Of a DNA stretch of 55,346 nucleotides, positions 1-55,346 are shown in pieces. This DNA is from Malacoraja senta (taxonomy: Eukaryota): the NCBI GenBank assembly GCA_038087875.1, contig JAXLNO010002087.1, positions 62,001 to 117,346 on the forward strand, written 5' to 3'. Under the pieces are notes generated by a model. That model did not search any database and had not been told where the DNA came from. It worked only from the letters and a program-made list of their open reading frames with translations. A program made the translations under genes and the position numbers. The stretch's first letter is position 1. Every line of letters starts with the position of its first letter.

Positions 1-42
1 GTTTGGTGGGGAATGGAATGAGATGAGTTAAGACAAGCTGAT

Positions 43-339
43 TTAAACTTTAGCGATATAGAGTGGAAACTGGCCTTTCAGCCCACCGAGACCACACCGA
101 CCAGCGATCACCCCGTACGCTAGCACTACCCTACGCACTAGGGACAATTTACAAATGTTCCAAAGCCAATTAACCTTGAAAACCTGCAGGTCTGTGGCGT
201 GTGGGAGGAAACCGGAGCACCCGGAGAAAACCCACGCTGTCACAGGAAGAAAGTACAGGCAGCATCCCCGGTCAGGATTGACCCAGGGTCTCTGGCGCTG
301 TAAGGCAGCAACTCCATCGCTGCGCCACCGTGCCGCCCA
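43..339 (-). mobile_element. tRNA-derived V-type SINE (HE1-like)
   Basis: Minus strand reads GGGCGGCACGGTGGCGCAGCGATGGAGTTGCTGCC (tRNA-like head), V-domain GGGTTTTCTCCGGGTGCTCCGGTTTCCTCCCACA and a (TAAA)n-like tail; many sister copies in window. Confidence 0.85.
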
Positions 340-449
340 AATAGTTGCACATCAGATTAGACAAGTTAGGAAGAAGAACGTGTCCAACATTGTAGATTCA
401 ATTGCGGAGTTCAATTACTTCAGGCATATATAAATGCTAGGCGCCGCTG

Positions 450-1617
450 TTATAACCATATAACCATATAACAATTCCAACAATTTTGGCTGTTGAGTAG
501 AACAACTACTCGTGAATAAAAAACTGCTGTGACAGTCCGGAGTCGCCTTCCAGAGGGTAGTGATTGAAATAGTTTGTGGCCAGGGTGAGAGGGGTCAGAG
601 ATGATCTTGCCCGCTCGCTTCCTGGCCCTTGCAGTGTACAGTTCATCAATGGAGGGAAGGTTGCAGCCAATAACCTTCTCTGATGATCGGACGATTCGCT
701 GCAGCCTCCAGGTGTCGTGCTTGGTGACTGAGCCAAACCAGACCATGATGGGGATGGTGAGAACAGACTCTACGATGGTCGTGTAGAATTGGACCATCAT
801 TGCCTGTGGCAGATTGTGTTTCCTCAGCTGCCGCAGGAAGTACATCATCTGTTGTGCCTGTTTGACTGTGGAGTCCATGGTAGCCCCCCACTTATGGTCC
901 TTGGAGATGATGGTTCCCAGGAACTTAAAAGATTCCACAGATGTGACTGTGGTGTTGTTGATGGTGAGTGGGGTGAGGGGAGGGGGAGCTCTCCTAAAGT
1001 CTACAATCAATTCCACTGTCTTAAGAGAATTGAGCTCCAGGTTGTTGCTACGGCACCAGGACGCCAGCTGTGACACTTGCTGTCTGTAGGCCGATTGCTC
1101 CCCATCCTGGATCAGTCCAATCAGGGTTGTGTTGTCCGCAAACTTGAGAAGCTTGACTGAAAGAGGTGAAGTCGTTGGTGTAGAGAGCGTAGAGGAGAGG
1201 AGAGAGTACGCAGCCTTGCGGTGCTCCTATGCTGAGTGTTACGGGTCCCAGATGTACTTTCCCAGCCAAAGTAAGTCAAATGGGCACTGGTGGGTGAAGA
1301 GTTGTAAACTAAGACCCTTGGACAGGTGAGTGGACAAGACAGGTTTAGAGGGGGCAATGGACACAAGTGTGTGGGCCTTTGGTACCTTCTCAAGATGGCG
1401 TCATGAACGGCGGGACCTTAACAAGATGGCCGCCGGCATCCGACCAATCAACGGCGCCGACCTCACATGTCCTCACCAGGATGGCCGCCACCAACCCCTC
1501 ACAAAGATGGCCGCCAGCATCCGACCAATCAGCGGCGCCGATCTCACCTGCCCTCACCACGATGGCCGCCGACATCCGACCAATCAACGGCGCCGACCTC
1601 ACCAAGATGGCCGCCAA
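450..1617 (-). mobile_element. Internally deleted non-autonomous Rex1/Babar-type LINE (5' region fused to C-terminal RT)
   Basis: ORFs 1048-1269 ([17 protein letters not shown]) and 450-1076 (LELNSLKTVELIVDFRR...DPSHPGHKLF..LPSGRR) are Rex1/Babar RT C-terminus; 5' part is shared with the copies at 10176 and 35662. Confidence 0.85.
1391..1617. repeat. Tandem array of 26-55 bp units each beginning CAAGATGGCCGCC, most with CCAATCA
   Basis: Units of 55, 26, 55 and 45 nt read directly from the sequence. Confidence 0.85.
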
Positions 1618-2239
1618 TGTTTGCTGGAGGTTCTACCTTGAGTGAAATTCAGAACTGAGGAGAAACTCATCAACCTCCACCATGATCTGATGCAATGAAT
1701 ATTAGTTTGATCTATCGGACCAACTACAGCATGAACAGGCAAGAATATTGATCGTTCCATTTATTACAAAACAACAGATTCTGTCATTTGCCATTATCAT
1801 AGACCTTTCAAACATCACACAGTCATCTGCTTGAATATGTGTTACTGGAAACTATTCTAACTTCAGTTGTAAATAGCATTAATTATACTTGTCTTTCTCC
1901 AGGCTGGTTAGCATTCTGCAAAAGATTTTCTCTTTACCTCACGAACGTGACACTGAACTAAACTGAATTGAACTGGAAGGGACGTGATTTATTCGTAGAG
2001 GTTGTGAAGGTCTTGGTGCAAACTGTGCTGTTTGATTTGGAGAAAACTGAAAGTTGCAGAAGAAATTGGATGATGATGAGGCTGGTGACTGGTGGGTTTA
2101 CCTTGTGTGAAACTCAGGAGATAATTGCACTCAATATTGGAATAACTGAGTAAATTCAGCATTTTCTTTCACATCTACTGGTTTGTGTTCTCCTCAACCC
2201 AAAACTCACATCGTTTTAAACAGCCAAACCACCCAAATC

Positions 2240-2510
2240 ACAGTGGCACAGATGTTAGAGCTGCTGCCTCACAGTGCCGGAGACCAGGGTTCAATCCTGA
2301 CCTCGGGTGCGCTCTGGGTGGAGATAGCACGCTCCCTGTGGCCACGAATGAGTGGGGATGTAGGTTACTGGACCTCCATAAATTGCCTGTAGTGTGTAGG
2401 GAGCGGACGGGAAAGTGCGCTAACAGAACGAGTGTGAACGGGTGATCAGAGGTCGGCACGGACAGAGGGCTGAACGGCAAATTTCCATGCTGTGTCTCAA
2501 AACTAAACTC
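2240..2510 (+). mobile_element. V-type SINE, degenerate
   Basis: GTGGCACAG..AGAGCTGCTGCCTCACAGTGCC head, AAACTAAAC tail. Confidence 0.8.
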
Positions 2511-2621
2511 AATCAGAACATCACTACAGATGCAAGAAGATTAACACATACTCATCATTACACAACAATAGATACTCTCATTCCCCAATGCCCTTGACAT
2601 TTGTTATCCTCCAATAACCTT

Positions 2622-3262
2622 TAGACAATAGACAATAGCTGCAAGAGTAGAGGCCATTCGGCCCTTCCAGCCAGCACCGCCATTCAATGTGATCATAGCT
2701 GATCATCCACAATCAGTACCCCGTTCCTGCCTTTTCCCCATATCCCCTGACTCTGCTATCTTTAAGAGCCCTATCCAGCTCTCTCTTGAAAGCATCTAGA
2801 GAACCTGCCTCCACCGCCCTCTGAGGCAGAGAATGCCACAGACTCACAACTCTCTATGAGAAAAAGTGTTTCCTGGTCTCTGTTCTAAATGGCTTACTCC
2901 TTATTCTTAAATTGTGGCCCCTGGTTCTGGACTCCCCCAACATCGGCAACATGTTTCCTGCCTCTAGCGTGTACATACCCTTAACAATCTTATATGTTTC
3001 AAAGACATGCCCTCTCATCCTTCTAAACTCCAGAGTGTACAAGCCCAGCCGCTCCATGCTCTCAGCATATGACAGTCCCGCCATCCCGGGAATTAACCTG
3101 GTGACCCTACGCTGAGCTCCCTCAATAGCAAGAATGTCCTTCCTCAAATTAGGGGACCAAAACTGCCCACAATACTCCAGGTGTGGTCTCACCAGGGCCC
3201 TGTACAACTGCAGAAGGACCTCTTTGCTCCTAGACTCAACTCCTCTTGTTATAAAGGCCATA
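2622..3262 (-). mobile_element. CR1 LINE 3' fragment
   Basis: ORF 2854-3261 LVRPHLEYCGQFWSP...FRRMRG..ETYKI; conserved CR1 3' UTR and (TCTATTG)n tail. Confidence 0.9.
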
Positions 3263-3700
3263 TAATTTAATTTTATTTATTAGTTGTGTACATTACAATA
3301 ATATATGCCAAAATAACATAATACATTTCCTGTACCACTTTATATATTAAACTTTGAAAAGAAAAAAAGTAAAGAGAATTAAATAAGATAGTAAGTGTGT
3401 GAAAGAGTGATCAAAAGAGACCCTTAGATATGAAAAGTTCGAAAAAGAGTTAAGAAACAAGCCATAGAAAAAGAAAAAGAGAAAAAGAAAACAGAAGATA
3501 TATTAAAAGTTTTTTAAAAAGAGCTAAAAGGGATAAACCAACTGTATTTTTCCTCCTCCCCTCACCAGGTCCTGAAACCATTTATTTTCAGAATTCTGTT
3601 GCACCTTATACTTGTAGTAAGTCGATAAATGTAGACCAAATCTTTTGGAAATGGTCTGGTTTGCCTGCTAGAAGGAATCTCGATATTCCACTCCTACAAC
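3263..3700 (-). mobile_element. L1/Tx1-type LINE 3' end
   Basis: Minus strand reads ...RFLLAGKPDHFQKIWSTFIDLLQV*, followed by a T-rich 3' UTR and A-rich tail. Confidence 0.6.
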
Positions 3701-3769
3701 CATTTATTAGACTGTACCAGTCTGTTCTGCTTTAGATTTTACAAGGACATAGAAACGTAATGAATAATG

Positions 3770-3990
3770 AAGAGAGACACAAAATGCTGGAGCAACTCAG
3801 AGAGACAGGCAGCATCTGGAGAGAAAGAATGGGTGATGTTTCGGGTCGAGACCCTTCTTCAGACCCAGACTTCTTTGACCCGAAATGTCACCCATTCCTT
3901 CTCTCCAGAGATGCTGCCTGCCCCGCCCAGTTACTTCCGCCCAGTTACTTTTGTGTCTATATTCGGTGTAAAGCAGCATCTACAGTTCCT
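3770..3990. mobile_element. Palindromic Penelope pseudo-LTR-derived element
   Basis: Inverted arms CACAAAATGCTGGAG...GACCCTTCTTCAGAC / GACCCGAAATGTCACCCATTCC...TTTTGTGTC, homologous to the ends of the Penelope element at 6099. Confidence 0.75.
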
Positions 3991-4879
3991 TCCAACATTA
4001 AACTTTATCAATGTATTTCTGTCTCCATTGTTTCCACGAGAAACTTAATGAAACTAAATTATCAGCATCTGCCATTTTACCCATTTGGGCTTTCTGGTCA
4101 ATCTAATGTATCCATGCTCATGTGGATTTTATTTTTCCCATTTCTCCGGCAATCCTCTGGGACTGATTGAGGATGTTCAACGTCCTCGCCATTCTGTTGC
4201 CCACTCGTCACCACTTCAAATGGTGACGTTTGTTTTACAGAAATGCAAGATGGTTATGTGGGTTATTCTCAGAGGCTGTGAAGGTCTTGGTGCACTCTGT
4301 GATGTTGAACTTGGAGAAAACTGCAAGATGCAGGAACTATTTGGATGCTAATGAAAATATTGGCTGCAGGTTCCTCCTTGAGTGAAATTAAAAGCTCGGG
4401 AGAAAATTGCATTCAATATTGTACTAAGTTTGAAAATAATGTATGATCCTGATTCTCAAATGCACCTCATTTGTAACCCCCTAAACCCACCGTGATCTGA
4501 TACATTTGGATATAGATTTAAACTGCTATAATTGTATATGGACATATAATGGTATAGGGACACACTGATCTGTTTTGTAGCCAATGCCTACTATGTTCTG
4601 TTGTGCTGAAGCAAAGCAAGAATGTCATTGTCCTATCAGGGACACATGCCAATAAACTCACTTGAACTTGAACTTGAGCTAAAGCTCTAACATAGCTGCA
4701 AGGCGTGAATATTGACCATGTTTCCTTCCTTACAAAACAGCAGATTCCCTCGTTTGCCATTATCTTAGACATTTGCCACCCACTAATAGCATTTAATATA
4801 AGGAGGTTCCACGTCTAAACTTATCCAATGTATTTGTGACCTCAGGAAATTCCCCATTTGTTTTGTCCAAATTTGCTTT

Positions 4880-5320
4880 TACAAGATTCAATTCAATTCA
4901 ACTTTATTGTCATTGCACAAATGCGAGTATAGGTACAACGAAATGCAGTTTAGCGTCTGGTCATAGTGCAAGAGAGTAGAAGTAAAAATAAAAATAGAAA
5001 ATAAGCATACAATAAAAATAAATTAAAATACTGGTTAACAATGTGTGGATTGTGGATGAATTAAAACTGATACATAGGCAAATAACTGTATACTAATGGG
5101 AGAGTCTAAAGATAGCTAGCGACGGGACTCTGAGTTCAGCAGTGTAATGGTGTTATTGAAAAAGCTGTTCCGCATCCTGCTTGTGCGAGACCTGAGGCTC
5201 CTGTACCGCCTCCCTGATGGGAGGAGGGCAAATAGTCCATGGTTAGGGTGAGAGGGGTCCTTGATGATTTTCCCGGCCCGTCTCAGACACCATTTTCGGT
5301 GGAGGGCTTCCAGGGCAGGG
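4880..5320 (-). mobile_element. Rex1/Babar 3' fragment
   Basis: RAGKIIKDPSHPNHGLFALLPSGRRYRSLRSRTSRMRNSFF in ORF 5116-5370. Confidence 0.8.
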
Positions 5321-5321
5321 A

Positions 5322-5520
5322 CAATTGGTGCAGGAGTCGGCCATTCAGCCCTTCGAGCCAGCACCGCCATTCATTCTGATCATGGCTGATCATGGCTGAT
5401 CATCCACAATCAGTAGCCTGTTCCTGCCTTCTCCCCATATCCCTTGATTCCGCTAGCCCCTAGAGCTCTATCTAACTCTCTTTGAAATTCATCCGGTGAA
5501 ATGGCATCTACTGTCTTCTG
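5322..5520 (-). mobile_element. CR1 3' tail fragment
   Basis: GGTGCAGGAGTCGGCCATTCAGCCCTTCGAGCCAGCACCGCC...GCTGATCATCC tail signature. Confidence 0.8.
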
Positions 5521-6098
5521 TGACTGAAATCCTAACGGGAATCCCAAAATTCCCAGCCGCTCCACACGGCTGACACATCTCATGGTCAAGTTGGTTTACA
5601 AACCAACTCTCCCGAGCAGTCTCCTGCTGTGGGGCTGTAACTTGTGCTCTGCAGACAGCACAGTTTGTTTACAAAACTATCCTTTTCAATTCAAAACTGA
5701 TTACTGCATGTAGCCTACATTTGAATTACATTTGAAGACTGGTTTTCATTTGTACTAATGCTTGCTTACCACATAATAACTTAAAGAATAACTTTGTCGA
5801 ACAGCCTCTAAAATGTGTCATTGCATTGAACTGGGACTGGAGTTGGGGCTGCAGAAAGGCAGGGAGCAGTACGGGGAGGAGTGGGGTTCAAGCATTGAAT
5901 GGTGGACCTCAGTCACCATGGCAATGAGTTCATGTGAGAAACTGAAGCATTTAACTATTGCAAAAGTATGTGGCTTTTATTTCCCTTAAAAATATATTGG
6001 ATAATATACCTGAAAGCATTATCTTTATTAATTTAAGTGTGTCCAACTGAGCTGCTCTGAGGCATGTTTTGGGGTCAGTGATATTCCAATGAGTTTGG

Positions 6099-9000
6099 AT
6101 AGAAGGTACACAAAAATGCTGGAGAAACTCAGCGGGTGCAGCAGCATCTATGGAGCGAAGGAAATAGGCAACGTTTCGGGCCGAAACCCTTCTTCAGACT
6201 GATGGGGGGTGGGGAGAAGAAAGGAAAAAAGGAAAAAGGCGGAGGAGGAGCCTGAGGGCTGGTGGAGGGGAGGAGACAACCAGAGGGATGACGAAGGGGA
6301 GGGGACAGCAAGGGCTAGCAGAATTGGGAGAATTCAATGTTCAAGCCCCCAGGATGTAGACTGCCCAAGCGGAATATGAGGTGCATTTCCTCCAATTTAC
6401 GGTGTTGCTCGCTGTGGCCATGGAGGAGCCCCAGGGCAGAGAGGTCAGATACGGAATGGGAGGGGGAGTTGAAGTGCTGAGCCACCGGGAGGTCAAGTTG
6501 GTTATTGCGGACCGACCGGAGGTGTTCAGCGAAACGATCGCCAAGCCTCCGCTTGGTCTCACCGATGTAGATCAGCTGGCATCTAGAGCAGCGGATGCAA
6601 TAGATGAGGTTGGAGGAGATGCAGGTGAACCTCTGTCGCACCTGGAACGACTGCTTGGGTCCTTGAATGGAGTCGAGGGGGGAGGTGAAGGGACAAGTGT
6701 TGCATCTCTTGCGGTTGCAAGGGAAAGTACCAGGGGAGGGGGTGGTACGGGAGGGAAGGGAAGAATTGACAAGGGAGTTACGGAGGGAGCGGTCTTTGCG
6801 GAAGGCAGACATGGGGGGAGATGGGAAGATGTGGCGAGTGGTGGGGTCACGTTGGAGGTGGCGAAACTGACGGAGGATCACTTGTTGTATGTGACGGCTG
6901 GTGGGGTGAAAGGTGAGGACTAGGGGGACTCTGCCCTTGTTGTGAGTGGGGGAATGGGGAGAGAGAGCAGTGTTGCGGGGTATGGCAGAGACCATGGTGC
7001 GAGCCTCATCTATGGTGGAGGAGGGGAACCCCCGTTCCCTGAAGAATGAGGACATTTCAGATGCCCTGGTGTGGAACGCCTCATCCTGGGAGCAGATGCG
7101 GCGTAGACGGAGGAATTGGGAGTGGGGGATGGAGTCCTTACAGGAAGCAGGGTGGGAAGAAGTGTAGTCCAGATAGCCATGGGAGTCGGTGCGTTTGTAG
7201 TGGATGTCGGTAAGGAGTCTATCACCTTCGATGGAGATAGTGAGGTCAAGGAATGGTAGGGAAGTGTCGTAAATGGTCCAGGTGTATTTGAGTGCCGGAT
7301 GGAAGTTGGTGGTGAAGCGGATGAAGTCAGTCAGTTGTGTGTGGGTGCAGGAGGTGGCACCAAAACAGTCATCGATGTAGCGGAGGTAGAGGTCGGGGAT
7401 GGGGCCCTGGTACGCATTGAACAAGGATTGTTCTACGTACCCGACAAAGAGGCAGGCGTAGCTGGGGCCCATGCGTGTGCCCATAGCTACGTCTTGTATT
7501 TGGAGGAAATGGGAGGAGTCAAATGAAAAGTTATTAAGGGTAAGGACCAGCTCCGCTAGGCGGAGGAGGGTGTCAGTGGCAGGGTATATGTTGCTTCTAC
7601 GGTCGAGGAAAAAACGGAGGGCTTCGAGACCATCCTGGTGGGGGATGGAGGTGTACAATGACTGGACGTCCATGGTGAAGATGAGGGGGTGAGGGCCTAG
7701 AGAGTGGAATGCGCGGAGATGACGGAGAGTGTCTGAGGTGTCTTGAACATAGGTAGGGAGGGATTTAACCAAGGGGGATAGGATGGAGTCGAGATAGGTG
7801 GAGATGAGTTCGGTGGGGCATGAACAGGCAGAGACAATGGGTCTACCGGGACAGTCAGGTTTGTGGATTTTGGGGAGAATGTAAAATCGGGCCGTGTGGG
7901 GCTGGGGAACGATGAGGTTGGAGGCTCGGTCGGGCAGGGCATGGGAGTGGATGAAGTCGGTGATGGTGCTGGAGATGGTGGCCTGGTGCTCGTCAGTGGG
8001 GTCATGGTCCAGGGGTAAGTAGGAGGAGGTGTCCGAGAGTTGGCGCGTGGCCTCAGCTTTGTAGAGATCGACGCGCCAGACTACCACGGCACCTCCCTTG
8101 TCGGCGGGTTTGATAACCCAATCTAGGTTGTTGCGGAGTGAGTCGATGGCAGTGCGTTCAGGGGGGGAGAGATTGGAGTGAGACAGGGGAGTGGAGAAGT
8201 TGAGGCGGTTGATGTCACGGCGGCAGTTTTGAACGAAGAGTTCTAAAGCCGGAACGCTACGAGGGGGGTTCCATGAGGATGGGGTGCGTTGGAGACGGGA
8301 AAAGGGGTCATCAGTGGGGAGCGAGTACTCCTTCCCATGGAAGTGAGCTGTGAGGCGGAGGCGACGGTAGAAGCGTTCCAAGTCATGGAGGGCGCGGAAC
8401 TCATTGAGATGGGGACGGAGGGGGACAAAGGTAAGACCTCTGCTGAGGACAGACCGTTCGATGTCGGAGAGGGGGAGGTCGGGGGGGATGGTGAACACCC
8501 GGCAGGGATGGGGGTTGGGGCCAGAGGAAGGCAGGTGGGTGGAATGGGGATGAGGCGATGTGTGGTGGGGGGGTGGTGGGTGGTCAGGGGGTGGGGGGGT
8601 GAGAGGGCAGTGGTGTGGGTGTGGAAGAGAAGTGGTCCCATAGTTGGAGAGGGATGGGGAAGAATCAGTGGAACTGCCACTGAGATAACCAGGGCTAGGC
8701 AGACTAGCGCTAGGACCCAGTGGAGTCAAACCCAGGAGAGTGGGAGTGAGCAGCGTGGAGGCTTCAGGCCCAGTACAGAGTCCAGTTTGCAGGTGAGGCG
8801 ACGGCTGCGGGCTGCTGGAGGGAGGTGCAGTGGCGAGGATCGGCGGACCCGATGGTCGGGGTCCTCGGGCAGTGGAGTCGGGGTCCACGGGCGATGCGTG
8901 GGAGGTCCCGGTGGGCGGATGGTCGGTGGGGCGGCGCGGTTCGACCAGCCCGGTGAGGCGACGGGGTGAGTAGGGTGCGGTGCGGCGGCCATGTTCAGGG

Positions 9001-10175
9001 AGCCCCGGTCCGGCGGTCGTGTAGAGTAGGTCCGGTCCGGCGGCGATGCTGGATGGGCCCGGTCCGGCGGCGATGTTGGGAGGACCGGGTGCGGCTGTGA
9101 TGTTCGGCGGGCCCAGTGCGACGGCGATGTTGGATGGGCCCGGTGCGGCGATGATGTTGGGCGGTCCCGGGGGGCGGCGAGATTCGGAGGAATCGGCGAG
9201 GGGAAGGAAGTCTGAGTTACCGTAGAAGCGGCGAGGCTGGGCGTCATCGGTAGGCAGGTGAAGGTCGGCGGCAGCATCGACGTGGAGGTCGGTGAAGGCG
9301 GCGTCCTGGTGAGTACTGGAGGCGCTCCCCGTGGACAAGATGGCGTCCTGGTGAGTAGTGGAGGCGCTCCTCGTGGACAAGATGGCGTCGCGGGTCTCGG
9401 GCAGGCAATGTAGGCCGGAGTTGGGGCCCGGAGCCTGCGGGCGGTCGAGTCGCGGAGAGTCGGCGGCGGGAGCGGCCTGGAGGCGGGCTAATTTAAGGTC
9501 CTTGGTGGAGTTGAGGTGGGCCAGGAATCTTTTATTGAAGAGGTGGATCTTCCGGCGGATAAAGTATAGTTGAGGACCGTTGCAGGTCTGGGTGAGTGCG
9601 GCCCGAAGTTCCGGGAGGGTCAATGCAAGGTCCTGCTGGTGTCGGCGCATCGCAGTCAGAGTGGATCTAAGTGCCCGGGTGGAGAATTGTTGGGTATGCC
9701 GGTAGATAGCCAGTCGGTACCGATAGTGCGGCAGGGGTCCGAACTGGGAAGTAGGGAACTGGAGCTGGAAGCCATGAGGTATGAGATGGAGGCGCAGGCA
9801 TGCCCCGAGGAAGCAGATGTGGCTGTGGTATCGAGTTTGGGTAAGGATGTGGTCGTAGAGTTGGAGGGCAGGGGGGATCACAGAGATGGGGCAGTTAGAG
9901 AGTTGGTTGTGGAACAGTCTCCAGAGAGAGGAGGAGAACTTCTTCAGAGTAGGCATACCTTGACGAGATTTCGCAGTGGAGTAGACAAAGTGTTAAAGAA
10001 GGAACTGCAGATGCTGGAAAATCGAAGGTACACAAAAATGCTGGAGAAACTCAGCGGGTGCAGCAGCATCTATGGAGCGAAGGAAATAGGTAACGTTTCG
10101 GGCCGAAACGTTACCTATTTCCTTCGCTCCATAGATGCTGCTGCACCCGCTGAGTTTCTCCAGCATTTTTGTTTA
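6099..10175 (-). mobile_element. Penelope-like element (probably Neptune clade) with direct 3' pLTR and inverted 5' pLTR
   Basis: pLTR at ~6099-6200, same repeat as a hairpin at ~10014-10175 centred on GTAACGTTTCGGGCCGAAACGTTAC; long ORF between. Confidence 0.92.
6315..9956 (-). CDS. Penelope-like retroelement polyprotein: RT plus GIY-YIG endonuclease, 1213 aa
   Basis: IKPADKGGAVVV, PGRPIVS, FTMDVQSLYTSI, AMGTRMGPSYA, YLRYIDD, Cys linker CNRKRCNTC, LIYIGETKRRLGDRFAEH; no stop or frameshift. Confidence 0.93.
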   Translation of the reverse strand: MPTLKKFSSSLWRLFHNQLSNCPISVIPPALQLYDHILTQTRYHSHICFLGACLRLHLIPHGFQLQFPTSQFGPLPHYRYRLAIYRHTQQFSTRALRSTLTAMRRHQQDLALTLPELRAALTQTCNGPQLYFIRRKIHLFNKRFLAHLNSTKDLKLARLQAAPAADSPRLDRPQAPGPNSGLHCLPETRDAILSTRSASTTHQDAILSTGSASSTHQDAAFTDLHVDAAADLHLPTDDAQPRRFYGNSDFLPLADSSESRRPPGPPNIIAAPGPSNIAVALGPPNITAAPGPPNIAAGPGPSSIAAGPDLLYTTAGPGLPEHGRRTAPYSPRRLTGLVEPRRPTDHPPTGTSHASPVDPDSTARGPRPSGPPILATAPPSSSPQPSPHLQTGLCTGPEASTLLTPTLLGLTPLGPSASLPSPGYLSGSSTDSSPSLSNYGTTSLPHPHHCPLTPPPPDHPPPPHHTSPHPHSTHLPSSGPNPHPCRVFTIPPDLPLSDIERSVLSRGLTFVPLRPHLNEFRALHDLERFYRRLRLTAHFHGKEYSLPTDDPFSRLQRTPSSWNPPRSVPALELFVQNCRRDINRLNFSTPLSHSNLSPPERTAIDSLRNNLDWVIKPADKGGAVVVWRVDLYKAEATRQLSDTSSYLPLDHDPTDEHQATISSTITDFIHSHALPDRASNLIVPQPHTARFYILPKIHKPDCPGRPIVSACSCPTELISTYLDSILSPLVKSLPTYVQDTSDTLRHLRAFHSLGPHPLIFTMDVQSLYTSIPHQDGLEALRFFLDRRSNIYPATDTLLRLAELVLTLNNFSFDSSHFLQIQDVAMGTRMGPSYACLFVGYVEQSLFNAYQGPIPDLYLRYIDDCFGATSCTHTQLTDFIRFTTNFHPALKYTWTIYDTSLPFLDLTISIEGDRLLTDIHYKRTDSHGYLDYTSSHPASCKDSIPHSQFLRLRRICSQDEAFHTRASEMSSFFRERGFPSSTIDEARTMVSAIPRNTALSPHSPTHNKGRVPLVLTFHPTSRHIQQVILRQFRHLQRDPTTRHIFPSPPMSAFRKDRSLRNSLVNSSLPSRTTPSPGTFPCNRKRCNTCPFTSPLDSIQGPKQSFQVRQRFTCISSNLIYCIRCSRCQLIYIGETKRRLGDRFAEHLRSVRNNQLDLPVAQHFNSPSHSVSDLSALGLLHGHSEQHRKLEEMHLIFRLGSLHPGGLNIEFSQFC

Positions 10176-10424
10176 CATAAGGTGTTTTATCTCAGGACGC
10201 TGCTCCAGACGGTGAGTTTATATCATTTACCCCAGTTTTATTCCCCCAGACGTGTAGTTTATGTGGAGATTGACCTCAGCTCTCTCTCACCCAGATTTAC
10301 CGGGTTTATTCATTTCGCTGCTGATTTATTTATTTATAATGTTATTGACCCGAGTGAATAAGAGGGTGAGGCTGGTTTATTTATTTATAACGAGTTTGAC
10401 CCCAGTTTTCCCCACATACACACA

Positions 10425-10801
10425 CACACGTGTACAGTACTGTAGATGATGTGGTCATTGACCTCACTCACTCACTTCTTCACCATGTTGACCACACACA
10501 CACACACACGTGTACTGTACTGTACTGTATGTGGTCATTGACCCCACTCACCCACTTCTCCACCATGTTGACCCCACACATACACACACACGTGTACTGT
10601 ACTGTATGTGGTCATTGACCCCACTCACTCACTTCTCCACCATGTTGACCCCACACACACACACGTGTACAGTACTGTACTGTATGTGGTCATTGACCCC
10701 ACTCACTCACTTCTCCACCATGTTGACCCCACACACACACACGTGTACAGTACTGCACTGTATGTGGTCATTGACCTCACTCACTCACTTCTCCACCATG
10801 T
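10425..10801. repeat. Minisatellite, ~70 bp unit, about 5 copies
   Basis: CACACACACGTGTACAGTACTGTACTGTATGTGGTCATTGACCCCACTCACTCACTTCTCCACCATGTTGACCC repeated. Confidence 0.9.
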
Positions 10802-11883
10802 GACCCGATCCCGCTCAATCCGCTGCAGCTGCTGCTGATGATTTATTTATAACATCATTTACCTCAGGTCCGTTGGCAGCGACGTCACCAACTGCCGCTT
10901 CTCCGCCGCCATTTTCATGCGGTCGACGGGGAGACTCGGCCCGGGGCGGGACCGGCGGGCGGGCGGCCATCTTGGTGAGGGCAGGTGAGGTCGGCGCCGC
11001 TGATTGGTCGGATGGCGGCGGCCATCTTTGTGAGCGGTTGATGTCGGCCATCTTGTTAGGGTCCCGCCGTTCATAACGCCATCTTGAGAAGGTACCAAAG
11101 GCCCACACACTTGTGGTCCATTCTCCCCTCTAAACCTGTCTTGTCCACTCACCTGACAAGGGTCTTAGTTTCCAACCCTTCGCCCACCAGTGCCCATTTG
11201 GCTTACTTTGGCTGGGAAAGCACATCTCGTACCCGCAAACACTCAGCAAAGGAGCACTGCAAGGCTGCGTACTCTCTCCTCTACTCTCTCTCTACACCAA
11301 CGACTGAACCTCCACAGACACCTCTGTGAAGCTTCTCAAGTTTGCTGATGACACAGCCGTGATTGGACTGATCCAGGATGGGGAGGAATCTGCCTACAGA
11401 CAGGAAGTGTCACAGCTGGCGTCCTGGTGCCATCGCAACAACCTCGAGCTCAATGCTCTTAAGACAGTGGAATTGATTGTAGACTTTAGGAGAGCTCCCC
11501 CTCCCCTCACCCCACTCACCATCAACAACACCACAGTCACATCTGTGGAGTCTTTTAAGTTCCTGGGAACCATCATCTCCAAGGACCTTAAGTGGGGGTC
11601 TACCATCGACTCCACAGTCAAAAAGGCACAACAGAGGATGTACTTCTTGCTGCAGCTGTGGAAGCACAATCTGCCACAGGCAATGATGGTCCAAATTTAT
11701 ACGGTCATCATAGAGTCTGTTCTCACCTTCTCCATCATGGTCTGGTTTGGCTCAGCCACCAAGCACGACACCTGGAGGCTGCAGCGAATCGTCCGATCAG
11801 CAGAGAAGGTTATTGGCTGCAACCTTCCCTCCATTGACGAACTGTACACTGCAAGGGCCAGGAAGCGAGCGGGTAAGATCATC

Positions 11884-14047
11884 TTAGTTTTAGTTCTAAA
11901 AGGGTTGACGGTGGATATGCAATGGAAGGCATTTAAAGACTGCATGGATGAACTACAAAAATTGTTCATCCCAGTTCGGCAAAAGAATAAATCAGGGAAG
12001 GTAGTGCATCCGTGGATAACAAGGGAAATCAGGGATAGTATCAAAGCAAAAGATGATGCGTACAAATTAGCCAGAAAAAGCAGCATACCAGAGGACTGGG
12101 AGAAATTCAGAGACCAGCAGAGGAGGACAAAGGGCTTAATTAGGAAAGGGAAAATAGATTATGAAAGAAAACTGTCAGGGAACATAAAAACTGACTGCAA
12201 AGGTTTTTATAGGTATGTTAAGAGAAAGAGATTAGTTAATACAAATGTAGGTCCCTTGCAGTCATAAACAGGTGAATTGATCATGGGGAACAAGGATATG
12301 GCGGACCAATTGAATAACTACTTTGGTTCCGTCTTCACTAAGGAAGACATAAATAATCTGCCGGAAATAGCAGGGGGCCGCGGGTCAAAGGAGATGGAGG
12401 AACTGAGTGAAATCCAGGTTAGTCGGGAAGTGGTGTTGGGTAAATTGAATGGATTAAAGTCCGATAAATCACCAGGGCCAGATAGGCTGCATCCCAGAGT
12501 ACTTAAGGAAGTAGCTCCAGAAATAGTGGATGCATTAGTGATAATTTTTCAAAACTCTTTAGATTCTGGAGTAGTTCCTGAGGATTGGAGCGTAGCAAAC
12601 GTAACCCCATTTTTTAAGAAGGGAGGGAGAGAGAAAACGGGGAATTACAGACCAGTTAGTCTGACATCGGTAGTGGGGAAACTCCCAGTTCTTAAAGATG
12701 GGATAGCAGCACATTTGGAAAGTGGTGAAATCATTGCACAAAGTCAGCAAGGATTTACGAAAGGTAAATCGTGTCTGACGAATCTTATAGAATTTTTCGA
12801 GGATGTAACTAGTAGAGTGGATAGGGGAGAACCAGTGGATGTGTCGTATCTGGACTTTCAGAAGGCTTTCGACAAGGTACCACATAAGAGATTAGGTTAC
12901 AAACTTAAATCACACGGTATTGGGGGTTCAGTATTGATGTGGATAGAGAAATGGCTGGCAAACAGGAAGCAAAGAGTAGGAGTAAACGGGTCCTTTTCAC
13001 AATGGCAGGCAGTGACTAGTGGGGTACTGCAAGGCTCAGTGCTGGGACCCCAGCTATTTACAATTTATATTAATGAACTGGTTGAGGGAATTGAAAGCAA
13101 CATCTCCAAGTTTGCAGATGACACTAAGCTTGGGGGCAGTGTTAGCTGTGAGGAGGATGCTAGGAGACTGCAAGGTGACTTGGATAGGCTGGGTGAGTGG
13201 GCAAATGTTTGGCAGATGCAGTATAATGTGGATAAATGTGAGGTTATCCACTTTGGTGGCAAAAACGGGAAGGCAGACTATTATCTAAATGGTGGCCGAT
13301 TAGGAAATGGGGAGATGCAGCGAGACCTGTGTGTCATGGTACACCAGTCATTGAAAGTAGGCATGCAGGTGCAGCAGGCAGTGAAGAAAGCGAATGGTAT
13401 GTTGGCTTTCATAGCAAGAGGATTTGAGTATAGGAGCAGGGAGGTTCTACTGCAGTTGTACAGGGTCTTGGTGAGACCACACCTGGAGTATTGCGTACAG
13501 TTTTGGTCTCCAAATCTGAGGAAGGACATTATAGCCATAGAGGGAGTGCAGAGAAGGTTCACCAGACTGATTCCTGGGATGTCAGGACTTTCATATGAAG
13601 AAAGACTGGATAGACTTGGCTTATACTCGCTAGAATTTAGGAGATTGAGAGGGGATCTTATAGAAACGTACAAAATTCTTATGGGGTTGGACAGGCTAGA
13701 TGCAGGAAGATTGTTCCCGATGTTGGGGAAGTCCAGGACAAGGGGTCACAGCTTAAGGATAAGGGGGAAATCCTTTAAGACCGAGATGAGGAAAAACTTT
13801 TTCACACAAAGAGTGGTGAATCTCTGGAACTCTCTGCCACAGAGGGTAGTTGAGGCCAGTTCATTGGCTATATTTAAGAGGGAGTTAGATGTGGCCCTTG
13901 TGGCTAAAGGGATCAGGGGATATGGAGAGAAGGCAGGTACGGGATACTGAGTTGGATGATCAGCCATGATCATATTGATTGGCGGTGCGGGCTCTAAGGG
14001 CCGAATGGCCTACTCCTGCACCTATTTTCTATGTTTCTATGTTTCTA
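11884..14047 (+). mobile_element. 5'-truncated CR1 LINE, young, RT domain nearly intact
   Basis: ORF 12277-13950: KSPGPD, NYRPVSLTS, DFQKAFDKV, QGSVLGP, KFADD; one in-frame TAA at 12265-12267 upstream; (TCTATGTT)n tail ending ~14047. Confidence 0.93.
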
Positions 14048-14585
14048 TCTCTGACCCCTCTCACCCTGGCCACAAACTCTTTGAATCACTTCCCTCTGGA
14101 AGGCGACTCCGGATTGTCAAAGCAGTTTTTATCCATGAGTAGTAGCTCTACTCAACAGCCAAAAATCTGTAGCCTTCCTTTGATCTGGTATTTTGTTGGT
14201 TCACATGCTTGATCAATGGTGTTTTATCATTAGTGTTTTATTATTATTAATGTTTAGTGTTTTCTGAGTCATTCATAACTGTCACTGTATGTCAAGTTGT
14301 TGCTTGTGGGCGGAGCACCAAGGCAAATTCCTTGTATGTGAATACTTGGCCAATAAACTTACTTACTTATTGAAACAAGCAAAAAAGAGGAGCAGGAGTG
14401 GATTATTTGGGACATTGAGCCCGTTCCGTCATTCAACACAACCTTCTCTGTCAACCCCATTTTACAATTCTTTCCCTATAATCATTGATGCCATTTGTGT
14501 AAAAAAAAATATCCGCTACTTAACTGGATTCAGTTACTTGTCATCTACCATTTTTTCCGTGGGGTGAATTTTAAAGGATCTCTAT

Positions 14586-15474
14586 AGGGGGGTTGCACGT
14601 AAGGTCACTGGGTCATAGGGCTTGACGCACGGAGCCGCTCAATCCATCTGGAGGACATACGTAACTTCCGGTATATGTTATTAATGCAAGAAACGCGTAC
14701 TTTCGTACCTGTTAAAAACCGCAAAATGTTGAATTTTTTCGCTGTAAATAATTGTGGAAGTCGGGGTAACCGTGAGAGACATCTATCCTACTTCAGAATT
14801 CCAAAAGTGAAGCGAAATGAAGGTAAAGAGAAGCGAGAGCTGAAGGGACAACAGCAGCTAAAGTGCTTGGCGGACATTGGCCGTGCAGATATCGGAATTG
14901 AAAATATTGGGAATTATCGCGTTTGCTCACTGCATTTTATCAATGGCAAGGCATTATTTGGGTTTTTTCTTGAATCCTTTGGTGTCTAAAAAGTCTCAGA
15001 AGTGATAAATCTGGTTGTAAATTTTGCTTCAGAGGCGTTTACTTTTTGCCACTTGAGAACCATGGGCGATTTAAAAATTTTACAGCCAGATTTATCCCTT
15101 CTGAAACTTTTTAGATGCCAAAGGTATCAAGAAAAAACACAAATGATGCCTTAGTTGATGAAATGCAGTGAGCAAACGGCCAATGTTCGCCAAGCACTTT
15201 GGCTGTTGTTGTCCCTTCAGCTCTCGCTTCTATCTACCGTCATGTCTCCTCACTTTTTGAATTCTGAAGTTGGCTAAATGTCTCTCACGCTTATCCCGAT
15301 TTCCATAATTATTTACAGCGCAAAAATTGACCATTTCGGCGGGTTTTAACCGGCCCGCTACGCTGGAAACAATGGTAAGTGCTTGCCTACATTACATCGC
15401 GTGTAATCCATTTGGCATAGCGTAGCAACAGTACGGGTCATGGGGTCGTGACCCGACTGCCGTGAAACATCCCT
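14586..15474. mobile_element. Non-autonomous THAP-domain DNA transposon (ISL2EU/Harbinger-like), fold-back structure
   Basis: Ends AGGGGGGTTGCACG / CGTGAAACATCCCT flanked by AT on both sides; THAP-like ORF 14675-14989 (F.AVNNCGS...YFRIPK...YRVCSLHF); inverted second THAP copy at ~15140-15325. Confidence 0.7.
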
Positions 15475-15789
15475 ATATGGACGGGAAAGGAATGGAGGGT
15501 TATGGCCTGAGTGCAGGTAGATGGGACTAGGGGAGATTAAGTGTTTGGCACGGACTAGAAGGGTTTCCGTGCTGTAATTGTTATATGGCCGCATGGTTAT
15601 AAATAATTCATGAAATAAATGACTTCATACAGCTTCAATAAAGGTTTGCAAAAAATGTTACCTGAAATGTCTCTTTGCCGAGCACTGTGTGCAAACAGCA
15701 GAGAAAAGGTGATTTTGGCTGCAGCCATCTTCTGCTTCAGTAAAGGGAAGCTGGTCGGTGATTGGCCGCAACGCATCTCGCAGGCAATC

Positions 15790-16287
15790 AATCAATCAAC
15801 CTTTATTGTCATCTTGCAAAGCAACAATTGTACAGTGCAAAATGAGAAGACGTTTCCCAGGGAATACCGGAGCATCGCACATAAACATTTCACACACAAT
15901 AACAGTAAAAACAATCCAGTCCCTGTTGAAATAGTATAAATAATTAAAAGCCGGTAAAACAGCAACATTAAAATACAGTAAAAACAGTCCTTAAAATGAC
16001 CAGGGCAGCTGATTTGAGTGGCCAGTGCCAGAGTTGTTAAATTGTCAGAGCAAAAAAAGCCGCAGAATCAGGTGGAGTGACAGTTTAGCAGCCTCACAGC
16101 CTGTGGAAGGAAGCTGTTTAGCAGTCTGGTAGTCCGGGCTTTGATGCTACGGTATCTCTTGCATGATGGCAGGAGATCCAGATGTGTGTGGAGGGGGTGC
16201 AGTTTATCCTTTGCAATGCTCAGTGCTTTTTTCAGGCAGCGGCTCTGGGAAAGTTCTTGTACCGAGGGTAGGGAGACGCCAATGATA
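15790..16287 (-). mobile_element. Rex1/Babar 3' fragment
   Basis: KDKLHPLHTHLDLLPSCKRYRSIKARTTRLLNSFLPQAVRLLN; (ATTG)n tail at ~15790. Confidence 0.8.
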
Positions 16288-16710
16288 GAAACATAGACAA
16301 TAGGTGCAGGAGTAGGCCATTTGGCCGTTCGAGCCTGCACCGCCATTCAATATGATCATGGCTGATCATCCAACTCATTATCCCAGCCCTGCCTTCTCTC
16401 CACACCCCCTGTTCCCTTTAGCCACAAGGGCCACATCTAACTCCCTCTTAAATATAGCCAAATAACTGTGGCCTCAACTGTAGCGAGTCTGTACCCACAG
16501 ACGTTTCCCACACAGTAACACTAACAGACACACACGAGGGACAATTTAAACTTCTACCAAGCCAATTTACACAATAACCTGCCCGACTTCGGAGTGTGGG
16601 AGGAAACGGAAGATCTCTGATAAAACTCACGGGGAGAAGGTACAAACTCTGCACACACAGTACCCGGGTCTCTGGCGCTGTGAGGCAGTAACTCCACTGT
16701 TGCGCCAACT
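16288..16710 (-). mobile_element. CR1 tail (16288-16470) plus partial V-SINE (16480-16710)
   Basis: ATAGAAACATAGACAATAGGTGCAGGAGTAGGCC tail; SINE head CCTCACAGCGCCAGAGACCCGGGT on minus strand. Confidence 0.75.
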
Positions 16711-17124
16711 TGTATGTGAACTTTAAAAGGCAGGTTGCAACTTTATAAAACTTTGACCAGACCGTGGTTGGTGTATTGTGTCATACCTGCCAACATTTGA
16801 AAATAAAAAATCTTAGATTTTAAAAATCCGCCTTAGATCCTTGATTTTCAGGGGCTTTTAGTAGTTTTCTGATATCACAATATATTCAGAGGTGCCAGGT
16901 TTTGTCCGAGCATTTCAATATTCTCCTCCACACAGGATCACAAACCTGCCTTTCTCCAGACCAGGCCCCCCGGCGACTGCGGAGTTACTCCAGCACTTTG
17001 CCTTTTTATGTAAACGAGCATCTGCAGTTCCGTGCGTCCACCCCTCATTAGAACGCGTTAGACCAATCGTGCGCAGCACAAAACGTTCCATGAGGAAAAC
17101 GTTCTAACTTTTTGTAAACAAAAT

Positions 17125-18160
17125 GTTTTACCAGAATGTCGCCTGGATTCGAGAGCTTCAGCTACAGGGCGAGCTTAGGGACAGTTAGGGTCGACTCTCA
17201 GAATCTTTTTACGCCAGGCTGGAAATGTCCAAGACTAGTTGGTATCGCTGTAAGGAGAGAAGGGGAAAGTTTAATGGGGATGCGCGGGGCAGTGGTGGGG
17301 GCCTCATGTGCCTGACCTGGGGAGGTGGTGGAGGCAGATATGACGGATGTTTAAGAAGCTTTTAGGTGGGCATGTGGAAGTGGAGGGGAGAGAGGGATAT
17401 GGATCATGTACAGGCAGATGAGAGTTTAACCTGGCGTCATGTTCGGCACAAACATTGTGGGCCGAAGGGCCCGTTCCTGTGCTGTACTGCCCTACGTTCT
17501 AACCATCCAATCACCAACTAGAGAGCAGACCCCACCTACCATCTACTGCATTGGCAGATGTTTTCTGCCGCTCACCTCCGGCGACAAACTCTTTGAATCA
17601 CTTCTTTCTGGGAGGCGACTCCGGACTATCAAAGCTGCTACAGTCAGACATAAAACAGCTTTTTCCCACGAGCAGTAACTCTATTCAACAGCCAAAAGAC
17701 CGTAGCCTCTTTTTACTCCGGTACTTTATTTTCACATGTTTGAATTATAATATTTTATTTTTTATTGTCTACAGAATATCTTGTTGTTACCTGCGAGCAA
17801 AGCACCAATGTAAATGCCTTGGATGTGGACCTACTTGGCTAATAACATTTTTATTCATTCATTATTATTCATTGAATACAATAGACAATAGGTGCAGGAG
17901 TAGGCCATTCTGCCCCTCGAGCCAGCACCGCTATTCACCGTGATCATGCCAATCATCCACAATTAATACCCTGTTCCTGCCTTCTCCCTATATCCCTTGA
18001 CGCCGCTATCTTTAAGAGCTCTGTCCAGCTCTCTCTTGAAAGCATTCAGAGAATCGGCTTCCACCACCATCTGCGGCAGTGAATTTCACAGACTCTCAAC
18101 ACTCTGTGTGAAATGGTTTTCCTCATCTCCGTTCAAAATAAATTACCCCTTATTCTTAAA
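17125..18160. mobile_element. Cluster of degenerate CR1 (+, 17125-17500), Rex 3' end (+, 17545-17860) and CR1 tail (-, 17878-18160)
   Basis: CR1 3' UTR GGGCCGAAGGGCCCGTTCCTGTGCTGTAC; Rex SGDKLFESLLSGRRLRTIKA; CR1 tail signature. Confidence 0.7.
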
Positions 18161-18799
18161 CTATCCCTCAGACTATCTTTAATCAGACTTTACCTTGCAC
18201 TAATCGATATTCCCTTAATCCTATATCTGTACACTGTGGATGGGTTGATTGTAATCCTGTATTGTCCTTCCACTAACTGGTTAGCACACAACAAAAAAAG
18301 CTTTACACTGTACCTATCCCCGTAGCTGAAGCACTCTAATCCAGGCAGTATTCTGGGAGAACATTTTGTTTTCATAAAGTTAGAACAGTCTCGTCGTAAA
18401 ACATTTTGTGGTTGAAACGTCAGGCTGGGACACTTGCACCCCGCTGAGTTACTCCAGCACTTTGCATCTTTTTTTAAAAGTACGCAGGCATCTACAGTTC
18501 CTCATGGCTATGTTTTCATTTTTTTAGTATGCGCCGACCAGCGATAACCTGTTCACTAGGTCTACCCTACTCACTGGGGGCAATTTTCAGAATTAATCTA
18601 CACACCTGCACATCTTTGGAATGTGGGAGGAAATCGGAGCACCCGGAGAAAACACACACAGTCACAGAGAGAACGTACAAACTCTAGTCCCACCTGCCTG
18701 AATTTGGCCCATGTCCCTCTCAACCTTTCCAGACCTGTCAAAATGTATTTTAAATCAAAGATAAGAAACAAAATGCTGGAGTAACTCAGCGAGACGGGC

Positions 18800-19530
18800 A
18801 GCATGTTGTTAAAAAAGGAACTGCAGATGCTGGAAAATCGAAGGTACACAAAAATGCTGGAGAAACTCAGCGGGTGCAGCAGCATCTATGGAGCGAAGGA
18901 AATAGGCAACGTTTCGGGCCGAAACCCTTCTTCAGACTGATAGGGGGTGGGGGGAAGAAAGGAAAAAAGGAAAAAGGCGGAGGAGGAGCCCGAGGGCTGG
19001 GGGAGGGGAGGAGACAACCAGAGGGCTGATGAAGGGGAGGGGACAGCAAGGGCTAGCAGAATTGGGAGAATTCAATGTTCAAGCCCCCAGGATGTAGACT
19101 GCCCAAGCAGAATATGAGGTGCATTTCCTCCAATTTACGGTGTTGCTTGCTGTGGCCATGGAGGAGACCCAGGACAGAGAGGTCAGATACGGAATGGGAG
19201 GGGGAGTTGAAGTGCTGAGCCACCGGGAGCTCAGGTTGGTTATTGCGGACCGACCGGAGGTGTTCGGCGAAACGATCGCCAAGCCTCCGCTTGGTCTCAC
19301 CGATGTAGATCAGCTGGCATCTAGAGCAGCGGATGCAATAGATGAGGTTGGAGGAGATGCAGGTGAACCTCTGTCGCACCTGGAACGACTGCTTGGGTCC
19401 TTGAATGGAGTCGAGGGGGGAGGTGAAGGGACAAGTGTTGCATCTCTTGCGGTTGCAAGGGAAAGTACCAGGGGAGGGGGTGGTATGGGAGGGAAGGGAA
19501 GAATTGACAAGGGAATTGACGGGCAGCATC
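18800..19530 (-). mobile_element. 5'-truncated Penelope copy (GIY-YIG region plus pLTR), same family as 6099-10175
   Basis: ORF 19053-19529 nearly identical to the C-terminus of the 1213-aa ORF. Confidence 0.92.
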
Positions 19531-19618
19531 TCTGGCGAGAAGGAATGGGTGACGTTTCATGTTGAGACCCTTCTTCAGAGTGATGACAGAGATAAAATGT
19601 AGTCAGAGACAGTGAGAA

Positions 19619-19887
19619 TGTTAAACTGAGTTATTTTGTCAATCTAAAGTCAAGAAAACTTGACTTAAATGCTTGTAGCTGTTGGAATTGATTCTTTATT
19701 CAGTACTGAGACAATTCTTTGAACCTTCCAACACAGAGCTAGAAGCTCCGGGGCAGCTCCAAAGTATTTGTGTTTTTGATACAAACTCATTGCTTTATAT
19801 AGGTATTTAGACATTTCAAATACAGAGGGTAGGACAACTGGTAACCAATCATCTGAGTCCTTTTGGTGATTTACAACATCAGTCACA
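19619..19887 (-). promoter_or_regulatory. ERV-A 3' LTR (~269 bp)
   Basis: Minus strand TGTGAC...TTTAACA, preceded by purine tract AGGAAAGGGGA; contains CCTATATAAAG and AATAAA. Confidence 0.7.
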
Positions 19888-21226
19888 GGATATCCCCTTT
19901 CCTGATGTCTTTTTACAATCTTTGTTTGTCTATGGTATAACTCTATAACTTTTAGAATTATTTTATTTCAACACAGCAAAACCCCTGTAGGCTTTTATCA
20001 AAGACCCCTCTTCAAAATATAAGATACATACAATGATCACTCAAGTCATACACACTTTCTATACCAAGAGAAAAGATATTTCTATAAATCTAAACAATTT
20101 CTCTAAGTCTAAAGTGTACCTTTCTACTAAGACAATACATTGCATAATTGGTGTTACTATAATTTTACACATTTTGAAATACCATTACCTATGTCTTTAA
20201 AACATTAACTATATAAGTTTGCTGAATTACAGTTTCTAAGTTCAAAACGCACATTTCCATCTCCCATCCAAAGATACATGGGTCGTAAATCTGTCAATTT
20301 AGTTAATATGAGTTTGGTACCTTTCCTGTTATCGGGAAGCAGGATTTCCAATCTCATGTAACAGACAGAACACAAGGTACAAGGTACAACCCAGACCATT
20401 ACGTCAGAATTCCATCTGCTTCAACCTTCTATAAACAACTCCCTCAATCTAATTATTTCTCAAAGCAACTATTCCTTCACTTACATCTTATTCCTTATCA
20501 CACTCATTATAATTTTACACAGCCAAGGCTAACTGCAGTCTATCATCTCTCAGCCTTGAATTCTGTCTCAAACCTAGCATAACAAGCCATAACTCTTCAC
20601 GTTTATGTCACATTCAGAGCTCAAAAATGTGCCATAGAGACAGAGCAGATGGCCTAAGAAGAGGCCCCTTATTCAGCTTCCCATTCTTCAACACAAAGCC
20701 ATATCAAATACAATTTCCTCCAGTGCTATAATTGCCCCCAAACAATAACCTAAGCTAAGCAGGTTCAGGCCTCCATGTTTTGATTCATCTTTGCCTGTGT
20801 GTATGTGTCAGTTTGCACTTTATTTCAGTTCAGGGAAACTTTAAGCTTTTCTTTTGCAATTCACCTAGCTTATATAAAAGTCTCTATCCAAGCCGTTCTA
20901 TTTGTATAATATTTCCTCATTCCTCACACTGGTCATTCTATGACCACTAATAGGATAATAACACAAGGCAGAGATTCATCAGCATTGGCTTATTAGTCAT
21001 CCACGTTTATACCTAACCTCGAGATGCTTTATAGCCCCCAAAACCTGGACCACGTAGGTCAGCAGGCTGGCTTGTTGACACCAATGCTGTTCCCTACTTC
21101 TCTGCTGTGCTTCCAACCCTAGCCCTTATGGTGCTCAATTATTCTGGACTTAATAGCATTCCTCCTTCTCCACATTATTAAGTCTATTACACTCCTCCTC
21201 CAACATTTCCTTCTCTACCTGCTGGT

Positions 21227-23120
21227 TCACACGTCTCTACTTCCATCAGACTCCAACATCGTAATGTCTTCTTCTAGGTGCTGCAATAAGACCTGCCCAC
21301 CAGTTTCCACATTACCCAAGGCTGTCATTAGTCTGGTGATGATACATTTAACAATAGCAATTCCCACTAACAAACACATGATCACTATTGCTGCATTTAT
21401 GGCCATGCTGATGATCCAATTATATAATCCCCCAAAACCCCAGTTTCCCCATCCAACACCCTCCTTCATTCCATCAAGCAGGGTAGTAATGTCCTCTTGA
21501 TGTTTGGTGATATTACTAGTTCTATCCTGAACTCCCATCATATATTTATCTTTTACAATAGCACACGTCCCTCCCTCACGGGCCAACAGATAATCTAAGG
21601 CATATCTATTCTGTAAAGAGAACAGATGCATTTCTGATAGTTGGGTTTTTATTGCCTCCAAGGCGCCAGCAGTGGCATTTCCCAAAATGGTTTGTCCACA
21701 AATCATATAGTGGCATTTGCCAAAATGGTTAGTCCACAAATCATATAGTTTCGATGTTTTGCTGCCAACCCTCCCCCTACACCTCTGAAAGTAAGCAGGC
21801 TTAGTACTCCCCATCCCGCAGCATCCCACCTAGATGTTCCCATTGTAGTTGGGTTTCTCCAATTGGCACAGAATTCGGCGGATATTGCCCTGCGCAGAGT
21901 CCTTTGGTTTTGTAGGGACCAACTCTCTGGGCAGGGAACGGTGGTGGGGACAAGGATCCCGATGGCTACGTTCTTTGGAAAAGGAGGTTTTAGCACATTG
22001 GTCCCTTTGCCATTGAAAAAGAAGTAATACCCTTCCTCGGTGTATATGGACCCATGACAGTCCATGCGTGTATTAATCACCTTGCCACCCTTTGCCCAGT
22101 CCATCCAATTGCTTGAAATCCAATTGGTGTATCTTGGGATGGGCAAGTGATAGAATCCTACAGTTAGATGGGTTCCATTGGCCCACCCACAAAGCAGTTG
22201 AAACCCTGCAGATACTGGGACGCATCATTTGGGAATGGTGCATTGGATGCCCTTAGATGTGCTGTTGCAACTAGGTTGTCGTGGGGTTCGTACTATGCAC
22301 GTAATGTTGGAAGGGACGTCAACAACTATGCACCCGTATCCCTGGTTAGTGAAGCATCATCCGTATTGTCTATTGTCGGTGTCAGGGGTAAAGTTACACG
22401 GCATTAGTGGTTCTACTCTGGTACCCGAAGAGTTTTGACAGCTTGGGTATGAATGCTTATTGTCGCCAGGTAATGGCAAACAGTTAGCTGGTGGGGCTAA
22501 GAACTCGTCATAATAGATGGTGACAGCTTTGACCGGAACTGGCATCTCATCTTGACACTTTACTAATCGTTAAATCCTTCCCCACTCAGGAGATACTGTA
22601 AATAGGCTAATAACAGATTTCATAGCGGGGTAACAGACAACTTGCCCTTTACCAAATAATTCATTATGGGTCCGTATAAACACGTTAGTGTCTTTTTCTT
22701 CAAATTCTCCCTTTTCCCGTATTTGTTGTTCAGGTTCTGTCCTTTGGAGCCCCGGGTGGACCTGTAATGCTACTTGATAACATAGTCCATCATACAAGTG
22801 TTTATTTAGAGTTCGGTCCTCCCCGGGGTTCCTCCTGCAAGATAAGTCAACCCTGCATATCCGGTACCCACATGGAAACTCGCAGAGTGACTGATCAATT
22901 AGGTAGAGGCTTCAGTTAGTCTGTTGCATTTTGCCATGGCAGTAGTTAATTTATTTATGTTCCATCTTACGAGGACTTCTGGGCCTCTACATTGTACAAC
23001 ATCTCCTTTGCAGAGGTGAAATATCCTATATGCGTGTCCTGGGACACATCGTCGAATCTCTCCTTTATTTCCCCCTGTCTGCAGAAGCATTAGGTTGCAT
23101 GGCAGGAAAAATCGCCTCAT
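21227..23120 (-). pseudogene. env: ERV-A env, disrupted
   Basis: Splice acceptor CTTTGCATTTTCCAG 10 nt before ATG 23120; furin-like RTLRR|AIS; ISD LQNRYALDYLLAREGGTC; hydrophobic anchor WIISMAINAAIVIMCLLVGIAIV; stops plus a 38-bp tandem duplication (21671-21746) causing a frameshift. Confidence 0.88.
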
Positions 23121-23396
23121 TTGAATATATCTGGAAAATGCAAAGGGTTACAAAAAGTTCATTTCTTACTTAATTGACTTAATCAACTATTCACTCAAGT
23201 TAACCATCCTTCAGTCAGTCAGTCCAGTTATCAGTCACATATTCTTAACCATATAGCAAAATAAGGATTCAAAACTAAACTTATAATGCTACAACTAAAC
23301 GTATAATGATACAACTAAACTTATAATGATACAACTCCCAAGCAAAGCAGCAATGTAAAAACTAAAAACTCTGAGTTGAAAATAAAATGACTCTTC

Positions 23397-24890
23397 TCAC
23401 CCCTTATGATTGGGCTCCCCAATCAGTTTGCAGTGGTGCAGATGAACCCATGCAGCACGACCCTCGACCTTGGCAGCGGTTGGAGTGGTGAGGAGGACCT
23501 GGAAGGGACCATCCCAACATGAGTCCAAGTGCTTACGCTTCCAGTTCCCGACCAGCACATAGCAACATGTCTCAATATTAAATGGAACTTTGAGTGCTGG
23601 CGCCTCACCATTTGCAGCCCTGACCTGTGAATGAGAAGTTCGCAAAGCACGGGTTAAAGTTAATACATAGGATGTCATTTCCTCAGTCATCTGGTAGAAA
23701 TGGACCGCTGCGGGGGCATGGAAATGGACCGCCTGGTCATTCCATGGCATCCGTAAAGGTCGACCATATATTATTTCTGCAGGCGTCAGTCGTGCCGTAC
23801 CAGAAGGAGTGGTCTGTATCTGAAAAAGAGCTACAGGAAGCAGTTTAAACCATGTTAAGCCAGTCTGTGCCACTAATTTAGCTAATTTGGTTTACAAAGT
23901 CTGATTTGCCCGTTCCACGAATCCGGCGGCCTGAGGTCTATATGCACAATGGAGCTGTTGATGTATCTGTAATTGTTGGCACATTTCTTTGTTTACTGCA
24001 GCAATAAAATGAGGACCTTTATCGGAAGTTAAACGCGCAGGAACAACGAATCGCGGTATGATTTCGCGTAACAATATTTTTACAATGGTAGACGCCTTAT
24101 TGTCAGTGGTCAGGTATGCATCAATCCATTTACTGAAAACATCGACAATTACAAGAACATACTTATAACACTGACACCTTTTCAACTCAATGTAGTCCAT
24201 TTGCAAGGTCTCAAATGGACCTGCTGGTAAAGGGATCTTACCTGGTTCACAGGGCAAGCCTTTACCTGGATTATGCTGCTGGCAAATCAGACATTGCTGG
24301 CTGACACGCTGGGCCAAGTCCAGAAGTTTTGGATGCCACCAGGTGTCTAAAAGCATATCATTTCCGGCCTTGGCACCACAATGAGTTGCAAAGTGTACAC
24401 ATTCAATAATCCATAACACAAGTTCATCAGACATGCAAGTCTGGCCTGCAGGCGTAACCCATAAGCTAGTGACAGGATCAAACACACAGCCCTGGTCCTG
24501 CCACAGCTGTTTTACCTGTGCAGGAGCATCCTCCTGTATTTGAAGTACTTCCTGGATGGTTGGCATTCCTTTTTCCGGGGGAGACTGATTCTTACTGGAA
24601 TTTTTAGTCTGCCTCATCATTCGGGGCACAACAACCTGGTTAGTCCAAGAAGCTTTTTTTAGCGGCACCATCCGCAAGGCGATTGCCGATATCTATAGGG
24701 CTCTGGCCTGATGTGTGGGCACGAACTTTAATAACTGCAAGCTGACTGGGCATTTGGATTGCCTGTAAAAGGTTGGAAACTAACTTCTGGTGTGAAATAA
24801 CTGTTCCTGATGAGGTCAGGAAGCCTCGATTTTTCCACAATTGCCCATAATCGTGAACGACTCCGAAAGCATACTGTAAATCAGTGTAAA
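23397..24890 (-). pseudogene. pol: ERV-A pol fragment (RNase H C-terminus plus integrase)
   Basis: HHCC (HFATH...CLIC), MDYIEL, VIVDVFSKW, LTSDKGPHF, AYRPQAAGFVERANQTL, WDGPFQVLLTTPTAAKV. Confidence 0.92.
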
Positions 24891-25255
24891 TATTTTACCT
24901 TATTACAGACACTAGGATTATTGTCAGATAATTTAAAATCAGGAAATGTTAGACATTTATCCTCTTTGGTTGTACAGATCATAACAGCATTCTTACTAGC
25001 ATTATATTTAATGTCATGTTCCACACCATACACAGAACATATAGTATGGAGCTGCTGGAGACCAGCGCTAGATGGACTAAAGATCACAAGATCATCTGCA
25101 TACATAATATGGTTCAGTAAAATATTACCAATCACGCACCCAGTGTTACAGGCCTTCAATTGTTCAGACAGATCATCAATATATAGATTAAAAAGGTCTG
25201 GGGACAAAATTCCCCCTTGTCTAACACCATTGGTATCCCCAAATGGATGTCCCAT
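24885..25255 (-). mobile_element. RTE-X-like LINE RT fragment
   Basis: TNGVRQGGILSPDLFNLYIDDLS...NHIMYADDLVIFS. Confidence 0.65.
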
Positions 25256-25480
25256 TAGGGTCTTTTTACCCTTACACTTCCTTAGTTCTATCCATACTGA
25301 CTCCACATCTCCTGTTTCAATGTCACCCCTTGCAAGGGACTGAATTTCATTCCTCACCAACAGAGCTACCCCAGCCCCTCTGCCCACCTGTCTGTCTATT
25401 CTATAGGAGATATATCCTTGAATATTCAGTTCCCATCACCAGCCCTCTTGCAGCCATGTCTCTGTAATTCCTACAACAAG
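25256..25480 (-). mobile_element. CR1 endonuclease fragment
   Basis: RGAGVALLVRNEI...VESVWIELRKCKGKKTLMG. Confidence 0.75.
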
Positions 25481-26094
25481 CCGTGCGCATGAGTTTAGTT
25501 TTACATTTAGAGATGCAGAGTGGAAACAGGCCCTTCAGCGCACCAAGTCTGCGAAGGATATTTAAAATAAAAGGGCTGTTTAAAGTTCACCAGCTGAAAC
25601 TTTTTATAAAAATCGAATTGGAAGGAAATGTGAAGAATCATAATGAAAATGTTCCCAAGAGCTGGCATCATTCCGGGGGAGCACATGGTAATTTTGATAA
25701 CCAATTCGACAGAGATATTTGGGTCTCCAATTCATGGTTCAAAGATGCAAAAAGTTGGGTCTTCAAGTGAAGCTTTGACTAAGTCAAACCCTATTTTAAA
25801 ATAATTTTAAATTAAAAGGAGTCTGCAGATGCTGTAAACGAGTTCACGTGGAAGAATAAGCAACGGTTAAACAAGCCAATTTATTTCATTTGAAGTGAAA
25901 ATGCAATTTGTCCAATTTAAACAAGTTTGCCTGAACCATGGATATTTGCCCAGCCTCAAAGATTCACGTTTTCTCACCCCATCAACAAAAAAAGCATGAT
26001 TAGTTCAAAACGGAATAGATTATTCTGCAGAGGCATCGTTTAAGACTCGGCTGAATCCAACATTCCTAAAGCACTATCATAATTAACTTGTTTA

Positions 26095-26215
26095 AGAAAG
26101 AACTGCACATGCTGGAAAAATCGAAGGTTGACAAAAATGCTGGAGAAACTCAGCGGATGAGGCAGCATGCATCTAGACGCTGCCTCACCTGCTGAGTTTC
26201 TCCAGCATTTTTGTC
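26095..26215. repeat. Penelope pLTR-derived hairpin
   Basis: AAAAATGCTGGAGAAACTCAGC...GCTGAGTTTCTCCAGCATTTTT inverted repeat. Confidence 0.8.
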
Positions 26216-26649
26216 TACCATAATTAACTCACTCCCTTCTCCCAGGAGATGGGTATATGGAACAAGCTGCCAGAGGAGGTAGTGGAGGCTGGTACAATGG
26301 CATTTAGAAGATACTTGGACAGGACTATTTGGATTAATTGTGTTTCTCTAATATACACGGAACTTTTTTTGCTGTATAATAAGGGTTTTACAGTGCAATA
26401 TGTTACACTACTGTTGTGCTGCTACGTAACCCACTCCATGACACACTGAGGAACACCTTCAGCAACAGACTGGTTCCACCAAGATGCAGCACAGAACGCC
26501 ACAGGAGATCCTGCTCCCCTATGGCTATCAAACTGTACAACTCCACCCCCTTCTGTCATGGGGTGGACTGACTAACCCCCTACCCCTCCCCAATCTTTGC
26601 ACATCCGCAATCCTCTCCACTCATCACTTTAATTTCATGTTTCATGTTT

Positions 26650-27000
26650 AGTTTAGTTTAGTTTAGTTTGGAGATACAGCGCAGAAACAGGCCCTTCGGC
26701 CCACCCGGTCCGTGGCAATCAGCGATCCCCGCACATTAACACTAACCAGCGATCATCCCGTACACTAGCACTACTCCACACACTAGGGACATTTACAATG
26801 TTACCAAAGCCAATTAACCTACAATCCTGTACGTCTTTGGTGTGTGGGAGAAAACCGAAGATCTCAGAGAAAACCCACGCAGGTCACGGGGAGAACGTAC
26901 AAACTCCGTATAGACAGCACCCGTAATCGGGATCGAACCTGGGTCTCCGGCGTGCATTTGCTGTAAGGCAGCAACACTACCGCTGCGCCACCATGACCGT
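26650..27000 (-). mobile_element. V-type SINE
   Basis: (TTTAG)n tail, V-domain and tRNA-like head on the minus strand. Confidence 0.85.
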
Positions 27001-27387
27001 CTTTATCTTGTATTGTAATGACTGTTGGCAGAACAATTTCCCTCCTTGGATAGATAAAGTTCTATCCTATCGTAAGTCAGCATTTAATAGTTCAGTTTGT
27101 GACATATGACAATAAAACATCTTGACAGGTACATGGATAGGATAGGTATGGAGAGATATGGAACAAATGCAGGCAGGAGGAACTAGTGTAGATGGGGCAT
27201 CTTGGTCAATGTGGGCAAGACAAAATGTGCAGGAACAGCAGATGCAGGTTTACACTGAAGATAGACACAAAATGCTGGAGTAACTCAGCAGGACAGGCAG
27301 ATTACAACTCAGCGATATGAATATTGATTTCTCCAACTTCAAGTAACCCTTGCCTTCCCTCTCTCTCCACCCATCCCCAACCCTAGT

Positions 27388-28140
27388 TAGAAACATAGAA
27401 AATAGGTGCAGGAGTAGGCCATTCGGCATTTCGAGCCTGTACGGCCATTTGATATGATCATGGCTGATCATCCAACTCAGTATCCCATCCCTGCCTTCTC
27501 TCCATACCGCCTGATCCCTTTAGCCACAAGGGCCACATCTAACTCCCTCTTAAATATAGCCAATGAACTGGCCTCAACTACCTTCTGTGGCAGAGAATTC
27601 CACAGATTCACCACTCTCTGTGTAAAAAATGATTTTCTCATCTCGGTCCTAAAAGACCTCCCTCTTATCCTTAAACTGTGACCCCCTAGTTCTGTACTTC
27701 CCCAATATCGGGAATAATCTTCCTGCATCTAGCCTGTCCAACCCCTTAAGAATTTTGTAAGTTTCTATAAGATCCCACCTTAATCTTCTGAATGCTAGCG
27801 TGTATAAGCCGAGTCTATCCAGTCTTTCTTCATATGAAAGTCCTGCCATCTCAAGAATCAGTCTGCTGAACCTTCTCTGTACACCCTCTATGGCAAGAAT
27901 GTATTTCCTCAGATTAGGAGACCAAAACTGTATGCAATACTCCAGGTGTGGTCTCACCAATACCCTGTACAACTGCAATAGAACCTCCCAGCTCTTATAC
28001 TCAAATCATTTTGCTATGAATGCTAACATACCATTTGCTTTCTTCACTGCCTGCTGCACCTGCATTCCTACTTTCAATGACTGGTGTGCCATGACACCCA
28101 GGTCTCGTTGCATCTCCCCTTTTCCTAATCAGCCACCATT
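27388..28140 (-). mobile_element. CR1 3' fragment, same family as 11884-14047
   Basis: ORFs 27649-27978 and 27477-27728; AGAAACATAGAAAATAGGTGC tail. Confidence 0.9.
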
Positions 28141-28315
28141 CTCCAACTAGCTTCATTGTCCTGTGAAACGTCACCTATCCATGTTCTACACAGATGCTGC
28201 CTGACCCGCTGAGTTACTCCAGCAATCTGTGAAACGTCACCTACCCATGTTCTCCACAGATGCTGCCTGACCCGCTGAGTTACTCCAGCACTCCGTGAAA
28301 TGTCATCTATCCATG

Positions 28316-29930
28316 TTATAACCATATAACCATATAACAATTACAGCACGGAAACATGCCATCTCGGCCCTTCTAGTCCGTGCCGAACACTTATTTTCCC
28401 CTAGTCCCATCTACCTGCACTCAGACCATGACCCTCCATTCCTTTCCCATCCATATACCTATCCAATTTATTTTTAAGTGATAAAATCGAACCTGCCTCC
28501 ACCACTTCCACTGGAAGCTCATTCCGCACAGCTACCACTCTCTGAGTAAAGGAGTTCCCCCTCATGTTACCCCTAATCTTCTGTTCCTTAATTCTCAAGT
28601 CATGTCCTCTTGTTTGAATCTTCCCTACTCTCAATGGGAAAAGCTTATCCACGTCAACTCTGTCTATCCCTCTCATCATTTAAAGACCTCTATCAAGTCC
28701 CCCTTAACGTTCTGCGTTCCAAAGAATAAAGACCTAACTTGTTCGACCTTTCTCTGTAACTTAGTTGTTGAAACTCAGGCAACATTCTAGTAAACCTCCT
28801 CTGTACTCCCTCTATTTTGTTGACATCCTCCCTATAATTAGCCGACCAAAATTGTACACCATACTCCAGAATTGGCCTCACCAATGCCTTGTACAATTTT
28901 AACATTCCATTCCAGCTTCTATACTCAATGCTCTGATTTATGAAGGCCAGCACACCAAAAGCTTTCTTTCCCACCCTATTTACATGAGATTCCACCTTCA
29001 GGGAACTATGCACAGTTATTCCTAGATCCCTCTGTTCAACTGCATTGCTCAATTCGCTACCATTTACCATGTACGTCCTATTTTGATTTGTCCTGCCAAG
29101 ATGTAGCACCTCACACTTATCTGCATTAAACTCCATCTGCTATCTTTCAGCCGACTCTTCCAAATGGCCTAAATATCTCTGTAGACTTTGAAAATCGACT
29201 TCATTATCCGCAACACCACCTATCTTAGTATCATCTGCATACTTACTAATCCAATTTACCACACCACCATCCAGATCATTAATGTAGATGACAAACAACA
29301 GTGGACCCAACACAGATCCCTGAGGCACCCCACTAGTCACCGGCCTCCAACCTGACAAACAGCCATCCACCATTACTCTCTGGCATCTCCCATTCAGCCA
29401 CTGTTGAATCCATCTTGCTACTCCACCATTAATACCCAACCATTGAACTTTCTTAACCAACCCTCCATGAGGAACCTTGTCAAAGGCCTTACTGAAGTCC
29501 ATATAGACAACATCCACTGCTTTACCCTCATCAATTTCCCCAGTAACCTTTTCAAAAAATTCAAGATTAGTCAAACATGACCTTCCAGGCACAAATCCAT
29601 GTTGACTGTTCCTAATCAGATCCTGTAGATCCAGATGCTTATATATATTATCTCTAAGTATCCTTTCCATTAATTTGCCCACCACTGACGTCAAACTAAC
29701 AGGTCTATAATTGCTAGGTTTACTCTTAGAACCCTTTTAATACAATGGAACAACATGCGCAGTACGCCATCCTCCGGCACTATTCCCGTTTCTAATGGCA
29801 TTTGAAATATTTCTGTCATAGCCCCTGCTATTTCTACACTAACTTCCCTCAAGACTTATCCACTTTTATATATTTTTTAAAGTGTCAGTACTTCCTCTTC
29901 TTTTAATCTCATAGTTTCCATAGCTTTTCT
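28316..29930 (-). mobile_element. CR1 LINE fragment of a second subfamily, (ATGGTTAT)n tail
   Basis: ORFs 29140-29694 (DFSKAFDKV, QGSVLGP, KYADD), 28693-29136 and 28401-28679. Confidence 0.9.
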
Positions 29931-31016
29931 ACTTGTTTCCCTTACCTCACATAATTCAATATCCTTCTCCAGAGATGTTCTCCAGAGATGCTCCCTAACA
30001 TTTGTCGTTTCAGGTCAGGACCCTTCCGGTTTGAGTGGGCCAGTGGAGTAGAGAAGCCAAGGCATTTGTTGCACCAACAGTGGATATAAAAAGGTCCAGA
30101 GAGGGTAGAAGGGTGGGTAGGGGGAGAGGCGGGGGGGGGGGGGGGGATGTTGAAGACTGGAGACAGGATTGTCACTGGATGGATAGGATTCTCTCCCATA
30201 AAGAAAAGCTCAGAGGTGGCAGTAGAGCCCTACGTCCCTATGTTCCCAATGTAGGGAGTCCAGAACCAGGGGGTCACAGTTTAAGAATAAGACTCGCTGA
30301 GTCACTCCACCTTTTATCTTGGTCTATTAATGGATTCAAATCTACCTTAGATCTCCTTTTATCATCCTGCTTGGCACTCTCCACCGGCATTTTTGATACA
30401 GGTTCCTTTGTTTCTAAATACATAGAGTGAATTTTAAAGCTCTGATCTGTTCAATATCTCGCAAACTGTGAACCCACTTCAAGTTTATGGATGGAATGGA
30501 GCCCGTCCGTCTCTCATGGTTACGGATGCAGTTCATTGTGATGTCGCCGGCCAGGCACATTATGAGGTCACCTCTGATTATGATGGTTTACAAACTTGCG
30601 ATCTTATGAATGGAAGGCCGGCCCAGAAGGGAATAAACCACTTCACCATATGACCACAGGTCACAGTGGTTATAACCAACTGGACTCAAGTGTTAGATAC
30701 AAGGAACTCAGTTCAATTGAGTTTATTGTCACGTGTACGGAGAAATGCTTTTTGTCGCATGTTAAAAACAGTTAGCAGAAAGACATTGCATGATTACAAT
30801 CGAGCCATTTGCAATGTATAGATACATGGTAAAGGAATAACGTTTAGTGCAAGGTAAAGCCAGCAAGGATAGTCCGAGGGTCACCAATGAGGTAGATAGT
30901 AGTTCAGAACTGCTCTCTGGTTGTGGTAGGATGCTTTAGTTGCCTGGTAACAGCTGGGAAGAAACTGTCCCTGAATCTGGAGGTGTGCGTTTTCACACTC
31001 CTGTACCTTTCCTAAT

Positions 31017-31535
31017 TTGCAGAAGGACATTCTTACTATTGAGGGAGTGCAGCGTAAGTTCACCAGGTCAATATCCGGGGTGGCGAGACTTACGTATGAT
31101 GAAAGAATGGGTAGACTGGGCTTGAATTCGCTGGAAATGAGAAGGATGAGAGGGTATCTTATGAAAACATATAACATTCTTAAAGGAGTTAAGGCTAGAT
31201 GCAGGAACAATGTTCCCGATGTTCGGGGAGTCCAGAACCTGGGGTCACAGTTTAAGAATAACGGGTTAGGCCATTTAGGACTCAGAAGAGGGAAAACATT
31301 TTCACGCAGAAAATCTGTAGAATTCTCTGCCACAGAAGGCAGTGGAGGTCAATTCACTGGATGTTTTCAAGTGAGTGTTGGATGTGGCTCTTTGGGCTAA
31401 GAGAATCAAGGGATATGGGGAGATAGCAGGAATGGGGTATTGATTTTGGATGATCAGCCAAAATCCTATTGTAAGGCGGTGCTGGCTCGAAGGGCCGAAT
31501 GGCCTACTCCTGCACCTATTTTCTATGTTTCTACG
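31017..31535 (+). mobile_element. CR1 3' fragment
   Basis: ILTIEGVQRKFTR..., CR1 3' UTR and TCTATGTTTCTAC tail. Confidence 0.85.
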
Positions 31536-31674
31536 TCATGGTGAGTCCAGCACTCGTTGACGTCTGGTCCTGAAGACGGGTCCTGAACCAAAACATCACC
31601 CACTCATGTTCTCCAGAGATGCTGCTCAACCCGCTGAGTTACTCCAGCACAAACAATATTAAATCTCAAGTGTT

Positions 31675-32660
31675 TTCATTTCGAGATACAGTGTGGCAAC
31701 GGGCCCTTTGGCCCACCGAGTCCACGCCGACCAGTATTCACCTCTACACCCTCACTATCCTACACACTGGGGACTTTTTACCAAAGCCAATTAACCTACA
31801 AACCTGCACGTCTTTGGAGTGTGGGAGGAAACCGGAGCATCCGTAGAAAACCCACGCTGGTCACGAGGGGAACATACAAACTCTGTACAGACTGCACCTG
31901 GGTCTCCGGCGCAGTGACGCAGCAACTCTACTGCTGAGCCACACTGCCATGTTGGGGAAAAATACTTTAAAAACAGTAGAATATTTTTGCCATTTGCCAA
32001 ATGAGAGTTGTCTATAGTCAAAGAGTGTGTAGTTTGTTCCTGGCATGAAAATACTTCTGCTTTATCAGTTTCACGCTTAACTCTATAAACCTAAAGACTC
32101 CATTGTTGGAATGCAATTCAATATTTGACAAATCTGAACACCTTAACAGACAGATATAAAGCACACGGAGGGATTACTGGCGTACATTTTCCCTTTGTAG
32201 TCCCTGTGGCAGAGGGTTTTTCTGATGTTCTAAGCCATGCCAATCCAGATATGATTGAATGACGGAGAGGACTTGATGTACCAAATGGAGAAGGAACATC
32301 TCATTGGGTTTTAAAGTTTGCAGAGGGCTGACATACAACTTCCTTAGCATCAAGTGAATTGATCAACATGGTGGCGCAGCGATAGACTAAGAGTTGCTGC
32401 CTCACAGTGCCAGAGACCCGGGTTCGATCCTGTCTACGTGTGCGTGTAGTTTGTACGTTCTCCCTGTGACCCACGTGGGATTCCTTCCGGTGCTCTGGTT
32501 TCCTCCCACATTCTAGAGATGTGCCAGTGTGTAGGTTAATTGACGTCTGTAAATTGCCCCTAGTGTGAAGGATATAGGACTAGTGTACAGGTGATCGTTG
32601 GTTGGCGTGGGCTCGGTGGGAGGAAGGGCCTGTTTTCACGCCATCTCTCTAAAACAAACT
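31675..32660. mobile_element. Two V-type SINEs (-, 31675-31950; +, 32365-32660)
   Basis: V-domain and tRNA-like heads. Confidence 0.8.
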
Positions 32661-32929
32661 ATTGCCGTTACTTCGTTGGTCTCAGTTTAACATTGCTTGT
32701 GAAAGTCAGCAAAGTACAAGATTCTTTCTATAGCCCGCAGACCAGTGAGCCCATGTGTTCATATCTTTAACCAGACAGTCAGAACTTTTTTAGTTTAGTT
32801 TAGAGATACAGCACAGAATCAGGCGCTTCAGCCCACCGCGTCCACGTCAACCAGCGATACCCGTGCATTAAACTACCCCACGCACACTAGGGACAATTTA
32901 CATTTATACCAAATTAACCTACTCTCTAG

Positions 32930-34600
32930 ACTGACATTTTCAACCTGTCACATGCCCAAGCAGTTGTCCCCACGTGCCTTAAAACCACCTCCCTCGTGCC
33001 GGTGCCAAAACACTCCACTGCGGCGAGCCTCAACGACTTCTGCCCAGTTGCACTTACTCCCATCATCACTAAGTGCTTCGAGAGGCTGGTCCTGGCACAC
33101 CTCAAAGGCTGCCTACCTCCCACACTGGATCCCTATCAGTTCGCCTACCGCAAGAACAGGAGTACGGAGGATGCCATCTCAACGGCACTTCACTCCGCCC
33201 TCTCCCACCTCGACAACAGAGACACCTACGTGAGAATGCTGTTCATCTCAGCATTTAACATAATTATCCCCTCAAAACTGATGACCAAACTCAGCGACCT
33301 GGGCATCGACCCCTCTCTCTGCAACTGGATACTGGACTTTCTAACCAACAGACCCCAGTCTGTTAGGTCAGACAACCATACCTCTTCAACCCTCACCCTG
33401 AACACCGGCGTTCCACAGGGCTGTGTGCTGAGCCCCCTCCTCTACTATTGTATTGTATATCTTTATTGTCATTTCCTGAGTATTCGCATACCCAGAGGAA
33501 ACAAAAAAACGTTCCTCAACCAGTGTCCATTTCAGTGTGCAGTGAAAAATAAATAGAAGTAAAAATACATATATCATGAACAAATTAACACTGTACTCTA
33601 CTAAATATCAACAGGCGTTCCGATCGGCAGCGGCATGACAGTGGCTCTGCTGCAGTGTGTCCAGGTTCGTGGTTGGTGCACGATACTTTGGCAGGGGACA
33701 AAGTCCGTTTATCAGTCTTATAACCTGCGGGAAGAAGCTGAGGAGCATCCTGCTGGTTTTGCACCTAATGCTCCGGTACCTCTTCCCAGATGGCAGGATG
33801 GAGAATATGTGATGCGATGGGTGGTAGGGGTCTTTGATGATGGAGATGGCTCTGCTGATACATCTCTTCCTGTATATGTCCAGCAGGAAAGGGAGTGGAG
33901 CACCAATAATCCTGCTGGCGGTCTTCACAATCCTGTCTAGTTGGTGCCGTTCGTACGCCTTGCAGCTCCCGAACCAGGAAGTGATGCCGGAGGTTAATGT
34001 GCTCTCGATTGTCCTCCTATAAAAAGTTCGTAGGTGTGTAGTGGGGAGACCTGCTTTACGTAGTCTTCGGAGAGGGTGTAGTCGCTGCTGGGCTCTCTTG
34101 ACCAGTGCTGTGGTGTTGGTCGTGGACGTCAGGTCATCTGACAGGTGGAGTCCTAGAAACTTCACGCTGTTGACCCTTTCCACATCAGCTCCATCGATGT
34201 GCAGAGGTGTATGGTGTTGTTTTCCCGCCCTCCTGAAGTCAACCACCATCTCCTTAGTTTTTCCCACGTTGAGAATGAGGTTGTGGGATTTGCACCATCC
34301 TACTCCCTCTTCACTTATGACTGCACACCTGTACATGGTACTAACACCATCATCAAGTATGCAGATGATACAACAGTGATTGCCTCATCAGCAACAACGA
34401 TGAGTCGGCCTATAGGGAGGAGGTCCAGCTCCTAGCAGCATGGTGCGCTGACAACAACCTGGCCTGTAACTACAAGAAGACCAAGGAGCTCATTGTGGAC
34501 TACAGAAGGTCTAGGGGCGGCACGCACACCCCCATCCACATTAACGGGACGGAGGTGGAACGTGTTTCCAGCTTCAGGTTTCTGGGGGTCAACATCTCTG
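32930..34600. mobile_element. Rex1/Babar RT fragment (+, 32930-33446 and 34288-34600) with a nested Rex-type element of another family (-, 33447-34287)
   Basis: ...[13 protein letters not shown] stops at 33446 and resumes YSLFTYDC...KYADD at ~34290; CTACT on both sides; inner ORF 33608-34336. Confidence 0.85.
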
Positions 34601-35212
34601 TTGTTCCATTATTCTATGTTCACTCTTCTGGGTGAGATGCTAACTGCATTTCGCTGTCTCTGTACTCTACACTGCACAATGACAATAAAGATTGATTCTG
34701 AATCTGAAACCTACATGTCTTTGGATTGTGGGAGAAAACTGAAGATCTCGGAAAAAAAACCCACGCAGGTCAAGGGGAAAATGTACAAATCTGTACTGAC
34801 AGCACCCGTAGTCAGGATCGAACCCGGGTCTCTGGCACTGCAACCAGTGTAAGCAAAGAACTCTACCACTGCGCCACCGTGCCCGCCCCTTTTCTCCAGG
34901 ACAGAGATGGAATACTAGAGGGCATAGCTTTAACGAGAGTGGGGCAAAGTTTAAAGATGTGTGGAGCAAGTTATAAGAGGTTAGAGTGCATCTTGAGTGT
35001 GTTGCCAGGGGTGGTGGAGGCAGATACAACAGTGGCATTTAACAGGTTTTTGGATAGGCAGGGAATGGAGGGATAATGATAATGTGCAGACAGATAAGAG
35101 TTGGCAGTGGTGTCACGTTTAGCACAGGCATTGTAGGCCGAAGGGGCGATTCCTGTGTTGTACTGTTCTATGTTTTAAACCTCAGGTTATCAATCTTTAT
35201 GTTTAACAAAGG

Positions 35213-36852
35213 GTTTGGTGGGGAAGGGAATGAGATGAGTTAAGACAAGCTGATTTAAACTTTAGCGATATAGAGTGGAAACTGGCCTTTCGGCCCACCG
35301 AGACCACACCGACCAGCGATCACCCCGTACGCTAGCACTACCCTGCGCACTAGGGACAATTTACAAATTTTCCAAAGCCAATTAACCTTGAAAACCTGCA
35401 GGTCTGTGGCGTGTGGGAGAAAACCGGAGCACCCGGAGAAAACCCACGCTGTCACAGGAAGAAAGTACAGGCAGCATCCCCGGTCAGGATTGACCCAGGG
35501 TCTCTGGCGCTGTAAGGCAGCAACTCCATCGCTGCGCCACCGTGCCGCCCAAATAGTTGCACATCAGATTAGACAAGTTAGGAAGAAGAACGTGTCCAAC
35601 ATTGTAGATTCAATTGCGGAGTTCAATTACTTCAGGCATATATAAATGCTAGGCGCCGCTGTTATAACCATATAACCATATAACAATTACAACAATTTTG
35701 GTTGTTGAGTAGAGCAACTACTCGTGAATAAAAAACTGCTGTGACAGTCCGGAGACGCCTTCCAGAGGGTAGTGATTTAAATAGTTTGTGGCCAGGGTGA
35801 GAGGGGTCAGAGATGATCTTACCCGCTCGCTTCCTGGCCCTTGCAGTGTACAGTTCATCAATGGAGGGAAGGTTGCAGCCAATAACCTTCTCTGCTGATC
35901 GGACTATTCGCTGCAGCCTCCAGGTGTCGTGCTTGGTGACTGAGCCAAACCAGACCATGATGGGGATGGTGAGAACAGACTCTACGATGGTCGTGTAGAA
36001 TTGGACCATCATTGCCTGTGGCAGATTGTGTTTCCTCAGCTGCCGCAGGAAGTACATCATCTGTTGTGCCTGTTTGACTGTGGAGTCCATGGTAGCCCCC
36101 CACTTATGGTCCTTGGAGATGATGGTTCCCAGGAACTTAAAAGATTCCACAGATGTGACTGTGGTGTTGTTGATGGTGAGTGGGGTGAGGGGAGGGGGAG
36201 CTCTCCTAAAGTCTACAATCAATTCCACTGTCTTAAGAGAATTGAGCTCCAGGTTGTTGCTACGGCACCAGGACGCCAGCTGTGACACTTGATGTCTGTA
36301 GGCCGATTCCTCCCCATCCTGGATCAGTCCAATCAGGGTTGTGTTGTCCGCAAACTTGAGAAGCTTGACTGACAGAGGTGAAGTCGTTGGTGTAGAGAGC
36401 GTAGAGGAGAGGAGAAAGTACGCAGCCTTGCGGTGCTCCTATGCTGAGTGTTTACGGGTCCCAGATGTACTTTCCCAGCCAAAGTAAGTCAAATGAGCAC
36501 TGGTGGGTGAAGAGTTGTAAACTAAGACCCTTGGACAGGTGAGTGGACAAGACAGGTTTAGAGGGGACAATGGACACAAGTGTGTGGGCCTTTGGTACCT
36601 TCTCAAGATGGCGTCTTGAACGGCGGGACCTTAACAAGATGGCCGCCGGCATCCGACCAATCATCGGCGCCGACCTCACATGCCCTCACCAGGATGGCCG
36701 CCATCAACCCCTCACAAAGATGGCCGCCGGCATCCGACCAATCAGCGGTGGCGATCTCACCTGCCCTCACCAAGATGGCCACCGACATCCGACCAATCAG
36801 TGGCGCTGACCTCACCACGATGGCCGCCATCAACCCCTCATAAAGATGGCCG
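35213..36852. repeat. Segmental duplicate of positions 1-1617 (spacer + SINE + spacer + Rex element)
   Basis: Near-identical sequence including the unique spacer AAATAGTTGCACATCAGATTAGAC...; 208-aa ORFs 450-1076 and 35662-36288 differ at few residues. Confidence 0.95.
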
Positions 36853-36927
36853 ATGGAACTCTGCCACAGAAGGGATCAGGGGGTACGGAGAGAAGGCAGG
36901 TACAGGATACTGAGTTGGATGATCAGC

Positions 36928-37455
36928 TGTGAGAAAGGGGTTAATAGGTATAAGTTGATTTAGACAAGAACCCTTTGTATAGTAGGGAGGATAGGGGGAG
37001 TGAAGGACGAGTACAGATGGTGACTTTTTCAAGGATGAGAACAGAGAAGATAGCAACAGCCCAGCCAAGAACAGGGGTAAGGGTCAGGAGAAACACTCTG
37101 TGCGCATGGGCAATGAACTTACATGAATATGTACACACACCCACTATGACAAGATGTCTCATTTAAATGCACATGCGATGCATGATATGGGAGGTGTCTT
37201 TTACGTCGGGTGGACGTTCCAGGACGTTCTCGTGGGAATGTGGGCTTTATGTTATGATTGGAAGAAGCACAATGGGGAGGGATGAGGGTGTGACAATGAT
37301 ACCCATGAAATGTATAAAGATAGAAGTCATCCCGATCCTCGGTGTGCCTCTAGGGGACATCAGAGGAGAGGCACCTATTCTGCAGAATATGATTTGAATA
37401 AAAAGCTTCTTTGCCGACTTTGTCTCTAAAAGCGTTTGTGATTTTGAATCTCACA
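36928..37455 (+). promoter_or_regulatory. ERV-B 5' LTR
   Basis: TG...CA termini, TATAAA at ~37314, AATAAA at ~37397; repeated at 42520-43063. Confidence 0.9.
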
Positions 37456-37460
37456 ATTTT

Positions 37461-37479
37461 TGGGGGCTCGTCTCGGGAC
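37461..37479 (+). promoter_or_regulatory. Primer-binding site, tRNA-Pro type
   Basis: TGGGGGCTCGTCTCGGGA versus canonical Pro PBS TGGGGGCTCGTCCGGGAT, 5 nt after the LTR. Confidence 0.8.
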
Positions 37480-40220
37480 CCCCACTCCGGCTGGCTGACG
37501 ACGGTATACAGAAGAAGGGACGGTGCACCCCGTTGATTTTAACGGTCCCAGACCCCTAGATTGCCGTCAGCGGTTTGGGCGAGTGGTATCCCTGAACAGA
37601 GACTCAGCAAAGAAGTGGGAGTAGTTGGAAATCCGATCGGGAGGAAGATCGGGGGAAATTCGCGAAGGAGCCAAATCGAGTGATTCTTGTGTACAGGACC
37701 CGGGTAAGAAAACTGACTATTAAGTACTACTCGGGCGATTGGGATAAGACCTTGTGGATACCGCCCTGAAGAATTCAGGGGTCTGTACGGGCAAGGCAGG
37801 AAAATGGCGGGAAAATAGATCAGGGGGAAATTCCGATCGGGAGGATGGGCCATGAGAACGGAAAGCCCACCAGGGAGGGGAAGGGCGGTAAGCCCGACAC
37901 CAGCATTCTGCCTGATAGTCCGTTGGGGCGAATGCTGAGCCTCTGGGGGCAGGGAAATACCCAGGGAATTGGAGGACAAAAATGATTGAGCCTCTGAGGG
38001 CAGAGAAATACCCAGGGAATTGGAGAAGACAAAAATGATTTGATTCTGTTATTTTGAGTTTTAATACATGTAAAAGATGTTGCATTTATTTGAAGTAAGA
38101 ATGGAACGAATGTGATTTGTGTGTAAAAACTGGTTTGGAATGAAAGAAGAAGTTTATATATGTGATAATTATTTTGTTTATTGTATTTGTAGACCACATT
38201 GGAAGAGTAAGTAAGTACGTTTTATTAAAATCAAAAATGTTCACTGTAGGTAGGTGTATGTTCCTTTAAATAAATCAGGTCATGGTGAAAGGCGCCGAAC
38301 AGCTGTAAGATAACGATTAATGTTTGTATCCTTGTAAGAAGGGGAAGTTGTGAAACCAGCTTTTGGTTTTTCTGATGTTCTTTTAGATTTCTAGTCAGTA
38401 AAGATAATTTGGAAAATTGTTACTAGTGCTAGGAATTGGACATTTAAAATAGTGGTGAATATGGATTGAAATAATTGGAAATAAGTTAATTGGTAAACAT
38501 TCAAGTTTAGAAAGAAAGGAGAGAGAGGCAGTTAGAAGATAACAGAAGTAGAAAAACGACAGGCGTGAAAGCAATAAAGCAGGAGGAGTCAGTGGAAGAT
38601 TTTTGCAAGGAGGCTAGAATATTTGAGAAGCAAGAAATTGAGTTTAGAATTAGAAAGAAGGCATACCAGAAAGGATTAAAGTTGGAAGCATTGGGATAAA
38701 GTGATGAGACTGTTTTAAAGAGAAAAGAGAAGGACAGACACAGATTATCCCTTGGGGCACCCATAAACTGAAAGGGCTAAAAAATACCTCACCCTATATC
38801 CCTGATGGGGGAGGAAATGGATTAGGGCTTTGGAGGAGGAGAACGTGGGACGATTATTGATCATGGAAGATTTGAAGGCACTGTTGGTAAAAGTGATAGG
38901 AACCACTAAAGTGACAGAACTACTGAAGATGGATGGTATAAACTGATGCGAACAATGTAACAAGCAATGGCATACTGTTTGACACAGTCAGGCAGAGGGT
39001 ATGGCAGACCCTCAGACAATGTTACCCACTTAAGAGGAACCCCAAGGAACAAGGGGAGATACAGAAGGAAAGGCAAATAGCCTATCTGGAAAACCAGCTG
39101 AAAAGGTGGAGAGTTGATTGATGAACATTATATTATGAACTACTGTGGTGGATGTCATTCTTCTTAAAGTCAAGCAGATTCAGCGAACAGTTGGTCTCTG
39201 CGGTCGAGAAATATCGCAAAGATAGGAAAAAGATTTGCAAACCAGCAGGAGGAGGTGTTGTCAATAAACAATGGACCTAAGTGAGTCCTATGACGGAACC
39301 AAGCAGGGCCAGAGAATTACATGCCAATAATGAATGTCTTTGGGGTACGTTTCCTCAAAAAGTCCTATCAGGAGTGAAATTAATCTGGATATAAGCCTTA
39401 ACAGGACTGGGGTCCCCAAGAGAGAAAGGGATTTAAAGGAGGATTTGTTGGTATTGTTCCATAAGTAACAAGCGATGTAAGAGAGAGAGAGAGAGAATTA
39501 AAAAAAATACTTCAGAATGTAGGACAGAGTATGATAACCTCGGGAAAAGGCAGGATATAGTTCAGACTAGATTAGGTATAAGCCCTGTAGTGTCGTTTAT
39601 GATGAATAAGGTAATTAAGAGGTTTGGTAGACGTACAGAAATCAGCTTTGACAACGGATTGTTTTCATTTAGGGAGTAGCTAAGTTGGCGATAGAGACCC
39701 TTAGAGTAAAATACACATTTGGGTATGTAACACCTGCAGTCACAGGCATGGTGGAAAGAATAAATGGAACATTGAAGGTTAATATAAATAAGATTTGTTT
39801 AATTACAAAGTTGAATGGGATCGATGACCTGCCATTGGCACTGAAGAGATGTTGCATGCAAACTAACCGAGCAGGTGGCACAATGGAGAGGTCCCTACAA
39901 GAGACCGAGTTTGGAACAGTTAAAGATAGAATTTAAAAAGTATATGAAACAGTTAATTATGATATACAAGTCTATTTATGAACAGGAAAAGTAAAAGCTG
40001 TTGGAGGTGGACCAGGAGGAAGGACCCTTTAAACCTGAAGACAAGGTGTATGTATGAGTTTTCTAAACTACCGACCGATGTTCAGGTAGAAGGTTGATAT
40101 ACCTGGTACCATTTCAATAATACCTGAGGGCTGTCCCGCAGGTACGAATAGATAATAGCCCTGAGGTAAGTGAACAGGAGGACAAGAGATGTGAGAAAAG
40201 AGTAGAGTTTGAACAAGAAC

Positions 40221-41180
40221 GTTGTTTGACATCAGTGGTGGGCAAAATAATGGAAAGCATACTTAAGACAATATAAGAATTTGGATAAATAGGGTAGGAT
40301 TAGGAAGAATTAGCATGGATTTGTGATTGTGATGTTTGACTAATCTTGAATTTTTTGAAAAGGTTATTAGGGAAATTGATGAGGGTAAAGTGATGGATGT
40401 TGTCTAGATGAACTTCAGTAAGGCCTTTGACAAGGTTCAATAAGGAAATAAGGTTGGTTAAGAAGGGTTAGTAAGGAATAGCAAGATGGATTAAAAAGTG
40501 GCTGTATGGGAGATGTCAGAGAGCAATGGTGGATGGATGTTTGTCAGGTTGGAGGTCAGTGACTAGAGGGGTACCTCGGGGATGTGTGTTGGGTCCACTG
40601 TTGTTTGTCATGTGAATCAATAATCTGGATGTTGGTGTGGTAAAATAGATTAATAAGTATGTAGATGATAATAAGATAGGTGGTGTTGTGAATAATGAAG
40701 TAGATTTTAAAAAGTGTACAGAGAGATTTAGGTCATTTGGAAGAATGGGTTGAAACATGACAGATGGGTTTAATGTTGATAAGTGTGAGGTGATACATCT
40801 TGGCAGGACAAATCAAAATTGAATGTACATGGTAAATGATTGTGAATTGAGGAATGAAGTTGAATAGAGGGATCTAGGAATAACTGTGCATGGTTCCCTG
40901 AAGGTGGAATTTCATGAAGATAGGATGGTAAAGAAAGATTTTGGTGTGTTGGCCTTTATAAATCAGAGCATTGTGTATAGAAGTTGGGTTGTAATGTTAA
41001 ATTGTACAAGGTATTGGTGAGGTCAATTGTGGAGTATGGTGTATAATTTTGGTAGGCATAATTATAGGAAGGATGTCAACAAAATAGAGAGAGTACAGAG
41101 GAGATCAATTAGAATGTTGACTGGGTTTCAGCAACTAAGACACAGAGAAAGGTTGAACAAGTTAGGTCTTTATTATTTAG
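40221..41180 (+). mobile_element. Tail-less, heavily C-depleted CR1 RT fragment inside ERV-B
   Basis: Aligns to the reverse complement of 28760-29700 (GACTAATCTTGAATTTTTTGAAAAGGTT, CTTCAGTAAGGCCTTTGACAAGGTTC, GGGTCCACTGTTGTTTGTCAT). Confidence 0.9.
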
Positions 41181-42500
41181 GAACGATAGAAGGGGTCCCA
41201 ACAAATACAAGGGAATGATGTATTCCTAAGGAACTATTTACTGGCAGTATCTCGTTCTCTTACAGAATTAAGAACCATGGGGCTGCTGGCACAGAGTCCC
41301 CATCTCGACTTTCCAATCCATTCTGTGAAAGCGAGGGACTGGGATCTTGTAACATCATGGAAGGAAGAAAAGCTGCAACCTAAGTGGACTGGACCCTACC
41401 TGGTGTTACTAATCACCGAGACAGCAGTACGAACAAAAGAAAAAGGGTGGACACACGCAAGCCGATTTAAGGGTCCTGTGGAGGCCCCACCAAACAATAT
41501 CAGCCCGTGGACTGTGCGCAAAGGAGAGGAACCATTGACTTTAATATTTAACAAGAACCCGCGGGAAAAATGAAGATTTCGTGTTGGTGGGTCGTGTGTT
41601 GGGTGGTTACCCAACTATGTAAGCATACAGAGTGTTCAAATGCAGGAAAGTGGAAGGATGTGCAGATAGAACAGGGAGAATGAGCCTAAGGATTTGAAGA
41701 TAATGATAGTAGCAGGAGAAACAGAATTAAGGCAATTATATGAGGAGGGAATACCTACAGGAGGGAAGGGAGCCAACACCTGGCTTGCCTGGATGATGTA
41801 CACGGCCAGGAGTATGCAACACACCAATTGCTACGCCTGTGCCGGAGCTAAGCCTCAGCTGGTTCCAGAACCATTTCCCTTGAATTGGGATAGGACACCT
41901 GGGGCTATGTCATGTATACTACAGCTATTCACGAATCCCATCCTACCAAAGGATGCGACCTGCCAGAGTTATCATTACCTACTCCCGGCTAGCAACAACA
42001 ATACAAAGGGCCGAAGGACAGACCCTTCGACACACACATATATATAGATGCGATAGGGGTGCCAAGAGGGGTACCCGATGAATTCAAAGCCAGAAACCAG
42101 ATAGCTGCGGGCTTTGAGTCCATACTCTTCTGGTGGTCCACACTTAATAAAAATGTGGACTGGATCAACTACCTATACTACAATCAACAACGCTTTATAA
42201 ATTACACTCGAGATGCGGTTGAAGGATTAGCGGAACAACTGACAGATACCAGCCTAATGGCCTGGCAAAATCGCATGGCCTTAGACATGCTACTGGCTGA
42301 GAAGGGAGGGGTGTGTGTAATGTTTGGGGAACAATGTTGCACCTTCATCCCCAACAACATTGCTCCTGATGGGTCAGTATCGAGAGCCCTAGCAGGTCTC
42401 ACCTCCCTGTCTATCGAATGAGAGGAAGATAGAGAGAGGCGAAGATTCTGCTGCTAGCATTAGAGAAGGGGCAGATAGTCTAAATCAAAGATTGCAGTAG
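41181..42500 (+). pseudogene. env: ERV-B integrase C-terminus and internally deleted env
   Basis: WKEEKLQPKWTGPYLVLLITETAVRT; env NTWLAWMMYTA...CYACA; YIDAIGVPRGVPDEFKARNQIAAGFES...WQNRMALDMLLAEKGGVCVMFGEQCC; furin site and membrane anchor missing. Confidence 0.88.
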
Positions 42501-42519
42501 CAATAGTAAAAGTGTGGAT

Positions 42520-43063
42520 TGTGAGAAAGGGGTTAATAGGTATAAGTTGATTTAGACAAGAACCCTTTGTATAGTAGGGAGTATAGTAGGGAGGATAGGG
42601 GGAGTGAAGGACAAGTACAGATGGTGACTTTTTCAAGGATGAGAACAGAGAAGATAAGGAGACCATCCAGGATAGAACTAGGGTAAAGGTCAGAAGAAAC
42701 ACTCTGTGCGCATGGGCAATGAACTTACATGAATATGTACACACACCCACTATGACAAGATGTCTCATTTAAATGCACATGCGATGCATGATATGGGAGG
42801 TGTCTTTGACGTCGGGTGGACGTTCCAGGACGTTCTCGTGGGAATGTGGGCTTTATGTTATGATTGGAAGAAGCACAATGGGGAGGGATGAGGGTGTGAC
42901 AATGATACCCATTAAATGTATAAAGATAGAAGTCATCCCGATCCTCGGTGTGCCTCCAGGGGACATCAGAGGAGAGGCACCTATTCTGCAGAATATGATT
43001 TTGAATTAAAAGCTTCTTTGCTGACTTTGTCTCTAAAAGCGTTTGTGATTTTTGAATCTCACA
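42520..43063 (+). promoter_or_regulatory. ERV-B 3' LTR
   Basis: Repeat of the 5' LTR; preceded by a degenerate purine tract AAAAGTGTGGAT. Confidence 0.9.
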
Positions 43064-43916
43064 ATGACCATGGCTGACGTTCCTCAGGCATCAACTCCTG
43101 TTCGGTGCCAGTTCCTCATTGCACTCAATTCTCCAATCTTTCAAAAGTTTAACTACCGCCATATTAAATACTTCCAATGATTTTGTCTTCACAAATCTCT
43201 GGCGCCAGAGAATGACCACACTCTGCAAAAAGAGATTTTGTAAACAAATGACTGGTCTCTTTTATCTCTTATTGAAGAGGAGTGAAAATACGGCCAAATT
43301 TAAGCTTGTCCCCTCCCCAATTGGCCCTCATTTTGTAACTTGTCAATTATTTATTATTGTCAATAATATGCCCTAGTGAAAAGATTTGCCGTTGGTATTA
43401 GTTTATTATTGTCACGTGAACTGTGATATAGTCAAAAGTTTTTTCTGTGTGTTATCCAATCAGATCATACTACACATGTGCAATCAAGCCATCCACAAGT
43501 AGAACAGTGCAAAGAGAAAACTACTCAGAGTGCAGAATATCGGGTTACAATATCATAGCATTACAGTTACAGAGAAAGTGCAGATCAAAAAGAGTTGCAA
43601 GGATCACAATGAGATTGGTTGGAAGATCAGGACAACATCTTATCTTACATGAGAATCATTCAGTAGTCCAATAACAGTGGGGAAGAAGCTGTTCCTGAAT
43701 TTAATGGTGCATACTTTCAAACGTTCTTGTGTACTGTCTTAACAGGGAGCATACAATCCCTTTTAAACCACGTGTTTTGTTGATGGTGCCGAAAGAGGCA
43801 AAATGGGGCAGATGTGGACAGTAACTTGGTTGTTGTAGTAGACTGAAGAATATTTTGTGGTGGGTGACTGTGCAAGTTTTACTGAAGATGAAAATAACCA
43901 TCTTACTGCCTTGTAG

Positions 43917-44183
43917 TTTCCCCTGAGGTCACTCTCGCTGCCTGCCCTGATGATCATTCAGTCCTGTACTGCACTGTGTTTGGATTTTACCCACCAGCCA
44001 TCAATGTCAGCTGGTTGCAGAATGGTCAACATGTCTCTGAGACGAAATCTTCTGGGGTCATACCCAACAACGATGGAACATATCATCTAAGGTCTGTCCT
44101 TGAGTATGATCCATATGATGGGAAACAGTATTCCTGTCATGTCAATCACAGCAGCCTGCCCGGTGGGAAGATCATCATCTGGG
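43917..44183 (+). CDS. Exon encoding a C1-set Ig domain, best matching MHC class I alpha3
   Basis: Acceptor TCTTACTGCCTTGTAG, donor GTAAG, phase 1-1, 267 bp: SPEVTLAACPDDHSVLYCTVFGFYPPAINVSWLQNG...SSGVIPNNDGTYHLRSVLEYDPYDGKQYSCHVNHSSLPGGKIIIW (C, GFYP, W, N.DGTY, YSC.V.H motifs). Confidence 0.85.
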
Positions 44184-44258
44184 GTAAGAACGTTAAATAT
44201 TCTTTCATAGATAATCATTATCTTCTGTTGTTTCCATTTTAATCATTGTGACTACATC

Positions 44259-45299
44259 TAGGTATGTTACAAAACTTACCTTCAGCGGCGCTGCAGTTCT
44301 GTCACTGCCCGTGTGCGCGACTTTGGCGCCTTTGAGAGGGGGGCGGGTTTAAAATGCAATATTTCGGCAGCCTGTTCTAAACGATCTTGAACAGGCTAAA
44401 TAGTTGATGAAGAAAAATCGCTTTGACTGCCGTTTTATTAAGTTTATTAATATTAGCGCTTTATAATTTAATTGGTGGAGTAAAATTAAAATCATCTTCA
44501 AATGCCGTAAACGCAGACAACGGGGACGGATTTCACGCACGGGACAAGGCAAGGTACACCATTTATTTTTTCATATAAACTTGCTTCTTAGGATGCCTTT
44601 AATAAAAATTTCAAGTTGCAAAAATGTGATTATTTAAGTATACCAACCGGCAGTATTTTTCCTGCCGATATTGGGATTTAATTCAGTGCAACCGCAGCGT
44701 TCCAAACCAGCGCGTTCCACAAAATCCCACTCGCAAGATGATTTAAATGGCCATTAATTTACAGGAATTAAACACTAAATTCCTTCCATTTGGCCTATAA
44801 ATTAATGACAATGAGATTTAAAAATAATGTTATATTGTGAATTCTTGTGTGAATGTTATTTGGACACTTAGGCTTTTTAAAAATGTTAACTTTTTCTTAA
44901 GAAATGGACAGATATTTAGATCTAGTAATTGAATTTTGTAATTAGCTACAATTGGGTAACTAACTAATTATATGCTTTAATTTCAGGTCATCCAAGTAAG
45001 ATTGTTTCATATTTGTTTCAGAATGCTTCAATCTATAATAACTGAAAATGTCATTAAGTTCTCTTAATTTTTAAGAAAGTTATGGGCTTTTGACTGTCCT
45101 TGATCACAGCTTTTGTTTTAAGTCAATGGAAAAGCAATAGGGAACAAGATGCTAATTTCCGAGTATGAAAATGGCCAAACTTTTTTAACACAGAAGATAT
45201 GAAAGTGGATTAGGTGTCAAATTAAACTTCTTTTTATGCTTTATCTGATGGGATAAATTGCAGACTTGATTTTTAAAATCTCAAAATTTTGTGACATTG
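44259..45299. mobile_element. Putative non-autonomous DNA transposon in the alpha3-TM intron
   Basis: Imperfect 13-bp inverted ends GTATGTTACAAAA / TTTTGTGACATTG; CTACATC direct repeat on both flanks; no ORF. Confidence 0.5.
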
Positions 45300-45589
45300 C
45301 TACATCCCATGTAGTACATCCCACATTCCAAGATGCTTAAACTTTCTTTGTTTAGTGGTGTTGCTCTAAGTAATCACGTAATCAGTACCCACTCTCCACA
45401 TGAGCAGAAGACTTTGTCAACAGAAAATATATTAAAAGTAAGTAAATAAATAACTAATATACAAGGAAGGAGTATTTGGGATTCTCAGTGGTGGAACTGA
45501 TATCCATGAAAGGTATGTTTAAATATAAAATGAATCTTTCCTCATGATGTGATTAACAGCAAGGCACTGGGGGAGTACATGCCCCAATC

Positions 45590-46330
45590 TGAATCAATAG
45601 TCTGAAGTGGAAATGATTGAGAGCTTCGTGTTCCTTGGCATGAATATATCCAATATTCGGTCATGGACTGGCCACATAGCCAAGGAGGCACACCAACACC
45701 TCTACTTCCTCAGGAGACTGAGGATATTCATCATGTCTCTGGTGACTCCAGCAAACATCTATAGATGCCGCTAGAGAAAGCATGTTGTTGGGTTGCATCA
45801 CATCTTGATTTGGGAACTGCACTGCCCAAGACTGCAAGAATATATAAAGAGTTAAAGATCATCACACAGCCCAGACTTCCCAGTATTGACCCAATCTACA
45901 CCAGGTACCCTTGGAAAACGAGACTTATCCCACCTTTCTCACATTCCTCCTTCCTGCTCCCATCAGGCAATAGGTACTGAAAGTTGAAAATAAGCACTGC
46001 CAGACTCAGGAACACCCCCTTTCCACCTGTTAACAGGCTTCGGAAGGGTCCTTCCATAATGTAGGTTTAATGCCCGATTCACCTCAACCTCATTGAACAT
46101 TGAACATTGTCCATGGAACTGATGTGTTACAATGCTGAGAACTATATTCTGTACTCTGTATCCTCCTCTTTGCTCTATCTATTGTTTTTGAGTTTTTTAT
46201 TTATCTATAGTATTATCTAATTTATTTGGATAGCATACAAAACAAACCTTTGCACTGTATCTTGAAACATCTGACATTAATAAAACTAAACCTAATGAAG
46301 TAAGTTCCCTGACGCAAGTTACAGATTCAG
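45590..46330 (+). mobile_element. Degenerate Rex1/Babar 3' fragment
   Basis: CTCTACTTCCTCAGGAGACTGAGG (LYFLRRLR), SSFLLPSGNRY. Confidence 0.7.
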
Positions 46331-47979
46331 CAACGAAAAATATAACTGCCTGACAAACAGCGATCGTACTAGTTTGATTCCAGGTATGCTGCACTAACCT
46401 ACACAAATGTTCACTTTTGAAGATTCCCTCGAACAATGCACAAATAAGGAATCTGATGTTTCACTCTGAAGACTGTTGACATACTCCAGAACTTAATTTT
46501 CAACCTATCTATGTATCATCAGCAATCTAGGCTACAGCGCCATCAGTCCCTTCATCTGCTCTTAATACTAACGATAAGTAGTTCACTTTCTTGCATTGAT
46601 TCCCATCCTGCAGTTGCAGTTTCCCAACCTGAACACTCCTTTAAGACTCTGCTTGCTCTTAATTGTTTTTCCATTCATGCTAATTATTACCCCCAATGTC
46701 ATAAGCCATGTGCCTTTGCATCACTTGATCAGATATCTTATGAAAATCCAGATATTCTGGCGACATCTGGTGGTCAGGCCACTTATTGCTCGAACCCTCG
46801 TCAGGGGAGCTGGGACTATCACATGACAGGGTTTTGGTGGGAGTTGGTGATGAATCAGTCGCCAGTCAACTGGTGTGCCCGATAACAACGGCAGGAACTT
46901 TTCTCAAGTCCTTACTAAACACGAGTGTGCCAAAACTCTATTTCTTTAAAAAAAAACATTGATTTGTTCACAACGCTTGGATCTCTACAATATATTGTAT
47001 TTCTTTTGTTTCTCATTCCAATTTTGTTACCTATTCTGCTTTTCCATCATTTTGTTTTTGAATTTTAGGCTGTGCACACCTGCAAACTACTGCTGCTCAA
47101 ATATACATTGTCTATGGGTTCCTGTTGCATTTTCAAAGAATTCTAATCAATTTCTCAAACAAAGTTTGAAGAAGGGTCCGTAAACGAAATGTCACCTGTC
47201 CATGTGTAGGGAGAAACTGCAAATGCTGGTTTACACCGAAGATGGACACAAATTGCTGGAATAACTCAGCTGGTCAGGCGGCATCTCTGGAGAAAAGGAA
47301 TAGGTGATGTTTCGGGTCACGATCCTTCTGACTGAGTCCATGTTCGCCAGATATGTTGCCTATTCCGCTGAGTTACTCCAGCATTTTGTGTCTATCATGT
47401 ATATTCTTTCCACTGACTGGTTAGCATGAAACAAAAGCTTTTCACTGTACCTCAGTACTCGTGACAATAAACTAAACTAAAGCTTTTGTGTAAATCAGTA
47501 TCTGCATCTCTTTCTTTCTACAATTTTCCTGTTAATGCCCTGTTAATGCACTTTATTGTTTTGTTATTACTTAAATGTTCTGCCATTACTGAAAGGAATC
47601 CAGCATTTTTCCCAAAACAGATGTTAGTTTATATAGGGTTAAAGCTTTCTGCTTTCAATTCACCTTCTTTCATGAATTAAGTTGTGGCTGTGATGGTGCC
47701 ATAGATCATAGAGTTGTACAGAACAGATATTGCCCCTTTGCCATGTTGCAGATCTCCGTGATTCAAAACAACATATTTATTATATACCTTGAAAAGTGCC
47801 AAAGATAGACACAAAATGCTGGAGTAACTCAGCGGGTCAGGTAACATCTCTGGAGCAAAGGAATAGGTGGCATTTTGGGTCGAGACCCTTCTTCACCCTG
47901 AAGTCTTCAGACAGTGCCCATCTATTTAGCTGCACAGCTTAACAAATGATATGTAAAATTATGCATTCTTATTTTTCAG

Positions 47980-48087
47980 AAGGAAATAGGAAGAAAGACA
48001 GGCACATAGGCCTTATTGCCGTGTGTGTGCTGATATTGCTGGCTATTGTCTTGGCAGTAATTGTTTGGTGGAGAAAAAAGAGGAGAG
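47980..48087 (+). CDS. Connecting-peptide/transmembrane exon of the MHC class I-like gene
   Basis: Acceptor TTCTTATTTTTCAG, donor GTAAG, phase 1-1, in frame with the Ig exon: (E)GNRKKDRHIGLIAVCVLILLAIVLAVIVWWRKKRR(G); ~22 hydrophobic residues followed by a basic stop-transfer. Confidence 0.85.
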
Positions 48088-48339
48088 GTAAGATGGAAAA
48101 ATTGTGATGCACTGTTGCTAGTAAAGGTATTGGGCTTGAAGAAATGATCGATCTCAAGTAGGATAAGGCAGCAGCTACACATGAAATGCCTCGACAGTCA
48201 CCACTGTCAACTAGCCTTTGTGCTGTTGTTAAATGTTTCTGATGATCAGATATTTGAAAATTGTGAATTCAGTGTAAAAAAAAAAGTTAAACATTATGGA
48301 TTCACTGCACCAAATCCTAGAGATATCATTGAGTCATTA

Positions 48340-50230
48340 AAAAGTACAGCATGGGGGCAGTCCTTTCGGCCCACCGAGTCCATGCCAACCTCCTGTTCAC
48401 CTGTTCTCATGAATTCTATCTCATTGCACCTTCTCATCCAGTCACCCACCCACTAGGGGCAATTTAAAATGGCCAATTAAACTATAAACTGACACATCTT
48501 AGGATGTGTGAGGAAACCGGAGCCCCTGGAGGGATCCAATGCGGTTACACGGAGAACGTGCAAACTCCACATAGATGGCACTCAAGGTCAAAATTGAACC
48601 CGGGTCTGTGTCGCTGTGAGGCAGCAGCTCTACGAGTTGTGACACTGTGCTGCTCTGTTGGGGGCTCGCACTGTTCATGATCCAAGTCAGCTATGAGGCA
48701 GATTGGTTGCAGTTTATCGTTTACTAGTTTTGTTTAGTTTAATTTAGAGATACAGTAACGAAACAGGCCCTTCGGCCCACCGAGTTTGCGCTGACCAGCG
48801 ATCCCCGCACATTAACACTATCCTATACACGCACACCAAGCCAATTAACCTACAAACCTGTACGTCTTTGGAGTGTGGGAGGAAACCTTAGATCTCGGAG
48901 AAAACCCACGCGGTCACGGGGAGAACGTACAAACTTTGTACAGACAGCATCAGTAGTCGGGATCGAACCCGGGTCTCCGGTGCTGCAAGCACTGTAAGGC
49001 AGCAACTCTACCGCTGCACACAGTAGCTGCCACCAAGGCCGCTGTTGCTGGAAAACTCCAAATTAAGTGGGAATGTGAGTAGTGGGAGAAATGGTTCAAG
49101 GTGGAAAGCCGAATGAATGAGCAACAACATGACAGGTGGACTACAATGTGAAACAGGACAGCACAGAGCCAGAGACCTGAATTAAATACCAACATCGGCT
49201 GTTGTATCTGTAGAGTTTGCATGTTGTTCCTGTGACCATGTGGGTTTCCCCAGGTGCTCTGGTTTCCTCCCACATCCCCAAAACATTGTTTGGTAGGTTA
49301 GTTGTCCCCTAGATTGTGCATGATACAATGTGGGGAGAGCTGATGAGAATGTGGGACAAATGTAGGATTAGTGTACATGAATGGTTGGTGCAGGTCAGTG
49401 GGACAAAGGCCATGTTTGTATGCTGCATATTTCCATGACTCTTTATGATGTAGAAAGATGCTGACTATTTTTGATTTATAAGATTGGGAAAGACTGTGAG
49501 GGACAGTGCTAGAGTAACTCAGCAGGTCAGGCAACATCCCAGGAGACCATGGATAGGTGACAATCTGGTTCGAGACTCTTCAGGCAAATTACAATGGGTA
49601 TTCCTCAGCTTAAGTCTGATAGTAGTGTACAGATGCACCTCAACCACTGACTTGCTCAACAAGTGCTTAAATTAGTTGAATTAAAGTATGTTTGGAGTAA
49701 CATGCAGCAGTCCTTAAAATCTACCATTTCCCAAATCCCAAGAGAGCTGGATGATCAGGGTTTTAGTGTAAATTCAGTCATCTATATCACTGGTTTCTTG
49801 CCTGTGATCATACTGTTGTAAGATATATTCTGGTGATGAATTGCAGTTCACTTTCCTCCTGTGTAAAGGAGTTATTGTGTTGAATATAACAAGTGGAAGG
49901 GAAAGTCAGTGTAGGATTTAGAGTTTGTACGTAATGCAGCATGGTAGTGTAGCTGGTAGAACTGCTGCCTCACAACGCCAGAGACCCAGGTTCAATCTGG
50001 ACCTCGGGTACTGTCTACGTGGAGTTTGCACATTCTCTTGTGACTATGTGGGCTTCCTCAGGGAGCTCCGGTTTCCTCCCATATCCCAAAGATGAGCAGG
50101 TGTGCAGGTAATCATCCTCGGTAAGTCACCCTGATAGTGTAGGGGTGGATGGGAAATCTATTATGAAAGGGTGATTGCTGGTCAGTATGGATTTGGTGGC
50201 ACAAATGGCCTGTTTACACACTGTATCACT
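48340..50230. mobile_element. Four V-type SINEs (-, 48340-48655; -, 48730-49020; +, 49200-49440; +, 49930-50230)
   Basis: V-domain motif GGTTTCCTCCCACA and tRNA-like heads or (TTTAG)n tails. Confidence 0.75.
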
Positions 50231-50959
50231 GTTTTCAAGAGAGAGTTAGATTTAGGGCTAAGGGAGTCAAGGGATATGGGGAAAAAGCCAGATCGGAGTA
50301 TTAATTTTGGATGATCATCCATGATTGTATTGAATGGCGGTGCTGGCTCAAAGGGCCGAATAGCCTATTCCTGCACCTATTTTTTATGCTTCAATCTTTC
50401 TATTAAATAAACTAAATTGGAAGACAGAAGGTATTGAATGATGCATCTTCACGCCAGCTGTAAATGTCATAAACTGAGAATTGATTGCAAATGTTGTACA
50501 ATATTATAAAATAAACTGGGTGATCAAAATGACAAGATGGATGAAGAGCAGAGTTTTCATTGAAATAACAGACGTGCTGCTTTCTCGAGCACTTGGCCTT
50601 GGTTGTCTAATATTTCCTCTTCAAAATACAATGTTCCCCGGCATTGCTGGTCTGAGACACCATTCAGCAAGTATATTTCCTGAAACGGAGGTTCTGCTTT
50701 CATGGTATCAAGATGTCTAACAGCTCCAGCACCCAGATCAAAACCAAGCCATTTCTCACCTTGCCAAAACTAAGAATGCAGCAACAATTTAGTCATTGAA
50801 CATCAACGACATGCATATTTGAACTGAGGCAATGGTTAGCTTATTATCACTGTAAACCAGTCATGGTCATGGGTCTGCCATTGTGGTCACTATTAGTGAG
50901 GGTGATTAACTATCATTTAGCAGTGAAACGGAAAAGAATTGGCTTTTCAAGCCCACGGA

Positions 50960-51478
50960 GCCATAGAGTCATACGGCATGGAAATGGGCCCATTGCCTCA
51001 ACTTGGCCATGTCAACCAAGATGCCATGTTTAAACTACCCATATCTCACTGAACCTTTCCTATCTACAGTATGTACCTGTCCAAGTGTGTTCTAAAATGT
51101 TTTTTAATACCTGCCTCAACTACTTCCCCTGGAATGTTCTTCCATATTTCCACTTCCTCTGGTTCCGAGTAACTCGTTTCCTTCTCACCTTAAACCTAAG
51201 TCCTCTGGTTCTTGATTACATAAGGCTGGTTAAAAGATTCTGTGCATTCAATCTATCTATGCTCCTTGATTTTATAAACTTCTATAAGATCACCCCTCAG
51301 CCTCTTGCGTGCCAAGGACTAAAGTCCAAGCATTCTCTGCCTCTCCCTGAATCACAGGCCCTGTTAATGACATCCTTCCGATAGTGGAGTGACCAAAACT
51401 TAACACAATACTCCACATGTGGCCTCACCAACATCTTGTACAACTGTAGCAGAACATCCCAACTTTTTTATTCAGTAC
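50960..51478 (-). mobile_element. Degenerate CR1 3' fragment
   Basis: GTTTTATAAACTTCTATAAGATCACCC, CTCCACATGTGGCCTCACCAAC match CR1 RT C-terminus. Confidence 0.7.
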
Positions 51479-51479
51479 C

Positions 51480-54400
51480 TTTCTTTTAAAATCTTTTTAT
51501 TGTTTTTTTTCCAAAAAACAAAAACAAAAATAAAACATAAAAAACAGAGCAAAAAGAATAATGATAAACATAACAATGGTATTGATACATAGGGATCAGG
51601 ATTAAACACATTAATAACAGGTATAACCTAATATGAGACCAGTGTCAAAATACACAATGAATATAGACCTCCCGGTCTCTATGTAAATATAGTTCAATCT
51701 TTAAAAGGAAACATAAATGTTAANNNNNNNNNNNNNNNNNNNNNNNNNNNNNNNNNNNNNNNNNNNNNNNNNNNNNNNNNNNNNNNNNNNNNNNNNNNNN
51801 NNNNNNNNNNNNNNNNNNNNNNNNNNNNNNNNNNNNNNNNNNNNNNNNNNNNNNNNNNNNNNNNNNNNCTGAGAAATTCAACAATTTAAGTTTGTTTGTC
51901 GTCAAGTTCGTTCCACCCTATGAAGGTAAAATAATTTTTATAACGGTTAAAGAGGGATCAATTTATGTTGTATGAGAGCGTTCAATAAATTTCCCCCAAG
52001 TCTTATCAAATTTAACCAAGGGTTCAACAATGTCACTTCTGATTTTTTTTCTAAGTTTAAACATGATATCGTTTCAGAATACCACTGGAGTGTGGTCGGA
52101 GGGTTGGAATCTTTCCATTTAAAGAAAATAAATCTTCTGGCAATTAATGTGGTAAAAGCAATCAACCGTTGGGCGGAGTGGGACAAATGAATAGAATCTA
52201 GCATTGGTAACCCAAAAATTGCAGTAATAGGATGAGGTTGTAAATCTATACCTAAGACTACCGAAATAGTATCAACAATTTATTTCCAATATTTTTCCAA
52301 AAGAGGGCAGGACCAAAACATATGGGTCAGTGATGCCACTTCAGAGTTACATCTGTCACAGGTAGGATTTATATGACCATAAAAATGAGCTAACTTATCT
52401 TTTGACATATGAGCTCTGTGGACCACCTCGAATTGTATCAAATCGTGTCTTGCACACATTGAGGAAGTATTAACTAATTGAAGGATCCTCTCCCATTTCT
52501 CTATAGATAAAGAAATTTGGAGTTCTCTTTCCCAGTCATTCTTAATTTTATCAAATGTATCTATTTGTAATTTTAAAGTCAACTCATGAATAGTCGCTAT
52601 TAATCCTTTCTGATAAGGGTTCAACTGTAAAAAAAATTCCAAAATTTCGGGTTGATGTGGTAGCGGAAAAAGGGGTAGTTCCTTCTGTCTAATTTGTAAA
52701 TATCTAAAAAAGTGTGAATTAGGTAAGTTATATTTATTGGAGTTGTTCGAAAGACATAAAACAACCCTCCAAAAACAAATCACGAAAAGCTACTAATCCT
52801 TTCCTCTTCCATAACAAAAAAACTTGATCAGTACTAGATGGTTGGAAGAGAAATTTGGATATAATCAGATAGTCCAAAAAACTTACGAAATTGAAACCGT
52901 ATTCGGAACGTATGTCTTATTATTGGGTTCGTCATATATTTATTCAATCTCGTAATTGTAAAAGGTAACAAGGTCCCTAGAATAAAAGCCAATTATAGCC
53001 CTTGTAAGGAATCACGTTCTAGGTTTATCCATCCAGGGCATTGGGTATCTTCTAAATCTTTTGTCCAAAATGTTAAATAACGAACATTGACTGCCCAATA
53101 GTAGAGTCTAAGGTTCGGCAATGCCAAACCACCAACTTTTTTGATTTCTGTAGGTATTTTTTACCTAGTCTGGGATTTTTATTCTGCCATATATATGAAG
53201 AAATTTTAGAGTCTATAATATCAAAGAAAGATTTGGCAATAAAAATTGGTATCGTCTGAAATAAATACAGAAATTTAGGTAAAATGGACATTTTAATAGC
53301 ATTGATTCGGCCAATTAAGGATAAGGACATTGGTGACCATTTAGTGAACTGATGTTTAATATGGTCAATTAAAGGAATAAAATTAGCTTTAAATAAATCC
53401 TTGTGTTTCTTGGTGATCTTAATACCTAAATAAGTAAAACTTTCGGTAGTCAATCTAAATGGAAACTGTCCATAACTCGAAACAAAATTATTTAATGGGA
53501 AAGCTCACCTTTACTAAGATTTAGTTTATAACCAGAAAAACTACTGAATTGATTAAGTAATGCTACTATTGCCGGAATAGATTTCTCAGGGTTAGAAATA
53601 AATAATAACAGATCATCTGCATAAAGAGATAGCTTATGTGTCTTATTCCCGCGGACAATACCAAAAATATTAGGGGATTCCCTAATAGCAGTGGCTAAAG
53701 TTTCCAAAGCAATATCAAATAGTAAAGGACTTAAGGGACAGCCCTGTCTAGTACCTTGAAAGAGCCTGAAAAAAAGGGGATCTCTGATTATTAGTAAATT
53801 CAGAAGCCTGAGGTATAAGATATAGCAGTTTGATCCAAGAGATAAATTTCTTAACTTTTTCAAGTATATTGAATAAGTATTCCATTCTACTCTATCGATA
53901 GCCTTCTCGGCATCAAGTGATATGACACATTCTGGGGTTTTATTAGACGCTGTATATACAATATTTATTAATCTCCTAACATTAAAGAATGTGTAACGAT
54001 TTTTAATAAAACCTGTCTGATCTTCAGAGATAATTTGCGGTAAAATCTTTTCCAATCTCATAGGTAATATTTTGGAAAGAATTTTAAAATCTACATTTAA
54101 CATTGATATAGGTCTATATGATGTCACTTCAGTAGGGTCTTTATCTTTTTTTTTAATTAAAGAAATAGAAGCTTCATAAAAAGATTGTGGTAATCTATTC
54201 CTTAAAAAGGCTTCTTTAAATACCTTGCATAGCCATGGAGACAATAAATTTGAGAAATACTTTAAAAATTCTACTGTAAACCCATCTAAACCTGGAGCTT
54301 TACCAGAATTCATTGAAAAAATTGCTTTCTGTATTTCTTCTTCTGTGATGGGTTCATCTAACAACAGAGACTCATTGTATGGTAAATGTGGTAAGTTCAG

Positions 54401-55346
54401 TTTCTTTAAAACCTCATGCATTATATTGGAATCAGTAGGAAAATCTGATTGGTATAGGGAGGTATAAAATTCCTGAAAGGATTTATTAATTTTGTCATGG
54501 TCTACAGTTACTGTACCATCCCATTTACTCACTTTAGTAATCTGACGCTTGGCCGACACTGCTTTCAATTGATTAGCAAGTCATTTACCAGATTTTTCGC
54601 CATTTATATAAAATTTACTTTTGGTTTTAAGTAACTGGTTCTCAATCGGTGATACTAATAACAAATCATATCTCAATTGAAGTTCAACTCTATTCTTATA
54701 GAGCTCTAAACTAGGAGCTTTTGAATATTTTGTATCAATTTCTTTAATCTCGTCAGCCAATGTGCGTATTTCTTTTTGTGTTTGTTTTTTTAATCCCGCG
54801 GAGTATGAAATAATTTGTCCACGAATATATGCCTTAAAAGCATCCCAAACTATACCATTGGATATCTCTTCATTAGAGTTTGTCAAGAAGTAAAAAGCAA
54901 TCTGATCTTTCATAAACTTAATAAAGTTTAAGTCTTGAAGCAAAGTAGCATTAAATCGCCATTGTTTAGCACTAAACTTGGAATCAGGTAGTTTGATCAA
55001 TAGTTTCACTGGTGCATGATCAGAAATAGCAATTGTATCATACTCACATGCAATGACCGATGGAACTAGCCGAGAATCTAGTATAAAATAGTCGATCCTA
55101 GAATAACTATGATATACATGAGAGAAAAATGGAAATTCGTTGTCATTTGCGTGTAAGAATCTCCAAATTTCTAACATTCCCGAGTCAAGTAAAAAAGAAT
55201 TAATAAAATTAGCTGATTTATTTGGAAGCACATGATCAGATGTAGACCTATCAAACAGCAATTGAAGTCTCCACCCATTATTAAAAAGTGTTCATTTAAA
55301 TTAGGAAAGGATGCAATTAACTGTTTAAAAAACTCAGGGTGATCAA
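51480..55346 (-). mobile_element. L1/Tx1-clade LINE, ORF2 with several frameshifts, running off the window
   Basis: Endonuclease SYSRIDYF...ISDHAPV; RT KAPGLDGF, YRPISMLN, LDAEKAID, GTRQGCPLSP, LYADD; CCHC-type PTCDRC...LTHMFWSC; poly(A) tail at ~51490. Confidence 0.92.
51724..51868. other. Assembly gap (145 N)
   Basis: Run of N within the L1 3' UTR. Confidence 1.

What the first reader, a model, noticed from the sequence alone, without database searches (positions are those of the whole stretch)
38040..41180. Sharply bounded, strand-specific erasure of cytosine inside an otherwise young provirus
The LTRs, leader and 41181-42500 have normal composition, but 38040-41180 (gag, IN, env and CR1 remnants) is strongly C-poor on the viral sense strand. 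An internal control exists. Aligning 40479-40798 to its sister CR1 (reverse complement of 29101-29420, mostly open ORF) by hand, 19 of 37 C are changed (8 C>A, 7 C>T, 4 C>G) versus about 10 of 105 G. The changes are not confined to CpG, TpC or WRC contexts. This is the opposite polarity to APOBEC3 G>A editing, and richer in transversions than simple deamination. The left edge coincides with a 50-bp tandem duplication, a likely template-switch scar. ERV-A shows the same bias on the other chromosome strand. Hypothesis (inference): unconstrained passenger RNA accumulates a C-directed miscoding lesion over repeated retroviral cycles. 3-methylcytosine is known to give mainly C>T and C>A on bypass, and abasic sites are another candidate. 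That would be an undescribed antiretroviral or mutational process in cartilaginous fish.
Basis: partly seen in the sequence, partly recalled or inferred. Interest (0 to 1): 0.85.

Follow-up and report, generated by a model that had tools for sequence, protein, structure and literature searches.

The report
Cytosine erosion in a hitchhiking retrovirus
A family of defective retroviral elements lost cytosines from its RNA-sense strand step by step as it was copied, likely through a bias in reverse transcription that resembles one seen in HIV, and its sharp edges are recombination joints.

Summary
The C loss is real. It is neither an artefact nor a one-off editing event.

The provirus (36928-43065) is one of at least 150 copies of a non-autonomous family. 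Its LTRs, leader, pol end and env come from helper retrovirus Y. Its C-poor core comes from a second clade, X, plus a captured CR1.

I found the intermediates in the genome: fuller X, deleted X, X carrying the same CR1, then this family. On all four internal branches, sense-strand C was lost 2.4 times as often as G (C>A vs G>T 3.6 times). Changes private to single copies are near-symmetric (0.95-1.18). Gains of C are only mildly lowered, which favours mutation over selection.

- The edges are microhomology junctions, not the 50-bp duplication.
- Most of the C-poverty is inherited (13% to 11% on the last branch; flanks 20-22%).
- Context matters (GC/TC hot, ACC/CCC cold).
- The bias is undetectable in the latest radiation.
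- ERV-A does not support it.

HIV-1's unpaired RNA shows the same C>A over G>U asymmetry, so this is a new variant of known retroviral nucleotide pressure. The lesion is unresolved; 3-methylcytosine is not favoured.

The parts
36928..37457 (+). 5' LTR, helper-Y type
   Evidence: 93.8% to the 3' LTR including one divergent block and a 12-nt indel; matches helper loci L121-L130; C 0.158, G 0.283
37458..38059 (+). Helper-Y leader and first gag codons, with a variable ~50-bp tandem duplication at about 37936-38040
   Evidence: 3 differences in 519 columns vs helpers; duplication present in 22 and absent in 15 of 37 loci covering it
38047..38057 (+). Left recombination junction: 11-nt microhomology between helper-Y gag and clade-X leader
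   Evidence: pairwise views against L122 and L251
38058..38690 (+). Clade-X leader/5' gag remnant, natively AT-rich and C-poor
   Evidence: donor columns 16 C of 255; matches L251, L213, L215
38691..39450 (+). Clade-X gag remnant (zinc-knuckle-like motif near 38945-38990) and following fragments, multiply deleted
   Evidence: 85-87% to L211-L215; C lost 21/139 vs G 25/258 in the gag block
39500..40218 (+). Clade-X integrase remnant
   Evidence: 56% aa to a Centropristis ERV Pol, about 49% aa to helper Y IN; C lost 26/113 vs G 16/186
40224..41180 (+). Captured CR1 ORF2 fragment, same junction as in parent family Xc
   Evidence: 85% to free CR1; L231-L250 carry the same IN-CR1 junction with C largely intact; C lost 34/97 vs G 21/272; even over codon positions 19/47, 20/37, 11/28
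41174..41193 (+). Right recombination junction: imperfect microhomology between CR1 and helper-Y pol
   Evidence: CR1 match ends at 41193, helper match starts at 41174
41181..41616 (+). Y-clade integrase C-terminus, 87-88% to sampled helpers, open frame
   Evidence: MLVIN_C hit; changes 8/119, 9/119, 25/117 by codon position
41617..42519 (+). Internally deleted helper-Y env
   Evidence: 7 differences in 820 columns vs helpers; TLV_coat hit
42520..43065 (+). 3' LTR, helper-Y type
28161..30000 (-).
   Evidence: 40 matches at 99-100%, 6068 candidates

Best explanation
The C-poor core is a passenger segment that lost sense-strand cytosines branch by branch in a lineage of non-coding retroviral elements, likely through a strand-polarised mutation bias of the retroviral copying cycle, and was then recombined into the ends of a different helper retrovirus. 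SHOWN: descent from clade X through deletion, CR1 capture and two microhomology junctions; C lost about 2.4 times as often as G on four internal branches, as C>T, C>A and C>G; near symmetry in changes private to single copies. INFERRED: the changes arise during replication, because the last branch carries 4-9% change at non-C bases and about a dozen deletions while the two families differ from their own column majorities by only about 2% and 1%. INFERRED, weaker: the step is reverse transcription, where the minus strand is copied once before host repair can act. Damaged or misinserted guanine opposite viral C would then be fixed as C>A or C>G, with C-to-U in the RNA adding C>T. I put about 0.3 on oxidised guanine as the source of the C>A part. 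Once coding constraint is gone, the sequence would drift toward a C-poor equilibrium (4-7% C).
For: Branch ratios of C to G loss are 2.38, 4.99, 2.17 and 2.57; pooled 2.38 (CI 2.0-2.8). C>A/G>T is 3.6, C>T/G>A 2.0, C>G/G>C 2.8.
Last branch with a stricter alignment: C 83/360, G 61/763; C>A 30 vs G>T 6.
Dose response inside Xc: variants in 1, 2 and 3+ copies give C 113, 47, 65 of 634 vs G 253, 61, 49 of 1354. It holds without CpG: 122/923 vs 158/1962.
Terminal controls: 133/1872 vs 225/3194 in 13 old X copies; ratios 0.95 and 1.14.
Gains of C are 0.75 of their mirror; selection alone would need about 0.3.
Helper Y also shows shared C>A 38/1357 vs G>T 18/2023.
HIV-1 precedent: C>A 0.575 vs G>U 0.084 (PMC3594280); the last branch gives 6.4.
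C>A falls in the seven contexts named for 8-oxoG Signature 36 in PMC5478212: 24/195 vs 6/168, p=0.003.
Against: No bias is detectable among shared variants of the present family: 20/279 vs 50/720, ratio 1.03, CI 0.63-1.7. A looser polarised count that included one badly projected locus gave about 1.5.
Within Xc the excess sits in pol and CR1 (35/351 vs 24/825) and is absent from leader, gag and env (21/484 vs 40/951) and from the LTRs. A uniform copying error does not predict this unless those parts are constrained.
Singletons among 24 Xc copies are slightly C-biased (1.18, p=0.02).
The overall 12-rate correlation with HIV (0.77) is no better than that of the genomic control (0.82). Only the asymmetry ratio matches.
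Oxidised guanine does not explain the C>T excess, and in yeast ssDNA 8-oxoG contributed little (PMC6527239).
In vitro RT second-strand errors are mostly at A or T templates (PMC6009661).
The four branches are polarised by column majority, not by a full model, and share some loci.
Confidence: 0.65

Rival explanations
1. One reading: a cytosine-directed miscoding mark in the viral RNA (3-methylcytosine, abasic or similar) is misread by reverse transcriptase at a low rate in each cycle.
For: Polarity and cumulative pattern fit equally well. C>A makes up 44 of 113 C changes on the two cleanest branches vs 26 of 133 in terminal controls (p=0.001). 3meC yields C to A/G/T and forms in single strands (PMC8610418). 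A 3' T raises the rate (p=0.002).
Against: Chemical methylation of single strands should also hit A (1meA is noted in PMC8610418), yet A is the least changed base and A>T/T>A is 0.91. Changed C are not more unpaired than kept C in a local fold of one copy (0.245 vs 0.294, p=0.14).
Confidence: 0.12
2. Transcription-linked damage on the DNA of active source copies: the displaced sense strand of a G-rich, highly transcribed provirus is damaged or deaminated at C and bypassed with errors, and only source copies pass this on.
For: It would also be confined to internal branches. [quoted passage not shown] Adjacent C losses are mildly clustered (29 vs 20 expected, p=0.007).
Against: The last branch is too long for genomic time: non-C change is 4-9% against family depths of about 2% and 1%. 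Other retroelements in this genome have C-rich four-fold sites (Penelope 0.55, L2-like 0.34). The yeast oxidative ssDNA motif cCca is cold here.
Confidence: 0.1
3. Selection on the non-autonomous RNA against cytosine or base pairing (export, packaging, or escape from sensing) fixes ordinary mutations that remove C.
For: The bias differs by region and appears only on non-coding branches. A>C is below T>G on internal branches (0.62, p=0.04).
Against: T>C equals A>G (0.88, CI 0.61-1.27), and total C gains are 0.75 of mirror against about 0.3 expected. The low A>C/T>G ratio also occurs in the terminal control (0.63). Selection would not raise the C>A share or create KC contexts. CpG is not the target (ACG 1/9).
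Confidence: 0.08
4. One or a few bursts of host deaminase editing (AID/APOBEC on the plus strand, with uracil excision and error-prone bypass).
For: C-centred changes of all three types; WRC 38/101 vs non-WRC 63/223.
Against: The bias recurs on four branches and grows with variant sharing. AC, half of WRC, is cold. The search found only APOBEC2-like and APOBEC4-like loci (intron-split AID may be missed). Known LTR editing is G>A on the sense strand (PMC4866542).
Confidence: 0.04
5. Assembly or base-calling artefact.
For: The window lies on a smaller contig with near-identical segmental copies.
Against: The same letters occur in dozens of independent insertions on both strands, including the largest contigs, and in independent public runs.
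Confidence: 0.005

Closest known systems
Retroviral nucleotide pressure, HIV-1 unrestricted substitution matrix (PMC3594280; review PMC3511177)
   Same: C is the most mutable sense-strand base; C>A far exceeds G>U (6.8 in unpaired HIV RNA, 6.4 on the last branch here); drift to an A-rich, C-poor state.
   Different: Here C>T exceeds G>A (1.6-2.0; HIV 0.88), C>G/G>C is higher (2.8-4.3; HIV 1.7), A>G and T>C are relatively rare, and the sequence is non-coding, so the drift is seen without protein constraint.
APOBEC3 DNA editing of LTR elements (PMC4866542)
   Same: Strand-specific mutation tied to the reverse-transcription route and inherited by descendant copies.
   Different: Opposite polarity, about half transversions, gradual over branches rather than clustered in single copies. 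That survey used C>T as its negative control; the passages I saw do not mention C>A or sharks.
8-oxoguanine signature SBS36/18 (PMC5478212)
   Same: C>A enriched at TCT, TCA, GCA, GCT and TCC.
   Different: That paper reports no transcriptional strand bias; the signature lacks the C>T and C>G excess; CCA and CCT are weak here (1/26, 1/28).
3-methylcytosine mutagenesis in single-stranded DNA (PMC8610418)
   Same: C to A, G and T, strand-biased.
   Different: Shown with MMS in yeast lacking AlkB; no A-lesion excess here; not tested in RNA.
Non-autonomous ERV passengers such as VL30, ETn and oncogene-transducing defective retroviruses (recalled, no call)
   Same: Helper-dependent element with foreign internal sequence joined at microhomologies.
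   Different: I recall no report of a polarised C-loss ladder in them; my searches did not target those families by name.

Membership tests
Non-autonomous class I (gamma/epsilon-like) ERV | Paired LTRs and many dispersed copies | tested here: met
   LTR pairs 97-100% in 8 of 10 copies tested, one 89%, one with no pair found
Non-autonomous class I (gamma/epsilon-like) ERV | No RT of its own; a coding-competent relative with shared ends exists in the genome | tested here: met
   helpers with Gag_p30, RVT_1, RNase H, rve, MLVIN_C and TLV_coat; gag and pol in one frame across a stop
Non-autonomous class I (gamma/epsilon-like) ERV | Target-site duplication at this insertion | tested here: not met
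   flanks of this copy do not match; other copies were not checked
APOBEC3-edited LTR element | G>A dominance on the sense strand | tested here: not met
   C>T/G>A 2.0, C>A/G>T 3.6
APOBEC3-edited LTR element | Changes concentrated in single hypermutated copies | tested here: not met
   C fraction 0.109-0.118 in 39 of 42 copies; spread over four branches
AID-type mutagenesis | WRC hot spots | tested here: inconclusive
   38/101 vs 63/223, but AC is cold
Retroviral nucleotide pressure (HIV-like) | Sense-strand C>A far above G>T on replicating branches | tested here: met
Retroviral nucleotide pressure (HIV-like) | G>A as the top rate | tested here: not met
   C>T and C>A exceed G>A per site
Retroviral nucleotide pressure (HIV-like) | Bias measured per replication cycle | not testable with these tools
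   needs an experiment
8-oxoG mutagenesis | C>A in Signature 36 contexts | tested here: met
   24/195 vs 6/168 using the seven contexts named in the text; the full 96-channel signature was not available
8-oxoG mutagenesis | Dependence on OGG1/MUTYH/MTH1 | not testable with these tools
   needs an experiment
3-methylcytosine mutagenesis | Lesion present at C and removed by AlkB | not testable with these tools
   no RNA holder listed

The most novel reading that the evidence does not exclude
A host or particle-borne mutator specific to clade-X retroviral particles attacks viral C (or minus-strand G) in GC/TC contexts at a low rate each cycle, and stopped acting when the passenger moved to helper Y. 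This would be an undescribed, non-APOBEC3 antiretroviral mutagenesis in a basal vertebrate.
Probability: 0.13. Interest if true: 0.85.

Novelty: new variant of a known kind. Interest (0 to 1): 0.52.

Why it matters
Whether retroviral genomes are A-rich and C-poor because of mutation or selection is still debated (PMC3511177, passages). This genome holds a fossil series of non-coding passengers with relative order and built-in controls, so the 12 substitution rates of a replicating lineage can be read largely free of protein constraint, in a host where no APOBEC3-like expansion was detected. It suggests the C>A asymmetry seen in HIV is an old property of the retroviral cycle. It also offers a general method: compare shared with private variants in non-autonomous ERV families across vertebrates. 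Screens for ERV editing that treat sense-strand C>T as noise would not be looking for this signal.

Tried and rejected
- Progressive loss among present copies: not seen; C fraction is flat.
- Helper Y as parent of the core: rejected, about 49% aa in IN.
- The 50-bp duplication as the edge: rejected.
- CR1 subfamily divergence as the cause: rejected; changes are even over codon positions, and free CR1 to Xc is only 5/132 C.
- Neighbour-templated slippage: the new base does not follow either neighbour.
- Tandem substitutions beside changed C: not clearly above those beside other changes (9/51 and 4/37 on one side).
- RNA structure dependence: none.
- A smooth 5'-to-3' gradient: weak on the last branch (p=0.017), but it falls within CR1 and is absent in env and LTR.
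- Intermediates between Xc and the present family: none among 26 Xc loci; best sharing 7 of about 220 derived letters. L270 and L227 share more (27/271, 10/76); unexplained, possibly a projection artefact from unrelated CR1 in L270.
- ERV-A: could not be polarised.
- Free CR1 and young X' copies: too few shared variants.
- No RNA holder listed; not evidence either way.
- Letters differing in runs X4 and X6 partly match Xc, so they do not show an intermediate.
- Earlier findings: two look-ups, nothing.
- Literature searches found no report of sense-strand C erosion in non-autonomous ERVs; the library lacks most subscription papers.
- The HIV rate figure of PMC5399928 was not readable as text or in its supplement.
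- PMC4496919 could not resolve transversions.
- One context count was mistyped (9 for 6) and corrected.
Full report
OBSERVATION. The stretch 38040-41180 is C-poor on the + strand, at 7-15% per segment against 20-22% in the leader, pol end and env, with change-points near 37963-38018 and 41193. A genome search gave 81 matches from 40 scored candidates at 90-100% on both strands, and a protein search gave 150 of 150 scored matches at 94-100%. All 30 loci aligned share the same C losses, and contigs of four public runs carry the same letters. An artefact is excluded.

ANATOMY. A helper family, Y, has open gag, pol and env frames in the genome. The window matches it up to 38059 and again from 41174; between these only a weak IN match remains (about 49% aa). 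That IN remnant is 56% identical to a Centropristis ERV Pol. A search with that protein found a second clade, X, and the core is 84-88% identical to its deleted members L211-L215, here Xb. A search with one of these found family Xc, 7.5-kb elements with their own LTRs that carry the same CR1 at the same IN junction with most C intact. A tree places the present family in a supported clade with Xb on a long branch. The family shares 41 of 53 Xc-derived letters. The order is therefore fuller X, deleted Xb, CR1-bearing Xc, then the present family, which lost about a dozen further blocks relative to one Xc copy (some gaps may be split or copy-specific) and was joined to Y ends. The junctions are an 11-nt microhomology at 38047-38057 and an imperfect one at 41174-41193. 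The 50-bp duplication is absent from 15 of 37 loci that cover it. The sharp edges are thus recombination joints, and most of the C-poverty is inherited: 13.0% C in Xc columns and 11.2% now.

BRANCH SPECTRA. Changes were counted column by column. Segmental duplicates were dropped (7-8 family loci, plus one misprojected locus from then on).
- Xa to Xb: C 34/343, G 22/529.
- Xb to Xc: C 26/488, G 10/937.
- Shared variants in Xc: C 112/634, G 110/1354.
- Xc to the present family: C 87/371, G 72/790; with 24 Xc copies and a stricter alignment, C 83/360, G 61/763, C>A 30, G>T 6.
The pooled ratio is 2.38 (2.0-2.8); C>A/G>T is 3.6, C>T/G>A 2.0 and C>G/G>C 2.8. Controls are private changes in 13 old X copies (C 7.1%, G 7.0%) and singletons in Xc and in the present family (0.95 and 1.14). 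With 24 Xc copies the singleton ratio is 1.18, p=0.02. Coding-constrained X branches show no net C loss. The C changes in CR1 are even over codon positions. Contexts on the last branch are GCT 12/22, TCT 12/26, GCC 7/20, GCA 10/38, ACC 0/23 and CCC 0/18. C>A is 24/167 after G or T against 6/196 after A or C.

RESULTS AGAINST A SIMPLE STORY. Shared variants in the present family are symmetric, 20/279 vs 50/720, so the bias is weak or absent since that radiation began. In Xc the excess lies in pol and CR1 and not in leader, gag, env or LTR. Helper Y has total C/G near 1.07 but still C>A 38/1357 vs G>T 18/2023. Those Y counts are polarised only by majority, and A>C is also common there (41). ERV-A is C-poor only in its 3' part and could not be polarised. 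No intermediates were found on the longest branch.

MECHANISM. Mutation is favoured over selection. Gains of C run at 0.75 of their mirror, with T>C/A>G 0.88, whereas selection strong enough for the losses would give about 0.3. Replication is favoured over damage in resident DNA. The last branch has 4-9% change at non-C bases while Xc and the present family lie about 2% and 1% from their column majorities, and other retroelements in this genome are C-rich at four-fold sites. Both points are inference. The chemical step is not shown. The minus strand is the one DNA template copied before nuclear repair (established knowledge, recalled), so a guanine lesion or analogue there appears as a sense-strand C change. 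The C>A contexts match those named for unrepaired 8-oxoG (24/195 vs 6/168). This does not explain the C>T excess, for which C-to-U in RNA or misinsertion at low dGTP are candidates (inference).

COMPARISON WITH WHAT IS KNOWN. HIV-1 unpaired RNA has C as the most mutable base, with C>A 0.575 vs G>U 0.084 (PMC3594280), a ratio of 6.8 against 6.4 here. It differs in having G>A at the top. The overall rate correlation is no better than for the genomic control, so only the asymmetry is shared. APOBEC3 editing has the opposite polarity (PMC4866542). Group-specific nucleotide biases of ERVs with unknown cause are also noted in PMC1224870.

PAPERS SEEN. Abstract, passages and section 9 part 1: PMC6527239. 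Passages only: PMC8610418, PMC5399928 (plus two supplement passages), PMC4496919, PMC6009661, PMC4866542, PMC5478212, PMC3594280, PMC3511177, PMC1224870. Listing only: PMC9303387. Figures and supplementary tables with full spectra were not seen and could change the signature comparisons. Ten searches found no report of this ladder.

VERDICT. This is a real, cumulative, strand-polarised mutational drift in a defective ERV lineage, and a new variant of known retroviral nucleotide pressure. It is valuable as a natural mutation-accumulation series. Interest 0.52. The chance of a distinct clade-specific mutator is about 0.13. The host's identity as a cartilaginous fish was not tested.

Noticed in passing
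window 43898-44242 (+): Immunoglobulin C1-set exon (E 4.5e-20), MHC-like by recalled motif; the window region recurs as near-identical segmental copies on at least six other contigs.
   Followed up: partly
window 6315-9992 (-): Penelope-like element (label by recalled motifs) with an open 1225-aa frame and 55% C at four-fold sites, the opposite skew to CR1 and clade X.
   Followed up: partly
window 28161-30000 (-) and other CR1 loci: Free CR1 lineages have only 5-13% C at four-fold sites, so an unrelated RT lineage is also C-poor on its sense strand; too few shared variants to test.
   Followed up: partly
L140 (G000:C5:82469700-82479699): Recombinant carrying the C-poor segment to 38725 followed by helper-Y gag/pol remnants, showing repeated exchange with the helper.
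   Followed up: no
window 36916-36935 and 43056-43075: No target-site duplication and a divergent block between the two LTRs; this copy may join halves of two insertions.
   Followed up: no
window 1-1616 and 35213-36829: 98% identical 1.6-kb duplication directly upstream of the provirus.
   Followed up: no
G000:C7:26192859-26217216: Five family matches spaced about 5.9 kb apart, apparently a tandem array sharing LTRs.
   Followed up: no
window 14708-15353: Imperfect self-complementary stretch of about 650 bases, 73% identity.
   Followed up: no
window 41181-41616: Y-derived IN end is 12% diverged from sampled helpers with C>A 5 and G>T 0, four of the five at first or second codon positions, while the adjacent env is 99%.
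   Followed up: partly
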